Shown: piece by piece, positions 1 through 64,000 of the stretch
How the letters are laid out: each line of letters opens with the position of its first letter
How positions within the stretch are numbered: position 1 is the first letter of the stretch
DNA from: a phage
DNA: 64,000 nt
Reading direction: 5' to 3' (one strand)
Assembly (NCBI GenBank): GCA_026188615.1
Contig: GCA_026188615.1_4525.1
Notes under the pieces: model-generated
Told to the model about the DNA's origin: nothing
What the model saw: the letters and a program-made list of their open reading frames with translations, nothing else
The model's database searches: none
Translations under genes and position numbers: made by a program

Positions 1-584
1 ACATTAGCATCAAATACGCAATTATTTGCTTCGACAAGGTCTTCTGACGCTGTAGCATTATAAGCGGCTAAGACAGAATCAAGGTCGTTTGGAATCATGA
101 TAAGAGCATCAAATGTGCCACGACCAAGCATTGGTGCCATTTTAAAACCGAATTCATTACAGAAATCTTGCATTTCATAATCGGTCAAATACGTATTATC
201 ACCACTTTCTGTATTGATAAGGATATCGAACACATAAAAATCTTTTTCACCGTAGTCAACACCTTTCTGGATTCCACCACCGGCGAATTCACCGAATACT
301 TGATATGATACAGCTCGAGCTGTGTACATGAATTCCTGAACGGCTTTAATAGCTTTATCATACTTCTTGAGTACGATTTCATAACCATAAAAATCTTCTG
401 CTGGAAGAATAGGGCCTGTGCGCTTGGCGCATGTGACGTTGTCACGTTCAATTATTAACGAGAAGTTAGTCCCATGGATTTTCTCACGTGCTACCCAAAC
501 ACCAGTAGTCAAACCATTAGTGTAGAGTTTTTCAATAAACTTAGAGTTGTAGTGGTTTTCAAGACTGCTGTATTTCTTAAACAT
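1..584 (-). CDS. rnlB: RNA ligase 2 (Rnl2), N-terminal part; C-terminus lies beyond the window start
   Basis: Minus-strand translation from ATG at 584 reads [21 protein letters not shown]...[14 protein letters not shown], the Rnl2 nucleotidyltransferase N-terminus with the KxHG adenylation-lysine motif; the frame stays open to position 1. Not in the ORF track because it is truncated. Confidence 0.8.
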
Positions 585-619
585 AAATCACCATTATAAA
601 TAATATCAAAATAATTAGC

Positions 620-636
620 AGAGACTCTGTCTCTGA
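620..636 (-). other. Perfect hairpin (cagagac-tct-gtctctg) between rnlB and the upstream ORF
   Basis: 7-bp inverted repeat with 3-nt loop seen directly; function (terminator or processing site) is inferred. Confidence 0.3.
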
Positions 637-700
637 CCCGATGTTTAATTTGAATGGATAGAACCTAGATTCATTATACCATCAAAAAATGTAAAGCATA

Positions 701-952
701 TTAGAACTTGATTTCTATCCAATGACCATCACGCTGGTCGTGATTAATTTTATACTGAAAGCCATTATCACGTAACCACTGCCCGACTTGCTCAGTGATA
801 GTTAAATCATTCTTTGACGGGTAGTACGTGAATTGTGTCTGGCCTTTATCAGCGGCTTTCTCTGCCATCACAGAGAAGTTAGTAATAAAATCACTCAACA
901 AATTAGCTTTAGTGGCCAGAGCCCTTTCTCTTAATTCCTGTGCAAAACTCAT
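701..952 (-). CDS. Hypothetical protein, 83 aa (positional equivalent of T4 24.x ORFs)
   Basis: ORF in track; start overlaps the stop of the upstream ORF (typical coupling); no recognisable motif. Confidence 0.45.
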   Translation of the reverse strand: MSFAQELRERALATKANLLSDFITNFSVMAEKAADKGQTQFTYYPSKNDLTITEQVGQWLRDNGFQYKINHDQRDGHWIEIKF

Positions 953-1149
953 TTCTTCACCTTTTTGTTAATCAAACGTTTACGGTATACAACTTTTTCT
1001 TTTGCTTTAAACTTTGACCGAGCTGTCTCGGCTTTAGTCCATAGTAATCCAACTTCTTTAGGTTGTAAACCAATTTTTTGAGCAATTTCTACGAATGAAA
1101 ATCCCGCCTCATGTAATGTATAAACTTCAACTTCAGCTCTCATAATCAA
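949..1149 (-). CDS. Hypothetical small basic protein, 66 aa, possible helix-turn-helix
   Basis: ORF in track; lysine-rich C-terminus; HTH assignment is a guess from the pattern FVEIAQKIGLQPKEV. Confidence 0.4.
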   Translation of the reverse strand: MIMRAEVEVYTLHEAGFSFVEIAQKIGLQPKEVGLLWTKAETARSKFKAKEKVVYRKRLINKKVKK

Positions 1150-1221
1150 TCCCGTATTATTTGGTTTGTGCCATTATATACATCAATCTCAAGATGTGTT
1201 TTGTATGCTTTAAAAACGAAG

Positions 1222-1241
1222 AAAGGGGCCGAAGCCCCTTG
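1222..1241 (-). terminator. GC hairpin with tetraloop downstream of hoc, followed by a T-rich run on the minus strand
   Basis: aaaggggccgaagcccctt: 6-bp GC stem, CGAA loop; lies just past the hoc stop. Confidence 0.5.
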
Positions 1242-1242
1242 A

Positions 1243-2661
1243 TTATGGATATGTATAGATGATACCAGTTTCCAAAGCAGTTTTATGGATGATGTATCCA
1301 TTACGTGATTCTTGAACATCAACTTCTGGATAGTCTTTCATCATCTTCTGAAGCGTATAACGATGCAAGTAATACTTACTATCTGGATCTTCAGTTTTCC
1401 AATCTTTACCTTCTTCAGTCATTTTTTGGATTTCATCCATAACCCACCAACCGCACCAGATGTAAGCTGAAGTACGATGTGGAAGAGGATGAACATAAGG
1501 TAATTCACCTTCTGGTTCTGGAGCAACTTTATCGGTTACCTGAACTTGACCTTCTGCTGTAATAGTTTTGCTATCATAATCAGTAGCAGTAACGACGGCA
1601 GTCACTTCAATAGTTTGACTTCCAATAGATGAGGTATCAACGGTATATACATTAGTTGACCCTTCTACAGGAGAAGAATCTTTCTTCCATGAATACTCAA
1701 TTTGCGCTTCTTCTGGAGCATCAGTGACATTAGCGGTAAATGTAGCCGAAGCATCTTGCTGAACGTTAATAGAAGGAGGAGTCAATGTAACCCGTGGATT
1801 CATTGTCTTCTTATTAACCGTTAATGATACTTCATTCGAAGTAACTTCCTTTGCATCATAATCTGATGCGGTTACTTGGGCTACACATTTAATTCTTTTT
1901 ACTCCACTTGTAGTTGGAGTATAGCTAAATGTAGAGTTAGTTTCTCCACCAACCTGTGAATCATCTACATACCATTGATACGTAGCAGACGCTCCAACCG
2001 GTTGAGAAGCTAAGGCAGCAGTAAATTGAACTGGGGTTCCAATTACTCCAGCTGAAGGACTATTGGGAGTTACTGCCAACGTAGTTGTCTGTGTCTTTTT
2101 ATTAACAGTCAGTGACACTTCATTAGAAGTAACGCTTAGTGCGTCATAATCTGTTGCGGTTACTTGAGCCACACACTTAATTCTTTTTACCCCGCTTTCG
2201 GCAGGAGTGTAATTGAATGTAGCGTTAGTTGCTTCGCCAACAGGAGAATCATCTACATACCATTGATAAGTAGCGTTTGCGCCTGATGGCTGCGAAGCTA
2301 AAGCGGCGGTAAATTCAATAGCTGTTCCTATTACTCCAGCGTCAGGGCTATTAGGAGTTACAGCTAAGGTAGTCGTCTGGGTTTTGTTTTTGACTGTAAT
2401 AGTTGTACTAATTTCAGCTGTTTCAGCTTCACTGTCAGGAACTGGATTTGTTGCAACTACTTTAATAGTTTTTTGTCCAGCAGGACCCTTTAATACATAA
2501 CTAAAAGTTGCTTCAGCTCCATCTTGTGGAACATCATCCACAGACCAAGCATATGTAATAGGTCCATCTCCAGTTTGACCACTGGGTGTAGCAGTAAACT
2601 GCTTAGTCTCATCTATAACTCCAGTAGGTGTTTTAGGAGTTATATCAACTGTAAAAGCCAT
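1243..2661 (-). CDS. hoc: Hoc, highly immunogenic outer capsid protein, 472 aa, with an extra Ig-like domain
   Basis: Repeated Ig-like modules (TLAVTPNSP...YQWYVDD...VKRIKCVAQVTA.DYDA) followed by a conserved capsid-binding C-terminus (IWCGWWVMDEIQKM...YTYP); position between rnlB and inh as in T4. Confidence 0.8.
   Translation of the reverse strand: MAFTVDITPKTPTGVIDETKQFTATPSGQTGDGPITYAWSVDDVPQDGAEATFSYVLKGPAGQKTIKVVATNPVPDSEAETAEISTTITVKNKTQTTTLAVTPNSPDAGVIGTAIEFTAALASQPSGANATYQWYVDDSPVGEATNATFNYTPAESGVKRIKCVAQVTATDYDALSVTSNEVSLTVNKKTQTTTLAVTPNSPSAGVIGTPVQFTAALASQPVGASATYQWYVDDSQVGGETNSTFSYTPTTSGVKRIKCVAQVTASDYDAKEVTSNEVSLTVNKKTMNPRVTLTPPSINVQQDASATFTANVTDAPEEAQIEYSWKKDSSPVEGSTNVYTVDTSSIGSQTIEVTAVVTATDYDSKTITAEGQVQVTDKVAPEPEGELPYVHPLPHRTSAYIWCGWWVMDEIQKMTEEGKDWKTEDPDSKYYLHRYTLQKMMKDYPEVDVQESRNGYIIHKTALETGIIYTYP
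1816..2391 (-). repeat. Tandem duplication of an approx. 288-bp (96-codon) Ig-like domain unit inside hoc
   Basis: Protein residues approx. 91-186 and 187-282 are near-identical; the DNA of the two units is clearly similar but diverged. Confidence 0.7.
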
Positions 2662-2670
2662 AAGTTATCC

Positions 2671-3339
2671 TTATTTTAATGTTACGAAAGAAGAATTACG
2701 AGTTTCACGAATTAGAACTGATCCATCGCGATTAATATAATAAATTAAGCTAAATAATGTTTGGTGAGCAGAAGCATGCACAAAACTAGTTGGGCGAGAT
2801 TTCCAATCTGGGGTTTCGGCTATCCATTGATAAATCCACCAAGGAACAGTAACATATCCTGGGCCTTTGCCTAATTTAATGAGTGTAGGACTAAAATTTT
2901 CAGGCAGAACAAATTTTACTTCTTTATTTACCTCTGGTTCAGGCTCTTTTTCGGATTCAACAATCTGAGTAATTGCTTCTTCGAATTTATCATGGTCGAA
3001 TTCTTTTTCTTGTTCGACAACTTCTAATACTTCAACTTGTTCTGTTGGAGAATCAAACAACAGAATAGCTTCTTCTTTAACTTCTTCGTTGGTGAAATTA
3101 ACACCGTCCACATCATCTGCGGCAGTAATTAAATCGGTGATAGATAATCCATCAGTTTCAGGTAATGGTTCATCAGCCAGTGCGTTAAGAGCTTCTTCGA
3201 TATCAATAACAATATTATCGAATGATTTTGTTTTCTTAACACTAATGCCAAATTGTTCCGCATATTCAAACAGTTTAGCTTTGGCTTCCTTTTTATCAGA
3301 AAGAGCACGTAACTCTTCAATATAGTCTTTATCGATCAT
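2671..3339 (-). CDS. inh: Acidic protein, 222 aa; positional equivalent of T4 inh (prohead protease inhibitor)
   Basis: Position between hoc and uvsW, size and acidic composition match T4 Inh; sequence identity not verified. Confidence 0.45.
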   Translation of the reverse strand: MIDKDYIEELRALSDKKEAKAKLFEYAEQFGISVKKTKSFDNIVIDIEEALNALADEPLPETDGLSITDLITAADDVDGVNFTNEEVKEEAILLFDSPTEQVEVLEVVEQEKEFDHDKFEEAITQIVESEKEPEPEVNKEVKFVLPENFSPTLIKLGKGPGYVTVPWWIYQWIAETPDWKSRPTSFVHASAHQTLFSLIYYINRDGSVLIRETRNSSFVTLK

Positions 3340-3352
3340 AGTATTTCCTCAT

Positions 3353-3360
3353 TATAAATA
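3353..3360 (+). promoter_or_regulatory. Late promoter TATAAATA upstream of uvsW
   Basis: Exact TATAAATA approx. 30 nt upstream of the uvsW ATG. Confidence 0.55.
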
Positions 3361-3389
3361 TAACTATATTTATTACATGGTAATTTGAC

Positions 3390-4904
3390 ATGACTGACAT
3401 TAAAGTACATTTTCATGATTTTAGTCACGTTCGCATTGAATGCGACGAAAGTACGTTTTACGAACTTCGTGACTTTTTTAGCTTTGAAGCTGACGGGTAT
3501 AAATTTAACCCAAAATATCGCTATGGGCAATGGGATGGTAGAATTCGACTTTTAGATTACAATCGTTTGTTACCATATGGACTTGTAGGACAAATAAAAA
3601 AGTTCTGTAACAATATGAGTTATTCTGTATGGATTGACCCTAAAATCTTTGAGACTGAAGACCTTACCAGGGAAGATTTTGACGCATGGCTTTCTAAACA
3701 AGAAATTTATTCTGGCAACGCCAAAATTGAACCACATTGGTATCAAAAAGATGCAGTATATGAAGGACTAGTTAATCGTCGTCGAATTTTAAACCTTCCA
3801 ACATCAGCAGGTAAATCACTAATCCAAGCACTTTTAGCTCGGTATTATCTAGAGAACTATGAAGGTAAAATTCTCATTATCGTCCCTACAACAGCATTGA
3901 CAACCCAGATGGCTAATGATTTTGTTGATTATCGCTTGTTTAGTCATTCGATGATTAAGAAAATTGGCGGTGGTGCTGATAAAGCGGACAAATCTAAAAA
4001 CGACGCTCCAATTATTGTTGGCACATGGCAAACGGTAGTTAAGCAGCCTAAAGAATGGTTCTCTCAGTTCGGTATGATGATGAACGATGAATGTCACTTA
4101 GCAACAGGCAAAAGTATTTCTTCAATCATCTCAGGATTAAATAATTGCATGTTTAAATTCGGTTTATCTGGCTCATTAAGAGACGGAAAAGCCAATGTAA
4201 TGCAGTACGTAGGCATGTTCGGCGAAATCTTCCGTCCTGTTAGCACGTCTAAATTAATGGAAGACGGACAGGTAACTGAGCTTAAGATTAATAGTATTTT
4301 CCTTCGTTATCCGGACGAATTCACCGTTAAATTAAAAGGTAAAACATACCAAGAAGAAGTTAAAATTATTACCGGACTAAAACGTCGTACAAAGTGGATT
4401 GCTCAACTTTCGGTCAAATTGGCTAAGAAAGACGAGAACGCCTTTGTAATGTTTAAACACGTTACACACGGTAAAGAAATATTTGAAGCTATTAAAGAGC
4501 TTGGATACGAAAAAGTTTATTACGTATCAGGTGAAGTTGATACTGAAACACGTAACGCGCTTAAAGTCATGGCAGAAAATGGTAAAGGCATTATTATTGT
4601 CGCATCATATGGAGTATTCTCTACTGGTATTTCAGTCAAGAATCTTCATCATGTTATTTTTGCCCATGGTGTTAAATCAAAAATTATCGTACTTCAAACA
4701 GTAGGTCGTGTGCTTCGTAAGCACGGTTCTAAAGCTGTTGCTACAGTTTGGGATCTCATCGATGACGCAGGTGTAAAACCTAAATCATTAAATACTAAAA
4801 AGAAGTATACTCATCTTAATTACTTGTTAAAACACGGTATTGATCGTATCCAGCGTTACGCTGATGAGAAATTTAACTATGTAATGAAAACAATTAATTT
4901 ATAA
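3390..4904 (+). CDS. uvsW: UvsW, SF2 RNA-DNA/DNA helicase
   Basis: 504 aa; Walker A (LPTSAGKS), DExH (MNDECH) and further helicase motifs; near-colinear with T4 UvsW. Confidence 0.9.
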   Translation: MTDIKVHFHDFSHVRIECDESTFYELRDFFSFEADGYKFNPKYRYGQWDGRIRLLDYNRLLPYGLVGQIKKFCNNMSYSVWIDPKIFETEDLTREDFDAWLSKQEIYSGNAKIEPHWYQKDAVYEGLVNRRRILNLPTSAGKSLIQALLARYYLENYEGKILIIVPTTALTTQMANDFVDYRLFSHSMIKKIGGGADKADKSKNDAPIIVGTWQTVVKQPKEWFSQFGMMMNDECHLATGKSISSIISGLNNCMFKFGLSGSLRDGKANVMQYVGMFGEIFRPVSTSKLMEDGQVTELKINSIFLRYPDEFTVKLKGKTYQEEVKIITGLKRRTKWIAQLSVKLAKKDENAFVMFKHVTHGKEIFEAIKELGYEKVYYVSGEVDTETRNALKVMAENGKGIIIVASYGVFSTGISVKNLHHVIFAHGVKSKIIVLQTVGRVLRKHGSKAVATVWDLIDDAGVKPKSLNTKKKYTHLNYLLKHGIDRIQRYADEKFNYVMKTINL

Positions 4905-4918
4905 GGGCTTCGGCCCTT
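4903..4918 (+). other. Intercistronic hairpin aagggc-UUCG-gccctt between uvsW and uvsW.1
   Basis: 6-bp stem with UUCG tetraloop; no downstream U-tract, so more likely a stability or processing element than a terminator. Confidence 0.35.
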
Positions 4919-4929
4919 AGGAGATAAAA

Positions 4930-5163
4930 ATGGTACTTGAATTTAAACAATTTTTATACGAAGCATCTATTGACGAATTCATGGGTAAAATTGCTAGTTG
5001 TCATACCTTAGAAGGGCTTGAAGAATTGGAAGCTTATTATAAGAAACGTATAAAAGAAACGGAATTAAAAGATACAGATGATATTTCTGTCAGGGATGCC
5101 TTAGCAGGTAAGCGTGCCGAACTTGAAGGCGATGAGGATGAGGATGCGGAAGAAGACTTCTAA
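4930..5163 (+). CDS. uvsW.1: UvsW.1-like small acidic protein, 77 aa
   Basis: Position directly after uvsW; Shine-Dalgarno GGAG upstream. Confidence 0.65.
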   Translation: MVLEFKQFLYEASIDEFMGKIASCHTLEGLEELEAYYKKRIKETELKDTDDISVRDALAGKRAELEGDEDEDAEEDF

Positions 5164-5164
5164 T

Positions 5165-5194
5165 TAAAAAAGGCCCGACCTTTTTGGAAGGGCC
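5165..5194 (-). terminator. Candidate terminator for the minus-strand uvsY operon
   Basis: On the minus strand ggccc...gggcc stem followed by TTTTTT; weak 5-bp stem. Confidence 0.35.
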
Positions 5195-5220
5195 AAAAAC
5201 CATAGGCAAAAAAGGTAACA

Positions 5221-5388
5221 CTATAGTAAAAGTTGGGTTTCATTCAATTGCTCTTCTGAACTTTCTGAAACCGGCAATTGTTGGACATAATTATAACAAG
5301 GACCAGGATGTGCTGGACCTTTGTCTGTTTCAACAACCAATGCAGAATCGATTGGAGTTTTACAGACAACACAAATCTTATCTGACAT
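5221..5388 (-). CDS. Small Cys-containing protein, 55 aa (MSDKICVVCKTPIDS...PGPCYNY), possible zinc ribbon
   Basis: Not in the ORF track (under 60 aa); strong Shine-Dalgarno AGGAGG 7 nt upstream of the ATG; position matches T4 uvsY.-2. Confidence 0.4.
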   Translation of the reverse strand: MSDKICVVCKTPIDSALVVETDKGPAHPGPCYNYVQQLPVSESSEEQLNETQLLL

Positions 5389-5420
5389 GATTGCCTCCTA
5401 AGTTGAAATTACATATCTAT

Positions 5421-5645
5421 TTATACCACTCGCATGCACATATCGATACCCATATCTTTTGTATAAAAATACTCGTCGATGTACCCGGCAAACTTCCCTT
5501 TAATATAAAGGACGTCTTCGCCACAAGGATGGTCTGCCAGGATACGAATATCCTGACGACGTAGACGATACTTTTCCATTAAGAATTTAATTTCAGTTTC
5601 AAATTCTTCGTCATTATTAAAGGCATCTTCAATTGAATAACGCAT
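5421..5645 (-). CDS. Hypothetical protein, 74 aa (uvsY.-1 position)
   Basis: ORF in track; start overlaps the uvsY stop. Confidence 0.5.
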   Translation of the reverse strand: MRYSIEDAFNNDEEFETEIKFLMEKYRLRRQDIRILADHPCGEDVLYIKGKFAGYIDEYFYTKDMGIDMCMRVV

Positions 5646-6058
5646 TATTGCCCCGCTTCAAATTCTCGCATATCCTGGATATGTTTAAGTGCAAAACTAC
5701 GAGACTTAACTGCGTCAAGTGCACCACTACAGAACTCAAGTAAAATTCCCCAGTATTGTAAAGTAGTCTCTATTTTAAGCACATCTTTATCTGCAGCCAG
5801 GACAGTTTTCATTTCAGATTTCTCGTATCGGTCCATACTGAATTCATCCCCATCACCTCGTCCCGAGTAGTAGTCTAATCTTGCTTTTAGAGCAGTTTTC
5901 TTCTGAGTCTCTATACGCAACATTTCTTTACGAATAAATGAGTGCTTACGTAGCCATTTGCTGTATAACTTAACATTATTCGCTGTCTCATATTGCAACT
6001 TTGTCGTATCAATAGCTAAGTCTGCGTCTAACTCTTCCTGTAAATCTTCCAGCTTCAT
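5645..6058 (-). CDS. uvsY: UvsY recombination mediator, 137 aa
   Basis: The track ORF starts at 6139, but the conserved protein begins MKLEDLQEEL at ATG 6058; KARLDYYSGRGDGDEFSMDRYEKSEMK is the UvsY signature; the upstream part of the track ORF overlaps gene 25. Confidence 0.85.
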   Translation of the reverse strand: MKLEDLQEELDADLAIDTTKLQYETANNVKLYSKWLRKHSFIRKEMLRIETQKKTALKARLDYYSGRGDGDEFSMDRYEKSEMKTVLAADKDVLKIETTLQYWGILLEFCSGALDAVKSRSFALKHIQDMREFEAGQ

Positions 6059-6113
6059 AATGTTCTCTCTTTTAACTAATAATCTCCCGGCTGTATCGGA
6101 AGGACCTAAAACC

Positions 6114-6138
6114 ATTATACATAGGTTGCCTTGAAGCA
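6114..6138 (-). promoter_or_regulatory. Middle (MotA-dependent) promoter for uvsY
   Basis: On the minus strand aaTGCTTCA (MotA box), 12 bp, TATAAT; matches the T4 middle-promoter architecture. Confidence 0.5.
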
Positions 6139-6537
6139 TTACACTCTATTGCTTGATGCTAACTGAAGTTTGATTTGTTCGATATCATCAGGGTTATCTA
6201 CGACCGAAAATCTAATCTCTACTATAACTGTATAGTCATCATATACTGGCGTTACACTTACAGAAAGTTTGTCGATGCGCGGCTCATAGTTACGGACGGC
6301 TGCCTGGATATTACGCTCAATCGTATCGGCTGTAAGTGGTGTCATGTTCTCGAAAAGTTCGTCGACCAAATCGCACCCAAATTCAGGGTCGAAGGGGCGT
6401 GAGCCTTTTCTAGTTGTCACTATGCCAAGAAGACTATTTTTAATAGAACGAAGTCCTACAGAACGAGCAACGTCCTTGTTCCAATCCATACGCATTTCTG
6501 GGTCGATATCTGAATAAAGTTTATTGATATTAGACAT
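6139..6537 (-). CDS. 25: gp25 baseplate wedge protein (lysozyme-like fold)
   Basis: 132 aa; near-colinear with T4 gp25 (MSNINKLYSDIDPEM...IEQIKLQLASSNRV). Confidence 0.85.
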   Translation of the reverse strand: MSNINKLYSDIDPEMRMDWNKDVARSVGLRSIKNSLLGIVTTRKGSRPFDPEFGCDLVDELFENMTPLTADTIERNIQAAVRNYEPRIDKLSVSVTPVYDDYTVIVEIRFSVVDNPDDIEQIKLQLASSNRV

Positions 6538-7163
6538 TATAGTAACTCAAAGAATTCTTTGAGGCCTCGTATTGTGTGAACGTGTGACGCCCCACATTTG
6601 GGACATTTAATAGGGGTTGCCAGATAAATTGATGGCGACACCAAAAGATTTTTAATATTGATCATATCATCTTCTGTTATAAGGCCGTAAAGGTCGTTTA
6701 TTTCTGCTTCAGTTAAATCTTCAACAGCGATGGACTCTCCATTTACAAAAACGGCCTCAATACATGAAGCAATCATTAATGCGATATTTTTATCGTCAAA
6801 TAATTTAGGTTGACGGAACTTAATTTTAATACCACTAAACGAATACCAGGGATCGGCCTGTTCATCTAATTGAGTGTGCAATAAATTCATATAGACTTGA
6901 AATGAATGCCCACAGGAACAATTCCAGGTGTGTTCTTGATTCACTTCACCTAACGAATGTGCCCACAGATTTACCAACAATAACTCGGCTTCTTGTTTAG
7001 TCAAGTTTTTAGCGTTAGAGCAATTAGTGATAATATTGTTCACTGCTGATTCAATAGTACCGGTAGCCCGCGCACCTATGAGTCCTAAATATTCTTTTAA
7101 AGTAAAGGCTCTACAATTCACTTCTTTATCGCCTAAACGTACGGTAAACGTATATTTGTACAT
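6537..7163 (-). CDS. 26: gp26 baseplate hub protein
   Basis: 208 aa; Cys/His-rich (CSCGHS...CPKCG); position and size as T4 gp26. Confidence 0.7.
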   Translation of the reverse strand: MYKYTFTVRLGDKEVNCRAFTLKEYLGLIGARATGTIESAVNNIITNCSNAKNLTKQEAELLLVNLWAHSLGEVNQEHTWNCSCGHSFQVYMNLLHTQLDEQADPWYSFSGIKIKFRQPKLFDDKNIALMIASCIEAVFVNGESIAVEDLTEAEINDLYGLITEDDMINIKNLLVSPSIYLATPIKCPKCGASHVHTIRGLKEFFELL

Positions 7164-7181
7164 GTTAACTCCTTTATTGTG

Positions 7182-7189
7182 TATTTATA
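7182..7189 (-). promoter_or_regulatory. Late promoter (TATAAATA on the minus strand) for genes 26-25
   Basis: Plus strand reads TATTTATA; overlaps the divergent gene 51 late promoter. Confidence 0.45.
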
Positions 7190-7193
7190 AATA
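7186..7193 (+). promoter_or_regulatory. Late promoter TATAAATA for gene 51
   Basis: Exact motif 18 nt upstream of the gene 51 ATG. Confidence 0.55.
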
Positions 7194-7210
7194 ATAGAAA
7201 AGGAGTAATT

Positions 7211-7963
7211 ATGGCTAATATAATTCGTTGTAAATTACCGGATGGTGTTCATCGTTTCAAGCCGTTCACCGTGGCGGATTATAGAGACTTTTTACTAGTT
7301 AGAAATGATATCGAACATCGTTCGCCACAAGAACAAAAAGAAATAATTGCTGATCTGATTGATGATTATTTTGGCGAGTACCCTAAAACATGGCAACCAT
7401 TTATATTCCTGCAAGTTTTTGCAGGCTCTATAGGCAAAACAAAAGTTCCCGTTATTTTCACTTGCCCTAAATGCTCTAAAGAAAAAACTGCGCCATTTGA
7501 GATATATCAAAAAGAACTAGTCGAACCTGAACTTGATGTTGCTGGTATAAAAATACGGTTTTCTTTCCCTGAAAAGTTTTATGACAACAAGGCATTAATG
7601 ATAAGTGAAAACATAAAAGAAATATACTATAATGATGAATGGTACCCATGGAATGATTTGACTGAAGAGAACCAAATCCAAGTAATAGAAGCAATAGACA
7701 TTGACTCGCTCGAGAAGGTTATTGCTTCTATGAACCCTATTAATTTGACCCTTAGATTAGGTTGTTGTGAACGTCATGTTAAAACATATACTGATATCTT
7801 AGAGGTTTTTAAATTGTTAGTTAACCCTGATGAGATTTTTACATTCTATCAGATAAACCATTCACTGGTAAAGAGTCAATACACATTGGATTCTATTATG
7901 CAAATGATTCCTGTTGAACGTGGTATTGCTTTAACATTAGTAGAAAAGGACCATAAAAAATGA
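7211..7963 (+). CDS. 51: gp51 baseplate hub assembly catalyst
   Basis: 250 aa; CxxC pairs; position divergent from gene 26 as in T4. Confidence 0.7.
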
Positions 7964-9132
7964 AAGTATTCCAACGTCCAGGATATCCTAACTTAAGCGT
8001 TAAATTATACCAAGATTATTCGGCTTGGCAAGAAAATAGATACGTTGAACTCGCGGCAACAATAACAACTTTAACCATGCGAGATTCGTTATATGGAAGA
8101 AATGAAGGGATTCTTCAATTTTATGACACTAAAAACATCCACACTAAAATGGACGGTAGACAGATAGTTCAAATCTCTGTTTCAAATTCAAACACGCCTC
8201 TCCAAGTTAGAACTCGAATTTATGGATGCAAACATTATTCTGTGTCTGTGGACTCAAAAGGTGACAATATTATTGCAATTGAGCTTGGAACAATACATTC
8301 TATAGAGAACCTTAAATTTGGGCGACCATTCTTCCCGGACGCAGGCGAATCTATACGTGAAATGTTAGGTGTCATATACAAAGACCGTGCGTTAATTACT
8401 CCGCCAATAAACACTATTAATGCTTATGTTCCTGATATCCCTTGGACAAGCACATTTGATGATTATTTGGCATATGTCAGAGAATTAGGACTTGCTACAG
8501 CGAGTGATAAGTTCGTATTCGTATGGCAAGATATTTTAGGCGTAAACATGATTGACTATGATACTCTTATTGGTCAGGAAGGCATTAAGATGATTGTAGG
8601 CGAGCCAAATACCGTAGGTCAGTATATTCAAGAGCTTGAGTATCCATTAGTATGGGATTTCACCTGGATGACTAAAGCTAACCAATTTACAAGAGACCCT
8701 ATTAAAAACGCCACGATATTCGCTCATTCATTTTTAGATACATCTATTCCGGTTATTGTTACAGGCGATGGTGATAATGCTATTGTTGTGTCAAGATCCG
8801 GTGGATATTCCGAAATGACCTATCGTAATGGATTTGAAGAAGCAAGTCGTCTTCAGACAATGGCTCAATATGACGGATATGCTAAATGCACTACTACAGG
8901 TAATTTTAACATAACTCCTGCTACTAAAATTATATTTGTTGACCAAAAGAACCAATTCAAATCCGAATTTTACGTGGATGAAGTTATTCATGAGTTATCA
9001 AATAACAACTCACAAACTCATCTGTACATGTTTACCAACTCAATGGTGTTAGAACCTGTTAACCCAGTTAAGGTTAAAAATGAACTTAAATCTGATTCTA
9101 CCTCTAAAGAAAATAATTCTACCACAGTCTAA
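7960..9132 (+). CDS. 27: gp27 baseplate hub subunit
   Basis: 390 aa; size and position as T4 gp27; ATGA start/stop overlap with gene 51. Confidence 0.8.
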
Positions 9133-9613
9133 TAAAAAGGTAATGATTCCTAAATTAGGGCTCAAACATTATAATCTTTTAAAGGACGTTAAAGGTCCTG
9201 ATGAAAACATGAAAATCTTAGCTGATTCTATTTGTAAAAATATGAGTCCTGCAGATTTTGATTTTGCATGTCTACACATATTGGAATTTAATAACAAACT
9301 TAAGTCTGAAGTTGAAAAAGACGGATTCACGTATAAACTAGATGACGTCTATGTATGCCAACGAACAGAATTCCAATTCCAAGGCAATACTTTTTATTTT
9401 AGACCTCCAGGCAAATTTGAACAATTCGCTACAATCAGTGAAATGCTATCAAATTGCTTAATAAAAGTTAATGACGAAGAGAAAGAAATTTCTTTCCTTG
9501 AGATGCCTGCTTTTGTAATCAAATGGGCAGAAGACCTTTCGACAACTATTGCTATTCCAGGCCCTAATGGCCCTATTAAGGGTATAGCAGAAATTATTGG
9601 ATTGCTTGAATGA
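9080..9613 (+). CDS. 28: gp28 baseplate hub distal subunit
   Basis: 177 aa as T4 gp28; the 5' end overlaps gene 27 by 53 nt, and an alternative start (MIPKLGL at 9143) is possible. Confidence 0.6.
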
Positions 9614-11382
9614 AACCTGAAGAAATGAAATCCATGCGTAGAAATAAGGTCATTGCCGATAATAAACCACAAAAAGTAGCTGCAACAGCAGCTACCGATT
9701 CATTAGAAGCATTGAATGACATTTCAACAAAACTAGACGATGTCCAAGCCGCGTCTGAACTCACATCACAAAGTGTAGAAGATAAAGGCAATGGAATTAT
9801 TGAATCAATTGGAGACTTAAAGAATTCGACAGATAATACTGCTGAAGGCACAGAGCTTATCGCAGAAGTTATTGAAAAACAAACTGAAGTCACTAAAAGT
9901 ATAAACGAAGTTTCTAGTGCAATAAGCTCTAAGTTAGACCGATTAGCTACATTATTAGAGCAAAAATTACAAACATCTACCGCTATTCAAAATACAGGAG
10001 GCACCTCTCTTGAAGTAATTGAGAACGCAATACCTGTTAAAGTGGTTGAGAATGAAACTTCTGATGAGTTGTTTAAAGCATTACCTACACCTGAAAAGAT
10101 TGATAATAAGCCAGACGAAGATTTCTTCCCAGCCCCGGTTCAAGAAAGTGCTAATTCTACTTCCGATTCTAAAGGCGGAATTAGCTTTAAATTGAGTGAT
10201 AAAATTGCAATGCTCACCAAAACAGTTCAAACCGGGTTTAATAAATCAATATCAATTTCAGACAGAATTGCTGGAATGCTTTTCAAATACACTATAACGG
10301 CTGCTATTGAAGCAGCAAAAATGGCCGCACTTATTCTTGGTATTGTTATCGGTATTGATTTATTGATAGTCCATTTCAAATATTGGACAGACAAGTTCAC
10401 TTCTGCCTGGGATTTATTTGATGAAAACTTTACTAAATTCTCTGATGAAGCTAAAGAGTGGGGTAAATTCTTAAGTGATATATTCACTTCTATTGACTCG
10501 ATAAAACAAATGTGGGAAGCTGGAGACTGGGGTGGTTTAACCGTTGCTATTGTCAAAGGTGTAGGAACAGCATTAATGAACTTAGGTGAACTAATTCAAT
10601 TAGGAATGGCTAAACTCTCTGCGTCTATATTGCGTGCTATAGGTTTTGGCGATACCGCGGACGAAATAGAAGGACGTGCTTTGGAAGGATTCCAAGAAAC
10701 TACTGGGAACAAATTAAAGAAAGAAGACCAAGAGAAAGTCGCTAAATATCAAATGAAGCGTGACGATGGCGAATTAGGAACCGTTTCTAAAGGTCTTGAT
10801 ATGTTACAACGCGGCAAAACATTCGTTACTAACTGGGTTCGTGGTAATGACAATAAAGAAGAGTTTAGTACAAGCGATGAGCGTGCTGCGGAATCAGCAA
10901 AATTAAAAGAGTTACCTGAAGAGGAGCGTAAAGAGGCGTATATAAAAGCCAATGAAACTCGTGCGGCACTGGTTAGATTTGAGGATTATATCGATAAAAT
11001 CGATATGACTAATCCGGAAAATGCTAAAAACGTCGAGAAGTCTTATGCTGATTTAAGTAAACTTATTAAAGACCCTGAACTTAATAAAACTCCTGTTGTT
11101 AAAAAGGAAATAGATGCTAGATTTGAAAAGCTAAATAATAAAATGGCTGAAGCCAAAAAGGCTCAGACAACAGTTAAGCCTGAATCTTCGACTAAATCTC
11201 CGGAAGCAAAACAAGTTCAGTCAATAGAGAAAGGACGTGCTTCTGAATCTAAACAACAGCAACCGGTAGCGGCGATTAGTAACACAAATAATGTCGTCAA
11301 AAAGAATACCGTAGTCCAGAATATGACCCCTGTAACAAGTACAACGGCTCCTGGAATTTTCCATGCCACCGGTGTTAATTAA
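9610..11382 (+). CDS. 29: gp29 baseplate hub / tail-length determinator
   Basis: 590 aa, same length as T4 gp29; extended alpha-helical, acidic N-terminal half. Confidence 0.8.
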   Translation: MKPEEMKSMRRNKVIADNKPQKVAATAATDSLEALNDISTKLDDVQAASELTSQSVEDKGNGIIESIGDLKNSTDNTAEGTELIAEVIEKQTEVTKSINEVSSAISSKLDRLATLLEQKLQTSTAIQNTGGTSLEVIENAIPVKVVENETSDELFKALPTPEKIDNKPDEDFFPAPVQESANSTSDSKGGISFKLSDKIAMLTKTVQTGFNKSISISDRIAGMLFKYTITAAIEAAKMAALILGIVIGIDLLIVHFKYWTDKFTSAWDLFDENFTKFSDEAKEWGKFLSDIFTSIDSIKQMWEAGDWGGLTVAIVKGVGTALMNLGELIQLGMAKLSASILRAIGFGDTADEIEGRALEGFQETTGNKLKKEDQEKVAKYQMKRDDGELGTVSKGLDMLQRGKTFVTNWVRGNDNKEEFSTSDERAAESAKLKELPEEERKEAYIKANETRAALVRFEDYIDKIDMTNPENAKNVEKSYADLSKLIKDPELNKTPVVKKEIDARFEKLNNKMAEAKKAQTTVKPESSTKSPEAKQVQSIEKGRASESKQQQPVAAISNTNNVVKKNTVVQNMTPVTSTTAPGIFHATGVN

Positions 11383-11390
11383 GGATTATT

Positions 11391-12500
11391 ATGATTAGTG
11401 TAAAAGAAATAGTAGTAGATGCAAAGGATTTAAATAAAGCAATCCCAGTCTCAGAAAGTGCTGGGCAAAGCACTAAAACCGAAACAACTACTAAAACTTA
11501 TGTTGCTCAATTTCCTACAGGAAGAGCAGCCGGAAATGACTCCACAGGAGACTTCCAGGTAACAGACCTTTATAAGAACGGATTATTATTTACCGCGTAC
11601 AATATGTCTGCACGCGATTCAGGATCCCTCAGGAATTTACGTCCGGCGTATGCCGGAACTTCATCTAATGGTATCATATCAGATTTAACTGATAATGTGA
11701 AAGATGCAGTGACTAAATTCTCTAATGGGTTGCTTCCTGCCGGAGCTAATAAATCTACTATAAATAAAACTCCTGTTGCTAATATACTTTTGCCACGTTC
11801 CAAATCTGACGTTGATACAACTTCACATCGTTTTAATGATATCGGTGATAGCCTTATTACTAAAGGTGGAGGTACTGCTACAGGTGTTTTAAGTAACATT
11901 GCTTCTACTGCAGTCTTTGGTGCATTAGATTCTATTACTCAAGGGCTTATGGCTGATAACAACGAACAGATTTATACGACTTCTCGTAGTATGTATGGCG
12001 GTGCTGAGAACCGTACTAAAGTATTTACATGGGATTTAACTCCACGTTCAACTGAAGACCTTATGGCTATTATAAACATTTACCAGTATTTTAACTATTT
12101 CTCATATGGTGAGACCGGTAAATCACAGTACGCCCAAGAGATTAAAAGTTATTTAGACGAATGGTATCGTTCAACGTTTATTGAGCCTATGACGCCAGAT
12201 GATGCAGTAAAAAATAAGACATTGTTTGAAAAGATTACTGCGTCATTAACAAACGTATTAGTTGTAAGCAACCCTACAATTTGGATGGTTAAAAACTTTG
12301 GTTATACATCTAAATTTGATGGATTAACTGACGTATTTGGTCCATGTCAAATTCAAAGCGTACGTTTTGATAAAACTCCAAATGGACAATTTAATGGTCT
12401 CGCTGTTGCTCCTAACTTACCATCAACATTTACGTTAGAGATAACAATGCGAGAAATTATTACATTAAACCGTTCTTCACTTTATGCGGGGACTTTCTAA
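11391..12500 (+). CDS. 48: gp48 baseplate-tail tube junction protein
   Basis: 369 aa; position and size as T4 gp48. Confidence 0.8.
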   Translation: MISVKEIVVDAKDLNKAIPVSESAGQSTKTETTTKTYVAQFPTGRAAGNDSTGDFQVTDLYKNGLLFTAYNMSARDSGSLRNLRPAYAGTSSNGIISDLTDNVKDAVTKFSNGLLPAGANKSTINKTPVANILLPRSKSDVDTTSHRFNDIGDSLITKGGGTATGVLSNIASTAVFGALDSITQGLMADNNEQIYTTSRSMYGGAENRTKVFTWDLTPRSTEDLMAIINIYQYFNYFSYGETGKSQYAQEIKSYLDEWYRSTFIEPMTPDDAVKNKTLFEKITASLTNVLVVSNPTIWMVKNFGYTSKFDGLTDVFGPCQIQSVRFDKTPNGQFNGLAVAPNLPSTFTLEITMREIITLNRSSLYAGTF

Positions 12501-13462
12501 TGTACTCTTTAGAAGAATTTAATAACCAAGCTATAAATGCAGATTTCCAACGAAACAATATGTTTAGTTGTGTATTTGCTACTACCCCATCGACCAAATC
12601 ATCTTCACTAATTTCGTCAATTGGTAGTTTTACTTATAATAACTTAGGGTTGGATTCCGATTGGCTAGGATTGTCTCAAGGTGATATCAATCAGGGCATA
12701 ACAACCCTGACTACAGCAGGAACACAGAAATTAATTCGAAAATCAGGTACAAATAAATATCTGATTGGAGCAATGAGCCAACGTACGGTACAAAGCTTGT
12801 TAGGTGAGTTCACGGTAGGAACTTATCTGATAGATTTCTTCAATATGGCATATAATAATACAGGTTTAATGATTTATTCTGTAAAAATGCCTGAGAACCG
12901 ATTATCTTATGAAACGGATTTCAACTATAACTCCCCGAACATCAGAATTACCGGCCGTGAAATGGACCCATTAGTAATAAGCTTTAGAATGGATTCCGAA
13001 GCATCTAACTTTAGAGCAATGCAAGACTGGGTAAACTCAGTCCAAGACCCTGTAACAGGTCTTCGTGCTTTACCACAAGACGTCGAAGCAGATATTCAGG
13101 TTAATTTACATGCACGAAATGGTTTACCACATACAGTTACCATGTTCACTGGATGTATTCCTGTTAGTGTCTCTTCTCCTGAGTTAACATATGATGGTGA
13201 TAATCAGATAACAGTTTTTGACGTAACATTTGCTTATCGCGTTATGCAATCAGGTGCTGTAAATAGACAGGCTGCTTTAGAATGGCTGGAATCAGGACTT
13301 ATTAGTAGCGTTTCAGGAATGTTTGGGAATAATCAAAATGATTCTGGGCTAGGAAGTGCAGTATCAAGACTTTCTAGATTAGGTGGGACCGCTGGAGGTG
13401 TGTCTAATATAAACACAATGACAGGTATGGTGAATTCTACATCAAGAGTTTTAGGTCTATAA
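12500..13462 (+). CDS. 54: gp54 baseplate tail tube initiator
   Basis: 320 aa, same length as T4 gp54; ATGT overlap with gene 48. Confidence 0.8.
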   Translation: MYSLEEFNNQAINADFQRNNMFSCVFATTPSTKSSSLISSIGSFTYNNLGLDSDWLGLSQGDINQGITTLTTAGTQKLIRKSGTNKYLIGAMSQRTVQSLLGEFTVGTYLIDFFNMAYNNTGLMIYSVKMPENRLSYETDFNYNSPNIRITGREMDPLVISFRMDSEASNFRAMQDWVNSVQDPVTGLRALPQDVEADIQVNLHARNGLPHTVTMFTGCIPVSVSSPELTYDGDNQITVFDVTFAYRVMQSGAVNRQAALEWLESGLISSVSGMFGNNQNDSGLGSAVSRLSRLGGTAGGVSNINTMTGMVNSTSRVLGL

Positions 13463-13463
13463 G

Positions 13464-13490
13464 AAAAAAGGGAGACAACGTCTCCCTTTA
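13464..13490. terminator. Bidirectional intrinsic terminator between convergent genes 54 and the alt block
   Basis: aaaaaa-gggagac-aac-gtctccc-ttta: 7-bp stem flanked by A-run and T-run. Confidence 0.6.
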
Positions 13491-13495
13491 GGGGT

Positions 13496-13789
13496 TTATT
13501 TACGGAATGAAAGGAATGCTGGTGCTCGGAATGGAGTATCATCTTTAGAGTATTTAACTAATACGACCATTGGTACCTCTGTTTCTAAATGACCTGTCAC
13601 TACACCGATAAAAATTTGATCAGTGTGCTCAGGGTCACGAAAGTTTTTAAGAGGTTCCATAGCAATATGGAATGCACCTGGGAATACTCGATTCAATTCG
13701 TCAATCACAGCTTCGTTAAAAACATCATCCGCTGGGATAGCATCTTCAACTACTAGTTCTTGACCATTAAAGCGAAGCATAGATTTCAT
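13496..13789 (-). CDS. Hypothetical protein, 97 aa (alt-downstream ORF)
   Basis: Track ORF trimmed to the internal ATG at 13789 (SD AGGA upstream), because the upstream part overlaps an early-promoter cassette. Confidence 0.45.
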   Translation of the reverse strand: MKSMLRFNGQELVVEDAIPADDVFNEAVIDELNRVFPGAFHIAMEPLKNFRDPEHTDQIFIGVVTGHLETEVPMVVLVKYSKDDTPFRAPAFLSFRK

Positions 13790-13818
13790 AACGTTTTCCT
13801 CATGTTGTTGATAGGATG

Positions 13819-13848
13819 ATAGTATCACACATCCATGTGTTTGTAAAC
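13819..13848 (-). promoter_or_regulatory. Early-promoter cassette (TTTACA -35, 17-bp spacer, TACTAT -10) with inverted repeat
   Basis: Minus strand GTTTACaaacacatggatgtgtgaTACTAT; one of at least 14 similar cassettes in the window. Confidence 0.45.
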
Positions 13849-15935
13849 TATCCTTGGATAAATTTAAACGGAACTGATTCTAAATCCATTAAAGATGCTA
13901 ACAATTTCAAACCTTTAGGTGCACTAGTTTTTTCTACAAATGAGGCAAAAGATACCGGCTCATCTGATTCGATTTCACCCGTCATAGCAACTACCTCGCC
14001 TGTTTCCATGAGAACATCACCATCGTAAATGACAGCTTCGTCCAACTGGTCCGAGGACATGACTTCAGCTTGAATAAATTTAAGGTTGGATTCTAAACCT
14101 GCACCAGTGTCAGATGACGCATCTGTAATTTTATTTATCTGCAAGAGAATGCCTCTAGGCAAAATAATTTCTTGCTCATTAGGGTGATTACTCAACTGTC
14201 CGGGATAAATCACGTTAACTTTATGAGCGCCATCGATAGCCCATCCAACGTTAACACGGATTTGTTCTGGTGCATGCATAGCTGTTCTTACTTGGCTAGG
14301 AGAAATAGTAACACCTTCGTCATTATTATCAATGTTAAGCTCTTTGCGAACTTCTTCAGGAGCAAGTCCAAGGGCAACGTTCTCTTTAAACCCGCCGAAA
14401 ATAATAGGAGCTAGTGAAGTGGAAACATAGTTTCTGAAGTAGAATACCTTATTTTTAACCATTGCTTCGTAAATAGGCATTCTGATAGACTGGGCTCTAT
14501 ACAACGTTAGTCCTTCAGGTAAACGGTCTCCATTTAAAAACGCCGAATCAAGACCATCAATAGCGCGTTTAACTTCATCTTCATCTGCAACATCATAAAA
14601 ATCCGGTTTATAACGGCCTAACAACATATTATTGATATCGGTATACGCAGAAGAGGCATATTCGCGAATAGCTCGTTTTTCAGCAACAGAGTATTGTTTA
14701 GGGTCCCGATTCATTGTTATATTAAAGGTGCCTCTAGCCGATTCTCGTGCATAGGTATACATCACATTAGACAAGAACGCTGATTTACGTTGTTTCCAAG
14801 TTTTTTCAGATACTTCAGCTAAAACATCGTCGGCCAGTTGGAAATTATCACGTCTAAAATCTTCAAACCATTCGTCTTTAATAGAGTCCGCAATTTCGTT
14901 TGCAGCTTCAACAAAAGCAGCTAATGCTTTAACAGATGTTGTTTTTTCAGTTTTAATTTTCTTAGCAAACTTTTCTAAAGTTGGCTTAATAACACTACCA
15001 TAAGAAACTTCATCAGCAAATCTAAAGGATTCATCAATACGATTATAAATCTTATTTTCGATATCAGCAACTAAAGTGCCTTTTGCTGTGGATGATGCTT
15101 GAGCTAGTACGATTTCATATGCTTCAGGAAGTAATTCGGCTGTAGCCGGGCCACTAACTTCTTTAGCAGAATTTTCGTATTTCTGGAATAACTCACCTTC
15201 TTGGCGGTCAGCTTCTAAAGATTGACTTGCTGCAATAGCACGACGAGAAATTTTAGTACGAGCAATAACAGGCTTATCTTTACGTTTTTCTTCTACAGCA
15301 GCAATAGAACCAGCGATAGCCGTTTCTTTGGTGACCTTTTCGCCGGTCTTTTTACTCACATAAACTTCGCCAACATCAGAATCTACTTTCGCGTACAACT
15401 CTGTGTTAATGTTAGGGATGCCTTTAATATCTTCAATGTTGGCATTTTTACGAACCATCATCACATAGGTGTGTTTACCTGTGAATTGATACATTGCCGA
15501 CAATACTTTAAAACGACCGCCGGTTTTAGTAGAAACTAAACGAGCAAGAAGAGTTTGAAGCTGCTGTCCACGTCCTTTCAATTTCTTGGTAGGGAACCGG
15601 AACAGAACTGCATCCATACGAAGAGCTTTAACCCGTTCATATACTGTATTGAAAATAGTGTTGATTGCATCAATAGGAGCAGGACCAAGGCCATTTTTCA
15701 ATTCAGCGAGATTACCCTTTTCAGACAGACTCATAATAACAACATGAGCGTATTTGTCGCCAAGTTTAACTTGTTTTACAGCGTCGCCTTCGGAAAGGTA
15801 AGAGAATAAACGAACTACGATGTTTGTATCGATATCACCAATTTTCCAGACTTGTGGAACTTTAGCTTTAGGGTTCAAATTGACGACAGGAAGACTGCCT
15901 TCAGATTCAAACACTTCATTTAATTGTTCAGACAT
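13848..15935 (-). CDS. alt: Alt-like ADP-ribosyltransferase (packaged, modifies host RNA polymerase)
   Basis: 695 aa; C-terminal ART-like region (LYRAQ...FRNYVSTSL); position between genes 54 and 30 as in T4. Confidence 0.7.
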   Translation of the reverse strand: MSEQLNEVFESEGSLPVVNLNPKAKVPQVWKIGDIDTNIVVRLFSYLSEGDAVKQVKLGDKYAHVVIMSLSEKGNLAELKNGLGPAPIDAINTIFNTVYERVKALRMDAVLFRFPTKKLKGRGQQLQTLLARLVSTKTGGRFKVLSAMYQFTGKHTYVMMVRKNANIEDIKGIPNINTELYAKVDSDVGEVYVSKKTGEKVTKETAIAGSIAAVEEKRKDKPVIARTKISRRAIAASQSLEADRQEGELFQKYENSAKEVSGPATAELLPEAYEIVLAQASSTAKGTLVADIENKIYNRIDESFRFADEVSYGSVIKPTLEKFAKKIKTEKTTSVKALAAFVEAANEIADSIKDEWFEDFRRDNFQLADDVLAEVSEKTWKQRKSAFLSNVMYTYARESARGTFNITMNRDPKQYSVAEKRAIREYASSAYTDINNMLLGRYKPDFYDVADEDEVKRAIDGLDSAFLNGDRLPEGLTLYRAQSIRMPIYEAMVKNKVFYFRNYVSTSLAPIIFGGFKENVALGLAPEEVRKELNIDNNDEGVTISPSQVRTAMHAPEQIRVNVGWAIDGAHKVNVIYPGQLSNHPNEQEIILPRGILLQINKITDASSDTGAGLESNLKFIQAEVMSSDQLDEAVIYDGDVLMETGEVVAMTGEIESDEPVSFASFVEKTSAPKGLKLLASLMDLESVPFKFIQG

Positions 15936-15970
15936 AGTGTTTTCCTTTTAGTAATAATTTATATTTATGC

Positions 15971-15991
15971 CAAAAAGAGCCCGAAGGCTCT
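15971..15991 (-). terminator. Hairpin agagcc-UUCG-ggctct followed by a U-run (minus strand)
   Basis: Seen directly; lies between the ligase block and alt. Confidence 0.5.
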
Positions 15992-16200
15992 TAATCCACA
16001 ATAGGAAGCAAAGTACGATAAACTTCAAAATTAGAGCCTTTTTCGTACTTATCGAAATTGTCCATAAAAATATGATAGGAATCGTTATTAGGAAAATCTA
16101 ATATAATCTGAGAGCAAGAGGTGGAAACATCTCCACCATCCTTCTTAGCTACAATAACTGTTTCTAAATAAGCTTTCATTATAAACCTGTCTGGGACCAC
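15991..16200 (-). CDS. Hypothetical protein, 69 aa
   Basis: ORF in track; overlaps the ligase stop. Confidence 0.4.
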   Translation of the reverse strand: MVPDRFIMKAYLETVIVAKKDGGDVSTSCSQIILDFPNNDSYHIFMDNFDKYEKGSNFEVYRTLLPIVD

Positions 16201-17672
16201 GGTCCAAATACGTCTTCAAATGAATCCGCTTCTGTTTTATCAAAACGGAACCCTTTAATAATTGGAAGGAAAATACCTACAGTACCTTCACGGCCTTTAG
16301 AATGAACCCAACCATTGCATTCACAATCAGCAATACGTCCAATCAATTTACCTTCACGAGCTTCGGTCATTAATCGTTCACGGTCCAAATCATGACGCTC
16401 ATCTAAAGGAATAAGAACCTTTACACCATCAACTGTTTTATGAGTTGTATCTTTAAACCCTGAACCACAATCAGTTGTAATACGACGACAACGTGATACG
16501 AGTTCGACACCACCTAATTTGTTAGGGTCTTTAGAGTGTTCATAGTATCCTACAACTTCTAAAGCGATATCAATAACTTCTTTAAATTTAATTAGGTTCT
16601 TAGAGCGTTTGTTTTCCCAGTATGAATCACGGTTTTTAAGGATAATACCTTCAAGACCTTGGTCAACATATTTTTTATAAACCACTTTAGCTTCGTCAAG
16701 ATTACGAACTAACTGATTTTCAATTGGCTCAATTCGCTTAAAGCCTTCAGCCATATTTTCAAGAGCAGCAAAACGAACATCGTATTTCTGACCTTTAATT
16801 TTACCGTCAGAATAGACTTCATCTAAAGGAACATAGTCCCAGGCTTGAAGAACCATACCTTCAGCTTCTTTAGGAGAAATAGTCCCTTGAAGAGATTTAT
16901 TTGCTAAACCGTTTGAAGTGCTACGGTCCGCAACTTGTACTTCTTCGGATTCTTCATTATCACCAAATAAGAACGACAGGTCATTTCCTGAGCTCACAGC
17001 CTTTTTAATATCAAATGAATGGTAAACTAATTCACCGTCGATTAAAACCCCATTAGGGTGTCTTTCACGAGCTTCTTTAGTCATTTCCATTAGTTCATCC
17101 GCTAATAGAGTAAGACCATGATATTCGTTGCCGGCACGAGAAAAGAATTGAACACCATCATCGCGAACTTCAGCGAAACAACGAGCACCATCTGCTTTTA
17201 ATTGGGCAAATGCAGGCCATTTAATATTTTTAGTAATCAATTTCTCGTCATATGCAGATGCTAACATCTGTGGTTGCAATTGAATAAGTCCAGGCCACAC
17301 CTTATTCGCGATAGACACTGAAGCACCTACTTCAAGGTCGCGCATCATTACACGACGAAGGACTTCTACATCATCAGGTTTACCATCAGCGATATAACCC
17401 ATGAGCTCTTTAATTGCAGCATTACCAGTGAGTTTACGAGTGGCTAATGTGAACTCAATAAAATCCAACATGTCATCTAATTCAAGAAGACCATACGCTT
17501 GAGACCTTTCACCTGGTCCTGGCCATTTCTTAATATAATACTGGATACCACGTGCATATGTTAAACGATACACACGTTCAAGTAATTTGTTGTCCTTATT
17601 TTTCTTAAGGATTTCCTGTTTTGTTTTAGTAGAACCGATCGCAGCTATTTGGTTTAAAATATCTAAAATCAT
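16179..17672 (-). CDS. 30: ATP-dependent DNA ligase gp30
   Basis: 497 aa; adenylation motif KADGARC and further ligase motifs; colinear with T4 DNA ligase. Confidence 0.9.
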   Translation of the reverse strand: MILDILNQIAAIGSTKTKQEILKKNKDNKLLERVYRLTYARGIQYYIKKWPGPGERSQAYGLLELDDMLDFIEFTLATRKLTGNAAIKELMGYIADGKPDDVEVLRRVMMRDLEVGASVSIANKVWPGLIQLQPQMLASAYDEKLITKNIKWPAFAQLKADGARCFAEVRDDGVQFFSRAGNEYHGLTLLADELMEMTKEARERHPNGVLIDGELVYHSFDIKKAVSSGNDLSFLFGDNEESEEVQVADRSTSNGLANKSLQGTISPKEAEGMVLQAWDYVPLDEVYSDGKIKGQKYDVRFAALENMAEGFKRIEPIENQLVRNLDEAKVVYKKYVDQGLEGIILKNRDSYWENKRSKNLIKFKEVIDIALEVVGYYEHSKDPNKLGGVELVSRCRRITTDCGSGFKDTTHKTVDGVKVLIPLDERHDLDRERLMTEAREGKLIGRIADCECNGWVHSKGREGTVGIFLPIIKGFRFDKTEADSFEDVFGPWSQTGL

Positions 17673-17938
17673 TTGATGTCCTCGATTTTGGTTACGGTTC
17701 TATTATAAGCCACTTCATCTAGAAGCGATTTCAGCGTTTTCTGATAAGTTGTAATCCATTTACCGAGTCCTTCAACATAGTATTCTGAAATGTAGATGAA
17801 CCCTTGTTCAACACACTCTTTAAATATTTCTGCGTCTTTTACTGAACGAAACAATGGCCAGTCTCGAAAGAACATGTTAACGTGACCGTAGTCACGTGTG
17901 GTATTTTTGCCATCTGTAATATCATGAACTACAAACAT
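17669..17938 (-). CDS. Hypothetical protein, 89 aa (30.1 position)
   Basis: ORF in track; coupled to the ligase start. Confidence 0.5.
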   Translation of the reverse strand: MFVVHDITDGKNTTRDYGHVNMFFRDWPLFRSVKDAEIFKECVEQGFIYISEYYVEGLGKWITTYQKTLKSLLDEVAYNRTVTKIEDIK

Positions 17939-17947
17939 AATTAACCC

Positions 17948-18772
17948 TTAACAATTTATAGACCAAGTCCATTTAGACGAATCTAAAGGAAAGTTTTGAA
18001 TCGTCCACCACGGCTGCATATCAGTTGGTCCTGGGGTTCGCCAGGTGTATGGAGTACGTGTTGTCGAGGGGCCACCAATTTGATTAGGCCATGCACCTGG
18101 ACTTGTTGCACCAGATTCTTTAAGCAAATCCGCCAATCGTTTTAAAAGGTCTTCACGATCTGAATCTGAATTATTCTTAGGCAGAACCAAACGAGATTCA
18201 ATATCATCCCACGTGTGTACACGTTGTGCAGTACGAGGAATGGCATCACGTTCACCACGAGCCAACCAATAAATCGGTACATTAAGAATTTCTGCCGCAT
18301 GGTCACAATGATGAGCTAAATCGTCAACGTAACAAATTACGTTATATTTTGTTTTAGCTAGTTCGAATAATTGTTCCTTTGAAGAATCATGACCACACAT
18401 CATTACTTCAGAGAAAGCGCCTGGGAACAAAGCATTCAAATTAAATTGTCTATTCAATCGAGCATCAATTGAATCACCTAGCGCCGTCACGGCTACAAAA
18501 TTATAGTCTTCTTTTAGTTTATTGATAACTCGAAGAGCATCAGAATAAGGCGCTAAGTAACGAATAAAATCAGAGCTATTATATTTTTCTATTAATTGTT
18601 TACCAAGGTTATCGTCGGTATTGAACAGTTTACCAGGAGAAATAAATTTTTCGTCCTGAATCATTTTTAAAATATGTTCTAATGGAAGGTTATATTTTTG
18701 GGCAAAATAAGGAAGTCCAGATTGCCAGCTTAAACATACACCATCAATATCAGTCAAAATAGTAGGCTTCAT
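17948..18772 (-). CDS. HAD-superfamily hydrolase-like protein, 274 aa, with an unusual Trp/Pro/Thr-rich C-terminal tail
   Basis: N-terminal DIDGV (HAD motif I) and a later DD motif; the last approx. 60 aa are low complexity. Confidence 0.45.
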   Translation of the reverse strand: MKPTILTDIDGVCLSWQSGLPYFAQKYNLPLEHILKMIQDEKFISPGKLFNTDDNLGKQLIEKYNSSDFIRYLAPYSDALRVINKLKEDYNFVAVTALGDSIDARLNRQFNLNALFPGAFSEVMMCGHDSSKEQLFELAKTKYNVICYVDDLAHHCDHAAEILNVPIYWLARGERDAIPRTAQRVHTWDDIESRLVLPKNNSDSDREDLLKRLADLLKESGATSPGAWPNQIGGPSTTRTPYTWRTPGPTDMQPWWTIQNFPLDSSKWTWSINC

Positions 18773-19236
18773 AAAGAGTCTCTTAATAGGTTTAACACGT
18801 CAATAAATTCATCTTCAGTTAGTATTGTATCATCTTTTGTTAGGTGGCTGGCCATGCTGTGCTTCAAAATTTTTCCTTTAGAGGCTTGTAAGGCATCACG
18901 AAACCCCTTGTTTTGGATCGCGGCTTCAAAATATGCATTTGTGTATAATTCTTTCCACGCTTCAGAGTATCTTGAAAATGGAACTCCTAACCAGAAGAGA
19001 GTCCCACGGTCCTGAGCTCTTGCATAAGACCTTCCAGCTTGCTGTGCAGCCAATCCAGACAACCCAAATATACGTCTTTGTTGTTCAACATTTTTCACCT
19101 TACATCCTTGGAGAAATCCTTCAAGACCTCCGAATTGAATACCATCCATAACAAAAGGCCATTGAGCAAAGTTACTTAATGCACACGACGGCCATTTGAA
19201 ATTACTTCTTATTTCTAATTCAGACATCTTTAACAC
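18769..19236 (-). CDS. Hypothetical protein, 155 aa (30.3 position)
   Basis: ORF in track. Confidence 0.5.
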   Translation of the reverse strand: MLKMSELEIRSNFKWPSCALSNFAQWPFVMDGIQFGGLEGFLQGCKVKNVEQQRRIFGLSGLAAQQAGRSYARAQDRGTLFWLGVPFSRYSEAWKELYTNAYFEAAIQNKGFRDALQASKGKILKHSMASHLTKDDTILTEDEFIDVLNLLRDSL

Positions 19237-19438
19237 TTATAATTTCAACATCAGCCCAATGTCCGTATCCAGGTATACGGTCTTCGATAGATAAATTTCT
19301 GTCATTTTTAGGCATTTTAATTGACGTAACGTATGGTTCTAAACGGTTTTCCGCGTAATATGGAAAAACGTCGGTTACACGATAAGTAACTTCAATCATT
19401 TCCGTACCAAACAATTTCTGGATTAATTTATTCAACAT
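19220..19438 (-). CDS. Hypothetical protein, 72 aa
   Basis: ORF in track. Confidence 0.4.
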   Translation of the reverse strand: MLNKLIQKLFGTEMIEVTYRVTDVFPYYAENRLEPYVTSIKMPKNDRNLSIEDRIPGYGHWADVEIISVKDV

Positions 19439-19625
19439 GTTTCAACCCTTTAATAGGAGATAACTCTTTACCCATACGTATGTCAGAAGTCCCATCAACC
19501 CATTGAACAGCATACGCTTCATTGATAATTCCAGCGGCAGTTTTAAATTCGTTGAGAACTTTAAAAATCATCCCAGGGATTCCAACACCTTTTAATTGGA
19601 CTGTTTGTGCTATTAAAAATTTCAT
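19428..19625 (-). CDS. Hypothetical protein, 65 aa
   Basis: ORF in track. Confidence 0.4.
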   Translation of the reverse strand: MKFLIAQTVQLKGVGIPGMIFKVLNEFKTAAGIINEAYAVQWVDGTSDIRMGKELSPIKGLKHVE

Positions 19626-19679
19626 ATTTTTCCACTTACTAAAGAAATCATTATACTCTAATCCGTCCTTGGATGTACA

Positions 19680-20294
19680 CTACTTAATGAAATTAATTTC
19701 TACCGGATGAACAACAGGTTGAGCAGTGATATATTGAGTAATTGCTTTCATGACTAGAGCTTCAGAACCAGGATTTTTCTCAACGAATTCACGTGCTAGG
19801 TTATGAGCTTCGAGTTCACTCAATAAACCGGAACGCTGGCATCCACGGTCTTGAGTACCCTGTTCAGATAAAAGGACTACTACATATTTTTCATCGTCGT
19901 AGGGCTTAGCCAGTTGAGCAAATGTTCCTTTACTTCCAAAAGGAGAGTTATGTCGCCACATCACGCCGTGAGGAGTTTCAACCTTCGTATATTCGTGCGG
20001 TCCATTTTTCTTAGTTTCTTGATGTGGAACTTCATAGACCTTAGGGTTAGGACATTCAATAAAATGCTCATCTAAATCGGTCGAGAATATTAAAGTAAAA
20101 CAATTACTGAATTTACCAACACCGGCCTGATAAATTTTACCTTCAGAAGTTCTAATTTCACAAACCGAGCCGGCATCAGTAACTTCTAAAACTTCAAAAG
20201 GCTCGATAAGGTCATATGAGAACATGTTTTTAAGGCGTGGAGTAATATCCCCATTTTTAAAATTCATTTTATAAAAAGTATTAACTTTAAACAT
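19680..20294 (-). CDS. Hypothetical protein, 204 aa
   Basis: Track ORF trimmed to ATG 20294 (MFKVNTFYK), which has SD GAGGAA upstream; a UUCG hairpin (20303..20318) sits in the intergenic gap. Confidence 0.45.
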   Translation of the reverse strand: MFKVNTFYKMNFKNGDITPRLKNMFSYDLIEPFEVLEVTDAGSVCEIRTSEGKIYQAGVGKFSNCFTLIFSTDLDEHFIECPNPKVYEVPHQETKKNGPHEYTKVETPHGVMWRHNSPFGSKGTFAQLAKPYDDEKYVVVLLSEQGTQDRGCQRSGLLSELEAHNLAREFVEKNPGSEALVMKAITQYITAQPVVHPVEINFIK

Positions 20295-20329
20295 AATTTC
20301 CTCAATGAGAGCCGAAGCTCCCAATTAAT

Positions 20330-20695
20330 TTAGATATCAAATTCGTTAAGAACTACATCAAAGATTGCTTCGAGATGTTCAGGTTTAGCTCGGTTGCTCA
20401 GGATATGACGAATCCAAGTTTTAACCAGAAGTTTACGATTAACACCATTCCAGCAAGGATGAGTACCTAAATCACGCTGACGGAAATCATCATCTAATGC
20501 AATTTTAAAATTTGAACCTTCCATCGTGATTGAAACCGTGATACCATTTTCAAATCGCATATAAACGTAATTAGGAGTCATGCACTGTTCGATTTCACAA
20601 ACTGTACCGTTTTCGTGTTTCCATAAGCAAATAACTTCAGAAGAACCAGCAATACCGTTAGAAACATATTTACGTTCGAAGTTGGTGTAGTTCAT
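20330..20695 (-). CDS. Hypothetical protein, 121 aa
   Basis: ORF in track. Confidence 0.5.
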   Translation of the reverse strand: MNYTNFERKYVSNGIAGSSEVICLWKHENGTVCEIEQCMTPNYVYMRFENGITVSITMEGSNFKIALDDDFRQRDLGTHPCWNGVNRKLLVKTWIRHILSNRAKPEHLEAIFDVVLNEFDI

Positions 20696-20736
20696 TTTAT
20701 TCTCCAGATGTTTAAGTTGTTTGTTGGTACAGGTCT

Positions 20737-20765
20737 ATAATAACATAACCTGTACCAAAGTAAAC
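20737..20765 (-). promoter_or_regulatory. Early-promoter cassette with 9-bp inverted repeat (ggtacaggt / acctgtacc)
   Basis: Minus strand GTTTAC, 17 bp, TATTAT. Confidence 0.45.
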
Positions 20766-20769
20766 TGTT

Positions 20770-21138
20770 TTATGCAACTTTAATCCAATTGTCTAAATTT
20801 AAAACACCTTTGGCTTTCATTTTTTCGATCAGGTTATCTGCTGTAATGCGTCCATTTTGATACCATGTAACATCTTCAGAGTAACCAGTTTCTTCGTCAA
20901 CATATGTTTCTGAACGAATTTTACCGGTAATAATAGTTTTTAATTCATATGTGTCACCTGTGAAAAAGTTTGCTAACACAATTTTCCAAGAGAAATCATC
21001 TGAAGGACCTTCAGGGGTCATACAACCTACGAACTCAAATTGCTCTTTGTATAACATCCACTGGAATTCTTTAATTTCGATAGCTTTATAACCGTCGTGG
21101 TCTTTACATTTGATGTATGAGTTCAGATTGATTTTCAT
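20770..21138 (-). CDS. Hypothetical protein, 122 aa
   Basis: ORF in track. Confidence 0.5.
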   Translation of the reverse strand: MKINLNSYIKCKDHDGYKAIEIKEFQWMLYKEQFEFVGCMTPEGPSDDFSWKIVLANFFTGDTYELKTIITGKIRSETYVDEETGYSEDVTWYQNGRITADNLIEKMKAKGVLNLDNWIKVA

Positions 21139-21180
21139 TTTGTTCTCCGGTTTGTTTTATCGATTAGGTGGTACAAGTCT

Positions 21181-21209
21181 ATAGTAACACATCCTACAGG
21201 AGAGTAAAC
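21181..21209 (-). promoter_or_regulatory. Early-promoter cassette
   Basis: Minus strand GTTTAC, 17 bp, TACTAT. Confidence 0.45.
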
Positions 21210-21240
21210 ATCTTTTTTAAACTTTTTCTGCCCTAAACGC

Positions 21241-21264
21241 ACAAAAGGGAGACCGAAGTCTCCC
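21241..21264 (-). terminator. Intrinsic terminator gggagac-UUCG-gtctccc plus U-run
   Basis: 7-bp GC-rich stem; the same hairpin sequence recurs at 38345..38362. Confidence 0.6.
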
Positions 21265-21269
21265 TAAAA

Positions 21270-21449
21270 TTATGCAACAACCTTTCCAAAACGAGAAGCA
21301 TCATCTCGAAGAACTGCACGTGCTCTGCGCATGATCTTCTCAACTGTTTGATTAATACGAGAGTTCGACCCACGCTTGTATCCAGCGCGTTTAGAGGTAC
21401 CATCAACTTTCTTTTCAACTGCTTTCTTTGCTTTAGCTTGTTTTGCCAT
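21270..21449 (-). CDS. Small basic protein, 59 aa (MAKQAKAKKAVEKK...RFGKVVA)
   Basis: Not in the ORF track (under 60 aa); translated by hand; followed immediately by the terminator; preceded by 260 bp of non-coding sequence. Confidence 0.4.
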   Translation of the reverse strand: MAKQAKAKKAVEKKVDGTSKRAGYKRGSNSRINQTVEKIMRRARAVLRDDASRFGKVVA

Positions 21450-21712
21450 TATAAATTCTCTTTAAATGAAAATGCAGGACTTATTGACATTGCCTGCGCA
21501 AGCCCTCAAGGGGAACATAGGTTTTGGATATTTAACGACAGGATAACCATAAACCCGTCATCATACCAACCACGACTTAGACAGATAACCTTTTTCTGAC
21601 GCGTGATAGTACAAAATACATTCAAGAGGTACACCGTAAAACTGCCGGGGACTTAAAACTATAATGATTCGCAAATCATTAATCAGACAGTTCGACGGCT
21701 CCTCGATTTAAC

Positions 21713-21961
21713 TTACTTTAGGGTAATAACAAAATGACGTACTGCTTTACGAGCTGCAGAAGCCAAAGGCTTAGCATATTTCAGTTCATCTTTTGCTTCC
21801 AGTTCAGAGGCCAAAGCTGCCTGGACCGGGTTCAGATGTTTGAAATATCGCAGGATTTCAAGAGCTTCGGCTTCAACATCGATAGATGCGCCATAGTTTT
21901 CGTGACCATTATTCCATGCGTTACGTTGCAGTTCAAGAGCGTGTTGTAATTGTTTAATCAT
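21713..21961 (-). CDS. rIII: rIII-like lysis-inhibition accessory protein, 82 aa
   Basis: 82 aa as T4 rIII; position next to gene 31. Confidence 0.55.
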   Translation of the reverse strand: MIKQLQHALELQRNAWNNGHENYGASIDVEAEALEILRYFKHLNPVQAALASELEAKDELKYAKPLASAARKAVRHFVITLK

Positions 21962-22077
21962 TTTAAATTCTCAATTCGAGATAATATTTAGTAGCCACGT
22001 TCGTCTGAATTTCACCTTCTTTCGACAAGTCTCTCAGTTGTAGGCTACCGCTTAGAAGAGTGTTCTCTTCATATAGT

Positions 22078-22085
22078 TATTTATA
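22078..22085 (-). promoter_or_regulatory. Candidate late promoter (TATAAATA on the minus strand) upstream of rIII
   Basis: Plus strand reads TATTTATA; could be a chance AT-rich match. Confidence 0.3.
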
Positions 22086-22418
22086 TCACTTATAAAGACA
22101 CGGAATAGCTTTATAATGGCATGTTACGAATTTCTGTTTAATTTCTTTAGGTTGTTTAAGTCCCAAAGCCACAAATGGATGTGGAACATTTCGAATTTGT
22201 CCAACTGGTAGTGGAGTCAAATCACCGACTTCAACAAAACCTTCAGGAACATCAGGACCTACAGAATGAACTACACATAGTTCAGGAACTTCACCTTGAA
22301 CACGTTTACCAATCACAAGTCCTGATTCGGTAACTTCTTCATCACCTGCTTGAGCGGGTTCAGAAACCAGAATGACATATTCACCAACAGCACGAATTGG
22401 GAGTTGTACTTCAGACAT
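22086..22418 (-). CDS. 31: gp31 co-chaperonin (GroES analogue)
   Basis: 110 aa; near-colinear with T4 gp31 ([21 protein letters not shown]...KAIPCLYK). Confidence 0.85.
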
Positions 22419-22438
22419 CTTATTTCCTTGTTGTTTGA

Positions 22439-22463
22439 CGATAGATTAATAATACCATACTAT
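22439..22463 (-). promoter_or_regulatory. Middle promoter for gene 31 (MotA box TGCTTTA, 12 bp, TATTAT)
   Basis: Motif and spacing read on the minus strand. Confidence 0.45.
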
Positions 22464-22475
22464 TCGTAAAGCATA

Positions 22476-22784
22476 TTACATAAGAAGCAAACGTTCTACC
22501 GGAGTACCATCAACCGAAATTACTTTATCAAGGCGGAAAGAACGCCACTGACCTAACTTGGTATCGAATGCTCGAACTGATTCACGAGGTTCAGAACGAA
22601 CTTCTGTTGCCGGATTGTTATTTTCATATTTGACTTCAAGTTCATCGCGAGAAGCAAACATAGTGCGTACCTCACCGTTAGCCTTTTCAAATACAACACA
22701 ATGAACGCCTACAGACAGAATAGTTTTAATACGTTCACGAAGAACCATAGTCTCTTGTTCAGTTAAAATCATATTATTCACCAC
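22476..22784 (-). CDS. Hypothetical protein, 102 aa (31.1 position)
   Basis: ORF in track. Confidence 0.5.
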   Translation of the reverse strand: MVNNMILTEQETMVLRERIKTILSVGVHCVVFEKANGEVRTMFASRDELEVKYENNNPATEVRSEPRESVRAFDTKLGQWRSFRLDKVISVDGTPVERLLLM

Positions 22785-23355
22785 AAAAGTTTCGGATTTG
22801 TTCCCAATTCAGAGAACGAAGATTATTACGAGAGTACTGAATTACTTCAATACCGGCTTGTTTTAGAATGTCTGCCCAATTTTCAGGAGATCTGTCATAT
22901 AATTCTGCGTATACAACCTTTTTAATACCTGACTGTGTAATAGCTTTAGTGCAATCAGGACACGGAGAAAGCGTCGTATATAACGTAGCACCTTCAATAG
23001 AATTACCTTTACGAGCTGCAAACAAAATTGCATTCAATTCAGCATGGATTTCGTTATTAGCAGACCATGCACTATGAGCGGCCCGATGTTCTTTAGCCAA
23101 AACAAAATTATCCACCCGTCCAAATGCTGTAGTGCCTTCTTTATGCCCAGCAACGATGACCGGGCTTGGTTTATTCTTCAACCAACCGTTTTCGGATGCA
23201 TGTTCGCAACAGTTTGTACCACCTGAAGGAGAGCCATTATAACCTGTAGAAATAATGCGTCCATCTTTTTCAATGACGGCGCCAACTTTCCATGAACAAC
23301 ATTTTGATTCTTGAGAAATCAGATATGCAATCTGAAGGTATGTGCTAGCTTTCAT
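22774..23355 (-). CDS. cd: dCMP deaminase
   Basis: 193 aa; zinc-binding HAE ... PCPDC cytidine/deoxycytidylate deaminase signature. Confidence 0.85.
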   Translation of the reverse strand: MKASTYLQIAYLISQESKCCSWKVGAVIEKDGRIISTGYNGSPSGGTNCCEHASENGWLKNKPSPVIVAGHKEGTTAFGRVDNFVLAKEHRAAHSAWSANNEIHAELNAILFAARKGNSIEGATLYTTLSPCPDCTKAITQSGIKKVVYAELYDRSPENWADILKQAGIEVIQYSRNNLRSLNWEQIRNFCGE

Positions 23356-24347
23356 TATTGAACCTTATTAATATAAGTTAACAGCTCTTTAGTTTGTTCC
23401 CAACTGATGCACGCATCGGTAACGGAAACGCCATAGGACATATTATCAGAAATTTTTTGATTTCCTTCATGTAGGAACGATTCTATCATAATTCCTTTGA
23501 CCAAATCATTAGCTGCTAAATTTTTACCAATACCAATTTGATTGCTATAATGCCCATCAGCGTTTGCATGGCTACAGTCAACCATTACATAATGATTCAG
23601 ACCTACTGCCCTTGCTTTGTTAGAAGCTTCTTGAATATCAGAAGAATGATAGTTCGGGCCGTTGGTCCCGCCACGCAATACGATATGCGTATTCTGATTA
23701 CCTTCAGCTTCAACAATGCCTACAGTACCATCGACGTCCATACCCATATACCGATGAGGCCAGGCGGCACTATACATCGCGTCTGTAGCTACTTTAATAG
23801 AACCATTGGTTGCGTTCTTGAAGCCTACGCACATCGGTAGACCTGAAGCAATTTCACGATGTGTCTGACTTTCAGTCGTACGGGCGCCAATAGCAACCCA
23901 TGAGAAAATACCAGAAAGATACTTAATCGTGAATGGGTCTAATACTTCAGTTGCTAATGGAAGTCCCATACGTAGAAGTTTACGACACAATGTTCGTGCA
24001 ACTATAAGACCGTGGTTCATATCAAAACTTCCGTCAAGATATGGATCATTTACAAGACCTTTCCAACCTACGGTAGTTCGAGGCTTTTCAAAATAAACGC
24101 GCATCACTAACAGAACATTAGGAAGACGAGTTTGAAGTTCAGCCAGGCGTTTGCCGTATTCAACAGCAGCAATAGGGTCATGAATTGAACAAGGACCTAC
24201 AACGATAAGTTTGCGTGGGTCTTCACCATTCATAATCGAATTAACTTGTTCGCGATGAGAAGCCACTTGTGATGCGTAAGCTTCCGACAAAGGAATAATC
24301 TCAGCCAGTTCTTTTGGAGAAATAAGTTTTCCGACGACAGGTAACAT
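23355..24347 (-). CDS. Class I 3-deoxy-D-arabino-heptulosonate-7-phosphate (DAHP) synthase, AroG/F/H-like
   Basis: 330 aa; motifs GPCSIHD, VMRVYFEKPRTTVGWKGL, GARTTESQTHRE, VGFKN, LRGG, EGNQ, SVTDACISW; stop codon overlaps the cd ATG (TAATG). Confidence 0.85.
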   Translation of the reverse strand: MLPVVGKLISPKELAEIIPLSEAYASQVASHREQVNSIMNGEDPRKLIVVGPCSIHDPIAAVEYGKRLAELQTRLPNVLLVMRVYFEKPRTTVGWKGLVNDPYLDGSFDMNHGLIVARTLCRKLLRMGLPLATEVLDPFTIKYLSGIFSWVAIGARTTESQTHREIASGLPMCVGFKNATNGSIKVATDAMYSAAWPHRYMGMDVDGTVGIVEAEGNQNTHIVLRGGTNGPNYHSSDIQEASNKARAVGLNHYVMVDCSHANADGHYSNQIGIGKNLAANDLVKGIMIESFLHEGNQKISDNMSYGVSVTDACISWEQTKELLTYINKVQ

Positions 24348-24355
24348 AACAATCC

Positions 24356-24544
24356 TTAGGAGATATAAACAGATTCTGATTCAACAATACCTTTAACCGG
24401 ATTAGACAGGCTAAGTTGGTAGTGCTCAGATTTATGACCATTCTCGATAGTAATGAGAGCTATCTCATTATAGTGTTCCATATACTCGAGTTGCTTCAAC
24501 AAGACCATCACTGCATAATTTAAGATTAGTAATTTGGTCACCAT
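24356..24544 (-). CDS. Hypothetical protein, 62 aa (start uncertain)
   Basis: ORF in track; overlaps the next ORF, so the true start is probably internal. Confidence 0.3.
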   Translation of the reverse strand: MVTKLLILNYAVMVLLKQLEYMEHYNEIALITIENGHKSEHYQLSLSNPVKGIVESESVYIS

Positions 24545-24704
24545 CTTTAGGATTAACGATTATGAGAAAAGAACGTGGAGATTCTTGAATAACTCGTAAT
24601 GTTGCATCTTGGAAACGTTCAGACACTTTATTGATGAGTGCTTGAGCAAATTCTTTTACTTTAATCTGAAATTCGTGTACTGTAATTGGGTTTTCACTTA
24701 GCAT
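24468..24704 (-). CDS. Hypothetical protein, 78 aa
   Basis: ORF in track; first gene after an early-promoter cassette. Confidence 0.45.
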   Translation of the reverse strand: MLSENPITVHEFQIKVKEFAQALINKVSERFQDATLRVIQESPRSFLIIVNPKDGDQITNLKLCSDGLVEATRVYGTL

Positions 24705-24732
24705 TTCTATTTCCTCATTTGTTGGTAGAGTT

Positions 24733-24762
24733 ATAGTATCACAACTCCACCATGTTGTAAAC
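24733..24762 (-). promoter_or_regulatory. Early-promoter cassette
   Basis: Minus strand GTTTAC, 18 bp, TACTAT. Confidence 0.45.
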
Positions 24763-24764
24763 CA

Positions 24765-25040
24765 TTAAATTGCTTTGCATTCAATTTTTTGTGTACCGAA
24801 ATTGATATCACATTGGATAACTAAATCGCCGTCAAGATCAAATACCACGATGACGTGTGCAGACCCAGGGAGAAGAGTAATAGCAATAGAATCTACTTGG
24901 TCTGGGAGCAAAGCATTGAGTACATGAGTTACTTGAGCATGAACTCTGAGTTCGGCTGCGTTATCAAGCACTTCAAACATATTATTAGCAATAATCTGAC
25001 TGAAGACTACCTTTACAATTTCAGAATAAGTTGGGAACAT
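24765..25040 (-). CDS. Hypothetical protein, 91 aa
   Basis: ORF in track. Confidence 0.45.
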   Translation of the reverse strand: MFPTYSEIVKVVFSQIIANNMFEVLDNAAELRVHAQVTHVLNALLPDQVDSIAITLLPGSAHVIVVFDLDGDLVIQCDINFGTQKIECKAI

Positions 25041-25047
25041 AATTACC

Positions 25048-25272
25048 TCAGTGCACAGTATTTACTTTAACTCGAACAACAAATCGCTCGGTTGGTTCAC
25101 CTACAGGAACAAACTCTACATGATATTCACCTTTGTAACGAGTATTCAGATCATTACGAATTCCTGCGAGTTTGTTGATTAATGTAGGACTCATATTAAG
25201 TCCCACTAGTTTACGAAGCATTTTGTATGCTTCATCTTCGATTTCATGATGTTTATCGTACATAGTTTTCAT
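25048..25272 (-). CDS. Hypothetical protein, 74 aa
   Basis: ORF in track. Confidence 0.45.
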   Translation of the reverse strand: MKTMYDKHHEIEDEAYKMLRKLVGLNMSPTLINKLAGIRNDLNTRYKGEYHVEFVPVGEPTERFVVRVKVNTVH

Positions 25273-25444
25273 TTAACCATTCAATTGCCTGGTCGACGTT
25301 ATCAAATATACCGCCGTCCAAACGTTCTTCATGCTCATAGTCCAGCACATCAATACCGAACTGTCCATTTACTAAAGGCCAGGCAACAAACAAATATTCT
25401 TTATGCTGTTCGATGGCCTCAATCACTTCATATAATCGTTTCAT
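25253..25444 (-). CDS. Hypothetical protein, 63 aa
   Basis: ORF in track. Confidence 0.45.
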   Translation of the reverse strand: MKRLYEVIEAIEQHKEYLFVAWPLVNGQFGIDVLDYEHEERLDGGIFDNVDQAIEWLNENYVR

Positions 25445-26531
<1,087 letters not shown>

Positions 26532-26532
<1 letters not shown>

Positions 26533-26831
26533 TATTTGATTCCTAAGAAAGCTTCAAGAATACGAATGTTGAGTTCGCGCCGGTCTTTATTAATTTCAGC
26601 AACGTTTTTATTAATTGACGTACTTCTAACGTTTGAAGAAATAAATTTAATCATATGACTTTTGAGTTGTTGCAAATCCAACCCTTTTTCTTTAGCAGCT
26701 TTACGAAGAGCTTTACCTGCTTCATCTAGTGCCTTTGCTGCATCTTTGTCATAATCTACAAGTGTCATTCCACGGCAGATATCAATATACTCATCAGACC
26801 GTTTGATGTAATTCTCTAGTAATGTTTTCAT
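26532..26831 (-). CDS. Hypothetical protein, 99 aa
   Basis: ORF in track. Confidence 0.45.
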
Positions 26832-26859
26832 TTAGATTTCCTCAATTATCCATAGGAGC

Positions 26860-26889
26860 ATTATACTCTGCTCCCGAGAGTTTGTAAAC
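26860..26889 (-). promoter_or_regulatory. Early-promoter cassette (GTTTAC, 18 bp, TATAAT), near-identical to the one at 57289..57318
   Basis: agcattatactctgctcccgagagtttgtaaac here versus agcattatactctgctctcaagagtttgtacaa there. Confidence 0.5.
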
Positions 26890-27113
26890 TATTTTACTAA
26901 AGATTCAATATACTCATGAAGAGCTTTAGTCGCTACTGCCCACTTATTCTGATATTCATTTTTCAGATTAGCACGAGACTGAACTAACAAGCGGTCATTA
27001 GTCGGAGGCAAAGATTCTAATCGTTGAATCTGGCGTCCATAAATCATAGCCGCCATTTCAGATTCATAGATAAGCCCTTTAATGTATTCATGCTGTTCTT
27101 TAGTCATTGGCAT
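26889..27113 (-). CDS. Hypothetical protein, 74 aa
   Basis: ORF in track. Confidence 0.45.
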   Translation of the reverse strand: MPMTKEQHEYIKGLIYESEMAAMIYGRQIQRLESLPPTNDRLLVQSRANLKNEYQNKWAVATKALHEYIESLVK

Positions 27114-27394
27114 TTTTCCTCTTTTAAACCACTACGATAATAACATAACATAGTCTTCTGGTCATGTATATATCTTTTTACGTCGTTTAACCAGATACGA
27201 AATTCTTGAGAGTCTTCAAATGGCATTCCAACCCACGGATTACCATCAATAACCTTTACTTGCCATTTCTGGTTGTATTCGGAAATAGGCGTAGGCCATG
27301 AAGGATGTAAAGTTTCTTTAGGGCTTACTGGCACATCCTGAGTACATCCAACTAGGAGACCAATAGATAATACAGCCACAGTTAATTTAATCAT
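27104..27394 (-). CDS. Outer-membrane spanin (o-spanin) lipoprotein
   Basis: 96 aa; signal peptide with lipobox (LLVGC); position equals T4 pseT.2. Confidence 0.6.
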   Translation of the reverse strand: MIKLTVAVLSIGLLVGCTQDVPVSPKETLHPSWPTPISEYNQKWQVKVIDGNPWVGMPFEDSQEFRIWLNDVKRYIHDQKTMLCYYRSGLKEEKCQ

Positions 27395-27747
27395 TCTGAG
27401 AGCTTCCTGAGGTCTTCTGCAAAGGAATCGAAGGACCTGTTGATTTGTTTTTCGACCAATCCTGGCTTACTTGCCACCACGTTCTTCTTCTTCGAATCCT
27501 TACGGAGCTTTTCATTTTCAGCCTTAAGTTGGTCAACTAAAACACGGTTCTTATAAGTCATTTCTTCGATTGACTGATATTGAATCTTGAAGTCGTCTAA
27601 TACTTTAGCATTGTTTTTAGCAGTCTCTTTAACAGAAGCCAATTCAGTATTCAGCGAATCGACTTTATGGTTCAGAAATGCTATTGTTACAGTAGCAACA
27701 ACTGCAAAAGCTGCCACTACAATATATGATGCATTTACTTTAAGCAT
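27391..27747 (-). CDS. Inner-membrane spanin (i-spanin)
   Basis: 118 aa; N-terminal transmembrane helix then coiled-coil-like periplasmic domain; position equals T4 pseT.3. Confidence 0.6.
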   Translation of the reverse strand: MLKVNASYIVVAAFAVVATVTIAFLNHKVDSLNTELASVKETAKNNAKVLDDFKIQYQSIEEMTYKNRVLVDQLKAENEKLRKDSKKKNVVASKPGLVEKQINRSFDSFAEDLRKLSE

Positions 27748-28235
27748 GTTTGAATAATCTCAATGATTTCGTCTCGGGATAATCCATTGATAAGAACTGT
27801 TTTAGGCCCGTCAGTTTGGATTTTGTATGATTCAAACAATACACACAACTCTTCTGCTGTATGATATGGGCTTGAGATTCCGAGACGGTTGAATTTGTCG
27901 GTAAGAGGGTCGCAAATAATATAGAATTTGATACCTGCGATATGTACGTTTGGTTGACTAATATTAATGAACACATTAGCGTCATATTTAGTCAAATTGT
28001 TTTGAAGAAATTCTACCATAGAATTAACTGCTTCTGGCATCGCTTCGCGTTTCTCTTCAGCGTATCGGGTTGAATACTCTTTTTGTTTTACTTTCTTTTT
28101 AAGATTTTTGGCCAGTGTAACACGTAGGTCAGTAAGATAACCAACTGGACGTCCTTTCTTAAAGACCCGGATTCCGTCAGTTGTGTCTCCAAAAGCGTTT
28201 ACGACCATATCGTTAGTAATCAATTGCATATTCAT
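27735..28235 (-). CDS. alc: Alc-like protein (host transcription shutoff on cytosine DNA)
   Basis: Position between spanins and rnlA; start placed at ATG 28235 (SD GAGGAG upstream) giving 166 aa, close to T4 Alc; identity to T4 not verified. Confidence 0.45.
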   Translation of the reverse strand: MNMQLITNDMVVNAFGDTTDGIRVFKKGRPVGYLTDLRVTLAKNLKKKVKQKEYSTRYAEEKREAMPEAVNSMVEFLQNNLTKYDANVFINISQPNVHIAGIKFYIICDPLTDKFNRLGISSPYHTAEELCVLFESYKIQTDGPKTVLINGLSRDEIIEIIQTCLK

Positions 28236-28264
28236 AATTTTCTCCTCGTGTTGTTGATAAACCC

Positions 28265-28294
28265 ATAGTATCACCATCCTTGGTGTTTGTAAAC
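28265..28294 (-). promoter_or_regulatory. Early-promoter cassette
   Basis: Minus strand GTTTAC, 18 bp, TACTAT. Confidence 0.45.
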
Positions 28295-28296
28295 CG

Positions 28297-29430
<1,134 letters not shown>

Positions 29431-29447
29431 TCAGTTAGTTTTTTTAA

Positions 29448-29476
29448 ATTGTACCACAATCCTTGTGGTATGTAAA
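29448..29476 (-). promoter_or_regulatory. Early promoter for rnlA (TTTACA, 17 bp, TACAAT) with inverted repeat ccacaa/ttgtgg in the spacer
   Basis: Read directly on the minus strand. Confidence 0.5.
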
Positions 29477-29887
29477 CTACTTTTTCTTATGTTGGATATT
29501 CCAAGGCGGGTTGAACTTTTTGATAAAAAGTGGTTCTTCAAGGTCCATTGTTGCGATGGTCATTGAACCAAGTTCGTTGGTGACTGAAAGGTCAAAACAT
29601 TGGCGGGCCCAGAATTCAACCTTTTTGCCTTGCATTAAGGCATCCAAAATCATAAGTGATTTTCTTGAATCTGAAGTCTGGTCTTTTCGATTTATGGCTG
29701 TTCGATAATAGTTAATGCGTTTCTTTAAATTCTTGGTTTTACCAATATACACAAGTTCGTCATCTATAGCAATAGCGTATATGACATTTTTCTTATTAGG
29801 GACATCAACTGTTTTAATTGTTGCATCTTCTAATAGCTCCAATTCTGTATATTTAATAAAGGAATATTCGGCGGCAATATCTTTCAT
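29477..29887 (-). CDS. denA: Endonuclease II (GIY-YIG family)
   Basis: 136 aa; GIY-YIG-like block (VIYAIAIDDELVYIGKTKNLKKRINYY); position between rnlA and nrdB as in T4. Confidence 0.7.
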   Translation of the reverse strand: MKDIAAEYSFIKYTELELLEDATIKTVDVPNKKNVIYAIAIDDELVYIGKTKNLKKRINYYRTAINRKDQTSDSRKSLMILDALMQGKKVEFWARQCFDLSVTNELGSMTIATMDLEEPLFIKKFNPPWNIQHKKK

Positions 29888-29895
29888 AATAAAGT

Positions 29896-29909
29896 GGGAC
29901 CGAAGTCCC
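29896..29909 (-). other. Intercistronic hairpin gggac-UUCG-gtccc between nrdB and denA
   Basis: 5-bp GC stem with tetraloop. Confidence 0.35.
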
Positions 29910-29913
29910 GTCC

Positions 29914-30416
29914 TTAGAAATATTTTTTGTATGAATTGATTACATTTTGGTCTACATCATTATCAATTTGTGCGACAAGATAAGAACTGATTTCAACTTC
30001 CTGAGGAGCTGCTTGAACTAAATCAGAGTTCAGATATTCACGAATCCATGGAATAGGATGACGAGTTGATACGTCTTTAAGAGGACATGGCAGACCACAA
30101 CTACGCATACGAGACACGGTAAGATAATCCACAAATTCACTTAGGATTTTAACATTTAGACCTGGAAGAGCACCATCTTTAAACAAGTGTTCAGCCCATT
30201 CTTTTTCTTGAGCGTTAACTTCCATGAAAATATCAACTGCTTCTTGTTCACACTCTTGAGCAATTTTGACCCATTCATCACCGTCTTCGCCATCTTGTAA
30301 AGCACGAATAATATATTGAGTGCCCTTAAGGTGGAGCTGTTCATCACGAGCAATGAACTTCATAATCTTGGCATTACCTTCCATGATTTCCATGTTCTTA
30401 TGGAAGTTAAAGGTAC
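29914..30416 (-). CDS. nrdB: Ribonucleotide reductase small subunit NrdB, exon 2
   Basis: After splicing the junction reads FYVSFA-C-TFNFHKNMEIMEGNAK, matching the conserved NrdB FYVSFACSFAF..MEGNAK region; C-terminal tail VAQIDNDVD. Confidence 0.8.
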
Positions 30417-30551
30417 CGTATGTTCGATTGAGCTCGCTAATTCTCAACCCGTTCTCTTATGAACTGCTGCATGTTACCATGCAGTCCAGACTATATCACA
30501 ATCCCGGAGGGATTCTCCCCATTTCGAGTCGCTTGACCCTACGTCCGAAGA

Positions 30552-31361
30552 CTAGTCGTTGAACCTTGCTTTGCAATTGTCGCCGTGCCATCGTTTATAT
30601 GTTGATGGTGATAAATCTTTCTTATCACAATATGGACAATTCAATTGAATTCTATTTGGATTTAATTTACATCTGTCATTATGTTTTAGATAAAATCCAG
30701 GACCTTTACCAATGTGACCACAGAAATCACATGTGATTTCTTTTTGTGCAGGATGGGTCCCGTTCTTAACCATTTCTAATGTTTTTGCTGATGTTCTTTT
30801 CTTATGGTCTTCTGATAAGAAATGATGTGAACCGTCATTTACCCGTTTTGATTGAGTTTCTGACTGCATTTTACCACCGCAAAATACATGAGTACCTTCT
30901 TTTATAGCTGCAATATTGCGTTCTTTAACTTTTGCAATATGCTCAGCTTGTTGAAAATTATGTATACCTAATGCAACTCTATTTAAATTAGATTTACGCT
31001 GTATTTCACCGTCTAAAAGATGAAATGTACCATTTTCTATCTTAGATTTAATAGAGGCAATATTTTTAGCTCGTACTTCAGGGATATTAAAAATCTGGAT
31101 TTCTCTAGATTTTGCGGCTTTAGAAGCTAATTCAGAAATTTCTTCAGGAGAATATTTCATTCTAAGCTTTATAGCATGACAAGCCTGGTAATCTTTTTGA
31201 GCTAAATGTATATCATAATGTTCCTGTATAGAAAGGCACATCAAATTATCTAAATCATTATTTTCACGGTTACCGTCTTTATGATGGATTTCGTATGTTC
31301 TTCCATCAGAATCTTTAGGTATAGGTCCGTTAGCATCTATCCAAATTTTTCTATAGTTCAA
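30552..31361 (-). CDS. I-TevIII: Intron-encoded HNH homing endonuclease (I-TevIII-like), 269 aa
   Basis: HNH motif YEIHHKDGNRENNDLDNLMCLSIQEHYDIH and C-terminal Cys4 zinc fingers; apparent TTG start with SD GAGGA 7 nt upstream (the nearby ATG is out of frame). Confidence 0.75.
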   Translation of the reverse strand: MNYRKIWIDANGPIPKDSDGRTYEIHHKDGNRENNDLDNLMCLSIQEHYDIHLAQKDYQACHAIKLRMKYSPEEISELASKAAKSREIQIFNIPEVRAKNIASIKSKIENGTFHLLDGEIQRKSNLNRVALGIHNFQQAEHIAKVKERNIAAIKEGTHVFCGGKMQSETQSKRVNDGSHHFLSEDHKKRTSAKTLEMVKNGTHPAQKEITCDFCGHIGKGPGFYLKHNDRCKLNPNRIQLNCPYCDKKDLSPSTYKRWHGDNCKARFND

Positions 31362-31388
31362 TTGTGCATCCTCTTAAAAGTATAATCA

Positions 31389-31396
31389 TATTTATA
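31389..31396 (-). promoter_or_regulatory. Late promoter (TATAAATA on the minus strand) inside the intron, 28 bp upstream of the endonuclease ORF
   Basis: Plus strand reads TATTTATA. Confidence 0.45.
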
Positions 31397-31506
31397 TTAT
31401 ACTAATTAAAGGTGCAAGCAAAACCTTGGCTGCTAGTTTTCCTATAAAGGACTTTCCAGCAATTAAAGGAGTTTTCGATAAACGTTACCGTTTAAAGGCG
31501 CATTTT

Positions 31507-32182
31507 ACGCAAAAGATACATAAAAACGAATAGCTTCTAAGGCATTAATAACGTGCAAACAGAGGTAAAGAGACTTCATTAAAGCACGTTTAGCTTCGGC
31601 TTCTTGTTTAATAGCTCGGTTTAAACGAAAGTCGGCATCAGGAGATTCTTTAGCTAGTTCTACAAATTCCTTAGCGTTTTCCCAATAACGAGCTTTAACC
31701 AGAACATCATCATAATATCGTCCGATAGATTCGGCACGCTTCATAATAGCTTCATCTAATACAATCTCATCAAACACCTTCGATGGATCTGTATAAAGAT
31801 TTCGCATAATATGAGTATATGAACGAGAGTGAATAGTTTCACTGAAAGTCCATGTAGCAACCCATGTATCTAATGAAGGGTCTGAAAGCAATGACATAAG
31901 TACCGCAGATGGTGCTCTACCTTGGATAGAATCTAATAATGATTGATACTTAAGGTTGTTGGTAAAGATGTCCTGTTGGAACTGTGGAAGCTTATTAAAC
32001 TGGGCCGAATCCAACATCAAGTTTACTTCCTCGGGACGCCAGAAAAAACTTAGCTGCCGCTCAATGAGTTCTTCAAAAACTTTATGACGCTGAATATCAT
32101 AACGTGCGAGACCAAGACCAGAACCAAAGAACATTGGTTCGTTCAAAACATCGACTTGTTGTGTATTAAAAACTGTACTCAT
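31507..32182 (-). CDS. nrdB: Ribonucleotide reductase small subunit NrdB, exon 1
   Basis: 225 codons of NrdB N-terminus; ends at the 5' splice site after FYVSFA plus one nucleotide. Confidence 0.8.
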
Positions 32183-32877
32183 TTAGAATCCTTAAATTTA
32201 CATTTATCATAATGCCATCTTAGAGCATTGCCTTTATTAACTTTCTTGCCACAATGCGGACAAGGTGGATATTCAGTACTTTGCTTAGTTCTCAAAGAAA
32301 TCAAATCACGAGTTTCTTTAGTATGAGGAACATCTCTTGTTGGAGATATTGTACCATACATAGGATTAAGCACACCTAGTTTAGCTTTTGCTATATTCTT
32401 TTTGGCTTCATCTGATTTAGGTTTTCTCATCTTTTTCTTAGTTTCTTCACTTTTAGCCCTTCCTTTGGTTGCCGCCGATATTTTGTGCTTGGTTTCTTCT
32501 GTTAAATGTAGGCCTGTTTTCGCTTTTGAAATTTTCAGTCTTGTTTCTTCAGAAATGACCATACCTTTGCGAAATTGTGAATTTAACTTCTTTGCATGGG
32601 CATATATTTTAGAATGAACTTTATAATGTCGTTTCTTGGTTCCTTTCATATTGCACATCATGAAAAATGCGAATATAACAGATTTTATCGGATAAATCTT
32701 TGATAAAATAGCATGTGCTATAAAATGCTCTCTAGCTGTTAATTCAACTAAATTTTCTTTATCATCAGAACCTCCTAAACATCTAGGAACTATATGATGA
32801 GTCTCTTTATATTCGGATAAAGGTTCCCGAGCCTTAGCCCGGGAAATTAGGTCGTTATAGATTTTTTGATAATTCAT
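32179..32877 (-). CDS. mobE: Free-standing HNH homing endonuclease (MobE-like)
   Basis: 232 aa; HNH motif HHIVPRCLGGSDDKENLVELTAREHFIAH, repeated basic NUMOD3-like segments, C-terminal CPHCGKK...WHYDKC zinc finger; start overlaps nrdA stop (TAATG) and stop overlaps nrdB start (ATGA). Confidence 0.7.
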   Translation of the reverse strand: MNYQKIYNDLISRAKAREPLSEYKETHHIVPRCLGGSDDKENLVELTAREHFIAHAILSKIYPIKSVIFAFFMMCNMKGTKKRHYKVHSKIYAHAKKLNSQFRKGMVISEETRLKISKAKTGLHLTEETKHKISAATKGRAKSEETKKKMRKPKSDEAKKNIAKAKLGVLNPMYGTISPTRDVPHTKETRDLISLRTKQSTEYPPCPHCGKKVNKGNALRWHYDKCKFKDSK

Positions 32878-35132
32878 TACAATTTACAAGCAGAACAATC
32901 TTCAGCTTTAGGTGTTTCTAATTCATAGTCGTCTGTACCAGACCCATCACGAGTGTTATGATAGTAGAGGTTTTTTCCGCCAAAGTACCAGAAGTAAAGC
33001 AGATCGTCAAGCATTACAGACATTGGCACTTTACCTTTCTCAAATACTGCAGGGTCATAGTAAGTATTAGCAGAAGCAGATTGGCACACCCATTTCAACA
33101 TGATAGCAACTTGGGTCAAATAAGGTTTATTACCTTTCTTAGCAAGTTTCCACGCGTAGTCGTAAAGACTCATGTTATGTTCTATATTAGGAACAACCTG
33201 TCGGAAGTTGCCTTCTTTAGATTCTTTAATACTTACTGGACCGCGTGGGGGCTCAATCCCGTTTGTAGAGTTCGATACTTGACTGCTTGACTCACAAGGC
33301 ATGAGTGCAGACAACGTTGAGTTACGAATTCCATGTTCTTTGAGTTCAGCTCGAAGTTCTTCCCAGTCACAGACGTAGTTCGGGGCCGCGATTTGGTCAA
33401 TCTTTTTATTGTACCAGTCGATAGGTAATTCGCCTCTAGACCATTTAGTGTCTGAATAATACTCGCAAGGTCCTTTTTCTTTGGCGAGTTTGATTGAAGC
33501 TTTGATAAGGCCATATTGCAATCTCTCAAACAATTCATGAGTCAAATCGTTAGCATCTTCATATGAAGCAAAGTTAGAAGCTAACCATGCAGCATAGTTC
33601 GTCACACCAACGCCGAGGTTTCGACGCTTTTTAGCTTTTAAAGCTTCTGGAACAGGATAATCTTGATAGTCTAACAGGTTATCAAGTGCACGTACTTGTA
33701 CTTCAGCAAGTTCATTAATTTTATCTTGGTCTTGCCAATCAAATTTATCTAATACAAAAGCAGATAATGTGCATAAACCAATTTCAGCGTCAGGACCATT
33801 CACATCATTAGTTGGAATAGCGATTTCACAACATAAGTTACTCTGACGAATTGGAGCTTTTTCACGAATAAACGGAGTGTAGTTATTCGTGTTATCAACA
33901 AACTGTGGATAAATTCGAGCAGTACCAGAACGTTCAGTCATGAACAATTCAAAGAGTTCTAGTGCTTTGATTCTTTTCTTTCTGATTGTTGGGTCTTTTT
34001 CAGCTTTCTCATAAAGCTCACGGAATTTATCTTGATCTTCAAAGAACGAGTAGTATAGTTCGCCTGACATTTCGTGAGGGCTAAATAAAGTAATATAATC
34101 ATTTTTACCAAGGCGTTCCATCATAAGGTCATTAATCTGAATTCCGTAGTCCATATGTCGAATACGGTTTTCATCCACGCCTTTGTTATTTTTCAGAACT
34201 AATAGGTTCTCTACTTCTAAGTGCCACATCGGATAATACGCTGTAGCAGCACCACCACGAATACCACCTTGAGAACAAGATTTTACTGCAGTTTGGAAAT
34301 GTTTCCAGAATGGAATAACACCTGTATGTCGAACTTCACCCATACCGATCTTAGAACCTTCTGCACGAAGCATGCCAACGTTGATACCGATACCAGCTCG
34401 TTTAGAAATATATTCAATAATTGATGCTGAAGTTTTGTTAATAGATTTTAACGAATCACCGGCTTCAATAACTACACAACTAGAGAACTGGCGAGTCGGA
34501 GTACGAGCACCTGCCATAATTGGGGTTGGCAATGAAACTTGATGAGTAGAAACAGCATCATAAAAACGAATAATATGTTTCAAACGGTCATGAGTTTCGT
34601 CTTGATGTAAGGCCATACCAATAGCCATGATAGCAAACTGGGGAGTTTCATAAATCTTACCAGTTGTTTTATCTTTAACTAGGTATTTTTCTTTAAGCTG
34701 CATAGCACCAGCATAAGTCAGGTCAAAGTCTCGTTCATGTTTAATCTGTGAATCGAGATAAATGATTTCTTCTGCTGAATATTGAGACAACAGCTCAGGG
34801 TCATATTTGCCTTCATTAACACAGTAAGAAATATGGTCGATAAAAGCAGGCGGTTCAAACTGCCCATATACATCTTTACGAAGTGCAAACATTAGCCCTT
34901 TGGCGGCGACATACTGATAATCGGGTTCTTCGACAGAAATCAAGTTAGCTGCAACTTTAATACAAATCTTCTGGATATCTTTGGTGCTCATCCCATCGTC
35001 AAGATGGGTCTTAATTTCTTCGTACAATTCATATGGGTCGATTTGTGTTCCTTCACATTGCCAAGTTAATACTTGAATAATTTTCTGTGCATCAAAATTT
35101 TGGGATACCCCACTGCTCTTAGTTACTTGCAT
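32877..35132 (-). CDS. nrdA: Ribonucleotide reductase large subunit NrdA
   Basis: 751 aa; ATP-cone N-terminus and active-site blocks (NLCCEIA, PCESSSQVSN); colinear with T4 NrdA. Confidence 0.9.
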   Translation of the reverse strand: MQVTKSSGVSQNFDAQKIIQVLTWQCEGTQIDPYELYEEIKTHLDDGMSTKDIQKICIKVAANLISVEEPDYQYVAAKGLMFALRKDVYGQFEPPAFIDHISYCVNEGKYDPELLSQYSAEEIIYLDSQIKHERDFDLTYAGAMQLKEKYLVKDKTTGKIYETPQFAIMAIGMALHQDETHDRLKHIIRFYDAVSTHQVSLPTPIMAGARTPTRQFSSCVVIEAGDSLKSINKTSASIIEYISKRAGIGINVGMLRAEGSKIGMGEVRHTGVIPFWKHFQTAVKSCSQGGIRGGAATAYYPMWHLEVENLLVLKNNKGVDENRIRHMDYGIQINDLMMERLGKNDYITLFSPHEMSGELYYSFFEDQDKFRELYEKAEKDPTIRKKRIKALELFELFMTERSGTARIYPQFVDNTNNYTPFIREKAPIRQSNLCCEIAIPTNDVNGPDAEIGLCTLSAFVLDKFDWQDQDKINELAEVQVRALDNLLDYQDYPVPEALKAKKRRNLGVGVTNYAAWLASNFASYEDANDLTHELFERLQYGLIKASIKLAKEKGPCEYYSDTKWSRGELPIDWYNKKIDQIAAPNYVCDWEELRAELKEHGIRNSTLSALMPCESSSQVSNSTNGIEPPRGPVSIKESKEGNFRQVVPNIEHNMSLYDYAWKLAKKGNKPYLTQVAIMLKWVCQSASANTYYDPAVFEKGKVPMSVMLDDLLYFWYFGGKNLYYHNTRDGSGTDDYELETPKAEDCSACKL

Positions 35133-35219
35133 ATATTCCTCAGTATAGGTTGATAGACATTACTCCAAACGGGATAGTATTTATCCCGTTAATTTATTAT
35201 ACACTTTTAAACTGAAGCG

Positions 35220-35474
35220 TTAATTATTCTTAGCAATAATTTCTTTGTATTCTTTAGGAGTCAAGACCGTAATATCGAAATAAACCAATGGTTCTTTTTC
35301 CGTACCGTAACCACCACAAAATTCACGATATTCATAAATTCGTTCATGTGAATAACAAACGAATCGTTCACCTTTAACTGTGATTTCACTATTTGGTGAA
35401 GGGATATCTAGTTCGGTAGGATTTTTCATTTCAAAAATTGTGGTGCCATATGAATTAATAAAACGTAAAATCAT
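35220..35474 (-). CDS. Hypothetical protein, 84 aa
   Basis: ORF in track. Confidence 0.45.
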   Translation of the reverse strand: MILRFINSYGTTIFEMKNPTELDIPSPNSEITVKGERFVCYSHERIYEYREFCGGYGTEKEPLVYFDITVLTPKEYKEIIAKNN

Positions 35475-35475
35475 T

Positions 35476-36336
35476 TTATACCGCCATTTTAGCTTTGATA
35501 GCTGGATGTGATTCGTAATTTTTAAGAACGAAATCAGAATGTGTCATCGTTCCAGTAACCCAGTCCATTTGGATTTTTGTAGGCCAATTCTCAAAATTAC
35601 TAGGCCAATTAATTTCAAGAGAACACAACTCTTTAGGTTCACGACGAAGAACTTCTTTGCATTGTTCTACATGATTGCTGTAGATATGCGTGTTGCCGCC
35701 TGAGAACACTAAATCACCCGGGATAAGGTTACACATCTTCGCTACAATATGCGTCAAGGCGGCGTACGAGGCGATGTTGAACGGCAAGCCCAAGAAAACA
35801 TCTACACTGCGTTGATACCATTGTAAATCAAGATGTCCATTACGCACATTAAATTGATAGAACATATGACAAGGAGGAAGAGCCATTTGGTCAATTTCGG
35901 CAGGGTTCCATGCAGAAACTATTTGACGACGGTCAGTTGGTAATTTTTTAATACGGTTGATTGTTTCAACCAATTGGTCCACACCACCAAAATCTCGCCA
36001 TTGCTTACCATAAATAGGACCAAGTTCGCCACTATGATAACCAAGGTCTTTTGCCTGATTTTCATAGTTGTCGTCCCAAATAGTTTTGCCTTCAATTAGA
36101 CTACCATGAGTACGAATACGCAAATCATTAACATTGGTAGAACCAGACATGAACCACAGTAGTTCGGCAATACAAGCTTTCCATGCTAATTTCTTAGTTG
36201 TTACTGCAGGGAATCCTTTAGTCAGGTCCCAACGTAATTTAGTTCCGAACAGGGCAATTGTTCCTGTGCCTGTACGGTCGTCTGTTTCATAGCCGTTTTC
36301 AAGGATATTTTTAATTAAATCTTGATATTGTTTCAT
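35476..36336 (-). CDS. td: Thymidylate synthase, uninterrupted (no intron)
   Basis: 286 aa continuous ORF; active-site region ALPPCHMFYQF; full length equals T4 Td, so no intron is present. Confidence 0.9.
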   Translation of the reverse strand: MKQYQDLIKNILENGYETDDRTGTGTIALFGTKLRWDLTKGFPAVTTKKLAWKACIAELLWFMSGSTNVNDLRIRTHGSLIEGKTIWDDNYENQAKDLGYHSGELGPIYGKQWRDFGGVDQLVETINRIKKLPTDRRQIVSAWNPAEIDQMALPPCHMFYQFNVRNGHLDLQWYQRSVDVFLGLPFNIASYAALTHIVAKMCNLIPGDLVFSGGNTHIYSNHVEQCKEVLRREPKELCSLEINWPSNFENWPTKIQMDWVTGTMTHSDFVLKNYESHPAIKAKMAV

Positions 36337-36349
36337 TTAGCACCTATAA

Positions 36350-37307
<958 letters not shown>

Positions 37308-37589
37308 TCAAAACCCCTTTTCAATAAACCATTCAGTGGCTTTATTAGCGTCAAAGAATAACTCTTCATATGTCTTTTCTTTGTTTTCAAAAACTGTCAC
37401 ACAAACACGTTGACATTCTCCACAGTATTCTTCTGACATACTCAAAGCGTCAGAAAACATTTCATTAAATTCACTTAAATCGGGATTATGCAATGCGTTA
37501 AAAATTGCATAATCGAATTCGTCATTCATAAATTCAAATACAAAAATCATATTATTTTTCCTCAAACAGACTTTTTCACAATTTTCCAA
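37308..37589 (-). CDS. Hypothetical protein, 93 aa
   Basis: ORF in track. Confidence 0.4.
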   Translation of the reverse strand: MENCEKVCLRKNNMIFVFEFMNDEFDYAIFNALHNPDLSEFNEMFSDALSMSEEYCGECQRVCVTVFENKEKTYEELFFDANKATEWFIEKGF

Positions 37590-37804
37590 TCAGCTTTAAA
37601 CGATTCAACATCAGAGTGGTGAATCCAGAACCCTGCACTTTCACCATCTTCATAGAGTGGACATCCATCGCATTCATCTTCCCAACCCATATCGCGTAAA
37701 AGATGTTCAGCTTTTTCAACAAGTTCAGCGTCTTTACCGACGATGTTGAAGTACCATTTACCTCTAACTTCAGAATCTTTGATGCTCTGGCGTTGCAATC
37801 TCAT
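37562..37804 (-). CDS. Hypothetical protein, 80 aa
   Basis: ORF in track; first gene after an early-promoter cassette. Confidence 0.4.
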   Translation of the reverse strand: MRLQRQSIKDSEVRGKWYFNIVGKDAELVEKAEHLLRDMGWEDECDGCPLYEDGESAGFWIHHSDVESFKADWKIVKKSV

Positions 37805-37839
37805 TTTATTCTCCGCTTCACTTTTGATTTGATAGGGCT

Positions 37840-37869
37840 ACTATAACATAGCCCTATCTTGTTATAAAC
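37840..37869 (-). promoter_or_regulatory. Early-promoter cassette with perfect 10-bp inverted repeat (gatagggcta / tagccctatc) around the -10
   Basis: Minus strand GTTTAT, 18 bp, TATAGT. Confidence 0.45.
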
Positions 37870-38255
37870 TACTTTTTAAAAGTTTTTTGCAAAAGTTCGA
37901 TTATTTCGTCGACGTTGGTTTCATCTACGATACAATGGATTTTTGTTACACCTAAAGTTATACCTTCGTTAGTAGGTTGAGGCTTTACTAAATCTACCTC
38001 AGTAAAGTATTTGAATTCTTCAGAGTAAATCTCAAAATACGTCTCAAGTGGGCCACCAGCCGTGTATTCAGTGCCATCTTCCATAGTTACACGTACCACA
38101 CATTCACCAGCGCAATCATCACTTTCCATTTCATCTACAACAAAACTAGGTCCGTGCTTCTCTATTAAATTTAGCATCATTACATTGCAACGGCACTCGT
38201 TAGCAAAGTCATTTTTAAATAAAGGGTTAATGATATAAGTTTTTCCGATTTCCAT
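37869..38255 (-). CDS. Hypothetical protein, 128 aa
   Basis: ORF in track. Confidence 0.45.
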   Translation of the reverse strand: MEIGKTYIINPLFKNDFANECRCNVMMLNLIEKHGPSFVVDEMESDDCAGECVVRVTMEDGTEYTAGGPLETYFEIYSEEFKYFTEVDLVKPQPTNEGITLGVTKIHCIVDETNVDEIIELLQKTFKK

Positions 38256-38284
38256 TTTGATTTCCTCATGTTGTTGATATGTCT

Positions 38285-38313
38285 ATACTAACACATCCAG
38301 GGAAGAAGTAAAC
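38285..38313 (-). promoter_or_regulatory. Early-promoter cassette
   Basis: Minus strand GTTTAC, 17 bp, TAGTAT. Confidence 0.45.
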
Positions 38314-38338
38314 AACTTTTTCGGCAATTTACAGATAC

Positions 38339-38362
38339 TCAAAAGGGAGACCGAAGTCTCCC
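38339..38362 (-). terminator. Intrinsic terminator downstream of gene 32 (gggagac-UUCG-gtctccc plus U-run)
   Basis: Same hairpin sequence as at 21247..21264. Confidence 0.6.
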
Positions 38363-38368
38363 AATTTA

Positions 38369-39271
38369 TTATAGACCGGCTAACAGGTCATCGAGGTCAC
38401 CATCATCAGAGGACGAGGTAGAACTCATGAAGTCATCTTCAGTTTTTGCAGAACTAAAGGCTTCCATGTCTTTATCGAAATCGTCAAGGTCAGAAGCAAC
38501 TTTATCTGCAACAGAAGCTGCTGCGGCTGCTGCACCACCAAGAGCGGCAGTACCAAGAACCTTAGCGAAAGATTCATTTAATTTTTCAAAGGATTTGAAC
38601 TGGTCTTTAGCCGTCAAAGTAGTAAGGTCTACCATCTGGTCATATAGTTCTTTCTGGAATGCTTCGTCATTAATACGAGGAATTTCAGATTGACCCAAGA
38701 ATTTAGATTCGTCATAGTTGCTAAAACCTGAAACCTGCTTAGCTTTCAGAACAAAGTTAGCACCTTCAAACGGACAAGTAACATCAACTGGAGTTTCACC
38801 CATTTCGGTATCAACAGCAATCATTGCATTGATTTTGTCCCAAATCTTTTTACCGAAACGATATTTAAATACTTTACCTTCGTTATCTGGAGCTTGAGGG
38901 TCTTTAACAACCAGAATATTAGCCCAATAAGAAGTTTTACGTTTCAGTTGAGAATATTCAGCTTTGTTGGTATTGTACAGGTCATTTTTACTAATGTACT
39001 GACATACAGGACAAGAGTCGTAATCACCATGTGTAGAAGAGCAATTTTCAATATACCATTTACCATTTTTCTTGAAACCGTGGTTAACAAGAATTGCAAA
39101 TGGTAGTGCATCATCAGTTTTTGCTGGCAAGAAACGAATTACCGCTTGACCATTACCAGATGCATCTAGCTTCAGCTTCCATTCGCCTTTATCTTCTGAA
39201 GAGAAACCTTTGTTACCATTCAGTTTAGCCATTTGAGCAGCGAGGTCTGCGGTACTTTTACGTTTAAACAT
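38369..39271 (-). CDS. 32: gp32 single-stranded DNA-binding protein
   Basis: 300 aa; zinc-binding H/CxxC region ([21 protein letters not shown]), acidic C-terminal tail; colinear with T4 gp32. Confidence 0.9.
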
Positions 39272-39345
39272 TTTATTTGCCTTTATTTAGATTATTAATT
39301 AAATTTTACAGTTGGTTGCTACGACACTTATACCTCGTAGCTGGT
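39272..39345 (-). promoter_or_regulatory. Gene 32 mRNA leader: A/U-rich unstructured segment plus upstream hairpin (autoregulatory translational operator candidate)
   Basis: Minus strand hairpin GCUACGA-(10 nt)-UCGUAGC at 39318..39341, then AACCAACUG and an A/U-rich tract with repeated UUAAA/UAAA before the ATG. Confidence 0.5.
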
Positions 39346-39351
39346 ATGTTT

Positions 39352-39359
39352 TATTTATA
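39352..39359 (-). promoter_or_regulatory. Late promoter (TATAAATA on the minus strand) upstream of the gene 32 leader
   Basis: Plus strand reads TATTTATA. Confidence 0.45.
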
Positions 39360-39388
39360 CGGTAATTCTAACACAGATAAAATAAAGC

Positions 39389-40042
39389 TTAATACTTACA
39401 TGATTTGATTGTTTCTATGAACAATTTCTTAGCAGCATTTACATCGATTTGAAGTATTTTTCGATATGCCTTTAATTTGGTAGAATAATTTTGCCAGACT
39501 AAGTTATCGGTGAGTTCGTCGTGCTTATCTATAATATTCAAAAACGAGTCCAACAATAAGAAAGTCTCAAATGAAATTATATTGCTTTGTAGCAATTTAA
39601 ATATGTAGCTCGACTGAACTTTATTATTATAATCAAATATCTCTTGAAGCGCACTAACTTCCACTTTCTTACTGAAATAGTAGATGTTACGTACATCTTC
39701 AGCAAACGTCTCCTTGGCTTGTTTGAGACGTCCAATATATTCCCTATAGAAAACTAATGCATCAGCGTCTGATATCTCACCAATCCATGCATCTTGGTTA
39801 GCAACTAAGTTGCTTATGAATATCAAGGTGAGTTCCTTTAATTTATATTTCTCTGCTAGTTTTTCAAAGAAATATTTATCTCGGCGTTTTTGATACGCAT
39901 TATCCGAAACACGCATGCACCAGTTATATTTGATTACGTCATACCGACCATTAAAATGTTGTTTGCACATCAAGTATAGTTTGTATACCGATTTTCCGTT
40001 AATATAACGTTCTCCATCAGGAGGCATGCGTATTTTAATCAT
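39389..40042 (-). CDS. 59: gp59 helicase loader
   Basis: 217 aa; near-colinear with T4 gp59. Confidence 0.85.
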   Translation of the reverse strand: MIKIRMPPDGERYINGKSVYKLYLMCKQHFNGRYDVIKYNWCMRVSDNAYQKRRDKYFFEKLAEKYKLKELTLIFISNLVANQDAWIGEISDADALVFYREYIGRLKQAKETFAEDVRNIYYFSKKVEVSALQEIFDYNNKVQSSYIFKLLQSNIISFETFLLLDSFLNIIDKHDELTDNLVWQNYSTKLKAYRKILQIDVNAAKKLFIETIKSCKY

Positions 40043-40377
40043 AATAAGAAATCTAACGTATTAGTTTTTTCACCACGAGCAACTGATGGGCGAAGCATGT
40101 TTTCGTCAATTGCTTCGCTTGTAATTTTTTCAACAATTCCTGTAGGAATAAATTTAGCAAATTGTGTTTCTGGAATAGAATTTTCTTCCAAGAAAGCAGT
40201 TGTTGCTTCTAAATAAGACATACCAAATTGTTCAACCATGGATTCGATAATGAATCCGTTTTCTTGTCGGTCAAGCAATTTAGCGATATCATCTTTATCG
40301 TGTTTTACTGCTAATTCTTGTTCAGATAAACCGGCCTCATCAACCGGTTTAATATCACTTAGTGAAAACTGTGTCAT
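40039..40377 (-). CDS. 33: gp33 late-transcription co-activator
   Basis: 112 aa; conserved C-terminus (KTNTLDFLL). Confidence 0.85.
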   Translation of the reverse strand: MTQFSLSDIKPVDEAGLSEQELAVKHDKDDIAKLLDRQENGFIIESMVEQFGMSYLEATTAFLEENSIPETQFAKFIPTGIVEKITSEAIDENMLRPSVARGEKTNTLDFLL

Positions 40378-40642
40378 AAAGCTCGACTACCTCTTCGTTT
40401 TCAGCTTCAAATTGATCACGAGCGTCTTTATGATAAAGAGCTAACAAACGATTAAACATTTTTCCATCGACACCAAGCTCTTCTTTAGCACGAGTACGAA
40501 TGTCTTTAATCAGTTCATTATAACCAGAAATTTTAAGTTTGTTATCGGAAGCTTCCTTGACTAGTTTAGCCAGTTCTTCACCGTGCACATCTTGATTAAA
40601 TTCAACTGCTTCTTTCTTAGCCATGTTTACCTCAGAATTCAT
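40355..40642 (-). CDS. dsbA: DsbA-like double-stranded DNA-binding protein
   Basis: 95 aa; position between genes 33 and rnh as in T4. Confidence 0.6.
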   Translation of the reverse strand: MNSEVNMAKKEAVEFNQDVHGEELAKLVKEASDNKLKISGYNELIKDIRTRAKEELGVDGKMFNRLLALYHKDARDQFEAENEEVVELYDTVFTK

Positions 40643-41549
40643 TAATTACACTTGTTAATTTAGAAAGACCAGATTTTACAAAGTATGAATAAATCTTGCC
40701 TTTAGGTTGTGGTTTATATGAATTATAATACTCTATAATGGTTGAAGCAATATTATCAGGGATATAATTAAAATCAATGAGAACCAAATTTTCTTGATAC
40801 CGTTTATATTCTTCTGCACTTAATAATACTTCAGCTTGAGAACGGTCATTGGCAATTGCTTCAATAATCGATGTTTTCATACTCGGAGTTCGTTCACCAT
40901 CAACTCTGGTAAACCAGAAGTCGCCACGAACTCGAACAGATGCAACACCATCCTTACGGTCACCTTTAAGAATTTTAGTCATGCAATCAATTTCAGCAGA
41001 ACCGTTCTTAATTTTAACCCATTTTTTCTGTGGTGGCGACCACTGTTTAACGTTAGGATATTTGTGTAATTGTGTAAAGTCACCATCTGATGCAACAATA
41101 CATACTTTATGTCCAGCTAATGACAAATATTTAGTTAATACACCGATATGGTCATCCGCTTCATACTTGTCAATATCCATTACAACGTATGGCATGTATT
41201 TCTTAATCTCATCAACAACTTGATGGAGTGCAGTAAAATATCCTTCCCAATCCCACTTTGAAGCTTCACGATCGGTTTTACGATTTTTCTTGTAATAGTA
41301 AGCAAAGTCACGACGCCAATAACCCGAAGTAGCATTATCCATACACAATACAAATTTTGTATAGCCTTGCTTACGGAACATCACTACGTTTTTACGAATT
41401 GAATTCAAGATTACATGACGAACCATCGGAACGGTAATTTTATCGCCGTCTTCAAAGTTGTTTAATGCGGCTGCCAATGCAATGTTACTAAAGTCGGCAA
41501 GTGCAATACCTTCTTTGTAATCTTCATCCAACATCATTTCTAAATCCAT
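40632..41549 (-). CDS. rnh: RNase H (5'-3' exonuclease / flap endonuclease)
   Basis: 305 aa; FEN-family acidic clusters; colinear with T4 RNase H. Confidence 0.9.
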   Translation of the reverse strand: MDLEMMLDEDYKEGIALADFSNIALAAALNNFEDGDKITVPMVRHVILNSIRKNVVMFRKQGYTKFVLCMDNATSGYWRRDFAYYYKKNRKTDREASKWDWEGYFTALHQVVDEIKKYMPYVVMDIDKYEADDHIGVLTKYLSLAGHKVCIVASDGDFTQLHKYPNVKQWSPPQKKWVKIKNGSAEIDCMTKILKGDRKDGVASVRVRGDFWFTRVDGERTPSMKTSIIEAIANDRSQAEVLLSAEEYKRYQENLVLIDFNYIPDNIASTIIEYYNSYKPQPKGKIYSYFVKSGLSKLTSVINEF

Positions 41550-41581
41550 ATGAACCTCTTGTTCAGTTAGTCAACTTGTCT

Positions 41582-41610
41582 ATAGTAACACACTCATTTG
41601 AAAGCGTAAA
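41582..41610 (-). promoter_or_regulatory. Early-promoter-like cassette upstream of rnh
   Basis: Minus strand TTTACG, 17 bp, TACTAT. Confidence 0.4.
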
Positions 41611-41626
41611 TAGTCTTTTACTCATT

Positions 41627-41634
41627 TATAAATA
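41627..41634 (+). promoter_or_regulatory. Late promoter TATAAATA for gene 34
   Basis: Exact motif 35 nt upstream of the ATG. Confidence 0.6.
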
Positions 41635-41668
41635 GTAAAATAGAACACATAATGATAAGAGGACTACC

Positions 41669-44600
41669 ATGGTTGACATCAAACGTAAGTTCAGGGCCGA
41701 AGATGGTCTTGATGCAGGCGGTGATAAGATAGTTAACGTTGCGCTTGCCGACCGCACAGTTGGCACCGATGGCGTGAACGTTGACTTTTTGGTGCAAGAA
41801 AACACCGTACAGAATTATGATGATACGCGCGCGTATACAAAAGATTTTATTGTTCTTTATAATAATCGTTTTTATCAAGCTTTAAGCGATATTCCAGCTC
41901 CGGCAGGCCCTTTCTCTTTGGGTAAATGGAAGGCAACTCGTACAGATGCAGATTGGATTACAGTTCAAGGCGGAGATTTCCAATTATCAGTAGGTAACTC
42001 TATTGCGGTTGATACTTCAGCTGGCACTGATATTAATTTCACTTTGCCTCAAAATCCTTTAGATGGCGATACAGTTATTTTGTCTGATATTGGCGGTAGA
42101 GTAGGCTATGTAAAAGTTCAAATTACTGCAGCGGCTCAAAGTATTGTAAACTTTAGAGGACAACAGGTTCGTTCAGTTTTAATGACGCACCCAAAATCTA
42201 AAATGGTCTTCATTTTTAGCAACCGCCTATGGCAAATGTATATTTCTGATTATGAACGTAATGCAGTCACAGTAACTCCTGCTAAGCCGTATCAGGCGCA
42301 ACCTAACGATTTTATCATTCGTCGTTTTACATCAGCCGCTCCTATTAATATTACATTGCCTCGCAATGCTAATAATGGCGATATTATTAATTTAGTTGAT
42401 TTAGACAAATTAAACCCGTTATATCACACAATTGTCAAAACTTACGATGATACAACTTCTATACGAGAAGCTGGTGTTCATGTAGCAGAAGGACGTAATA
42501 CTGCGGAAGCGTTCTTTGTTTATGATTCTGCTAATAGCTTATGGCGTGTTTGGGAAGGTGACCAGAAATCTCGTTTACGTATAGTTCGTAATGATACTGA
42601 TTTACGCCCTAATGAAGAAGTTCTTGTTTTTGGAACTGATAATAATACAATCTCGACGGTAAATCTTACTTTGCCTACAGATATTTTGTCTGGCGATACT
42701 GTTAAAATATCGTTGAATTATATGCGTAAAGGGCAAACTGTAAAAATTAAAGCTGCTGAAGGCGATACAATTGCTAGCAGTATTTCTTTATTACAGTTCC
42801 CAAAACGTTCGGAGTATCCACCTGATGCACAATGGGTTTCTGTTAGTGAGCTGGAATTTAATGGTGATACTTCGTATGTACCTGTACTTGAGTTAGCTTA
42901 TATAGAAGATTATTCATCTGAAACAAAATATTGGGTAGTTCAACAAAACACCGTAACCGTCGAACGAGTCGATGCATCGAGCAATAACACTCGAGCTCGT
43001 TTAGGTGTTATTGCTCTTGCTTCTCAAGCGCAAGCAAATGTTGATTTAGAAAATGCTCCTGGTAAAGAACTGGCTATTACTCCGGAAACATTAGCAAATC
43101 GTACAGCAACTGAAACTCGTCGTGGTATTGCTCGTATTGCAACAACTGCACAAGTTAACCAGAATACCGATTTTGCATTCCAGGATGATTTGATTATTTC
43201 TCCTAAGAAATTGAATGAACGTACAGCAACTGAAACCCGTAGAGGTGTTGCTGAAGTTGCAACTCAGACTGAAACTAATGCTGGCACAGATGATACCACT
43301 ATTATTACTCCTAAGAAATTGGATGCCCGTCAAGGTTCTGAAGTTTTATCTGGTATTGTAAAATACACATCTACGACTGGTACTACAGCTGCTACTATTC
43401 GTGGTAATGCTGGGACTAACGTTTATAACAAAGCCGTAGATAATTTAACTATTTCTCCAAAGGCTCTTGACCAGTATAAAGCTACCCCTACTCAACAGGG
43501 CTCAGTAATTCTTGCTATTGAAAGCGAAGTTATCGCTGGCGAATCACAAGCTGGTTGGGCTAATGCTGTAGTGACCCCTGAAACTCTGCATAAGAAAACT
43601 TCTACTGATGGACGTATTGGTTTAATTGAAATTGCTACGCAAGCAGAAACTAACACTGGAACTGATTATACTAGAGCAGTAACGCCTAAGACGTTAAATG
43701 ATAGGAAAGCTACGGAAGGATTATCTGGCATAGCCGAACTTGCTACGCAAGTTGAATTTGATACTGGAACTGATGATACTCGTATCTCGACTCCACTGAA
43801 AATTAAAACTCATTTTGATTCTTCTGACCGTACCAGTGTTAATTCTGATTCCGGACTTATTGAAGAAGGAACCTTGTGGAACCATTATACTCTTGATATT
43901 TCTAAAGCAAATGAAACACAACGCGGTACACTTCGCGTAGCGACCCAGGCAGAATCTAATGCAGGAACTTTAGATGATGTTCTTATTACTCCTAAAAAGC
44001 TTTTAGGGACTAAGTCCACTGAAACATCTGAAGGTGTAATTAAGGTTGCTACTCAGGCTGAAACTGTAACAGGAACTTCTGCTAATACTGCTGTATCACC
44101 TAAGAATTTAAAATGGATTGTTCAATCAGAACCATCATGGACTGCTACTACGGCAATTCGTGGATTCGTTAAAACTTCATCTGGTTCTATTACATTTGTC
44201 GGTGACGATACTCAAGGTAATACCCAGGATTTGAATCTTTATGAGAAAAATAGTTATGCTATTTCTCCATATGAATTAAACCGTGTACTTGCTAACTACT
44301 TACCGTTGAAAGCTAAAGCAGCTGATAGTAATTTGTTAGATGGTCTAGATTCTCTTCAGTTCATCCGTAGAGACATCGACCAGACGGTTAATGGTTCTTT
44401 AAGTCTTACTAAACAGACCAACCTGAGTGCTCCTTTAGTATCTACAAGCACTGCTTCTTTTGGTTCCGAAGCATCTGTTACTCGTAGATTAACTCTTAAT
44501 GACTCTAGCGGTTCCGAAATAATTTTCACTAAAGGAACCCAATCTCTTAGTAATAAAGAGAATTTCGTTGTTAGAGCATGGGGTAATAGCGCTACAGATG

Positions 44601-45502
44601 GTGCCCGTGATACAGTATTTGAAGCGGGTGACGAAACCGGATACCATTTCTATTCTCAGCGCGCTGCTGATAATAAAGTATCATTTAATATTAATGGAAC
44701 ACTTTATTCAACAGGTATTGTTTCTACAAATGGATTAAATGTTACGGGTGTTTCTACCTTTACCGGGCCTATTAGTGCTACAGGCGAAATTGTTTCTAGT
44801 TCTCCTATTGCATTCAGAGCTATTAACGGTAACTATGGTGTTATGCTTTATAATGCTGGTAACAGTTCTTATATTGCATTAACTAACTCAGGTGACCAGA
44901 CCGGGACGTTTAATAACTTACGCCCGATCACGATTAACAACGCCACAGGCTTAGTTCGTCTTGACAATGGTGTTCAAATCACAAGTGGTGCAACAATAAC
45001 TACCGGCGGGTTAACTGTAAATAACAGAATTATTTCTAACGGCGTTAAAACTGCCACGGTTTATACCGATAAACCAACAGCTTCTACTGTAGGTTTTTGG
45101 TCTATTGACATTAACGATTCTGCTGTATATAGCCAATTCCCTGGATACTGGACGCGTGATAACAAAGGTAACCGTGACCAAGAAATTAAATATCCTGGTA
45201 CTTTGACTCAATTCGGCAATAGCTTAGATTCGCTTTATCAGGATTGGATTTGTTATCCTACGGGTGCAAATGGTGGTAGTATTCGTTATACTCGTACCTG
45301 GCAGAAAAATAAAGATGCTTGGACTTCATTTGCAATGGTATTTGATAGTGGCAACCCACCTTCACCTAGCGATGTCGGTGCTATCCCATCTGATAATGCT
45401 GTTATTGGAAACCTTACTGTTCGAGACTTCTTACAATTAGGAAATGTGAGAATTGTTCCAGACCCGGTTAACAAAACAGTTAAATTTATATGGGTTGAAT
45501 AA
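41669..45502 (+). CDS. 34: gp34 long tail fibre proximal subunit
   Basis: 1277 aa; repeated beta-structure modules (TPKKL., TATETRRG., ATQ.E.N.GT); conserved N- and C-termini as T4 gp34. Confidence 0.9.
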   Translation: MVDIKRKFRAEDGLDAGGDKIVNVALADRTVGTDGVNVDFLVQENTVQNYDDTRAYTKDFIVLYNNRFYQALSDIPAPAGPFSLGKWKATRTDADWITVQGGDFQLSVGNSIAVDTSAGTDINFTLPQNPLDGDTVILSDIGGRVGYVKVQITAAAQSIVNFRGQQVRSVLMTHPKSKMVFIFSNRLWQMYISDYERNAVTVTPAKPYQAQPNDFIIRRFTSAAPINITLPRNANNGDIINLVDLDKLNPLYHTIVKTYDDTTSIREAGVHVAEGRNTAEAFFVYDSANSLWRVWEGDQKSRLRIVRNDTDLRPNEEVLVFGTDNNTISTVNLTLPTDILSGDTVKISLNYMRKGQTVKIKAAEGDTIASSISLLQFPKRSEYPPDAQWVSVSELEFNGDTSYVPVLELAYIEDYSSETKYWVVQQNTVTVERVDASSNNTRARLGVIALASQAQANVDLENAPGKELAITPETLANRTATETRRGIARIATTAQVNQNTDFAFQDDLIISPKKLNERTATETRRGVAEVATQTETNAGTDDTTIITPKKLDARQGSEVLSGIVKYTSTTGTTAATIRGNAGTNVYNKAVDNLTISPKALDQYKATPTQQGSVILAIESEVIAGESQAGWANAVVTPETLHKKTSTDGRIGLIEIATQAETNTGTDYTRAVTPKTLNDRKATEGLSGIAELATQVEFDTGTDDTRISTPLKIKTHFDSSDRTSVNSDSGLIEEGTLWNHYTLDISKANETQRGTLRVATQAESNAGTLDDVLITPKKLLGTKSTETSEGVIKVATQAETVTGTSANTAVSPKNLKWIVQSEPSWTATTAIRGFVKTSSGSITFVGDDTQGNTQDLNLYEKNSYAISPYELNRVLANYLPLKAKAADSNLLDGLDSLQFIRRDIDQTVNGSLSLTKQTNLSAPLVSTSTASFGSEASVTRRLTLNDSSGSEIIFTKGTQSLSNKENFVVRAWGNSATDGARDTVFEAGDETGYHFYSQRAADNKVSFNINGTLYSTGIVSTNGLNVTGVSTFTGPISATGEIVSSSPIAFRAINGNYGVMLYNAGNSSYIALTNSGDQTGTFNNLRPITINNATGLVRLDNGVQITSGATITTGGLTVNNRIISNGVKTATVYTDKPTASTVGFWSIDINDSAVYSQFPGYWTRDNKGNRDQEIKYPGTLTQFGNSLDSLYQDWICYPTGANGGSIRYTRTWQKNKDAWTSFAMVFDSGNPPSPSDVGAIPSDNAVIGNLTVRDFLQLGNVRIVPDPVNKTVKFIWVE

Positions 45503-45510
45503 GAGGTTAT

Positions 45511-46635
45511 ATGGAAAAATTTATGGCAAGGTTTGGACAGGGATACGTCCAAACGCCGTTTTTATCGGAAAGCAATTCAGTTAGATTTAAGCTAAGTATA
45601 GCGGGTTCATGCCCGCTTTCAACAACTAATCCGTATATTTTGTTCCAAAACGAGCCTTTAGGGTTGCAGTCTTTTGGTATTGGACTAAATGTTAGGGTGA
45701 TAAATCCGGAAAATGGAACTATAGTTGATAGTAAATTATACAATTTTGCGCCTACAAATAATGCAACTTCAGCTGCATTTATTTCGTTTGTTAATACATA
45801 CGCAGATAATTTCATTTTCGCATTTATTTCTAATAACAAATTTAATTTGCCACCGGAAATAATTGAATGGTTTAAAGCTGCTGGGAGTTCAGTTATACCG
45901 TCAATTGAAGTTGCTAGTCTTGTTGATATTTCATATTCAGCGTTTTATGTTTCAGGTAAAAATACTATTGCATTAGAACACATAAAATACAGTAATAAGA
46001 AAACAATTTCTGATTACGCAACTCCATTAGATATTGTATATGACTCTATTGCTGATATAGGTGCTACCGGCTATCCTAGACGTACATATGAAGCTCTAGA
46101 AACGTTTTTATCTCCTGTTGGAGGAACTAACAATGAAATAAAAAGGATGCCTACGTCATCCCTTGTTACTCCTATCGCAAACTATGGATTAAAGCCTACA
46201 GATTTTCTTTATTTGAAATTTCAATTAATGGCTGATGAAGAATTATTAGAGGAAGGAACCACAAGACTTTCAATTCGTTTCTTTAAGTCTCCATCTAGCT
46301 CTCCTATATCATCTAAAGATATAAACTTTGATGGAACTGCCCGGGAGTGGAAGCTATATGAAGAATACGTTGAAATACCGGCTGAAGCTGATGGCTTTAC
46401 AGTATATTGTTACCGTACAGCCTCAGTCGGTCAAGGTGGACTAAGAAATGTTATTTTCACTGAAGTATCATGTAACGGAAGTATAGCAAAACCCGCCGAG
46501 TTTGGTATAAACGGTATTCGTGTTAATTACATTGATGAATCATTAACCGGTAATGATATAATGGACTTGCCTACTCAGTTATCTAACGACACAGGTAAGG
46601 TATTTGGGCAGGAATTTAAAGAGTACACAGAATAA
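45511..46635 (+). CDS. 35: gp35 long tail fibre hinge
   Basis: 374 aa; position and size. Confidence 0.75.
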   Translation: MEKFMARFGQGYVQTPFLSESNSVRFKLSIAGSCPLSTTNPYILFQNEPLGLQSFGIGLNVRVINPENGTIVDSKLYNFAPTNNATSAAFISFVNTYADNFIFAFISNNKFNLPPEIIEWFKAAGSSVIPSIEVASLVDISYSAFYVSGKNTIALEHIKYSNKKTISDYATPLDIVYDSIADIGATGYPRRTYEALETFLSPVGGTNNEIKRMPTSSLVTPIANYGLKPTDFLYLKFQLMADEELLEEGTTRLSIRFFKSPSSSPISSKDINFDGTAREWKLYEEYVEIPAEADGFTVYCYRTASVGQGGLRNVIFTEVSCNGSIAKPAEFGINGIRVNYIDESLTGNDIMDLPTQLSNDTGKVFGQEFKEYTE

Positions 46636-46636
46636 A

Positions 46637-46656
46637 GGAGACTTCGGTCTCCTTTT
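46637..46656 (+). terminator. Intrinsic terminator ggagac-UUCG-gtctcc plus TTTT after gene 35
   Basis: Seen directly. Confidence 0.6.
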
Positions 46657-46660
46657 CGCG

Positions 46661-46668
46661 TATAAATA
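46661..46668 (+). promoter_or_regulatory. Late promoter TATAAATA for genes 36-37-38
   Basis: Exact motif 26 nt upstream of the gene 36 ATG. Confidence 0.6.
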
Positions 46669-46694
46669 CTTTAATATTAATAAGGAGACACGAA

Positions 46695-47351
46695 ATGGCC
46701 GATTTAAAAGCCGGAAGTACAGTTGGTGGTTCCGTCATATGGCATCAAGGCAATTTTCCTTTAATGCCAGCTGGCGATGACATCCTATATAAAACATTTA
46801 AATTATACACCGAATATAACAAGCCAAAAGCGGCTGATAACGATTTCGTATCTAAAGCAAATGGTGGGACATATCTCAAAAAGGTAATCTTTAACGAAGG
46901 TGTTGCAGTCAAAACAGCAGATGACCAAACGAATGGCATTTTTTCTGGTGGTGGTGACGCCGCGACATTCGACCAAACAAACATGGATATTGTTTCGTGG
47001 TATGGTATTGGGTTTAAATCATCTCAAGGTACAGGTGAAAGAACTGTTGTAATTGATACTCGCACCGGTAATATAAGTTCTAAAGGCGTTATTGAAGCAT
47101 CTCAATTCAGAGCCACAACGTTAGCACCTTTAAATAATTACGACCTTACTCGCAAAGATTATGTTGATAGTCAAATAAATACAGTTAATGCTAATGCAAA
47201 CAGTCGTGTACTCCGTTCAGGAGATACGATGACCGGCGCGCTAACCGCCCCAAACTTTTTCTCACAGAATCCTGCATCTCAACCCTCGCATGTTCCACGA
47301 TTTGACCAAATTGTTATTAAGGATTCTGTTCAAGATTTCGGCTATTATTAA
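46695..47351 (+). CDS. 36: gp36 long tail fibre proximal-distal connector
   Basis: 218 aa; position and size. Confidence 0.75.
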   Translation: MADLKAGSTVGGSVIWHQGNFPLMPAGDDILYKTFKLYTEYNKPKAADNDFVSKANGGTYLKKVIFNEGVAVKTADDQTNGIFSGGGDAATFDQTNMDIVSWYGIGFKSSQGTGERTVVIDTRTGNISSKGVIEASQFRATTLAPLNNYDLTRKDYVDSQINTVNANANSRVLRSGDTMTGALTAPNFFSQNPASQPSHVPRFDQIVIKDSVQDFGYY

Positions 47352-47359
47352 GAGGACTT

Positions 47360-50300
47360 ATGGCTACTTTAAAACAAATACAATTTAAAAGAAGCAAAAC
47401 TGCAGGAGCACGTCCTGCCGCTTCAGTATTAGCCGAAGGTGAATTGGCTATAAACTTAAAAGACCGTGTACTTTTTACTAAAGATGACCAAGGAAATATT
47501 ATTGATCTGGGTTTTGCTAAAGGTGGTAGTATTGACGGGAATGTTATTCATACTGGCAATTATAACCAAACTGGCGATTATACTTTAAATGGCACCTTCA
47601 CTCAGACAGGTGATTTTAATTTAACCGGTATTGCTCGAGTAACTCGTGATATTATTGCCGCTGGGCAGATTACGACTGAAGGCGGAGAACTTATTACAAA
47701 AAGTTCAGGTACAGCACATGTTCGTTTTCATGATTCGGCTGATCGTGAACGTGGCATTATTTATTCACCGGCTAATGATGGATTAACTACGCAAGTAGTT
47801 AATATCCGCGTTAAAGACTACGCCGCTGGTGATGAAAGCACCTATGCATTTTCGGGCAGTGGACTATTTACTTCACCTGAAGTATCAGCATGGAAATCTA
47901 TGTCAACTCCTCAGATTTTGACAAATAGAGTTATTACTAATAATAAATCTACGAGTGATTATGACATTTATTCTATGGCAGACAACGTTCCATTGTCTGA
48001 AAGCACTACTGCTATTAATCATCTCCGTGTTATGCGCAATGCTGTAGGCGCTGGTGTATTCCATGAAGTTAAAGATAATGATGGAATAACTTGGTATACT
48101 GGAGATGGCTTAGACACTTATCTTTGGTCGTTTACCTGGTCCGGTGGATTGAAAGCTGGTCATTCTATTTCTGTTGGTACTCCTGGTGGCAATAAAGGAT
48201 ACTCTGAATTAGGGACTGCTTCAATTTCTCTTGGCGATAATTATACCGGGCTAAAATGGCATCAGGATGGATATTTTTTTACGGTAAACAACGGTACAAA
48301 AACTTTCCTTTCTGGTCCGGCGGAAACCACTAGCCTTAGAAAAATGGTTATGGGTTATTCTGTAAATGGTACTGATTTGACTACTCCTCCAACTGAAAAC
48401 TATGCTCTTGCTACTGTTGTGACATATCACGATAATAACGCGTTTGGAGATGGTCAGACTCTTTTGGGATATTATCAAGGCGGTAATTATCATCACTATT
48501 TCCGTGGTAAGGGTACCACAAACATTAATACTCATGGTGGTTTGTTGGTTACTCCAGGTAATATTGATGTTATTGGCGGTTCTGTTAATATAGATGGTAG
48601 AAATAATTCTTCTACACTAATGTTTAGAGGCAACACAACAGGATACAGCTCGGTTGATAATATGGATATTAAAGTTTGGGGTAATACGTTTGTTGATCCA
48701 AGCGGAGGTATCCGTAAAAACATTATGGAAATTTCTGATGCAACTAGCTGGATGAGCTATATTCAAAGACTTACTACTGGCGAAGTAGAAATGAACGTTA
48801 ATGGTTCATTTGAATCATCTGGTGTTACTGCTGGAGATAGAGGAGTTCACACAACAGGTGAAATTTCATCCGGAGCAGTGAATGCTCTTCGTATTTGGAA
48901 CGCAGATTATGGAGCCATTTTTAGACGTTCAGAAGGAAGTCTTCATATTATTCCAACTGCTTATGGCGAAGGCAAAGATGGCGATATCGGTCCACTTCGC
49001 CCGTTTAGTATGGCTTTAGATACCGGTAAAGTTACTATTCCAGATTTACAATCGAGCTACAATACGTTCGCTGCTAACGGTTATATTAAATTTGTTGGTC
49101 ATGGCGCTGCCGCAGGTGGATATGATATTCAATATGCCCAAGCGGCTCCTATTTTCCAGGAAATTGATGATGATGCTGTAAGCAAATATTATCCTATTGT
49201 TAAACAGAAGTTTTTAAATGGTAAAGCCGTTTGGTCTTTAGGTACTGAAATTAATTCGGGTACATTTGTTTTACACCATATCAAAGAAGATGGATCACAA
49301 GGACATACATCTCGTTTTAATCAAGACGGCACAGTTAATTTCCCTGATAATGTTCAGGTTGGTGGTGGTGAAGCTACTATTGCTCGCAACGGTAACATCT
49401 GGTCTGATATCTGGAAAACGTTTACTTCAGCAGGAGACACCACAAATATTCGCGATGCAATAGCTACCCGTGTTTCTAAAGAAGGCGACACGATGACCGG
49501 CCGCTTAACCCTTAAAACCAACTCAGATGCTGTTGTTATCGATTATCCGGCAGATGAAGCGGGTTATGTTAAGGGTAAAAAAGGTGGTGTTGATAACTGG
49601 TATGTAGGTAATGGTGGTGCTGATAACGGTTTAGCTTTCTGGAGCTTCCAATCCCAAGGTGGTATTAATATCAACCCGAACGGTGAAGTTATTCTGGCGC
49701 CGCAAGGTGTTGCAATAGTCAATATAAACCGCGACCGTATTCATATGAATGGTTCCAACTGGATTGCACATAAATCTGGCGCATGGGGCGACCAATGGGG
49801 CTTAGAAGCACCTTATTTCCTTGATTTTGGTAGCGTTGGCGAAGACAGTTATTATCCTATCATTAAAGGCAGATCTGTAATTAGTGGTCAAGGATATACT
49901 ACTTCTGTTGACCTTGGTATTAGACGTACACCTCAAGCATGGGGACAAGCGATAATTCGAGTTGGTAATGCCGGAGGCGCTGACGGTCCTGTGGGTATTT
50001 TTGAATTCCATTCGTCTGGACTATTCTATAGCCCTAATATGGTTCAAACTCCGGCAATTGGTGTTGGTACTGCTAATGGACTTGGTGCTCCAAGTATTGC
50101 AATCGGTGATAATGACACGGGCTTATCACATGGTGGTGATGGTCGAATTAACATGGTTGCCAATGGTATACATATTGCAAACTGGGGAGCAGGCTATCAA
50201 TCTCATCCTGGGCTTTGGGATTCAACTGGTGCTTTTTGGACAGAAACCGGAAGAGCTATCGTTTCTCATGGCCATTTAGTTCAGGCGAATGACAGCTATT

Positions 50301-50665
50301 CAACGTTTGTCCGTGATGTTTATGTCCGCTCTGATATTCGTGTTAAAAAGAACCTCGTTAAATTTGAAAATGCTTCTCAGAAGCTTTCTAAAATTAACGG
50401 TTACACTTATATGCAGAAACGTGGAACAGATGAAGAAGGTAATCAGAAATGGGAACCTAACGCTGGTTTGATAGCTCAAGAAGTTCAAGCTATTTTACCA
50501 GAATTAGTTGAAGGCGACCCGGATGGTGAATCTTTACTTCGTTTAAACTATAACGGTGTAATTGGTTTAAATACAGCTGCAATCAATGAGCATACCGCAG
50601 AAATTGCAGAACTTAAGTCAGAGATTGAAGAGCTTAAAAAATTAGTTAAATCATTGTTAAAATAA
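47360..50665 (+). CDS. 37: gp37 long tail fibre distal subunit with C-terminal intramolecular chaperone (S74-like) domain
   Basis: 1101 aa; N-terminal [13 protein letters not shown]; His-rich central segment; last approx. 115 aa contain SDIRVKKN ... [15 protein letters not shown] ... coiled coil. Confidence 0.85.
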
Positions 50666-50670
50666 TAAGA

Positions 50671-50690
50671 GGGGCTTCGGCCTCTTGGAG
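50671..50690 (+). other. Stem-loop with UUCG tetraloop between genes 37 and 38 that includes the gp38 Shine-Dalgarno sequence
   Basis: gaggggc-UUCG-gcctctt, then ggagg. Confidence 0.3.
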
Positions 50691-50696
50691 GTTTAT

Positions 50697-51470
50697 ATGG
50701 CAGTTGAAGGACCGTGGGTAGGATGGTCTGCAAGGGTACAGACTGGAGATCCTTGGATGGGTGGTGCCGCACAGAGATTGAGAATGGGAATTCCGTTTTG
50801 GATGAGTAATATGATAGGACGATCTGTTGAAGTAATTCACACACTTGGAGCAGACCATAACTTCAATGGTCAATGGTTCCGAGATAGATGTTTTGAAGCC
50901 GGCGGTGCTCCTATAGTGTTTAATATCACAGGCAACTTAGTATCATATAGTAAAGATGTTCCATTATTCTTTATGTATGGCGATACGCCAAACGAATATG
51001 TTACTTTGAATATTCATGGTGGAGTTCATATGTGGGGACGAGGTGGTAACGGTACTGTAAACGGAAACCCAGGCACAAATGGCGGCGATGTAATCCAAAA
51101 TGATATCGGCGGAAGACTTCGTATTTGGAACTATGGCGTTATTGCATCAGGCGGTGGTGGTGGTGGTGCAGTGTCATTACAGAATAGCTGGGCGCCAAAT
51201 GCTACAGCAGGTGGCGGTGGTGGTAGACCATTTGGCCTCGGCGGCGGTGGCGTTAATTGGCCGGGTGGTAATGCTAGTTATGACGCCCCGGGCGGTGCCG
51301 GTTACACTTCCCAATTCGGCGGAGGCAATGGTGGTGATGCTGGAGGTCGGGGCGGAGATGGATGGGGTAATCACTTATCTAGATCTGGCGGTGGTGCTCC
51401 TGGCAGAGCAGTATTCGGAAGTTCACCGTCATGGGGTGCTACAGGCACAATCTACGGCTCCTGGATTTAA
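50697..51470 (+). CDS. 38: gp38 receptor-recognising adhesin (T2-type) with glycine-rich islands
   Basis: Start placed at MAVEGPW (SD GGAGG upstream); poly-Gly runs (GGGGGG, GGGGG) separating variable segments. Confidence 0.8.
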
Positions 51471-51488
51471 ACGATAATACCTCTCAAT

Positions 51489-51496
51489 TATAAATA
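51489..51496 (+). promoter_or_regulatory. Late promoter TATAAATA for holin t
   Basis: Exact motif 20 nt upstream of the ATG. Confidence 0.55.
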
Positions 51497-51515
51497 TTGA
51501 TAAATGGGAGGTAAT

Positions 51516-52175
51516 ATGGCAGCACCAAAAGTATCATTTTCGCCTAGTGATATTTTATTTGGGTTGCTAGACCGCATTTTCAAAGATAACGCCTCTGGAA
51601 ATATTCTTATTTCCAGAGTTGCTGTTGTAGTTCTTTTGTTCCTAATGGCACTAATATGGTACAAAGGGAATATTTTTATGGATTATTACGTGAGGTCGAA
51701 ATATGATACTTACACAGAAGTAATTCAAAAAGAAAGAAATACACGATTTGAATCTGCGGCTTTAGAACAACTACAAATAGTCCACGTCACATCAAGGGCG
51801 GATTTTAGTTCGGTGTATTCTTTCAGACCTAAAAATCTAAATTATTTCGTCGACCTTATTGCGTATGAAGGTAAGTTACCTAGCACAGTAACTGAAAAAT
51901 CTATGGGAGGATTTCCTGTCGATAAAACGACAGCAGAATATTCGGTCCATTTAAGTGGACTTCACTTTACTTCTAAAACAGATTTTGCTTTCTTACCTAC
52001 CAAATCAAAAACTCCGGAACTGGCATATATGTATAGTTGTCCTTACTTCAATTTGGATAACATATATGCTGGAACTGTTTCTATGTATTGGTATAAGGGG
52101 TCAGATGTGTTAAATGAAGAACGCTTGGCCGCAATATGCAACCAAGCTGCAAGGATATTAGGGCGGGCTAAATAA
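51516..52175 (+). CDS. t: Holin T (lysis-inhibition-competent holin)
   Basis: Start at MAAPKVSFSP; single N-terminal transmembrane segment and large periplasmic domain; colinear with T4 T. Confidence 0.85.
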   Translation: MAAPKVSFSPSDILFGLLDRIFKDNASGNILISRVAVVVLLFLMALIWYKGNIFMDYYVRSKYDTYTEVIQKERNTRFESAALEQLQIVHVTSRADFSSVYSFRPKNLNYFVDLIAYEGKLPSTVTEKSMGGFPVDKTTAEYSVHLSGLHFTSKTDFAFLPTKSKTPELAYMYSCPYFNLDNIYAGTVSMYWYKGSDVLNEERLAAICNQAARILGRAK

Positions 52176-52448
52176 TTAGTTGTTAGAATACATCGTCAAA
52201 TGGCGATAAATATTTTCAAAACCTTCATTGAATTCACTAATCAGTGTTTTCTTTTCTTCGGCAGTTAAATTTGTAATTAGTTTTCTGAACGAATTCTGAT
52301 TTAGCTGCCGACCATCTTTTTTAATTCCAATCTCATTCAAGAATCCGATGAAATTTGCTCGGTCTTCAACAATATCTTCCCTCGAGAATTTAATCAAAAT
52401 AGAAGCAACCGTAATAATTTCACGTACAATTTCAATATCTTTATTCAT
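52176..52448 (-). CDS. asiA: AsiA anti-sigma-70 factor
   Basis: 90 aa; near-colinear with T4 AsiA (MNK.I..VREIITVASILIKFSREDIVE.RANFI.FLNEIG). Confidence 0.85.
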   Translation of the reverse strand: MNKDIEIVREIITVASILIKFSREDIVEDRANFIGFLNEIGIKKDGRQLNQNSFRKLITNLTAEEKKTLISEFNEGFENIYRHLTMYSNN

Positions 52449-52482
52449 AACGTTTTATTCATTCCATTTGGTTGATATGAGT

Positions 52483-52512
52483 ATAGTACCATTATCAGTG
52501 TTGATTGTAAAC
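52483..52512 (-). promoter_or_regulatory. Early promoter for asiA (GTTTAC, 18 bp, TACTAT)
   Basis: Read directly on the minus strand. Confidence 0.5.
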
Positions 52513-52710
52513 AGCTTTTTCTACACTTTTAACGTAATCAGTGTAGTCTTCCTGTTCATACGAGTGTAAGGCCAAGAATGCGGCTAATAGTTCATTATAG
52601 ACTAAAGCCTCACGCTCACGTTCTGCCTCTACTACGTTCTGAAGATTATGGCTCATATCATTCCTTATAACTATCAATGTAGTCCTGTATGTCAAAGAAT
52701 GACATTTCAT
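52495..52710 (-). CDS. Hypothetical ORF, 71 aa (uncertain; overlaps the next ORF and the asiA promoter)
   Basis: ORF in track; likely shorter (internal start) or non-coding. Confidence 0.3.
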   Translation of the reverse strand: MKCHSLTYRTTLIVIRNDMSHNLQNVVEAEREREALVYNELLAAFLALHSYEQEDYTDYVKSVEKAVYNQH

Positions 52711-52945
52711 ATTCTAGGGCATTAAGAGCCCGTTCTTCAGTATAGTCAGAACCAAAGACGATAGTGATTTCACCAGGCTTCATGTGATTGAAATCCACAC
52801 TAAAAGGAATACGAGAACATACTTCGTCTGCCATATCTGCAACAACACTACAATACACTTCTCGGTTAACCTGATAAAGCTCTGCAAGTTCTTCGCATCG
52901 AATAACAAGTTCAGTGGCAGGATTTTCTTTGATTTTAGTAAGCAT
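52658..52945 (-). CDS. Acidic protein, 95 aa; possibly Arn-like by size, charge and position
   Basis: Highly acidic; lies in the asiA-motA interval where T4 encodes arn; identity not verifiable here. Confidence 0.35.
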   Translation of the reverse strand: MLTKIKENPATELVIRCEELAELYQVNREVYCSVVADMADEVCSRIPFSVDFNHMKPGEITIVFGSDYTEERALNALEYEMSFFDIQDYIDSYKE

Positions 52946-53019
52946 AGTCTTTACCCTTATGTTTTTGTTTGCGTTTAGATTGAAGTTCTGATTTCTTCTT
53001 GTCCTTATGGACAGAAGCC

Positions 53020-53247
53020 TTATTGAAATCGTGTTTTGCTACAAGATTGTTCATAATGATTTATAACCTCATTTAAACATTTATCGGTAAAAGAAAACTT
53101 TTTAGCCACAGAACATTCGATAATGTGTTCTTTCAAATCTTTAGAGTCAGTATAACCCATCTCAGTAATAAAGTGGCGAATTAAAGCTTTATTCTTATCA
53201 TTAACAGAATTAAAATAATCTGCTTTAGAATCAATTATTCTCATCAT
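53020..53247 (-). CDS. Hypothetical protein, 75 aa
   Basis: ORF in track. Confidence 0.4.
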   Translation of the reverse strand: MMRIIDSKADYFNSVNDKNKALIRHFITEMGYTDSKDLKEHIIECSVAKKFSFTDKCLNEVINHYEQSCSKTRFQ

Positions 53248-53512
53248 CTAATTTCCTTAACTGATATTGCAATGAGCTAATAATTTCTTCGTTCATTTTA
53301 ATATACATGTCACGCAAGAAAGGTTTTAACCCTTCACGAATAATTGCTAATGTATCACCTTTACATAAATTAACCAAATAAGGATGATCTAAAGCGTCCC
53401 AACCAGGCTGATTAGCATACATGCCATAGTTTTCTTCCATCATATGATTAAGACGTTTGATATCTTGGATGCGTGATTCAATAGCGTCTTTCTGGAGTTG
53501 TTTAATATTCAT
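53231..53512 (-). CDS. Hypothetical protein, 93 aa
   Basis: ORF in track. Confidence 0.4.
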   Translation of the reverse strand: MNIKQLQKDAIESRIQDIKRLNHMMEENYGMYANQPGWDALDHPYLVNLCKGDTLAIIREGLKPFLRDMYIKMNEEIISSLQYQLRKLDDENN

Positions 53513-53973
53513 TAGTAAAGGTCCTCTGAATAAAGTTCTTTCTCACTTCCACCACGTTCAATACGTACCTGTCCAGCATACGTTGCAATAATCATTGCTT
53601 CTTCACGAGTCCAGTAATTAGAGTATTGGTCAATAAAGCCTTGGTCGTCGCCACAAACTTGTTGAGAGACTAATTGAGGACCAACTATATCAAGTACTTC
53701 AGCCATATCTTTAGAGTAATGACGAACTCCAGGAATAACCAGAGTTCCACCACTCTTCAATTTAAATCTATTAGCTGCACATACTATAACACGTTGAACT
53801 TTTTGGTCATTATTCCAATAACACGTTTGCCAACAGATTTCAGGAACTTCATTCATTACATCATCAGCAGAATAATTATAACCGTAGGACTGGAATTTTT
53901 CTGCTAGACTTTCAGGAGTCTCACGAGACAAGGCCAAATCTAATAGCTCTAAACGTTCTTTAAATGATTTCAT
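53512..53973 (-). CDS. Hypothetical protein, 153 aa
   Basis: ORF in track. Confidence 0.45.
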
Positions 53974-54299
53974 TTAAACCATTCCTTAATACGTTGCCAA
54001 ATAGATTTTTGTGCTTGTTTATTTACACCAATCGAACGAATAACTGGTTGTGACTGCTGGTATTCTTTATAATCTTCTTTATAGATTTCGTAAGCTGCAT
54101 CAACAAATGAACTGATCGCTGCCATGTAGTTTTTACGAAGGCCAAACGGCGCGTCATTATTTTCACGAATAACCGTATATTGGCCTGCTTTAATCTTTAC
54201 AATTGTCCCTAAATAAGCCCCGTGGTACCAAATATCCCATCCTTCCTGAGTAGGTTCTGCACATTTACGAAGTTCGTTAATAATATTCAGCTTATTCAT
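53970..54299 (-). CDS. Hypothetical protein, 109 aa
   Basis: ORF in track; coupled to the downstream ORF. Confidence 0.45.
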
Positions 54300-54309
54300 T
54301 ATGTATTCC

Positions 54310-54942
54310 TCACAGTACGTTAGTTACAAGGGTAATGATTTCTTTGGACACATTAGGGAAGTCAATGTAAGTATATTTACCACCGATCTTAATCTTAACA
54401 TCATTTTCAAGAGAAGTAAACAGCTTTGATTCAGTTTCTGACATGTTGTATGCAAAGATTCTAAGAGCGCCATCTCGACGAATTTCGATCTGACGAATAC
54501 CTAGAACTCGTTTTGCAAATCGAACTTCTAAGTTACTACGGTTTTCACCAATTTCTTTAACTTCAACTTTATCTTTAATATTTTCAAAAACAAAGTTTGC
54601 TAATTCATGCATTTCAGGAGTAACTCCACGTGCTTTTCTAGTGTTACGTTTCTGAAGAAGTTCTGGAGCATTTTCTTGGGCAAAGAGGTCTGCAGCTTTT
54701 TGGATAATATCCATTGCTTCACCTGTTGCTATAAGTCCATCACCGGATTTTTCGACTAAACCTTTCTTAATCAATACACCGATGTTAGAGTTAACAACTG
54801 ATGCATTGTATTCCGCTTCCAGAGCTTCACGGACATTGGCAGCAGTGGTGAAGTTGTTCTTAATGATATAAACCATTATTGCAGCAGTTTTTTCATTCAG
54901 AGCGTTTTCAGAAGCTTTGATGATGTAAGTAACTTTAGACAT
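54310..54942 (-). CDS. motA: MotA middle-transcription activator
   Basis: 210 aa; N-terminal region colinear with T4 MotA (MSKVTYIIKAS...VVNSNIGVLIKKGLVEKSGDGLI). Confidence 0.8.
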   Translation of the reverse strand: MSKVTYIIKASENALNEKTAAIMVYIIKNNFTTAANVREALEAEYNASVVNSNIGVLIKKGLVEKSGDGLIATGEAMDIIQKAADLFAQENAPELLQKRNTRKARGVTPEMHELANFVFENIKDKVEVKEIGENRSNLEVRFAKRVLGIRQIEIRRDGALRIFAYNMSETESKLFTSLENDVKIKIGGKYTYIDFPNVSKEIITLVTNVL

Positions 54943-54980
54943 TTTATTTCTCCAATTTGGTTGTTTTGTTTTGATAGGTC

Positions 54981-55010
54981 TATAATATCACGTTTGAAGC
55001 ACATGTAAAC
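54981..55010 (-). promoter_or_regulatory. Early promoter for motA
   Basis: Minus strand GTTTAC, 18 bp, ATTATA. Confidence 0.45.
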
Positions 55011-55025
55011 TGTTTTGTGAGAAAA

Positions 55026-55052
55026 AATGCGCAAAAGGGAGCCGAAGCTCCC
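55026..55052 (-). terminator. Intrinsic terminator downstream of gene 52 (gggagc-UUCG-gctccc plus U-run)
   Basis: Seen directly. Confidence 0.6.
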
Positions 55053-55128
55053 TAATCGTGATTGTCCAGCCAATACAGCCAAATCACTAGTGCAGCTATT
55101 GCACCGAGAAATCCTAAGGCTAGGGCAC

Positions 55129-56454
55129 TCAAAGTGCCTCCAAGTCTTTAGTGTACTCTGTCACAACATCAGTAGACTTCCAATACTCATTTTCTTCTTT
55201 CTTAGCTTTAGCTTCTTCTGCTAGTTTACGTGCTTCGTCAGAAGTGATATGGAAGATGTTAAGACCGACTAGTTTATCGACGTGTTCTTTATACATTTCG
55301 ATTTGTGCTAGCTCTTCAGTCAAAGCTTTACGAGTCTTGCCTTGAATCACAATTTCGCCACTGATAACTTTTTTGATGAAGTGTGCCTTAGCAAAAGCAA
55401 GTTTAAATGCTTTTTCAGATTCAAGGATTTTGTTGTCAATACGTTTCTGAACGTAAGTCTTACGGACTTCAACAAAATCTTTGATTAAATCCACTACGTT
55501 ATCGTAGACAGCTAATTTACCCTTTTCATTAATCACTGTGATGTTTTGTGAACGACGTTCGATGAGACTAAAATCTTTCATGATTTTTTCATGACGTAGC
55601 TCTTCATCATCAGGAAGCGAGTACTCTTTACGGAACTTCACCTTAAACCCAAAGCCGTGTTCACCACAATCATCTTCCCACGAGATTAGACCTTTATCTT
55701 CTAATGGGTCAAGAACCTTACTCACATACGTTTCACGGTCAAATTTATATGGGATTTCAGTTATCTGCATTTGAGTACGAGATGTGAACTTATATGTTCC
55801 GTGAATCTCATAACGCCCATCAACTTCATGCACTTCACCACGGAATTCCGGGAATTCAACTTTTGGCTTAGTGACATTTTTACCTTGAAGAGCTTGTAAT
55901 ACAGCCTTTTTGACTGATTTAAAACTATGAGGCAGAATATTTGTTGCGTAACCGGTTGCAATACCAGAGACACCATTCAAAAGAACTGTCGGAATAATAG
56001 GAAGATAGAATTTTGGTGGAATGTGTTCTTTATCTTCATGAGCTGGAGCATATTCAGTATCTTTATATACGTTATAGAAATTTTTACTTACACGAGCAAA
56101 AATATAACGAGATGCTGCAGCTTTTTGGACTGTTCGAGAACCAAAGTTACCTTGACCATCTAATAGTGGATAGTTGTTATTCCACGTGTTAGCCATCAAT
56201 GCTCCTGCATCTTGTGCAGAAGATTCGCCGTGATGATAACCTAAATCTGCAACACCGCCTGCAATTGATGCAAGTTTATGAAATTTTTCTTTATTACCAC
56301 GAGCCAAATCTAACGCACGATGAACCACAAAACGTTGAACCGGCTTAAATCCATCAATCATGTTCGGGATTGCACGGTTTTCAACGGTGTACATCGCATA
56401 TGCTAAGGCTTCGTTATCAATAATACTTTTTAGATTACGAGAATTCAATTGCAT
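55129..56454 (-). CDS. 52: gp52 DNA topoisomerase II medium subunit (GyrA-like)
   Basis: 441 aa; GyrA-like breakage-reunion N-terminus (AMYTVENRAIPNMIDGFKPVQR, active-site region RYIFARV). Confidence 0.9.
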   Translation of the reverse strand: MQLNSRNLKSIIDNEALAYAMYTVENRAIPNMIDGFKPVQRFVVHRALDLARGNKEKFHKLASIAGGVADLGYHHGESSAQDAGALMANTWNNNYPLLDGQGNFGSRTVQKAAASRYIFARVSKNFYNVYKDTEYAPAHEDKEHIPPKFYLPIIPTVLLNGVSGIATGYATNILPHSFKSVKKAVLQALQGKNVTKPKVEFPEFRGEVHEVDGRYEIHGTYKFTSRTQMQITEIPYKFDRETYVSKVLDPLEDKGLISWEDDCGEHGFGFKVKFRKEYSLPDDEELRHEKIMKDFSLIERRSQNITVINEKGKLAVYDNVVDLIKDFVEVRKTYVQKRIDNKILESEKAFKLAFAKAHFIKKVISGEIVIQGKTRKALTEELAQIEMYKEHVDKLVGLNIFHITSDEARKLAEEAKAKKEENEYWKSTDVVTEYTKDLEAL

Positions 56455-56458
56455 ATTT

Positions 56459-56599
56459 TCACCATATTAATGAACGAATAACCATTATAACATCTGAAAT
56501 GAAAAGCACTACTTGGATTAGTCCAAACATCACACCGTAGTACAGAACCGTAAGCAACAACAAGAGCCCGAAGGCTCCTGCTAAGATTTTCTTAATCAT
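56459..56599 (-). CDS. Small hydrophobic (membrane) peptide, 46 aa
   Basis: Hand translation MIKKILAGAFGLLLLLTVLYYGVMFGLIQVVLF...; its ATG overlaps the stop of the upstream small ORF (TAATG). Confidence 0.35.
   Translation of the reverse strand: MIKKILAGAFGLLLLLTVLYYGVMFGLIQVVLFISDVIMVIRSLIW
56484..56508 (-). promoter_or_regulatory. Candidate middle promoter for gene 52 (imperfect MotA box TGCTTTT, 12 bp, TATAAT)
   Basis: Motif read on the minus strand; MotA box deviates at the last position. Confidence 0.3.
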
Positions 56600-56745
56600 T
56601 ACTCGCCTTTTAATACGTTAAGAAGAGCTAAGACCGCTAAGGTACCTTGTGATACAGCCTGTTGAAATACTGTTGTTTCACCTGTAACTAAAGTGCTAAC
56701 GAATAAAAACGACCAACACAACAATGCAATAATCCATGCTACCAT
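56599..56745 (-). CDS. Small membrane protein, 48 aa (MVAWIIALLCWSFLFVSTLV...), position comparable to T4 ac
   Basis: Hand translation; SD GAGGT 8 nt upstream; single predicted transmembrane helix. Confidence 0.4.
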   Translation of the reverse strand: MVAWIIALLCWSFLFVSTLVTGETTVFQQAVSQGTLAVLALLNVLKGE

Positions 56746-56797
56746 TTTAATTACCTCACAAATAAATTAAAGGCCTAACTTAATAGGCCTGTATAAA

Positions 56798-57244
56798 TTA
56801 GTAACTCTGCAGAATTAATTTGAAATTATCAGCCAGAAGACGGTTCATTTCAGTGAGTGTTTGATATTCTGATGTATGGTTGCGAGTGAATGCCAGAGCC
56901 AATTGACCTTTACCATAACCAGTGGTCAGTGGTTTCATGTTCTTAGCTGCAACAAAGATTACATCATATTCAATATTGTTAGTGCCCATGGTACGGGCTA
57001 GTTGCGAACGGCCTTGACGAATGTGAGAAAGAATTGCATCCAACCCTTGTTTAGAACGTTGACGTCCTACAAAGAATCGTGCTGCTACTTGTCGCCAATC
57101 AGATGAACCTTTAACGAAGAAGTAAAAACCTTCACGAGAACGAAACTCTTTAGAAACTTCAGAACCGTATTCGCCATTACGAACTACTGCAACAACTTCA
57201 CCGCCAACTGCCAGAAGGTCTTTACGAGTTAAATATTTGGACAT
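56798..57244 (-). CDS. ndd: Ndd-like protein (nucleoid disruption), 148 aa
   Basis: Size and position after gene 52 match T4 ndd; basic protein; identity not verified. Confidence 0.45.
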
Positions 57245-57288
57245 GCTAATTTCCTCAATTGATTAATGTTTTTGTAATCCATGAGAGC

Positions 57289-57318
57289 ATTATACTCTGC
57301 TCTCAAGAGTTTGTACAA
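57289..57318 (-). promoter_or_regulatory. Early-promoter cassette (TTGTAC, 18 bp, TATAAT), near-duplicate of 26860..26889
   Basis: Read directly on the minus strand. Confidence 0.5.
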
Positions 57319-57320
57319 TT

Positions 57321-57521
57321 TTATTCGGCTATATCAGAACGTTCAAAAAGCTCTTCAACAGTTAAACATTCAGTGTCATCTTCAATAAAGAATCGAGTCC
57401 AACACGTTGGGGCGATACAGTTATGAGTTTGTCCGGCGATAGAAGCTACACGAATAAGCTGCTGACCATTATTCAGAACAAATTTTTCACCAATTTCAAC
57501 ATCTTTAAAAAGCTTAGCCAT
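57321..57521 (-). CDS. Hypothetical protein, 66 aa
   Basis: ORF in track. Confidence 0.45.
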   Translation of the reverse strand: MAKLFKDVEIGEKFVLNNGQQLIRVASIAGQTHNCIAPTCWTRFFIEDDTECLTVEELFERSDIAE

Positions 57522-57549
57522 TTTGTGTTCCTCATGTTTCAGTAGGACT

Positions 57550-57579
57550 ACTATACCATAATCCTACTGTGTTGTAAAC
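57550..57579 (-). promoter_or_regulatory. Early-promoter cassette with inverted repeat (gtaggact / aatcctac)
   Basis: Minus strand GTTTAC, 18 bp, TATAGT. Confidence 0.5.
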
Positions 57580-57771
57580 AATTAAATTACATTAAAATAT
57601 GTTAAAGCCAACCATGTTCCAGTGAACGAACATGCAATGTAAAAAACCGTATCACAAAATGTTCTTAGTACAATAAGAAGTGCATTTTTCATAAGTACCT
57701 CAACACAATTGAAAATATTATACAAATCATTGGGATACTAAGCAACCATATTCCTATCCACATTTTAGAGC

Positions 57772-58035
57772 TCATATCTCAACTTCCGTGAGTTCCATAT
57801 ATCCTTTGTTGATAACCTCTTTAAGGTCTTTAGAAAGAATAACGTTAAAATGGTCGTTCATATGTCCGTTAACTAAACGAGTTATTTCGGCTTCAGATGA
57901 CATATAAGGCACGTCTGAGTCCCAATGAGATAGACCCAAATGGGTGTAAATCATCCCTTCGTCATCTGCAGTGTTGTACATTGAAACAAATTCGCCTGTT
58001 ACTTTATGTTTTGCGTAGAAAAATTTAAATTTCAT
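57772..58035 (-). CDS. Hypothetical protein, 87 aa
   Basis: ORF in track. Confidence 0.45.
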   Translation of the reverse strand: MKFKFFYAKHKVTGEFVSMYNTADDEGMIYTHLGLSHWDSDVPYMSSEAEITRLVNGHMNDHFNVILSKDLKEVINKGYMELTEVEI

Positions 58036-58061
58036 GATGTTATCCTCTTTTAGATAGGACT

Positions 58062-58091
58062 ACTATATCATAGTCCTACTTAGTTGTAAAC
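58062..58091 (-). promoter_or_regulatory. Early-promoter cassette with inverted repeat (taggact / agtccta)
   Basis: Minus strand GTTTAC, 18 bp, TATAGT. Confidence 0.5.
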
Positions 58092-58103
58092 ACTTTTATG
58101 AAA

Positions 58104-58724
58104 TTAAAGATGAAGATACCACCCGTTGTAGTTGCTCTTGCGGACGATTTTCTTTAGGTCTTCATGGTCTCCCACGAACTTTATAGAATAAGAGAAGACG
58201 TCAGGTGAGGTTTCTTTGACATCTAATATAATAATGCAATCTGCGACTCGATGATTCAAGAAGGGCCCTATATTGATTCCATTACCACCCGGATAATCAC
58301 CACTGTATCCTGTGGTAACCGAAATCCATTTCGAATCCATCTGATGGGTCTTTACTTCTACGCGTAGACCACAGTACTTAGGATGAGCTAAAACGTCCCA
58401 TGCATACGTGTACGGGTCTTCTACGTCTTCATTACCTTTATTAACATATCCGTCTAGCCAATTTGCTACTACATACTCTGCAAAGACTGCAACCTTACAA
58501 CGTCGAACAACGTCTTCTTTTATTTGACCTGGTTCTTGTTTCAACGAGTACCGAGCAGTATCAGCGATCTTAACCTTCATTTCGCTAGTCAAAAACTCAT
58601 TCGACAGGATAAATGTCGGAAGACTCTTCAGCCTCAACAGTCCCAAGTTCGTCTTTACCATAGATACCTCTAATGTGTAGTTCGCCAAAATAAATGCGGT
58701 CACCTTCTTCAAGATATTCTGCAT
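58104..58724 (-). CDS. Hypothetical protein in the denB-equivalent position; start uncertain (158 to 206 aa)
   Basis: Track ORF overlaps the upstream ORF by 128 nt; an internal start at 58580 (MKVKIADTARY) would remove the overlap but lacks a clear Shine-Dalgarno. Confidence 0.4.
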   Translation of the reverse strand: MQNILKKVTAFILANYTLEVSMVKTNLGLLRLKSLPTFILSNEFLTSEMKVKIADTARYSLKQEPGQIKEDVVRRCKVAVFAEYVVANWLDGYVNKGNEDVEDPYTYAWDVLAHPKYCGLRVEVKTHQMDSKWISVTTGYSGDYPGGNGINIGPFLNHRVADCIIILDVKETSPDVFSYSIKFVGDHEDLKKIVRKSNYNGWYLHL

Positions 58725-58884
58725 CTACCGGCGGAATTTCAATAACAACTTCGTCGCATTCTAACCAGCCGTAGTGTGCATCACCAGGATGTTTTACCAA
58801 TTTAGCGCAATACACTGATTTACATTTATGATGGCCACGAAGATTAGCGATTTTGGATTCTGATACGTCAAATGGATGAATCAT
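58597..58884 (-). CDS. Hypothetical Cys/His-containing protein, 95 aa
   Basis: ORF in track. Confidence 0.4.
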   Translation of the reverse strand: MIHPFDVSESKIANLRGHHKCKSVYCAKLVKHPGDAHYGWLECDEVVIEIPPVDAEYLEEGDRIYFGELHIRGIYGKDELGTVEAEESSDIYPVE

Positions 58885-58897
58885 AATTACCCCTAAA

Positions 58898-58920
58898 GAA
58901 AAAAGGGGACCGAAGTCCCC
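58898..58920 (-). terminator. Intrinsic terminator downstream of rIIB (ggggac-UUCG-gtcccc plus U-run)
   Basis: Seen directly. Confidence 0.6.
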
Positions 58921-58925
58921 AATTA

Positions 58926-59861
58926 TTATTCTGCAAATAATTCAGTAACGTCTGAAATTACTTCATAACGACATGTACGCATCTTAGCATCACCATAGTC
59001 AACTGGGATGGATACAACATCACGTGGATGAACTTTAACTTTCACAACTTTATCTGAGCTTGAACCAAAGTGGCGAATATAAGATTTAGCACAAACATGT
59101 AGACCGCGAGAACAGGTTTGTGTATCATCATCGTTAACACGAGTACGAGGCATTGAAACAACTTTACCTGGGGAGTTATCAAATGTACCACTATAGCAGT
59201 CTAAATAGTCCTTACGAACTACTTTCCACGCATAGAAATGACCATCTTCAGTGATTTCAATATCGTTTGCAACCAAGAAGTCGAATAAACGTTGTACAGC
59301 TTTTTCGCTTGGGTTTTCTAACAGGTTTTCAAGGAATGGCAGATAGAATTTAAAGTCTTCACCTTTTTCCATAGAATCAATAATACGGTTAACCAGCCCT
59401 GAACGAATCTCTATACCTTGATAAAATAAACTACCACCTTCAATAACAACATTACCGTCAACAAACTTACTAATAGCTTTCTTGATGTTAATAAGTTCGA
59501 CAGCTTTACTAAGGTTTCCTGCGACCAGATTAGCTTTAATTTCTTCAAAATTTGCATGACTTGATGGGGTCGCATTGTATGCTACGCGTCCTTCAATTAT
59601 TGAAATAAATTTAGATGACGCGTTCCATACGATTTCAGGACGGTGTCCGCCGATAATAGGTTCATCATTTTCTGGGACCTGTTCTTCGTCTTCAAATTCA
59701 GCTGCTTTCTCTTCAGCTTTAAAATTCTTAACAATCTTACGAAGAGTATCTGTTGAAATGTCAAAGTAATCGGCAATTTCTTTACGGGTCCATTTGCCTG
59801 ATTCAACCAGGCCGTAAGCTTCTAACTGTTCTTCTTTGGACAAGCATTTGATATTGTACAT
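58926..59861 (-). CDS. rIIB: rIIB
   Basis: 311 aa; near-colinear with T4 rIIB (MYNIKCL...CSRGLHVC.KSYIRHFGSS.D.VVKVKVHPRDVVSIP). Confidence 0.85.
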   Translation of the reverse strand: MYNIKCLSKEEQLEAYGLVESGKWTRKEIADYFDISTDTLRKIVKNFKAEEKAAEFEDEEQVPENDEPIIGGHRPEIVWNASSKFISIIEGRVAYNATPSSHANFEEIKANLVAGNLSKAVELINIKKAISKFVDGNVVIEGGSLFYQGIEIRSGLVNRIIDSMEKGEDFKFYLPFLENLLENPSEKAVQRLFDFLVANDIEITEDGHFYAWKVVRKDYLDCYSGTFDNSPGKVVSMPRTRVNDDDTQTCSRGLHVCAKSYIRHFGSSSDKVVKVKVHPRDVVSIPVDYGDAKMRTCRYEVISDVTELFAE

Positions 59862-59870
59862 AATGTTTCC

Positions 59871-62084
59871 TTATTTGGCCGCTTCCACGGCCTTCATGAA
59901 TTTAACGATTTGAGCGACCTGTTCTTTTGAAAGAGTACCACGTCGTCCCATGTATTCTGACACAATATGATAATTGATTTCGAATTCAATAACCATTTTA
60001 TCATCATTATCGTAAGCATTATCTTTAAGCTTATCGAAAATTTTAGCACATAATTCTAACTTCTTATTCAGGTCTCTGTTATCAGCACCTGCGAATCGAT
60101 TCCATCCCCAGCGATTATTTACTGTTGAGAGTTTTGCAAAGTCTTTACTGATTTCTTTGTTCTTAGAGCTAAAATACTTACTAAGGAAGTTAAGCTCTTC
60201 ATTACGAGTAATATGGTTTAGATAGGGTTGTGCTCTACGACTTGGTGATACATACTCATCATAATCTACTTTATCGATTAGCGTAATATAGTCATTAATT
60301 GATTTTTCGAACAAGCATTCTACTTCACCAAGTTTACGAACTTTCTTAGCAATCTGTGGGCGAACTACAGTGAACTCTTTAATACCTGATAAATCGGCAA
60401 TACGGGTCAAGAAATTGGAGTCGTAGTTCAACCAACCTTTATCTGCGTCAAGACATTCAGCATTAGAACGATTACGAACTATAACATAACCTTGGATTTC
60501 ATCTGCTTCACTTGCCGGAATAAAGAGATCTTCTGATACCCAAACATCGTTTTCATTCTTAAAGAACCGATGAGCACTTGGGGATTTAGGACGAGGCTGC
60601 GATGAACGTTCTTTAACTTCAATCCATGGTTTAACCAATGCAAGAATTTCAGAGGTCTTATAAAATTTAAGGCTATCACCAGCGAAAATAACCTTTAATC
60701 GTTCCAGAAGTTTCATTGCAACTTCATCTTCCGGGTTAATGAATAATACGCTACTACCCCATCCAGAAGGAACCTTATCAACGAGTGTTGATGCATCAGT
60801 GGAAGTCAAAGCATCGTTCAGAGCACGCATCATTGGTACGCGGCCTTTCACATCGTCAATAACGATATCAATATGCTTACGACTAATACCTAGCAGGCTA
60901 TTAATTGAAATAGTTGCAGACGAGCTTCCGCTTTCACGAATACGACGAAGTCGTGGGTTTGAAACGATATCATATACAACGCCAAGGTTGCACCATTCAG
61001 GTCCCATTTTAAAACGTTTGTACAACTCAGAATAAGTTAGTTGTTCTTTAGAGTATTTCAGTGATTCAATATTAGAACCGGCTTTTTCCATATATTTACG
61101 AGCAGAGTAACCAAGAGAATCGATTTCACGGAATACATGACGTGGATATTCACAATCAATCCATTTCTTAGAATCTTCAGCAAATAATTTTGCATCGATT
61201 TCTGCAACGCGTTTATGGATATTTGCTACTGTACGTTTATCAAATGACAATGCTTCACGAGACGGGGCTACATCTAGTTCACCCATAGGGAATTTAATAT
61301 AAGCTGTAGTGCATCGTGTCATCATCCAGGTTTGTTCTTTAATAACACTTCCGATTGGATATACAATACCACCATAAACAGCCATGATATTACCACGTTC
61401 ACCCCATGGAGCTTCCTTGGCTAAATAAACATCATCGAATTCCGGGAAGTATTTGATATCTTTAACACCGCGAACTTCTGCAATATCACCTAGAGGACGC
61501 ATAACATATGCAATTTCAGATGCGAACTTTTCAAAATCTTCTGGGTTAACCGGTACAACTACTTCAACGCCGGTCCGGTCATCAGGACCCATCTTATCTA
61601 CGAAGGTTGGCTTAATCTGTGGACCAGTGTCATCTTGGTAGATTACGTAACCACGAACTTCGCCATTATGATAAGAAGTAATGTTAAACGTATCGGTATA
61701 TGCTAGTGGAGCTTTAGAGCCGAGTCCGAATCCACCAATGAAATCGTTACTCGATGTTTTAGTTGAAGCAAAATATGAGTTATAGATTCCTGGCTCTTCA
61801 TCATTACCTCGAATGGTGAAATCACTCATACCAGGACCAAAGTCTCGAACTACAAAACGTGGGTCTAAACGACCTGGTGCCTGAACAATAAACTTATCAG
61901 TGCAACCATTAAGAATTTGTCCATCGATACAGTTGGTGATTAATTCACGTACACAAGCCAATTCTTTGTTTGTATAAAGGTCATTAGACAAAATCTTATA
62001 AACTTTGCTATTGCCTTGAATAGTGAATGCTGTGCTCTTACCGCCTGAACCAATAATCGTTTCTTTAGCCGTTTCAATAATCAT
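59871..62084 (-). CDS. rIIA: rIIA
   Basis: 737 aa; N-terminal GHKL-ATPase-like region; size and position as T4 rIIA. Confidence 0.85.
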   Translation of the reverse strand: MIIETAKETIIGSGGKSTAFTIQGNSKVYKILSNDLYTNKELACVRELITNCIDGQILNGCTDKFIVQAPGRLDPRFVVRDFGPGMSDFTIRGNDEEPGIYNSYFASTKTSSNDFIGGFGLGSKAPLAYTDTFNITSYHNGEVRGYVIYQDDTGPQIKPTFVDKMGPDDRTGVEVVVPVNPEDFEKFASEIAYVMRPLGDIAEVRGVKDIKYFPEFDDVYLAKEAPWGERGNIMAVYGGIVYPIGSVIKEQTWMMTRCTTAYIKFPMGELDVAPSREALSFDKRTVANIHKRVAEIDAKLFAEDSKKWIDCEYPRHVFREIDSLGYSARKYMEKAGSNIESLKYSKEQLTYSELYKRFKMGPEWCNLGVVYDIVSNPRLRRIRESGSSSATISINSLLGISRKHIDIVIDDVKGRVPMMRALNDALTSTDASTLVDKVPSGWGSSVLFINPEDEVAMKLLERLKVIFAGDSLKFYKTSEILALVKPWIEVKERSSQPRPKSPSAHRFFKNENDVWVSEDLFIPASEADEIQGYVIVRNRSNAECLDADKGWLNYDSNFLTRIADLSGIKEFTVVRPQIAKKVRKLGEVECLFEKSINDYITLIDKVDYDEYVSPSRRAQPYLNHITRNEELNFLSKYFSSKNKEISKDFAKLSTVNNRWGWNRFAGADNRDLNKKLELCAKIFDKLKDNAYDNDDKMVIEFEINYHIVSEYMGRRGTLSKEQVAQIVKFMKAVEAAK

Positions 62085-62096
62085 ATTTTTCTCTCA

Positions 62097-62297
62097 TCAC
62101 AAGTTACGTTTAAAAATTTCTGCCACTTCGAGAAGTTCTTCTTTAGTAGCTGTATCGGTTTGTATTTTATATCGAATTTCTTTAAAGCGTTCTTTAAAGG
62201 ACTCTGCTGACTCGATATCAAAAAATCTTTGGATAAGCCGGAATTCCCGGAGCACCGCTTTATCAAAAAGTTCCAAGTCCACGTTATATGTTCTCAT
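62097..62297 (-). CDS. Hypothetical protein, 66 aa (rIIA.1 position)
   Basis: ORF in track. Confidence 0.5.
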   Translation of the reverse strand: MRTYNVDLELFDKAVLREFRLIQRFFDIESAESFKERFKEIRYKIQTDTATKEELLEVAEIFKRNL

Positions 62298-62322
62298 AAT
62301 ATTCTCTTCAGTAGATTCCTAG

Positions 62323-62373
62323 GGCACTATTACTAAAGACCATATAATCTATCATCTTATGTGTAATAGTGCC
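62323..62373. repeat. 11-bp perfect inverted repeat (ggcactattac / gtaatagtgcc) with 29-nt loop
   Basis: Seen directly; lies between the glycosyltransferase-like gene and rIIA.1; the loop contains TATAAT on the plus strand. Confidence 0.5.
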
Positions 62374-62389
62374 TCAGGCTATTCAGGAT

Positions 62390-63490
62390 TTACGCTGTGA
62401 AGATTTTATCCCACATCGCAACAACTGCATCTCGGTTATACTTCTTCCATACTGCTTCAGCACGTTTAACTCGAGCTTCGTATGTGTCAGTGAATTCTAA
62501 TACAGCTTTTGTGTAAAGCGCAACTACTTCTTTCTTAGGAGTAGAGGAATCAATTTCTACACGCACAGTATCTGGGTCGTATTCAAATGTCGCATGAGGA
62601 TAATCCTTAAAAACTAACTGAATTACAGGGACACCTTTAGAGATGGCTTCAATAGAACTATTCTCTACCGTACCTGTGTCAGGACACGTATTAATAAGTG
62701 CTTTAGCTGTTTTAAGGCGTTCCATGATTTCACTGTGTGGAGCATCAATAATAACAGGATATTTAGCCGGTGGCACCCATTTGCTTGGACAGTATCCTGC
62801 ACCATTTTCGCCTAGTGCTTTAATCGCTTCAAGAGCAACATCAGTACGACGCATTTTAGTGTCATAACGTTGTGCACTAATAATCAGATCCGTCGCCGGA
62901 AGAACTTCAGGTTTCTCATTCAAACAAATAACCGGATAATCTTCGGCTTCAAACAACGGATTTGCTCGCCAATAATCATAATCAATTTTGTCAGTCAGAC
63001 CTGAAGTCATATAACAATATTTGCGTTCAAATTCACGGAAGGCTTTAGTAGGAGCATAACTCTTACCACCATTCTTATGAATTTGAATAGTCTGGTCCCA
63101 AATTTGAACAATGCCACGAGATACCGGTTCAAATGGTGTTGCCATAAAATTCTTATGAACTTTAGAGAGACCCGCGTCTTTAATTGCCTGAACGGTTAGT
63201 TTGGTCGGTTCCATTGTAACAACGAAATCGTACTCATTAATGCCGGCTAGTTCAACAATCTTACGAGCCATAGTATAACTCATACCTAGACTGAATTTAG
63301 TCAGATGACCAACAGGATGATGATTAACCTTCCAATCACCAAATGTGTCATTATCAAAGCCGATATAATCAATATCAGCGCCGGTGGACACAAGATATTT
63401 CAACACATTTAAATGTACTGCTTCAAGACCACCTTGTACACGGTCAGGATTAAATGGGACTGCACGAGACGGGATAAACATAACTTTCAT
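62390..63490 (-). CDS. GT-B fold glycosyltransferase-like protein, 366 aa
   Basis: N-terminal MKVMFIPS...RVQGGLEAVHLNVLKYLVSTG and C-terminal DTGTVENSSIEAISKGVPVI resemble the GT4-type nucleotide-sugar-binding signatures. Confidence 0.55.
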   Translation of the reverse strand: MKVMFIPSRAVPFNPDRVQGGLEAVHLNVLKYLVSTGADIDYIGFDNDTFGDWKVNHHPVGHLTKFSLGMSYTMARKIVELAGINEYDFVVTMEPTKLTVQAIKDAGLSKVHKNFMATPFEPVSRGIVQIWDQTIQIHKNGGKSYAPTKAFREFERKYCYMTSGLTDKIDYDYWRANPLFEAEDYPVICLNEKPEVLPATDLIISAQRYDTKMRRTDVALEAIKALGENGAGYCPSKWVPPAKYPVIIDAPHSEIMERLKTAKALINTCPDTGTVENSSIEAISKGVPVIQLVFKDYPHATFEYDPDTVRVEIDSSTPKKEVVALYTKAVLEFTDTYEARVKRAEAVWKKYNRDAVVAMWDKIFTA

Positions 63491-63516
63491 AATTAAGCCT
63501 TATTAAAATTAAAATG

Positions 63517-63534
63517 AAGCTCCCGAAGGAGCTT
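63517..63534 (-). terminator. Hairpin aagctcc-UUCG-ggagctt followed by a U-rich run (minus strand)
   Basis: Seen directly; downstream of the homing-endonuclease-like ORF. Confidence 0.45.
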
Positions 63535-64000
63535 AGGACATCCAACACATTTTATAACCTTTGCAGGTTCTGTTAGGATTATTTAATGCTTTCAATATAT
63601 TAGAAGACCCTATATCTAAATACTCCCTTAATTCATAAAGATAGTTAAAATCAATAGTTTCACCTGTTTTTACACTTGTGATTCTTATAGGCCTTCTTTC
63701 ATATTTAGATTTATACAACTCTCTAGTCTTAGCTTTAGTTTCTTCCGACCTAGGAGTGTATGGTTTAAATCCTTTTGTTTTAAATGTTTCCATTCTTGAT
63801 TTAGTTATTTTATCCTGGTGTTCTTTTGTTTTTACAGGTGCTTTTCGCCCATTCTCCCAAGATAACTTGTTGGCCTGTATTATTTTATCTATTGCTTCTT
63901 GCGTATGAGTTTTACCATAAAATGGATTTAATTCGCCTATACGTTGTGAAGCAATATGTGACATTAATTCTCTTGTTGCTTTAGTATGTTTTTTACCTTT
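63533..64000 (-). CDS. Homing-endonuclease-like protein, C-terminal DNA-binding part; N-terminus beyond the window end
   Basis: Frame stays open to position 64000; NUMOD3-like repeats (NPFYGKTHTQEA; GKKHTKATRE); catalytic family (GIY-YIG or HNH) cannot be seen. Confidence 0.5.
   Translation of the reverse strand, partial: KGKKHTKATRELMSHIASQRIGELNPFYGKTHTQEAIDKIIQANKLSWENGRKAPVKTKEHQDKITKSRMETFKTKGFKPYTPRSEETKAKTRELYKSKYERRPIRITSVKTGETIDFNYLYELREYLDIGSSNILKALNNPNRTCKGYKMCWMS

Follow-up and report, generated by a model that had tools for sequence, protein, structure and literature searches.

The nrdB gene of this phage, a T4-like Tequatrovirus, very probably holds an RB3-type mobile group I intron (we put the probability of this reading at about 95%), as proposed in a first-pass annotation of the window, the whole stretch of 64,000 nucleotides analysed here, whose interpretation of the intron is supported. 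The features observed here were the splice-site geometry, the core pairings, an intact ORF with its catalytic residues, near-identity to the RB3 element and a co-conversion footprint. The intron with its intact I-TevIII gene is an ordinary, already published element of T4-like phages: the RB3 nrdB intron with the same 1090 nt and 269 codons was described in 1991 (Eddy & Gold 1991, Genes Dev 5:1032) and RB3 I-TevIII was characterised in 2007 (Robbins et al. 2007, PMC1865063), so the element carries little weight as a discovery.

The gene lies on the minus strand, with exon 1 at 32182..31507, an insert of 1090 nt at 31506..30417 and exon 2 at 30416..29914. The genes and elements of the region are as follows.

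35476..36336, minus strand: td, encoding thymidylate synthase; one continuous ORF of 286 codons without an intron
32179..32877, minus strand: mobE-like gene for a free-standing HNH/NUMOD3 endonuclease, located between nrdA and nrdB, directly upstream of nrdB
31507..32182, minus strand: nrdB exon 1, 225 codons and base 1 of codon 226, with the 5' splice site as annotated in T4/RB3 nrdB
30417..31506, minus strand: group I (IA2-type) self-splicing intron, RB3 type, 1090 nt, 99.3% identity to the RB3 nrdB intron
31389..31396, minus strand: TATAAATA, the consensus of T4 late promoters, 27 nt before the TTG, with a function inferred from the literature
30552..31361, minus strand: I-TevIII gene, 269 codons, TTG start, encoding an HNH domain (residues 4-48) and two zinc fingers
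29914..30416, minus strand: nrdB exon 2, bases 2-3 of codon 226, 166 more codons and the stop codon

The ORFs present run over 31505..32182 and 29914..30447, both on the minus strand, and in the unspliced RNA the exon 1 frame hits a stop immediately (GCG TAA). Exon 1 ends at T31507 in the context ...TTT GCG T / AAAATGCGCC and the intron ends at G30417 in the context ...AACATACG / GTACCTTTAAC (slashes mark the splice sites). The first-pass annotation had held that the two NrdB ORFs join in frame once 30417..31506 is removed; joining 32182..31507 to 30416..29914 indeed gives 1179 nt, or 392 codons and a stop, which reads FYVSFA-C-TFNF, and removal of exactly 1090 nt brings back the invariant R2 motif FYVSFAC. 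The joined 392-aa NrdB aligned with E. coli R2 over residues 3-388 in one stretch (E = 2e-127), unbroken at the junction, with AIRFYVSFAC matched across it. The predicted spliced RNA would read ...UUUGCGU / GUACCUUU... at the junction of 31507 to 30416.

The intron RNA was divided into the following elements, using the Rfam alignment of orthologues, folding and helix pair counts.

31498..31510, minus strand: P1, formed by exon GCGU (31510..31507) and the internal guide GCGC (31501..31498)
31479..31494, minus strand: P2 hairpin with a GUAA loop; compensatory changes in 3 of 6 pairs among orthologues
31431..31471, minus strand: P3 5' strand (31471..31466), then P4-P5 (31461..31431), from the Rfam alignment of orthologues; compensatory pair in P5
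31365..31430, minus strand: P6/P6a 5' strands (31430..31418), followed by a hairpin (31416..31365), from folding; pair counts of helices 8-9
30563..30574, minus strand: P6a and P6 3' strands, inside the last 8 ORF codons
30489..30557, minus strand: 3' half of the catalytic core (P7 5' strand, P7.1, P7.2, P3 3' strand, P8, P7 3' strand), the partial RF00028 match
30417..30484, minus strand: P9 (30484..30467), P9.1 (30464..30451), P9.2 (30449..30426) and terminal G30417; P9 and P9.2 contain compensatory pairs

At the 5' splice site, U31507.G31501 forms a wobble pair, in agreement with the earlier claim that a U-ended 5' exon pairs with a GCGC guide, and all 4 P1 pairs are kept in 7/7 orthologues. 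The terminal guanosine of the intron (omega G), also predicted by the annotation, is G30417 and is likewise kept in all seven. In P7, the helix that binds guanosine in group I introns, the 5' strand GACUA (30557..30553) overlaps the TAG stop of I-TevIII, and its 3' partner UAGUC lies at 30493..30489. The reported likeness of the 3' core to the T4 td intron was borne out by 73% identity over 102 nt (E = 2e-8).

When the Rfam model RF00028 was run over the whole window at the gathering score (50 bits), no match was returned, and below that score only the 3' half of the intron was matched (36.3 bits, E = 2.8e-7). The miss probably arises because a 785-nt ORF insertion occupies the P6 loop and the model cannot span it; natural ORF-less copies from phages PD112 and DCP80, which differ from the window intron core by few bases, scored 68.6 and 74.1 bits against the cut-off of 50. 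As these ORF-less orthologues pass, the miss at the gathering score was not taken as evidence against an intron. The covariance-model scan that the first-pass annotation had suggested as a check thus matched the 3' half below the gathering score and gave no match in the window at that score.

A structure comprising P1, P2, P3, P4, P5, P6/6a, P7, P7.1, P7.2, P8, P9, P9.1 and P9.2 was mapped onto seven orthologues (alignment A1), among which 99.8% of alignment cells were paired and 9 compensatory pairs were found, in P2, P5, the ribosome-binding-site hairpin, P7.2, P9 and P9.2. None of 500 shuffles was as good, and slid controls were 35-44% paired. The core helices P3, P4, P6, P7 and P8 do not vary across these orthologues, so covariation is uninformative for them, neither for nor against. 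RNAalifold on the ORF-deleted alignment recovered P1, P2, P4-P6, P7.1, P7.2 and P9-P9.2; owing to the pseudoknot between P3 and P7, its pairing of the P3/P7/P8 region was wrong and was discarded in favour of the canonical pairing from the Rfam alignment, in which the pairs were then counted. The claimed group I core is upheld by Rfam recognition in the ORF-less orthologues and by covariation in support of the structure.

The same evidence bears on a reading without any intron, in which nrdB would have been fractured by a free-standing HNH gene, its halves being translated separately or the gene being dead. An in-frame stop codon does close exon 1, and two NrdB coding sequences plus a homing endonuclease are annotated in many related records. 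However, the sequences on either side of the ORF together form a complete group I core that RF00028 recognises in the ORF-less orthologues, the structure is backed by compensatory changes, the 5' splice site has its U.G pair and the intron its terminal G, and taking out exactly 1090 nt restores FYVSFAC. The T4 intron at the same nrdB site is, moreover, the classic experimentally spliced intron of the established literature, and its GTP-dependent self-splicing in vitro is known. Given the group I core, the compensatory pairs and the restored R2 motif, a split gene without splicing was rejected and is left with a negligible probability.

Turning to the protein encoded within the intron, the full-length 269-aa HNH/zinc-finger endonuclease described in the annotation was confirmed, being identical to RB3 I-TevIII in 268/269 residues (the single difference is D23Y) and identical to the phage JK45 protein. 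The apparent TTG start proved to be the one annotated in RB3, S16, JK45 and others. Counted from this start, with the same numbering, the catalytic residues H26, H27, N39 and H48 are all present, and two CX2CX12-13HX3C zinc fingers lie at 211-231 and 242-263 with C211, C214, C242 and C245 in place; the residue roles come from the work on RB3 I-TevIII, in which the catalytic residues were defined by mutagenesis (PMC1865063). The protein matched Pfam HNH_3 (6e-13) and phrog_12324 'intron-like DNA endonuclease' over 1-269/269 (E = 1.9e-193), and a PDB sequence search with it gave no match to any solved structure. A Pfam FlgM hit on residues 74-114 (score 26.2 bits, cut-off 25) was judged a chance match to the helical linker and set aside.

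Upstream of the gene, a Shine-Dalgarno sequence AAGAGGA lies 7 nt before the TTG. The late promoter that the first-pass annotation had placed 28 bp upstream of the start corresponds to the TATAAATA motif, which is conserved in the T4, RB3 and S16 versions of the intron; the position thus agreed, and no statistical enrichment of the motif accompanied it, with 12 copies found in the window against 7.9 expected and 7 of 100 shuffles as high. As the motif is not enriched, the support for a promoter comes only from position, conservation and literature. The hairpin at 31416..31365 pairs AAGAGGA with CCUUU and folds at -17.6 kcal/mol (z = -4.0), its upper part containing the late-promoter motif, and a hairpin-regulated I-TevIII has been described (PMC2988022). 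A sigma-70 and terminator scan of 29400..33000 found nothing above shuffles except a terminator-like hairpin just after nrdB.

Comparison with known introns places the window copy closest to that of RB3. The two share the gene, the insertion site, the length (a 1090-nt intron in X59078), 99.3% nucleotide identity, the 269-codon TTG ORF, the HNH and zinc-finger residues and the promoter/hairpin region, and differ at about 10 nucleotides; these differences include a compensatory pair in P9 and, ahead of the 3' splice site, one A fewer. Phage RB3 itself has a different backbone, a td intron with I-TevI and another mobE allele (~40% nt identity). The T4 nrdB intron, which the annotation had correctly described as shorter and with a truncated ORF at the same site, is a 598-nt deleted version with identical splice sites and RNA core and an identical stretch from P9 to the terminal G, whereas it is without 491 nt of the ORF, so that the HNH domain is gone and I-TevIII is defunct; its P5 loop is also shorter by 1 nt, P6a carries one G-to-A change, and the intron is not self-mobile (PMC1865063, PMC2790892).

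The full-length-ORF version was found in about 80 public T4-like phage records, including U5, JK45, SHFML-11, HY03 and S16, and the 1090-nt intron with a 269-codon ORF is common in sequenced Tequatroviruses. Relative to the window, these copies show minor polymorphisms only; the vB_ECOLIGBLB0003 intron differs at 2 positions, and the copy of S16 (Gelderlandvirus) has 28 amino-acid changes at 89% identity. Three independent deletion derivatives of the intron exist in other phages, and together with them the intact window copy illustrates the homing-endonuclease life cycle.

The td gene of the window was confirmed as intronless, its continuous 286-aa product aligning end to end (1-286 to 1-286) with T4 thymidylate synthase 1TIS. 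The T4 td intron, which is therefore absent from the window, belongs to the same subgroup of phage group I introns and has an ORF looped out of the core under late-promoter/hairpin control (PMC2988022), but it sits in td and encodes the GIY-YIG enzyme I-TevI rather than an HNH enzyme. I-HmuI of Bacillus phage SPO1 resembles I-TevIII in being an HNH enzyme encoded by an intron and in having an extended DNA-binding region (PMC1865063); it is a monomeric nickase, whereas I-TevIII is a dimer making a double-strand break.

The following account of how this phage would splice the intron, cut its target and express the enzyme late is taken from the literature or inferred. The transcribed intron RNA would fold into the group I core (P1-P9.2), and an external guanosine would attack the phosphate after U31507, held in P1 by the U.G wobble with the guide GCGC. 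The freed exon 1 would then attack after terminal G30417 and the exons would be joined, which would turn codon 226 into UGU (Cys) and give a normal R2 subunit. The P6 loop carries the gene for I-TevIII, an HNH endonuclease that has two zinc fingers and is presumed to act as a dimer. The hairpin probably locks the ribosome-binding site of early read-through transcripts, and late transcripts from the TATAAATA promoter inside the hairpin may free this site, giving late enzyme from the UUG start. For RB3, mobility has been reported, as have the zinc fingers of the enzyme and its cleavage of both strands as a dimer, 14/16 bp upstream (PMC1865063). Repair off an intron-bearing genome would copy in the intron together with neighbouring exon sequence (homing with co-conversion).

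A footprint of this kind was observed: identity to RB3/T4 is 93-100% in the intron and the exon sequence next to it, whereas the backbone around this island, at the 3' end of nrdA and in the distal part of exon 2, is only 66-76% identical. So sharply bounded an island of identity documents recent horizontal transfer of the intron into a divergent backbone.

Whether the window enzyme itself acts in such mobility bears on a second alternative, in which the intron splices but I-TevIII is inactive or too weak here, and the element persists by vertical descent and trans-homing by MobE, like the defunct T4 copy. A mobE-like HNH/NUMOD3 gene does lie directly upstream of nrdB, T4 MobE nicks nrdB and mobilises the T4 nrdB intron in trans (PMC2790892), RB3 I-TevIII itself has a low, unexplained catalytic efficiency and a modest homing frequency (PMC1865063), and the window protein carries Y rather than D at position 23, close to the active site and three residues before catalytic H26. 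Against this, the ORF is complete and keeps every residue that mutagenesis showed to be needed, and unneeded ORFs decay visibly, as in the three deletion derivatives, which the window ORF has not done. Y23, moreover, appears from sequence comparison to be the majority natural allele: a 61-nt stretch over codon 23 was identical in 66/80 records (61-mer search of the phage collection), and Y23 was present in 6/6 non-RB3 orthologues translated, including the distant, 89%-identical S16. Its apparent majority and its presence in S16 argue for purifying selection, and we regard an inactive endonuclease as improbable, favouring an intact I-TevIII. Exact-match IMG/VR scans for the Y23 and D23 alleles returned 1 and 0 matches, respectively, and were uninformative. 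A further reading, to which we give a low probability, is that D23 of RB3 could be a minority hypomorphic allele behind the low efficiency and modest homing of that enzyme, the common Y23 allele being a markedly better enzyme.

The practical value lies in annotation: nrdB here should be recorded as a two-exon join with I-TevIII inside, as the RB3 record has it, whereas two NrdB fragments are given in many related GenBank entries.

The minus strand carries, in order, frd, a 115-aa ORF, td, an nrdA.2-like ORF, nrdA, a mobE-like HNH gene, a split nrdB, denA and rnlA; the locus is the T4 nrd/td region, with two nrdB pieces flanking a 269-aa ORF. The best identity of a 25-kb stretch to any deposited phage was 97.4%, the nearest being the Tequatroviruses vB_EcoM_WFK and WFL6982. 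The features discussed are as follows.

36336..35476, minus strand: td, 286 codons
32182..31507, minus strand: nrdB exon 1, 3' end ...TTT GCG T
31506..30417, minus strand: nrdB insert, exactly 1090 nt, beginning AAAATGCGCC... and finishing ...AACATACG at 30417
31361..30552, minus strand: I-TevIII ORF, 269 codons, TTG start
30416..29914, minus strand: nrdB exon 2, beginning GTACCTTTAAC at 30416, stop at 29914

Joining the two exons gives a 392-aa NrdB reading ...AIRFYVSFA-C-TFNF..., which aligned with the E. coli ribonucleotide reductase subunit R2 in a single stretch (3–388, E = 2e-127) with AIRFYVSFAC matched over the junction; the exon coordinates and junction proposed in the first-pass annotation are therefore correct. 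The exon-1 segment at 31613..31712 (...EFVELAKESPDADFRLNRAIKQEAEAKRA...) is common to the window and RB3, whereas that of T4 differs, being 12 nt shorter and 59% identical over these 100 nt, which accounts for the 388-aa length of T4 NrdB.

The insert is a known element, the RB3-type nrdB intron with I-TevIII; what the first-pass annotation observed is confirmed and its interpretation is supported. The RB3 nrdB intron, whose record annotates a two-piece nrdB join with I-TevIII inside, is 99.3% identical to the 1090 nt of the window, and Eddy and Gold's original RB3 entry (X59078) gives an intron of 1090 nt with the same boundary sequences. The shorter intron attributed to T4 at this site was likewise found: it shares the window's boundaries but is only 598 nt long, with 491 nt of the ORF missing and the P5 loop one base shorter, and the RB3 intron has been described as the full-length form of the T4 intron (PMC1865063). 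At least 80% of the intron is present in 85 phage records, one of which differs from the window intron at only 2 positions. Many related GenBank/RefSeq records (L001, L004 and L006–L011) annotate nrdB as two CDS (both 'ribonucleotide reductase beta') plus a homing endonuclease and not as a spliced join, which is annotated in the RB3, T4 and U5 records.

The Rfam group I model gave no match in the window at gathering score, because the ORF sits in the P6 loop; at a relaxed threshold its 3' half (P6', P7, P3', P8, P7', P9) matched at 36.3 bits (E = 2.8e-7), with the model's 5' half pushed into ORF sequence, and natural versions of this intron that lack the ORF, in phages PD112 (304 nt) and DCP80 (309 nt), scored 68.6 and 74.1 bits over the full model (cut-off 50). 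These two were aligned with the introns of the window, RB3, T4, SG1 and S16, ORF columns removed, and the canonical structure was written out (P1, P2, P3, P4, P5, P6/P6a, ORF-proximal hairpin, P7 entered as a pseudoknot, P7.1, P7.2, P8, P9, P9.1, P9.2), every element being mapped back onto window coordinates and checked. Standard pairs occupied 99.8% of 622 cells, and compensatory changes occurred at nine pairs, in P2 (three), P5, the hairpin, P7.2, P9 and P9.2 (two). None of 500 shuffles reached the observed pairing and compensatory changes, and moving partners by 1–3 columns left 35–44% paired with zero compensatory pairs. Among these close relatives the core helices P3, P4, P6, P7 and P8 are invariant and covariation therefore says nothing about them; the support for these predicted helices is the covariance model. 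The 3' core is 73% identical to that of the td intron over 102 nt, in agreement with the resemblance suggested earlier. A broken nrdB that is never spliced can for practical purposes be dismissed, given a complete set of group I core elements, a U.G pair, a terminal G and an R2 motif that is recovered exactly when the insert is removed.

The I-TevIII encoded by the RB3 intron is a dimeric HNH enzyme containing two zinc fingers (PMC1865063). The window protein retains H26, H27, N39, H48, C211, C214, C242 and C245, the importance of which was shown by mutagenesis (PMC1865063), and matches Pfam HNH_3 (6e-13) and, end to end, PHROG 12324 ('intron-like DNA endonuclease'), in line with its description as a full-length 269-aa HNH/zinc-finger endonuclease. 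The proposed TTG start, which has AAGAGGA 7 nt upstream of it and an in-frame TAA five codons ahead, is also the one annotated for RB3, S16, JK45, SHFML-11, HY03 and others; a start at the earliest in-frame ATG (codon 41) would lose H26, H27 and N39. At the other end of the ORF, the 3' strands of P6a and P6 overlap the last codons and the P7 5' strand overlaps the TAG stop. The linker between the HNH and DNA-binding domains (residues 74–114, window 31140..31020) gave a marginal match to Pfam FlgM, an anti-sigma-28 family (26.2 bits, cut-off 25), probably a coincidental resemblance to a helical stretch.

The JK45 protein is identical to that of the window, and the RB3 protein differs solely at residue 23 (codon at 31295..31293), three residues ahead of the catalytic His26, where the window has Tyr and RB3 has Asp. 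All six translated orthologues other than RB3 (JK45, S16, HY03, SHFML-11 and others) have Tyr23, and 66 of 80 records match the 61-nt stretch around the codon exactly, the RB3 group (RB3, RB5, RB7, RB9, RB10) being among the 14 that mismatch. Tyr23 thus appears to be the common allele and the biochemically characterised RB3 enzyme a minority allele beside the active site, a mildly new side angle. An enzyme that looks intact but is inactive, and whose intron is mobilised by the neighbouring MobE, as in T4 (PMC2790892), is unlikely because the full ORF and Tyr23 are conserved across orthologues down to 89% identity.

We infer that I-TevIII expression is controlled by a hairpin and a late promoter. 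The late-promoter motif TATAAATA (31396..31389, minus strand) lies within a hairpin at 31416..31365 that folds at -17.6 kcal/mol (z = -4.0), pairs the Shine-Dalgarno sequence with CCUUU in its stem and shows a compensatory change at one pair. The motif count across the window is not above chance, so the basis for the late-promoter step is conservation and the literature.

A 7-bp direct repeat, ACAATTG, brackets the ORF (31365..31359 and 30580..30574, minus strand; copies 785 bp apart), and the TTG start falls inside the first copy. The ORF-less introns of PD112 (L004 1201..1504) and DCP80 (L005 1201..1509) keep exactly one copy together with the late promoter, RBS hairpin and TTG, and for this reason look like clean repeat-mediated deletions and not ancestral empty introns; that the repeat exactly accounts for ORF-less variants in other phages is also mildly new. 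The T4 and SG1 (420 nt) introns represent two other, independent internal deletions.

Identity to RB3, measured in 100-nt windows, was 73–76% at the nrdA 3' end, 87–98% over the last 400 nt of exon 1, 99–100% in the intron, 96% in the first 100 nt of exon 2 and 66–72% in distal exon 2 and denA. Within 29400..33600 the intron and adjoining exon thus form a sharp island (93–100% to RB3/T4, flanks 66–76%), a pattern consistent with recent homing and co-conversion into a divergent backbone; such exon co-conversion footprints are published for T-even introns (PMC2988022). The mobE-like HNH and NUMOD3 gene between nrdA and nrdB (32179..32877, minus strand, 232 aa), whose stop overlaps the nrdB start (ATGA), has 84–96% nucleotide identity to the matching T4 region but only about 40% to RB3 mobE, and the two homing elements of the locus therefore differ in history.

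The td gene is intronless, as had been read from its continuous 286 codons: residues 1–286 aligned with 1–286 of T4 thymidylate synthase (1TIS) in a single stretch. At least 100 phage records share this intronless frd-ORF-td arrangement, and T-even phages are well known to differ in their intron content (PMC1865063). The 115-aa ORF between frd and td (36350..36697, minus strand), not annotated there in the RB3 or T4 records examined, is without a Pfam family and matches phrog_1928 (unknown function). Directly past the nrdB stop codon and ahead of denA lies a terminator-like hairpin (29909..29896, minus strand), GGGACTTCGGTCCC followed by ACTTTATTAT.

Follow-up and report, generated by a model that had tools for sequence, protein, structure and literature searches.

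Free-standing homing endonuclease genes between nrdA and nrdB of T-even phages are best known from mobE of T4, whose position, regulation, target and effect on the adjacent intron were described by Wilson and Edgell in 2009 (PMC2790892) and in a 2010 review (PMC2988022). In T4, mobE is promoterless and is co-transcribed with nrdA, a hairpin just after its AUG terminates 30-50% of the transcripts, and its 3′ end holds the nrdB middle promoter (PMC2790892). The start codon lies in a UAAUGA arrangement with the nrdA stop, and translation is probably coupled (PMC2988022). The MobE nick was mapped to nt 122-126 of T2 nrdB, and codon 42 of nrdB is AAG in mobE-less phages and variable in carriers (PMC2790892). 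T4 mobE shows super-Mendelian inheritance that depends on its HNH motif, and it also drives the inheritance of the adjacent, defunct I-TevIII intron, over a co-conversion range of ~2 kb, though attempts to demonstrate activity of the protein in vitro and to clone the gene failed (PMC2790892). The intron endonuclease I-TevIII was characterised in phage RB3. As a dimer it makes a double-strand break (DSB) with 2-nt 3′ overhangs at the intron insertion site, its residues H26/H27, N39 and H48 were shown to be catalytic, and a CX2CX12-13HX3C motif was defined for both of its fingers, for which zinc binding was shown (PMC1865063). In other phages the nrdA/nrdB slot is used by another endonuclease, Hef (PMC2988022).

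Here we analysed a 64,000-nt stretch of phage DNA (hereafter the window). It was 97-98% identical to phages WFbE185, KAW3E185, mogra and JK45 over its first 25 kb and the nrd region, and its source is a T4-like (Tequatrovirus/Mosigvirus-type) coliphage segment. Roughly 1000 T4-like genomes matched this region. Every gene near mobE is carried on the minus strand, in the order frd, a 115-aa ORF, td, an 84-aa ORF, nrdA and mobE, followed by nrdB exon 1, the intron with a 269-aa ORF, nrdB exon 2, denA and rnlA. The nrdA gene was 98-100% identical to the annotated nrdA of JK45, KAW3E185 and mogra. The coordinates of all features are collected in Table 1.

Table 1. Features of the nrdA-mobE-nrdB region of the window, in minus-strand order.
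Feature	Position	Strand	Basis
nrdA, class Ia ribonucleotide reductase large subunit, 751 aa	32877..35132	-	ORF list
UAAUGA, tandem nrdA stops overlapping the mobE AUG	32874..32879	-	sequence read; no Shine-Dalgarno upstream
mobE, T4-type allele, 232-aa free-standing HNH homing endonuclease	32179..32877	-	homology, domains, overlaps
Intragenic terminator hairpin (predicted), 9-bp stem, 4-nt loop, then CCUUUAU	32824..32845	-	RNA fold
HNH catalytic motif, aa 21-55: H27 H28 ... N42 ... H51 ... H55	32713..32817	-	Pfam PF01844
NUMOD3-type basic repeats, aa 106-198, presumed DNA-binding	32284..32562	-	Pfam PF07460
nrdB middle promoter (predicted) inside the mobE 3′ end	32206..32229	-	alignment to the promoter annotated in X04140 (T4)
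C-terminal CX2CX12HX3C (Cys3His) zinc finger, predicted	32200..32262	-	translation, BLASTP
nrdB ribosome-binding site AGGA, inside mobE, identical to T4	32189..32192	-	alignment to X04140
nrdB exon 1	31507..32182	-	splice junction from alignment to intronless mogra nrdB
MobE nick-site equivalent, nrdB codons 38-42, block CTC ATT GAG CGG, presumed self-immunity	32057..32071	-	alignment
nrdB group I intron, 1090 nt, last exon base U, last intron base G	30417..31506	-	alignment to intronless mogra nrdB
Full-length I-TevIII, 269 aa, TTG start, HNH + two CCHC fingers	30552..31361	-	PHROG 12324
nrdB exon 2	29914..30416	-	ORF + alignment to intronless mogra nrdB

A sequence-only reading of the window had proposed that a 232-aa ORF between nrdA and nrdB is a free-standing HNH endonuclease embedded in the nrd operon like mobE of T4. 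The ORF, its length and its ATG start were confirmed, and its strand, which that reading left unstated, is minus. The kinship with mobE held as well, with the same slot, overlaps and protein cluster and with 94% identity to T4 MobE in a full-length protein alignment. The protein matched PHROG 655, a homing endonuclease family (E=4e-65). A megablast search of 50,697 phage records with the gene returned matches in 121, 20 of which covered at least 80% of the ORF. The best nucleotide match was phage ECO4 (95.4%), and the T4 match, annotated “mobE: homing endonuclease” and lying between nrdA and nrdB, was 93.3% identical across all 699 nt. Since the DNA is 93-95% identical over its full length to annotated mobE genes, the ORF is not a chance one. 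At the protein level, identity was 96% to ECO4, 93% to KAW3E185 and 75% to the shorter T6 allele. An identical MobE protein has already been deposited (HCS4493022.1, encoded on a contig of 171,642 bp), and its 90% cluster includes P32283 (MOBE_BPT4) and the proteins of RB2, ECO4 and mogra. Corrected T4 genomes annotate mobE as 699 nt with the same 1-nt and 4-nt overlaps. The old T4 reference NC_000866 has mobE (141 aa) and nrdB.1 as separate pieces, because the matched stretch there is 701 nt rather than 699 nt. As judged by these alignments, the gene is an orthologue of T4 mobE, a conserved copy in the usual nrdA/nrdB slot.

The domain structure was largely as the sequence-only reading had described it. 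The N-terminal HNH motif matched PF01844 above the cut-off (E=4.6e-5, 23.9 bits against 21.4). Residues H27, H28, N42, H51 and H55 were invariant across all aligned alleles, including that of RB3 with its unrelated C-terminus, so that the loss of catalytic His or Asn residues, which the reading had named as a possible objection, was not seen. These residues line up with the catalytic H26/H27, N39 and H48 of I-TevIII. The NUMOD3-like repeats were also borne out, PF07460 being matched in three stretches (E=9.6e-12, 45.1 bits against a cut-off of 20.4); about two further degenerate repeats of this type were judged by eye. The C-terminal finger had been called a Cys4 finger similar to that of the intron endonuclease. 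The likeness to I-TevIII was recovered (BLASTP against its second finger, E=4e-4), but the Cys4 label was wrong. The C-terminal 30 aa hold only three Cys, and the predicted ligands are C206-x2-C209-x12-H222-x3-C226, with His222 in place of a fourth Cys. Alignment of the whole protein to I-TevIII confined the likeness to this finger and to the HNH N-terminus (BLASTP E=0.016). A single-sequence AlphaFold2 model of MobE was unusable (mean pLDDT 48.5, pTM 0.20), and PDB sequence searches with MobE and with a five-sequence profile turned up no close solved relative. The one hit (E=0.17 and 0.056, respectively) was a group II intron maturase, matched marginally in the HNH region.

Both codon overlaps claimed for the gene were found on the minus strand. 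At the 5′ end, TAATGA reads at 32879..32874, where the nrdA stop TAA (32879-32877) and the mobE ATG (32877-32875) share one base. At the 3′ end, ATGA reads at 32182..32179, where the nrdB ATG (32182-32180) overlaps the mobE TGA (32181-32179). The UAAUGA overlap without a Shine-Dalgarno sequence implies that mobE is probably coupled translationally to nrdA. No strong sigma-70-like site was found directly upstream of mobE on the minus strand, and the nrdA promoters are expected to drive the gene.

The hairpin near the start of mobE (-15.9 kcal/mol, z=-2.85) folded into the same structure in T4, T6 and KAW3E185. Relative to T4, one A-U pair is G-U here and there is one change in the loop. A simple terminator scan did not flag it because its U tract is short, and it was recovered by direct folding. 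The MotA box of the predicted embedded nrdB promoter is AATGCTCTA (32221..32229, minus strand) and its T4 counterpart is AATGCTTTA. The single substitution between them (TGCTCTA here, TGCTTTA in T4) is common to ECO4 and mogra. The predicted -10 element, TATGAT (32206..32211, minus strand), is identical to T4. From its sequence, this appears to be a known gene of a known kind in a known place, with every published sequence-level hallmark present and the MotA box differing by one substitution.

Near-identical relatives differ in the presence of the gene. In JK45, G2469 and 348Ecol098PP the mobE site is occupied by a 54-nt spacer, with flanks 97-98% identical to those of the window. Sliding-window identity revealed a mosaic. 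The nrdA gene and most of nrdB were JK45/KAW3E185-like (98-100%), and mobE was 92-98% identical to T4-type alleles. ECO4, which has a T4-like backbone, resembled the window over ~250 nt at the 3′ end of nrdA and over the initial ~60 nt of nrdB, and in the 3′ third of mobE it was 100% identical to the window. We interpret the ECO4 pattern as a natural co-conversion footprint, as expected from homing with limited co-conversion. Compared with five other T4-type alleles, mobE of the window gave dN/dS values of 0.10-0.14 (about 0.11), and the gene is under purifying selection.

At the equivalent of the T4 nick site, codons 39-42 of the window nrdB read CTC ATT GAG CGG, as in T4. The corresponding codons are CTT ATC GAA AAG in JK45, G2469 and 348Ecol098PP, three mobE-less phages that otherwise match the window at 97-100% identity in this region. 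Codon 42 was CGG in all six T4-type carriers and AAG in all four close mobE-less relatives, a small, author-chosen and phylogenetically non-independent sample. The pattern agrees with Figure 8 of PMC2790892. A scan of IMG/VR with NrdB exon 1 as the query gave 28 loci, mostly more distant, of which 26 were in register. A T4-type mobE was found in none of the 28, so that only mobE-less controls were gained. Lys was encoded at codon 42 in 25 of the 26 in-register loci without a T4-type mobE; the exception, the mobE-less locus L016, has Arg (CGT). Carriers of T6-type and RB3-type alleles also have Lys at this codon, and CGG is therefore specific to the T4-type allele.

The T4-like block in nrdB is short. 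It spans four codons (nt 112-126), is flanked on both sides by recipient-type nrdB, and is shorter still in mogra; further downstream the window nrdB is 100% JK45-like. It is possible, although we advance this tentatively, that self-immunity to T4-type MobE is determined by as little as nt 117 together with nt 123-125, and that this determinant was fixed by post-invasion selection or by very short conversion patches rather than by contiguous co-conversion. If this were true, the nucleotides that set the cleavage specificity of MobE, an enzyme refractory to study in vitro, would be delineated by natural mosaics such as the window.

The nrdB gene is interrupted at 31506/31507. The intron was delimited through alignment to an intronless nrdB because Rfam gave only a weak, sub-threshold match: nothing was found in the whole window at the gathering threshold, and a permissive search matched RF00028 at 30467..30707 (36.3 bits, E=5e-7), below the gathering score. 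The I-TevIII protein matched PHROG 12324 over all of its length (1-269/269, E=2e-193) and was 100% identical to that of JK45. I-TevIII of T4 is truncated, whereas the copy in the window is intact. The nick-site equivalent lies ~550 nt from the intron insertion site, well within the ~2-kb co-conversion range of T4. RB3, KAW3E185, ELT1 and HY03 also carry mobE together with full-length I-TevIII, and the pairing of the two intact endonucleases is already known.

The sequence-only reading had placed the intron endonuclease 1.3 kb from mobE. This distance is only approximate, as the I-TevIII ORF lies 818 nt past the mobE stop and the two starts are ~1.5 kb apart. Its statement that two HNH endonucleases occur within 2.3 kb is accurate (32877-30552). 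The further idea of an endonuclease hotspot with marker exclusion is correct and has already been published (PMC2790892, PMC2988022), and our survey of slot occupants agrees with it. The nrdA/nrdB slot held T4-type, T6-type or RB3-type (HNH + NUMOD1) MobE, short inserts or nothing, and in further cases an unrelated homing endonuclease of 520-530 aa (PHROG 3339) with weak matches to DUF559/Vsr-like nucleases.

The analysis showed that the gene is orthologous to T4 mobE, that its motifs are intact and its regulatory elements conserved, that nrdB bears the immune patch, that mobE is under purifying selection and that near-identical relatives differ in whether they carry it. We consider it very probable that the window holds a T4-type mobE allele, a selfish HNH homing endonuclease gene with T4-like expression, action and self-protection. 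Nicking, homing and regulation by mobE of this phage are inferred from the experiments in T4. Having neither a promoter nor a ribosome-binding site of its own, mobE would be transcribed from the nrdA promoters and translated through the UAAUGA coupling, and its expression would be kept down by the weak terminator hairpin 30 nt into the gene. The mobE 3′ end appears to have absorbed the middle promoter and ribosome-binding site of nrdB, and deletion of mobE would thereby be penalised. During co-infection with a mobE-less relative, MobE would bind the conserved FFWRPEE-coding stretch of the rival nrdB and nick the non-coding strand ~120 nt into that gene. Recombinational repair from the carrier genome would then copy mobE and flanking markers into the rival, and the intron with I-TevIII, ~550 nt away, could travel along with mobE. 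In the carrier, substitutions around codon 42 (CGG in place of AAG) presumably shield nrdB from the enzyme.

An alternative to nicking is that MobE makes a DSB, perhaps as a dimer joined through the zinc-finger region in the manner of I-TevIII, and homing would then start from the break. Its finger is of the type (CX2CX12HX3C) found in the I-TevIII region mapped as the dimer interface (PMC1865063). When T4 was crossed with T2, the polymorphisms of the progeny were compatible with DSB repair, and the authors left a DSB possible (PMC2790892). [quoted passage not shown] MobE also has one finger and not two, and the I-TevIII dimer interface needed the C-terminal ~75 aa with both fingers (PMC1865063). 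We therefore regard a DSB as unlikely. A different doubt concerns whether MobE itself cuts. Wilson and Edgell raised the idea that nrdB is nicked by another nuclease of the phage, which MobE would target or regulate, in view of the failed attempts at in vitro activity and cloning (PMC2790892). Deletion of the HNH motif in T4 nevertheless abolished the nick and lowered inheritance (PMC2790892), and the HNH residues are invariant even among those alleles compared here that have exchanged their C-terminal domains, which is what a catalytic module would be expected to show. Such a role is highly improbable, marginally more so than the loss of function considered next.

The placement of the predicted nrdB promoter and ribosome-binding site inside mobE, where a deletion would carry a penalty, would also suit a domesticated remnant, kept mainly for its nrd signals (terminator, promoter and ribosome-binding site) and with a nuclease that is inactive or immobile in this phage. 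I-TevIII of T4 shows that defunct endonucleases can persist (PMC2790892). A mere promoter carrier, however, would not need a conserved 232-aa reading frame, and dN/dS was about 0.11 across the whole ORF, the HNH and finger regions included. No catalytic residue or zinc ligand has been lost, nrdB retains the immune patch and ECO4 bears what appears to be a natural co-conversion footprint, all of which makes a remnant very improbable. Unrelated endonucleases occupy the same slot in other phages, so an ORF of another family, such as Hef or the 520-530-aa endonuclease, could have been expected here. This was rejected on the 94% full-length identity to T4 MobE. The 530-aa endonuclease in particular was ruled out because it matches PHROG 3339 and showed no tblastn similarity to MobE. 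The reading as a T4-type mobE allele is the one we retain.

Beyond a correct annotation the value of the window is small, as it adds one more natural example and not a new kind of system. Its clean gene-conversion footprints do provide comparative data for narrowing down the nucleotides involved in MobE immunity and recognition.

Among the described systems, I-TevIII of RB3 and MobE have in common an HNH N-terminus starting with MNY(Q/R)KI, the CX2CX12-13HX3C type of finger and nrdB as the target. Unlike MobE, I-TevIII is intron-encoded, has two fingers and lacks NUMOD3 repeats, and the similarity between the two proteins is limited to short motifs. The RB3 nrd locus (AY262130) likewise has a free-standing HNH gene in the nrdA/nrdB slot and a full-length, 269-aa I-TevIII in the nrdB intron. 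RB3 MobE, however, has only the N-terminal HNH module of ~57 aa in common with the window protein (43% identity overall). Its C-terminus contains NUMOD1 in place of NUMOD3 and the zinc finger, and codon 42 of RB3 nrdB is AAG. The MobE of T6 and HY03 (213 aa) occupies the same slot and is near-identical in its N-terminal 55 aa and its C-terminal ~80 aa, which include the finger. Its middle third is divergent and shorter, with 75% identity overall, and the corresponding nrdB genes have AAA or AAG at codon 42 and TCT at codon 43. Closest is T4 MobE (P32283; 232 aa in MT984581 and HM137666), with the same length, slot, and UAAUGA and AUGA overlaps. The T4 locus also has the internal terminator hairpin and CGG at codon 42, and its embedded nrdB promoter and ribosome-binding site have predicted counterparts in the window. 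The window protein differs from T4 MobE at 14 residues, with S154, D155, K164 and L167 forming a small cluster (aa 154-167), and lies in a JK45/Mosigvirus-like genomic background, whereas that of T4 MobE is T4-like.

An apparent trace of mobE movement lies in ECO4, a related phage compared with the window over 32140..33125. Its backbone is T4-like, whereas nrdA resembles the window across some 250 nt at its 3′ end, the 3′ third of mobE is 100% identical to that of the window, and the first ~60 nt of nrdB are again window-like. This window-like stretch looks like a natural co-conversion tract with mobE at its centre, spanning genus-level lineages. In the window itself, the T4-like block at the equivalent of the MobE nick site in nrdB is a short patch, with flanks that resemble JK45, a near relative lacking mobE, on either side. 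The carrier-type block of mogra nrdB stops directly after CGG. The nrdB sites separating phages with T4-type mobE from non-carriers narrow to approximately nt 117 and 123-125.

MobE alleles differ in what follows their N-terminal portion. The RB3 protein labelled MobE shares only its first ~57 aa, corresponding to the HNH module, with T4-type MobE, and its C-terminus is different and contains NUMOD1. In the T6 allele it is the middle third that differs from the T4 type. MobE alleles appear to have arisen by retaining a constant HNH head and swapping the domains behind it. Within the 90% cluster to which the MobE product belongs, several proteins are labelled as those of Enterococcus faecalis, Salmonella enterica or E. 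coli. These were located on short contigs or on contigs of ~170 kb, and are most likely T4-like phage DNA inside bacterial assemblies and not bacterial genes.

Other endonucleases were found near the nrd genes in T4-like contigs from IMG/VR. In two of these (L016 and L018), the slot between nrdA and nrdB is occupied by a different ORF, which matched PHROG 3339 (“homing endonuclease”, E=5e-152) and had weak, sub-threshold Pfam matches to REase_MTES_1575 and DUF559 (Vsr-like). This ORF may be of the Hef type named in a review (PMC2988022). In L016, nrdB codon 42 is Arg (CGT) and I-TevIII is truncated and T4-like. In a third contig (L032), a further endonuclease of the HNH/NUMOD3 type was situated 3′ of nrdB; it shares 38% identity with MobE across 230 aa. 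In the window, the start codon of I-TevIII, the nrdB intron endonuclease, is preceded at seven bases by AAGAGGA and at ~30 nt by a late-promoter-like sequence, TATAAATA. Some database records give I-TevIII as a shorter, 690-nt CDS with an internal start.

Coordinates of the features discussed
Feature	Sequence	Position	Strand	Remark
T4-like block CTC ATT GAG CGG	window	32057..32071, within 31983..32182		nrdB codons 38-42
I-TevIII start region	window	31361..31400	minus	TTG start codon
MobE allele comparison loci	L010 (RB3 AY262130)	266..997		
	L023	2770..3500		
	L035	2779..3183		
ORF in place of mobE	L016	1909..3501		520-530 aa
	L018	1940..3499		520-530 aa
HNH/NUMOD3-type endonuclease	L032	5110..5694		
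Hoc-like head decoration protein	window	1243..2661		472 aa
Perfect inverted repeat	window	35168..35190		10 bp; td-nrdA spacer
td-nrdA interval	window	35133..35475		84-aa ORF (PHROG 2458)
td (thymidylate synthase)	window	35476..36336		uninterrupted 286-aa ORF
ORF between td and frd	window	36350..36697		115 aa
frd	window	36687..37304		205 aa

Outside the nrd genes, the Hoc-like gene is only 1131 nt (376 aa) in mogra. Since the BLAST segments overlap, we suggest that the longer window gene would have one more ~300-nt repeat unit, equivalent to one additional Ig-like domain. The frd-td interval of the window holds an ORF of PHROG 1928 (function unknown), unlike in mogra, where td abuts frd directly. 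The window frd allele was too divergent to produce a BLASTN match to mogra frd at 1e-20. Between td and nrdA the window has a single ORF, whereas KAW3E185, another related phage, has an additional 306-nt ORF and T4 has nrdA.1 and nrdA.2. Finally, as the td ORF is continuous, the window phage possesses neither the td intron nor I-TevI, both of which are present in T4 and T6.

Follow-up and report, generated by a model that had tools for sequence, protein, structure and literature searches.

The gp38 adhesins and the processed gp37 of phages T2 and T6 were reportedly described by the Henning laboratory in 1986-89 and by Trojet et al. in 2011, and the structure of the S16 tip complex, deposited as PDB 6F45, is said to be that of Dunne et al. 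from 2018. In T2 and T6, the C-terminus of gp37 is cleaved and the protein is then capped by gp38, in which variable segments accompany conserved glycine-rich motifs (PMC3157838, where the original report of T2 gp37 processing is cited as Drexler et al. 1986). Phage S16, which targets Salmonella OmpC (PMC12892980), carries a gp37 that is autocleaved before a conserved serine (DLNVS^SDRRIKK, with the cut marked by ^), and the cut removes 113 residues and bares the gp38 docking surface (PMC7917993). In the solved gp38 proteins, an attachment domain of three helices at the N-terminus is accompanied by a beta-helix and by polyglycine type II helices, which the glycine-rich motifs form and which are stacked as a three-layer sandwich; the variable segments provide the distal receptor-binding loops (PMC6851490, PMC12892980). 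In S16, three conserved tryptophans of gp38 act as prongs in pockets of the gp37 trimer (PMC6851490).

The cleavage mechanism is described for the endosialidases, in which a serine and a lysine five residues downstream constitute the catalytic dyad while an arginine stabilises the oxyanion, the site being thought to become correctly positioned in the folded trimer only (PMC3742443). Domains of this type (K1F endoNF, GA-1 3GUD, the T5 L-shaped fibre and MyRF) share the Ser/Lys pair five residues apart and the Arg, a G(L/V/F)IAQ core and a helical tail, and lie at the extreme C-terminus of trimeric beta-helical fibres.

The stretch of DNA analysed here (the window) comprises 64,000 nucleotides of a phage contig (GCA_026188615.1_4525.1, assembly GCA_026188615.1). 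Genes 37 and 38 of the window very probably constitute a T2-type tip module, found at the distal end of the long tail fibre in an RB69-like (Mosigvirus) T-even phage, and none of the analyses run gave a result contradicting this explanation.

Source Phage and Long-Tail-Fibre Operon

RB69-like phages (genus Mosigvirus, Straboviridae) matched the window at 96-98% identity and full length in megablast searches covering positions 41000-53000 and 1-25000, whereas no record identical to the window was found in these same two segments. The window comes from an RB69-like T-even phage of the genus Mosigvirus. Open reading frames and Pfam matches delineate the standard T-even long-tail-fibre operon, g34-g35-g36-g37-g38-t, on the plus strand (Table 1), in the same order and on the same genus-level backbone as in RB69 (NC_004928, with gp37 and gp38 as RB69p254 and RB69p255). 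The order 37-38-t is common to the window, RB69, T6, S16 and T4; moreover, g38 is found directly 3' of a g37 bearing a Peptidase_S74 (S74) domain and 5' of the holin gene t, and RB69, T6 and S16 are arranged likewise.

Table 1. Features of the long-tail-fibre operon and of its distal tip module in the window (positions in nucleotides)
Feature	Position	Strand	Basis
g34	41669-45502	+	ORF and Pfam
g35	45511-46635	+	ORF and Pfam
g36	46695-47351	+	ORF and Pfam
g37, distal long-tail-fibre subunit, 1101 aa and stop	47360-50665	+	ORF; 87% aa identity to RB69 gp37
Last strand of predicted mature gp37, D986-V-Y-V-R990	50315-50329	+	Aligned with S16 and fPS cleavage contexts
C-terminal intramolecular-chaperone (Peptidase_S74) domain of gp37, S991-K1101, 111 aa	50330-50662	+	Pfam PF13884
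Heptad-patterned, probably helical tail of the chaperone domain	50576-50662	+	Read from sequence; aligns with S16 and MyRF tails
Intercistronic hairpin GAGGGGC-UUCG-GCCUCUU, between g37 stop and g38 ribosome-binding site	50669-50686	+	
Shine-Dalgarno GGAGG of g38	50687-50691	+	5 nt upstream of ATG; read from sequence
g38, T2-type tail-fibre adhesin, 257 aa and stop	50697-51470	+	Pfam, PDB, PHROG and RB69 matches
gp38 residues 1-40: attachment domain at the N-terminus, bearing W7/W20/W35	50697-50816	+	PF21721
Putative receptor-specificity part of gp38, residues 82-257: rest of beta-helix domain, glycine-rich motifs and variable loops	50940-51467	+	
TATAAATA, match to the T4 late-promoter consensus, upstream of holin gene t	51489-51496	+	
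Gene t (holin)	51516-52175	+	Pfam Phage_holin_T, E 5e-89

The motif TATAAATA, the T4 late-promoter consensus, occurs on the plus strand of the operon also ahead of g34 (at 41627) and of g36 (at 46661), and the copy preceding t marks the end of the g36-g37-g38 unit. The short interval between g37 and g38 is occupied by a hairpin with a seven-pair stem and a UUCG loop, as given by the minimum-energy fold. A hairpin is present at the equivalent place in RB69, LF82-1, fPS-90, T6, S16 and T4, with loops and stem sequences that differ. It was not called an intrinsic terminator because no T-run follows it on the plus strand, and it scored as terminator-like only on the minus strand, via the A/T run found there. 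A sigma-70 promoter scan of 50000-52300 was uninformative (7 sites versus 6.2 expected), and scans of the whole window found neither Rfam families nor tRNAs.

gp38 as a T2-Type Adhesin

The start of gp38 was placed at the ATG at 50697, and the longer frame opening with a TTG at 50685 was discarded since the resulting N-terminus, MAVEGPWVG, agrees with those of RB69 and S16. The protein is covered by two Pfam families, Gp38_N (PF21721; 71.3 bits against a cut-off of 25, E 6.5e-20) at residues 1-40 and GP38 (PF05268; 278.6 bits against a cut-off of 25, E 5.4e-83) at residues 45-257. It also matches PHROG 2056, described as "tail fiber protein; host specificity" (E 2e-106), the crystal structure of the PP01 adhesin (9v85_A, E 1.1e-73, residues 37-256) and, end to end, that of the S16 adhesin (6f45_D, E 2.7e-48, residues 1-257 against 1-249). 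The full-length matches to two solved adhesins settle the family to which gp38 belongs: judged by homology, it is a T2-type tail-fibre adhesin, as the initial annotation had proposed for a gene at precisely 50697-51470. NCBIfam, a library aimed at cellular genomes, gave no family for either gp37 or gp38.

In an alignment of the window, RB69, T6 and S16 proteins, the tryptophans W7, W20 and W35 of the attachment domain are invariant. Further downstream, runs of six (51150-51167, GGCGGTGGTGGTGGTGGT), five (51210-51224), four (51240-51251), three (51318-51326) and three (51387-51395) glycines are found, glycine making up 26% of the protein as a whole and 35% of its residues 117-257. Across the four adhesins the glycine-motif columns are invariant and variation lies in the intervening segments, which bears out the earlier description of glycine runs separating variable segments. 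The polyglycine type II sandwich fold is only predicted for this protein, from its homology to 6F45 and 9V85; a single-sequence AlphaFold2 run without an alignment yielded an unusable model (mean pLDDT 30.4, pTM 0.18).

The RB69 gp38 is identical to that of the window at 255 of 257 residues, the differences being G70S and L181I, and at the DNA level 19 of the 774 nucleotides of gene 38 differ, corresponding to 17 synonymous and 2 non-synonymous codon changes. The T6 gp38, which like its gp37 belongs to the same Pfam families as the window protein, is 62% identical overall but differs in attachment-domain subtype and loops. T6 is counted among the Tsx/OmpA/OmpF-binding types (PMC12032242). The S16 tip has the same end-to-end architecture (S74 domain, SDxRxK motif, three tryptophans, beta-helix and glycine motifs), with a gp38 that is 49% identical and variable loops that differ.

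Receptor and Host Range

The receptor of the window phage would most probably be OmpF together with the LPS core, and possibly also FhuA, because its gp38 has the same loops as those of RB69 and fPS-2/fPS-90. RB69 depends on FhuA and a full LPS core in addition to OmpF (PMC3157838). OmpF and the LPS core are the receptors of fPS-2 and fPS-90 (PMC7917993). Over residues 82-257, the gp38 proteins of fPS-90 and the window differ at a single position out of 176 (A234Q), and fPS-2 gp38 is reported to have an alanine at that site. OmpF may nevertheless not be strictly required by the window phage, since on ompF and tolC mutants a drop of no more than one log was seen with FL31, a Mosigvirus sharing 93.8% DNA identity with the window across g37-g38-t (PMC12032242).

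The similarity to fPS-90, a Tequatrovirus from another isolation host, drops outside this part of gp38. Residues 1-81 show 28 differences from the window and represent a T6-like attachment domain, and the two gp37 proteins share no more than 27% overall identity. In the DNA, identity to fPS-90 is 53-69% in the 5' part of g38, rises to 91-100% over approximately 50950-51400 and falls to about 75% in gene t; the flanks of this 3' cassette of about 450 bp, in which the receptor-binding loops are encoded, are 53-76% identical to fPS-2/fPS-90. The pattern fits the modular exchange of gp38 specificity domains that Trojet et al. are said to have described. That the cassette moved recently between the two genera, and that it recognises the OmpF of both E. 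coli and Yersinia, is a tentative and rather doubtful proposition.

Essentially the same specificity domain is carried by phages of E. coli B/K-12 (RB69), of E. coli LF82 and of Yersinia, and for this reason gp38 should predict the receptor better than the host range. The hosts of fPS-90 are Yersinia pseudotuberculosis and only one of the E. coli strains tested. Factors besides gp38 must contribute to host range, and the initial placement of host-range determination in gp38 stands as far as receptor specificity is concerned and is an overstatement for host range as a whole, the same domain occurring in coliphages and Yersinia phages. A stronger version of this argument, in which gp38 would fix the receptor while host range came largely from the gp37 shaft, the short tail fibres, access through LPS/O-antigen and intracellular defences, deserves serious consideration, even if we judge it somewhat less probable than its opposite. 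It draws on the sharing of one specificity domain among RB69, the LF82 phages and fPS-90, on the need of RB69 for FhuA and the LPS core besides OmpF, and on the gp37 shaft, where residues 701-950 depart from RB69 more than any other part of the locus. Against it, swaps of gp38 loops and point changes in gp38 alter the host range of T2-type phages (PMC3157838, PMC12892980). In any case, such a division of roles would qualify the explanation of the locus as a T2-type tip and would not replace it.

The C-Terminal Chaperone Domain of gp37 and Its Predicted Self-Cleavage

The last 111 of the 1101 residues of gp37, at its extreme C-terminus, correspond to the intramolecular-chaperone domain that the initial annotation had recognised. 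Residues 991-1050 match Peptidase_S74 (PF13884, "chaperone of endosialidase") over profile positions 1-57 of 58 with 48 bits and E 1.5e-12, and with a curated cut-off of 22 bits a chance match can be dismissed. The last 154 residues match the S16 gp37 chain 6f45_A (E 1.4e-38), and the protein also matches Pfam Gp34_trimer and, weakly, gp37_trimer. Both motifs named in the initial annotation are in place, SDIRVKKN beginning at residue 991 (nucleotide 50330) and the 15-residue motif at residue 1036 (nucleotide 50465). The domain had been given a start at 50321, that is, at residue 988, three codons upstream of the serine, and a length of approximately 115 residues; its identity is upheld, with the extent corrected to 111 residues. 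The claimed terminal coiled coil finds its counterpart in the heptad-patterned tail, which is predicted to be helical and part of which is encoded by a 21-nt tandem duplication (50598-50637).

A profile built from the window, RB69, T6 and S16 sequences extends these relationships to the distant endosialidase-type domains, reaching MyRF (7dc3_A, E 8e-7), a tail fibre (8jov_1, E 1e-5) and the GA-1 chaperone (3gud_A, E 0.027). SDIRVK of gp37 is aligned in these comparisons with ADLRAK of MyRF and SDERHK of GA-1. None of the residues S, D, R and K of SDxRxK varies in the four-sequence alignment, in which the G-x-IAQ core is kept too. With the motif intact in the window (Ser991, Arg994 and Lys996), the endosialidase catalytic residues would correspond here to S991, K996 and R994. 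From the profile match, gp37 ends in a Peptidase_S74 intramolecular-chaperone domain whose Ser/Arg/Lys catalytic motif is conserved.

Self-cleavage is predicted between R990 and S991 (nucleotides 50329 and 50330), because the S16 cut precedes the conserved serine and the released neck-appendage chaperone chain of GA-1, 3gud_A, begins at the serine. On these two homologues, the earlier proposal of a cut after the serine is corrected to one before it. The context DVYVR^SDIRVKKN of the window aligns with DLNVS^SDRRIKK of S16 and DVYIR^SDGRLKI of the fPS phages, fPS-2 as well as fPS-90 sharing the same type of cleavage context, DVY(V/I)R^SD; in RB69, the context VRDVYVR^SDIRVKKN is identical.

One could suppose that the S74-like domain is a degenerate remnant kept on mature gp37, with gp38 binding elsewhere or alongside, a view that might appeal to the identity of only 33% between the chaperone domains of the window and T6. 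We consider it very improbable. All four residues of SDxRxK are conserved, and the domain is 96-98% identical to that of RB69 (gp37 of 1103 aa) when the adjoining upstream shaft, at residues of about 701-950, is only 50-74% identical, which indicates that the chaperone domain is under strong constraint. In addition, the S16 domain, 54% identical over the aligned 121 residues, is reported to be autocleaved (PMC7917993) and the gp37 of T2/T6 is known to be processed (PMC3157838).

Comparison with T4

T4 shares with the window the 37-38-t position of gene 38, the post-gene-37 hairpin and a homologous N-terminal gp37 shaft. Its gp37, unlike those of T6, S16 and the window, is devoid of S74 and has instead a Collar/Phage_fiber (PF07484, PF03335) receptor-binding end, and its gp38, of 183 aa, acts as an assembly chaperone and is unrelated to that of the window, so that the contrast with T4 drawn in the initial annotation is sustained. 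That the window gp38 could be a T4-style assembly chaperone absent from the virion, with gp37 itself binding the receptor, is hardly credible: older records (AY303349) do call RB69 gp38 a "distal long tail fiber assembly catalyst", an apparent carry-over from T4, but BLASTP gave no meaningful alignment of the window gp38 with T4 gp38 (best E 1.0), the protein is homologous over its full length to adhesins that have been solved in complex with the gp37 tip or found to bind OmpC, Pfam assigned to the window gp37 an S74 match and neither of the Collar and Phage_fiber domains that characterise the receptor-binding C-terminal region of T4 gp37, and the RB69 RefSeq record names the unrelated gp38 as the adhesin in the T2 subfamily.

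Proposed Formation of the Fibre Tip

In the model that we favour, of a T2-type tip, gp37 would be made as a 1101-aa precursor, the last 111 residues of which would nucleate trimerisation and folding of the shaft. After folding of the trimer, the Ser991/Lys996 dyad, aided by Arg994, would cut between R990 and S991, the 111-aa chaperone would leave, and a flat trimeric tip ending in ...DVYVR would be bared. A single gp38 would then dock on the gp37 trimer at its tip, giving a 3:1 stoichiometry, through its N-terminal helical domain and the three tryptophans W7, W20 and W35. The C-terminal part of gp38 is expected to be a beta-helix carrying the polyglycine type II sandwich of conserved glycine-rich motifs, with the intervening variable segments forming the distal loops that would bind the outer-membrane receptor, most probably OmpF and the LPS core. 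In this respect the window would differ from the endosialidase-type systems, as the surface freed by cleavage would serve as the docking site for a separate adhesin and not as the final tip. The presence of gp38 in the virion, at the fibre tip, is likewise expected from the T2-type relatives, for which this location and receptor binding have been shown (PMC3157838, PMC12892980, PMC7917993).

Significance for the RB69-Like Phages

The T2-type tip is already described for T2, T6, RB69, S16 and the fPS phages, and the window is practically identical to RB69. What results is the correct fibre-tip annotation for one more RB69-like phage, with little that is new. Several records still name this gene "distal long tail fiber assembly catalyst", a designation taken over from T4 that is incorrect for the T2-type gp38 family. 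For engineering purposes, retargeting would be directed at the gp38 loops, and compatibility would be a matter of the gp38 N-terminal domain and the gp37 DVYVR tip. Should the doubtful transfer of the g38 cassette between genera, along with its recognition of OmpF from E. coli and Yersinia alike, prove true, adsorption to Y. pseudotuberculosis or Y. pestis would become possible for this coliphage-like Mosigvirus, and the transfer would constitute a further case of the known modular shuffling of gp38, with no new principle involved.

Sequence Relationships of gp37 and gp38

Adhesin genes of the gp38 kind are usually described as hypervariable. When gene 38 of the window (50697-51470) was compared codon by codon with its RB69 counterpart (positions 10205-10978 of L001, the RB69 locus), the changes comprised 17 synonymous and only 2 non-synonymous substitutions, an imbalance that indicates strong purifying selection on the gene. 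The 3' part of the gene (window ~50950-51400) shares 91-100% DNA identity with Yersinia phage fPS-90, which belongs to another genus (Tequatrovirus). Outside this stretch the identity to fPS-90 drops to 53-69% in the 5' part of g38 and to about 75% in gene t, and such high identity flanked by low identity on either side indicates a swapped specificity-domain cassette.

The upstream fibre gene product, gp37, is a mosaic, as judged from pairwise identities. Residues 101-250 (window 47660-48109) are 96-100% identical to RB69 versus 74-86% to LF82-1, whereas residues 701-950 (window 49460-50209) show 50-74% identity to RB69 versus 94-100% to LF82-1. Against either phage, gp38 and the gp37 chaperone domain remain conserved.

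Transcription and Intercistronic Signals

Exact matches to TATAAATA, which is the T4 late-promoter consensus, precede g34, g36 and t, with none found on the + strand ahead of g37 or g38, and this distribution suggests that g36-g37-g38 constitute one late transcription unit. The motif occurs 12 times across the whole window versus 7.9 expected, a count that is not significant by itself. The hairpin separating g37 and g38 has same-position equivalents in RB69, LF82-1, fPS-90, T6, S16 and T4, with variable stem sequences and loops (UUCG, CUAA, UUU or UACG). It is not followed by a T-run on the + strand, and may serve in mRNA stabilisation or in tuning gp38 versus gp37 translation.

Sequence features of the tail-fibre operon
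Feature	Window position	Strand	Location
TATAAATA, exact match	41627-41634	+	just upstream of g34
TATAAATA, exact match	46661-46668	+	just upstream of g36
TATAAATA, exact match	51489-51496	+	just upstream of t
Hairpin, C(UUCG)G tetraloop (GAGGGGC-UUCG-GCCUCUU)	50669-50686	+	between g37 stop codon and g38 Shine-Dalgarno sequence
Perfect inverted repeat, 11-bp stem (CTCTGGAAATA-TTCT-TATTTCCAGAG)	51593-51618		coding region of holin gene t

Two observations concern neighbouring genes. The inverted repeat within t appears terminator-like on both strands in a simple scan. Residues 58-131 of the hinge protein gp35 (window 45511-46635) match the Pfam ILEI (interleukin-like EMT inducer) domain with 30.2 bits (E 6.5e-7; cut-off 27 bits).

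Database Annotation of gp38

Adhesin-type gp38 is still named "distal long tail fiber assembly catalyst" in many phage records (AY303349, MH051913 and ON782582, among others); further records give "tail protein and peptidase" or "hypothetical protein". The assembly catalyst designation is a carry-over from the unrelated gp38 of T4.

Follow-up and report, generated by a model that had tools for sequence, protein, structure and literature searches.

What the gene beside rIIA.1 encodes, whether it takes the place of a topoisomerase gene, and whether the neighboring homing endonuclease brought it there are questions raised by the end of the window, the whole 64,000-nucleotide stretch of phage DNA that was analyzed. 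A preliminary description had read the gene as a glycosyltransferase that could transfer a sugar to hydroxymethylcytosine DNA. With a probability of roughly 0.8, we consider the 366-aa product to be the Mosigvirus DNA arabinosyltransferase known from RB69 as ORF003c or gp3, which adds the second arabinose, and the endonuclease to be an independent element.

By nucleotide comparison, the window belongs to an RB69-like T-even phage of the genus Mosigvirus, with 95–99% DNA identity in this region to Mosigvirus phages as identified by the taxonomy of the matching records. The 366-aa reading frame lies beside rIIA.1 as described (62390..63490, minus strand, ATG start). It shares its strand with rIIA (59871..62084, a 737-aa open reading frame), rIIA.1 (62097..62297; Pfam T4_RIIA1, E 2.1e-30) and the endonuclease frame (63533..64000), and the series is collinear with rIIA, rIIA.1 and ORF003c of RB69. 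The transferase frame is downstream of rIIA in plus-strand coordinates only; relative to transcription, it lies upstream. Synteny comparison gives the order rIIA, rIIA.1, transferase, gene 39 in both RB69 and HY126.

The window protein is identical to RB69p003 (ORF003c/gp3, NP_861693.1) at 362 of 366 positions (99%), and the two share their length and their site adjoining rIIA.1. They differ by four substitutions and in context: gene 39 is directly adjacent in RB69, whereas the endonuclease lies between in the window. PHROG 8302 matches positions 1–366 of 366 (E 1e-221). The transferase recurs at ≥95% identity in about 155 Escherichia and Shigella phages, and its orthologue in the Mosigvirus NicPhage is 98.9% identical. 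Full-length identity falls to 43% and 41% for gp77 and gp76 of the Acinetobacter phage DLP3, respectively, and gp3-type genes occupy one place per Escherichia phage record and two per Acinetobacter phage record. Pairwise comparison of the window protein with the first-step transferase DLP3 gp79 revealed no similarity.

The GG.E and E...EA.S.G.PVI motifs on which the glycosyltransferase reading had been built are present, as VQGGLEAV at residues 18–25 and VENSSIEAISKGVPVI at residues 275–290. They fall on conserved columns of an 11-member family alignment, in which G20, G21, L22, E276, E281, A282, I283, S284, G286, P288 and V289 are invariant or nearly so. The conserved TGTVENSSIEAISKGVPV is also found; the conserved glutamates E276 and E281 are spaced x4, and the first position of a canonical EX7E is occupied by G273. 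An E-x4-E in place of EX7E would fit an inverting gp3-type enzyme.

To judge from the searches, the family is tiny, isolated and confined to T4-like phages. A word-indexed search recovered five homologue clusters with one sequence and ten with a profile, and an exhaustive HMMER search gave 11 hits among 1.84 billion representatives. A Pfam scan of the protein returned no family at E ≤ 1, including Glycos_transf_1 and Glyco_trans_4, and precomputed Pfam domains were absent from all homologues of the transferase. The word-indexed, profile and exhaustive HMMER searches yielded no sequence bridge to bacterial glycosyltransferase families, and the fold assignment therefore rests on structure.

In the predicted structure, the transferase fold is GT-B/GT4-like. 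The AlphaFold model (pLDDT 90.5) contains two Rossmann-like β/α/β domains with a cleft between them and superposes on PDB 9IQZ/9IR0 at TM 0.96; the other matches are GT-B/GT4 enzymes, the best structural neighbors being retaining GT4 enzymes. Structure prediction and comparison with known structures thus bear out the fold first proposed from the motifs. Both phage transferases, the gp3-type and the gp46:47-type considered below, look most like retaining GT4 enzymes. The chain in the crystal structures 9IQZ (apo) and 9IR0 (UDP-bound), which the PDB released on 2025-07-16, is the glycosyltransferase of phage HY126, about 98% identical to the window protein, and the entry title of 9IR0 indicates that this orthologue binds UDP on its own. 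The HY126 protein carries a few substitutions relative to the window protein, and HY126 is without the endonuclease insertion. We take He et al. (Nat Chem Biol 2026) to be the source of the HY126 structures.

The chemistry of the genus changes the base on which such an enzyme would act. Mosigvirus DNA contains mono- and di-arabinofuranosyl-5-hydroxycytosine rather than the hydroxymethylcytosine assumed at the outset, and its sugar is D-arabinofuranose, ether-linked at C5 of 5-hydroxycytosine (PMC13326640, PMC13390438). RB69 DNA carries β-D-Araf-3-α-D-Araf-5-hydroxy-dC (PMC13326640), and NicPhage, the closest chemically analyzed relative, has 5-ara-dC and 5-ara-ara-dC at a ratio of 1:4. The proposed role in DNA hypermodification, specifically with a second sugar, is the one given in the literature to the 99%-identical RB69 orthologue (PMC6024577, PMC13326640, PMC13390438). 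Papers of 2025–26 assign the second arabinose to the gene "between rIIA and the topoisomerase gene" (PMC13326640, PMC13390438), and gp3 has been termed 'beta-arabinosyltransferase 2', with the step assignment explicitly a proposal (Lee et al. NAR 2026; PMC13326640).

The RB69 cluster for 5hodCMP synthase and UDP-arabinose is found at 95–99% identity in about 155 phages, including HY126 and the endonuclease-bearing relatives phi25-307, phiC120, SQ17 and AV111. In RB69 it lies about 21 kb beyond the point that matches the window end. From these relatives, the genome of the window would be expected to encode 5hodCMP synthase, the UDP-arabinose genes and the first arabinosyltransferase. Orthology and fold were computed in this analysis, as was the occurrence of the pathway among the closest relatives, while UDP binding (by a 98%-identical structure), the modification chemistry and the activity of 41–43%-identical homologues come from the literature or the PDB.

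In the mechanism that we propose, a soluble GT-B (GT4-like) enzyme would bind its UDP-sugar in the cleft between the two Rossmann-like domains. The donor, UDP-D-arabinofuranose, would come from an arabinose gene cluster that the phage itself carries at another place in its genome, near gene 43. The enzyme would act after replication; its substrate would be phage DNA whose cytosines are all replaced by 5-hydroxycytosine bearing one α-D-Araf, this first sugar having presumably been added by a separate transferase, RB69 gp46:47. The gp3-type enzyme would then add the second sugar to give β-D-Araf-(1→3)-α-D-Araf-5-hydroxy-dC, and the bulkier modification would shield phage DNA from restriction and CRISPR nucleases. 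For the window enzyme, the second-step role and its stereochemistry are inferred.

That the enzyme might instead be the first, base-proximal (or only) DNA arabinosyltransferase, placing arabinose directly onto hydroxylated cytosine, is improbable. This reading draws on Thomas et al., who in 2018 named ORF003c 'the' arabinosyltransferase (PMC6024577), and on the literature, our coverage of which was incomplete: we found there neither a direct assay of RB69 gp3 or of the window protein nor one that separates the two steps. However, a second GT-B enzyme of Mosigviruses, RB69 gp46:47, is encoded within the 5hodCMP-synthase/arabinose cluster, and the mono-arabinosylated Shewanella phage Thanatos has the gp46:47-type only (PMC13326640). 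The number of gp3-type paralogues also tracks the extra sugars, with one in di-arabinosylated RB69 and two in tri-arabinosylated DLP3. Furthermore, with UDP-Araf as the donor, DLP3 gp76 and gp77 jointly attach a third arabinose to RB69 DNA in vitro; they act on already arabinosylated DNA and left 5hoC DNA unmodified (PMC13326640). Each of the two is inactive alone (PMC13326640), as would be expected if enzymes of this type worked only in a hetero-complex or as the non-catalytic partner of another transferase. We consider such an arrangement highly improbable here, given that Mosigviruses have a single gp3-type gene, that the glycosyltransferase signature residues are invariant and that the HY126 orthologue, according to its PDB entry title, binds UDP unaided.

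A role outside DNA modification, on a substrate such as the lipopolysaccharide of the host, a lipid carrier or a protein of the phage, is scarcely credible. The top structural neighbors PimA, BshA and WaaG do have lipids, small molecules or polysaccharides as substrates, and one metagenomic homologue carries the source label 'glycosyltransferase involved in cell wall biosynthesis'. Against this, the family is restricted to T4-like phages (11 clusters among 1.84 billion representatives), its members neighbor phage genes such as those for DNA ligase and DsbA, the Acinetobacter phage gene sits within the 5hoC/arabinose cluster, and homologues modify DNA in vitro. A DNA arabinosyltransferase that adds the second arabinose remains our preferred reading.

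The stereochemistry of this second step poses a problem of its own. With an α-linked base-proximal arabinose, a β-linked second arabinose and UDP-Araf as the one donor (PMC13326640), the two transferases must have opposite stereochemical outcomes, yet their resemblance to retaining GT4 enzymes does not account for the stereochemistry of at least one of them. An alternative, which we view as rather unlikely, is that the gp3-type enzyme is an inverting furanosyltransferase built on a GT4-like scaffold.

The regions on either side of the transferase gene contain structured elements. Between its stop codon and the start of rIIA.1 lies an intergenic 11-bp perfect inverted repeat (62323..62373, without strand), reported earlier and confirmed by sequence check, with arms GGCACTATTAC (62323–62333) and GTAATAGTGCC (62363–62373) and a 29-nt spacer. 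The intergenic RNA of the minus strand folds at −28.6 kcal/mol, compared with −15.4 ± 3.0 for shuffles (z = −4.4). The repeat is conserved in relatives; an A>G change in RB69 produces a C·A mismatch in the sense-strand RNA and a weaker stem. At this repeat the relatives are too similar for covariation. A canonical intrinsic terminator is ruled out here, as no T-run or U-tract follows the repeat. In the gap that separates the endonuclease stop codon from the start of the transferase gene, a consensus scan located a terminator-like hairpin (63517..63534, minus strand), which is G+C-rich, has a UUCG loop (AAGCTCCTTCGGGAGCTT) and is followed by a T-rich tail. The identical hairpin occurs in RB69, directly after the gene 39 stop codon. 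An Rfam scan of 62000–64000 gave nothing meaningful (best E 0.24).

The frame at 63533..64000 (minus strand), truncated where the window ends, holds the C-terminal 155 codons of a homing endonuclease gene of the HNH/NUMOD3 (Mob-like) type. Its description as a NUMOD3-bearing, homing-endonuclease-like frame running off the window was accurate: NUMOD3 scores 23.2 bits (E 6.8e-5) against a Pfam cut-off of 20.4, and the frame is open to base 64000, with the N-terminal 110 residues beyond. A 99.8%-identical stretch in phage NRG-P0074 contains the full endonuclease of 265 aa, with two NUMOD3 motifs, a match to PHROG 655 'homing endonuclease' (E 1e-56) and a weak N-terminal HNH match (18.9 bits, below the Pfam cut-off of 21.4). 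The frame has a GC content of 31% versus 37.7% for the window. No gene 60 is visible in the window, which stops within the endonuclease gene. Relatives that are 98–100% identical across the junction reveal the gene 39 side: either the endonuclease is followed by an unsplit gene 39, or gene 39 directly adjoins the transferase. We conclude that this is a homing endonuclease of the probable HNH/NUMOD3 type, free-standing and lodged within the final codons of gene 39, which is unsplit; it is an independent selfish element outside the modification system.

Two suggestions of the preliminary description fail on these observations. The endonuclease does not account for the acquisition of the transferase, which is present in about 155 phages: the endonuclease occurs sporadically at this otherwise conserved site, in 20 of 167 related records, and is missing from the intact junction of RB69 and HY126. 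This distribution, together with an insertion junction that points to later insertion at the 3' end of gene 39, argues against it as a vehicle. Nor does the transferase replace gene 60; gene 39 is unsplit in Mosigviruses, so there is no separate gene 60, and the unsplit gene 39 of the relatives rules out a replacement.

The novelty implied for this gene does not hold either. In 2018, Thomas et al. put ORF003c of RB69 forward as a DNA arabinosyltransferase on the strength of HMM/HHpred similarity to GT-B enzymes (PMC6024577), and orthologues have since been named, modeled, crystallized and placed in a pathway; the window contributes one more near-identical copy. The sole use of the finding is in annotation, where the gene should be entered as an arabinosyltransferase on 5-hydroxycytosine DNA, not as a 'hypothetical protein' and not as acting on hydroxymethylcytosine DNA. 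Worked out recently, the arabinosyl-5-hydroxycytosine pathway serves phages as a counter-defense: the success of Mosigvirus phages when challenged by restriction enzymes, CRISPR and type IV (GmrSD/BrxU) systems depends on it, and these phages find wide use as therapy candidates.

Among known systems, gp76 and gp77 of DLP3 have the same conserved motifs as the window transferase; however, they are tandem paralogues within the arabinose/5hoC cluster of a phage with tri-arabinosylation, whereas the window gene is a single copy adjoining rIIA.1, far from the arabinose cluster, in a genus with di-arabinosylated DNA. The bacterial GT4-type enzymes PimA (2GEJ), BshA (3MBO/6N1X), MshA (3C4Q) and sucrose-phosphate synthase (6KIH) share the two-Rossmann GT-B architecture and the C-terminal nucleotide-binding E..EA.S.G.PV motif at 10–15% identity; the window protein differs in the spacing of its two conserved glutamates, E-x4-E rather than the canonical EX7E. 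The α-glucosyltransferase (1Y6F/1XV5) and β-glucosyltransferase of T4 share only the fold, at 10% identity, and are not sequence relatives. A profile search of PDB sequences found 9IQZ/9IR0 only and no T4 enzyme at E ≤ 10, in keeping with the lack of resemblance noted from the start. The T4 enzymes transfer glucose from UDP-glucose to the hydroxymethyl group of hmC, whereas the donor of the window enzyme would be UDP-Araf and its acceptor most likely the first arabinose on 5-hydroxycytosine. The endonuclease, 30–50% identical to other T-even endonucleases, resembles the Mob type of T4 in its sporadic distribution, low GC content and site adjoining gene 39, and its full-length relative has the same NUMOD3 repeats and probably the same HNH N-terminal domain. 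T4 mobA, in contrast, lies between genes 60 and 39, while the window endonuclease falls within the final codons of a gene 39 that is unsplit.

The 366-aa ORF at 62390..63490 (minus strand) is the orthologue of RB69 ORF003c (gp3, RB69p003), with 362/366 residues identical, and we assign it, with a probability of about 0.8, to the second arabinosyl transfer in the modification of phage DNA. The gene is already known: an arabinosyltransferase function was proposed in 2018, an orthologue of 98% identity was crystallised with UDP (structure released in 2025), and papers of 2025-26 assign to it the second sugar transfer of the arabinosyl-5-hydroxycytosine pathway. The more general statement that it encodes a DNA arabinosyltransferase of this pathway can be made with greater confidence still.

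RB69 DNA contains arabinose, and searches with custom HMMs and HHpred pointed to ORF003c (366 residues) as the candidate arabinosyltransferase; JS09 and Shf125875 have close homologues of it, and Acinetobacter phages have paired homologues (Thomas et al. 2018, PMC6024577). The chemistry has since been revised, with mono- and di-arabinosylated 5-hydroxycytosine (5hoC) fully replacing the cytosines of RB69 (Lee et al., NAR 2026, PMC13326640). The di-form is beta-D-Araf-(1->3)-alpha-D-Araf-5-hydroxy-2'-deoxycytidine (Araf, arabinofuranose), the hydroxyl derives from gp48, a thymidylate-synthase homologue that makes 5hodCMP, and the proposed transferases are gp46:47 for the first arabinose and gp3 as 'beta-arabinosyltransferase 2' (PMC13326640). 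Because the two linkages are anomerically opposite and share one donor, one of the two GT4-like transferases must invert. In the Mosigvirus NicPhage, 5-ara-dC and 5-ara-ara-dC occur at 1:4 (Durham Collection paper, PMC13390438); its protein is 98.9% identical to the window protein. The preliminary description had proposed sugar transfer to hydroxymethylcytosine DNA, which was nearly right: DNA is the probable substrate, and the base is 5-hydroxycytosine according to the literature (PMC13326640).

The fold prediction suggested in that description returned GT-B, and both motifs it had quoted, VQGGLEAV (residues 18-25) and VENSSIEAISKGVPVI (residues 275-290), correspond to alignment columns that are invariant, or almost so, across the family. 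The conserved glutamates show E-x4-E spacing, versus the canonical EX7E. A Pfam scan of the protein matched no model, even at E<=1, and only 9IQZ/9IR0, about 98% identical, matched strongly in a profile search of PDB sequences. These entries, labelled by Foldseek 'phage HY126 glycosyltransferase' and 'phage HY126 glycosyltransferase with UDP' (released 2025-07-16), provide an experimental structure with bound UDP for an essentially identical protein. The other structural neighbours are BshA, tetrahydrobiopterin glucosyltransferase, PimA, MshA and WaaG.

About 155 records of Escherichia and Shigella phages contain the protein at >=95% identity. At the DNA level, 167 phage records, nearly all from Escherichia or Shigella phages, match the 1.7-kb stretch at 90-99% identity (>=95% in all but 17), and those examined belong to Mosigvirus, the RB69-like T-even genus. 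A further 55 records, from Acinetobacter phages, have homologues at about 43% identity, with two copies in each genome; those of phage DLP3 are gp77 (43%) and gp76 (41%), both compared over the full length, and DLP3 gp79, of the first-step type, has no detectable similarity to the window protein. The family is otherwise very small, with 5 to 10 clusters in a collection of 5.8 billion proteins and 11 matches in an exhaustive profile search of 1.84 billion cluster representatives. Distant homologues (34-41% identity) lie on short metagenomic contigs, at 3040-4224 of one from JGI metagenome 3300045321 and at 450-1574 of another, L007. The former has a T4-type DNA ligase and phage DsbA among its neighbours, a T4-like context, while Pfam matched none of the neighbours on L007; the two homologues suggest that gp3-type enzymes occur in additional T4-like phages not yet cultured. 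PHROGs places the protein in family 8302, 'unknown function', and many Mosigvirus records label the whole pathway, transferase included, 'hypothetical protein' or 'dCMP hydroxymethylase'.

The enzyme is predicted to be soluble and of the GT-B type, binding UDP-D-arabinofuranose; after replication it would act on phage DNA, adding the sugar at O3 of the alpha-Araf that 5-hydroxycytosine carries by then. Our analysis established the orthology, the fold and the co-occurrence of the genes in related genomes. The literature or the PDB supplied the evidence for UDP binding, for the chemistry of the DNA and for activity in the 41-43% homologues, and we infer the specific step and whether the enzyme is self-sufficient. 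In vitro, with UDP-Araf as donor, DLP3 gp76 and gp77 put a third arabinose onto RB69 DNA, and neither modified bare 5hoC DNA (PMC13326640), which makes it unlikely that the transferase performs the first step. The same experiments lend some weight to an enzyme active only within a complex, since gp76 and gp77 were inactive individually and active jointly (PMC13326640); we regard this as slightly less probable again. A substrate other than DNA is the least likely alternative, and a very improbable one.

The four genes in 59871..64000 all lie on the minus strand: rIIA (59871..62084), rIIA.1 (62097..62297; Pfam T4_RIIA1, E 2e-30), the transferase gene, and an endonuclease ORF whose stop codon is at 63533. 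The transferase gene adjoins rIIA.1 as initially described; since the genes run right to left, it is transcriptionally upstream of rIIA.1, not downstream. Further along the same strand, a 206-aa ORF (58104..58724) overlaps a 95-aa ORF (58597..58884), and the pair adjoins a 311-aa ORF (58926..59861) that is probably rIIB.

The ORFs reported earlier are present, as is the 11-bp inverted repeat between the transferase gene and rIIA.1, which is perfect (GGCACTATTAC, 62323-62333; GTAATAGTGCC, 62363-62373) and conserved among relatives. The intergenic sense-strand RNA folds at -28.6 kcal/mol, versus -15.4 +/- 3.0 kcal/mol for shuffled sequences (z = -4.4). The repeat has no U-run after it and no Rfam match. 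The sole variant seen in the repeat (62323-62373) is an A>G change in the left arm in RB69 (2453-2503 of the corresponding region), giving a G.T pair on the plus strand and, in the sense RNA (minus strand), an uncompensated C.A mismatch, so that covariation lends the structure no support. Plausibly, the repeat forms a stem-loop that serves to stabilise the 3' end of the transferase mRNA or to direct its processing. Within 62000-64000, a terminator scan picked out one terminator-like site only, a hairpin rich in G+C with a UUCG tetraloop and T-rich tail (63517-63534, minus strand), which lies just upstream of the transferase gene and has the same sequence in RB69. Efficient termination here would oblige the transferase gene to have a promoter of its own within the 42-bp spacer, where a sigma-70 scan found none.

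The endonuclease frame (63533..64000, minus strand) is still open where the window ends, as previously noted, and comprises the C-terminal 155 codons with one NUMOD3 motif. Phage NRG-P0074, which differs at one base in 521 over this stretch, encodes the full 265-aa protein, with an N-terminal HNH motif (under the Pfam cut-off), two NUMOD3 motifs and a match to PHROG 655 'homing endonuclease' (E 1e-56), followed by an unsplit gene 39. The endonuclease occupies this site in only 20 of the 167 related records; 28 records contain close copies (>=95% identity), and more distant relatives (30-50%) occur here and there among T4-like phages. Its segment (63533-64000) has 31% GC, compared with 37.7% for the whole window and 40% for the transferase gene, which fits a mobile gene of recent acquisition. 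Between the transferase start codon and the final codons of the gene upstream (WMS*; 63533-63545, RB69 region 3663-3675), UUCG hairpin included, the window and RB69 sequences are the same; these final codons terminate gene 39 in RB69 and the endonuclease in the window. In endonuclease-bearing phages, gene 39 ends ...DWMLG*, its stop codon overlapping the endonuclease ATG (2190-2260 in one relative's region). The distribution, the scattered relatives, the low GC and this junction together mark a free-standing homing endonuclease that was inserted later, the junction placing the insertion within the very 3' end of gene 39, whose last codons and terminator the endonuclease took over. The suggestion that it could account for the acquisition of the transferase gene is not borne out, since that gene occurs across the whole genus whether the endonuclease is there or not.

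HY126 and RB69 share the gene order rIIA, rIIA.1, transferase, unsplit gene 39. The arabinose cluster is found at 95-99% identity in about 155 phages, and carriers of a gp3 orthologue are about as numerous; the cluster carriers include HY126 and the endonuclease-sharing relatives phi25-307, phiC120, SQ17 and AV111. The RB69 reference record still splits two arabinose-pathway genes, RB69p046/047 and RB69p052/053, each into two ORFs (598-1498 and 4095-5781 of the cluster region), which has been blamed on sequencing errors (PMC13326640). The count of gp3-type genes follows that of the sugars added after the first: RB69, di-arabinosylated, has one such gene and DLP3, tri-arabinosylated, has two. 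In DLP3, both paralogues lie inside one cluster with a thymidylate-synthase homologue, a kinase/pyrophosphorylase and an arabinose-5-phosphate isomerase, whereas in RB69 ORF003c is far from the equivalent cluster (gp45-gp55), which adjoins gene 43 about 21 kb away and falls outside the window.
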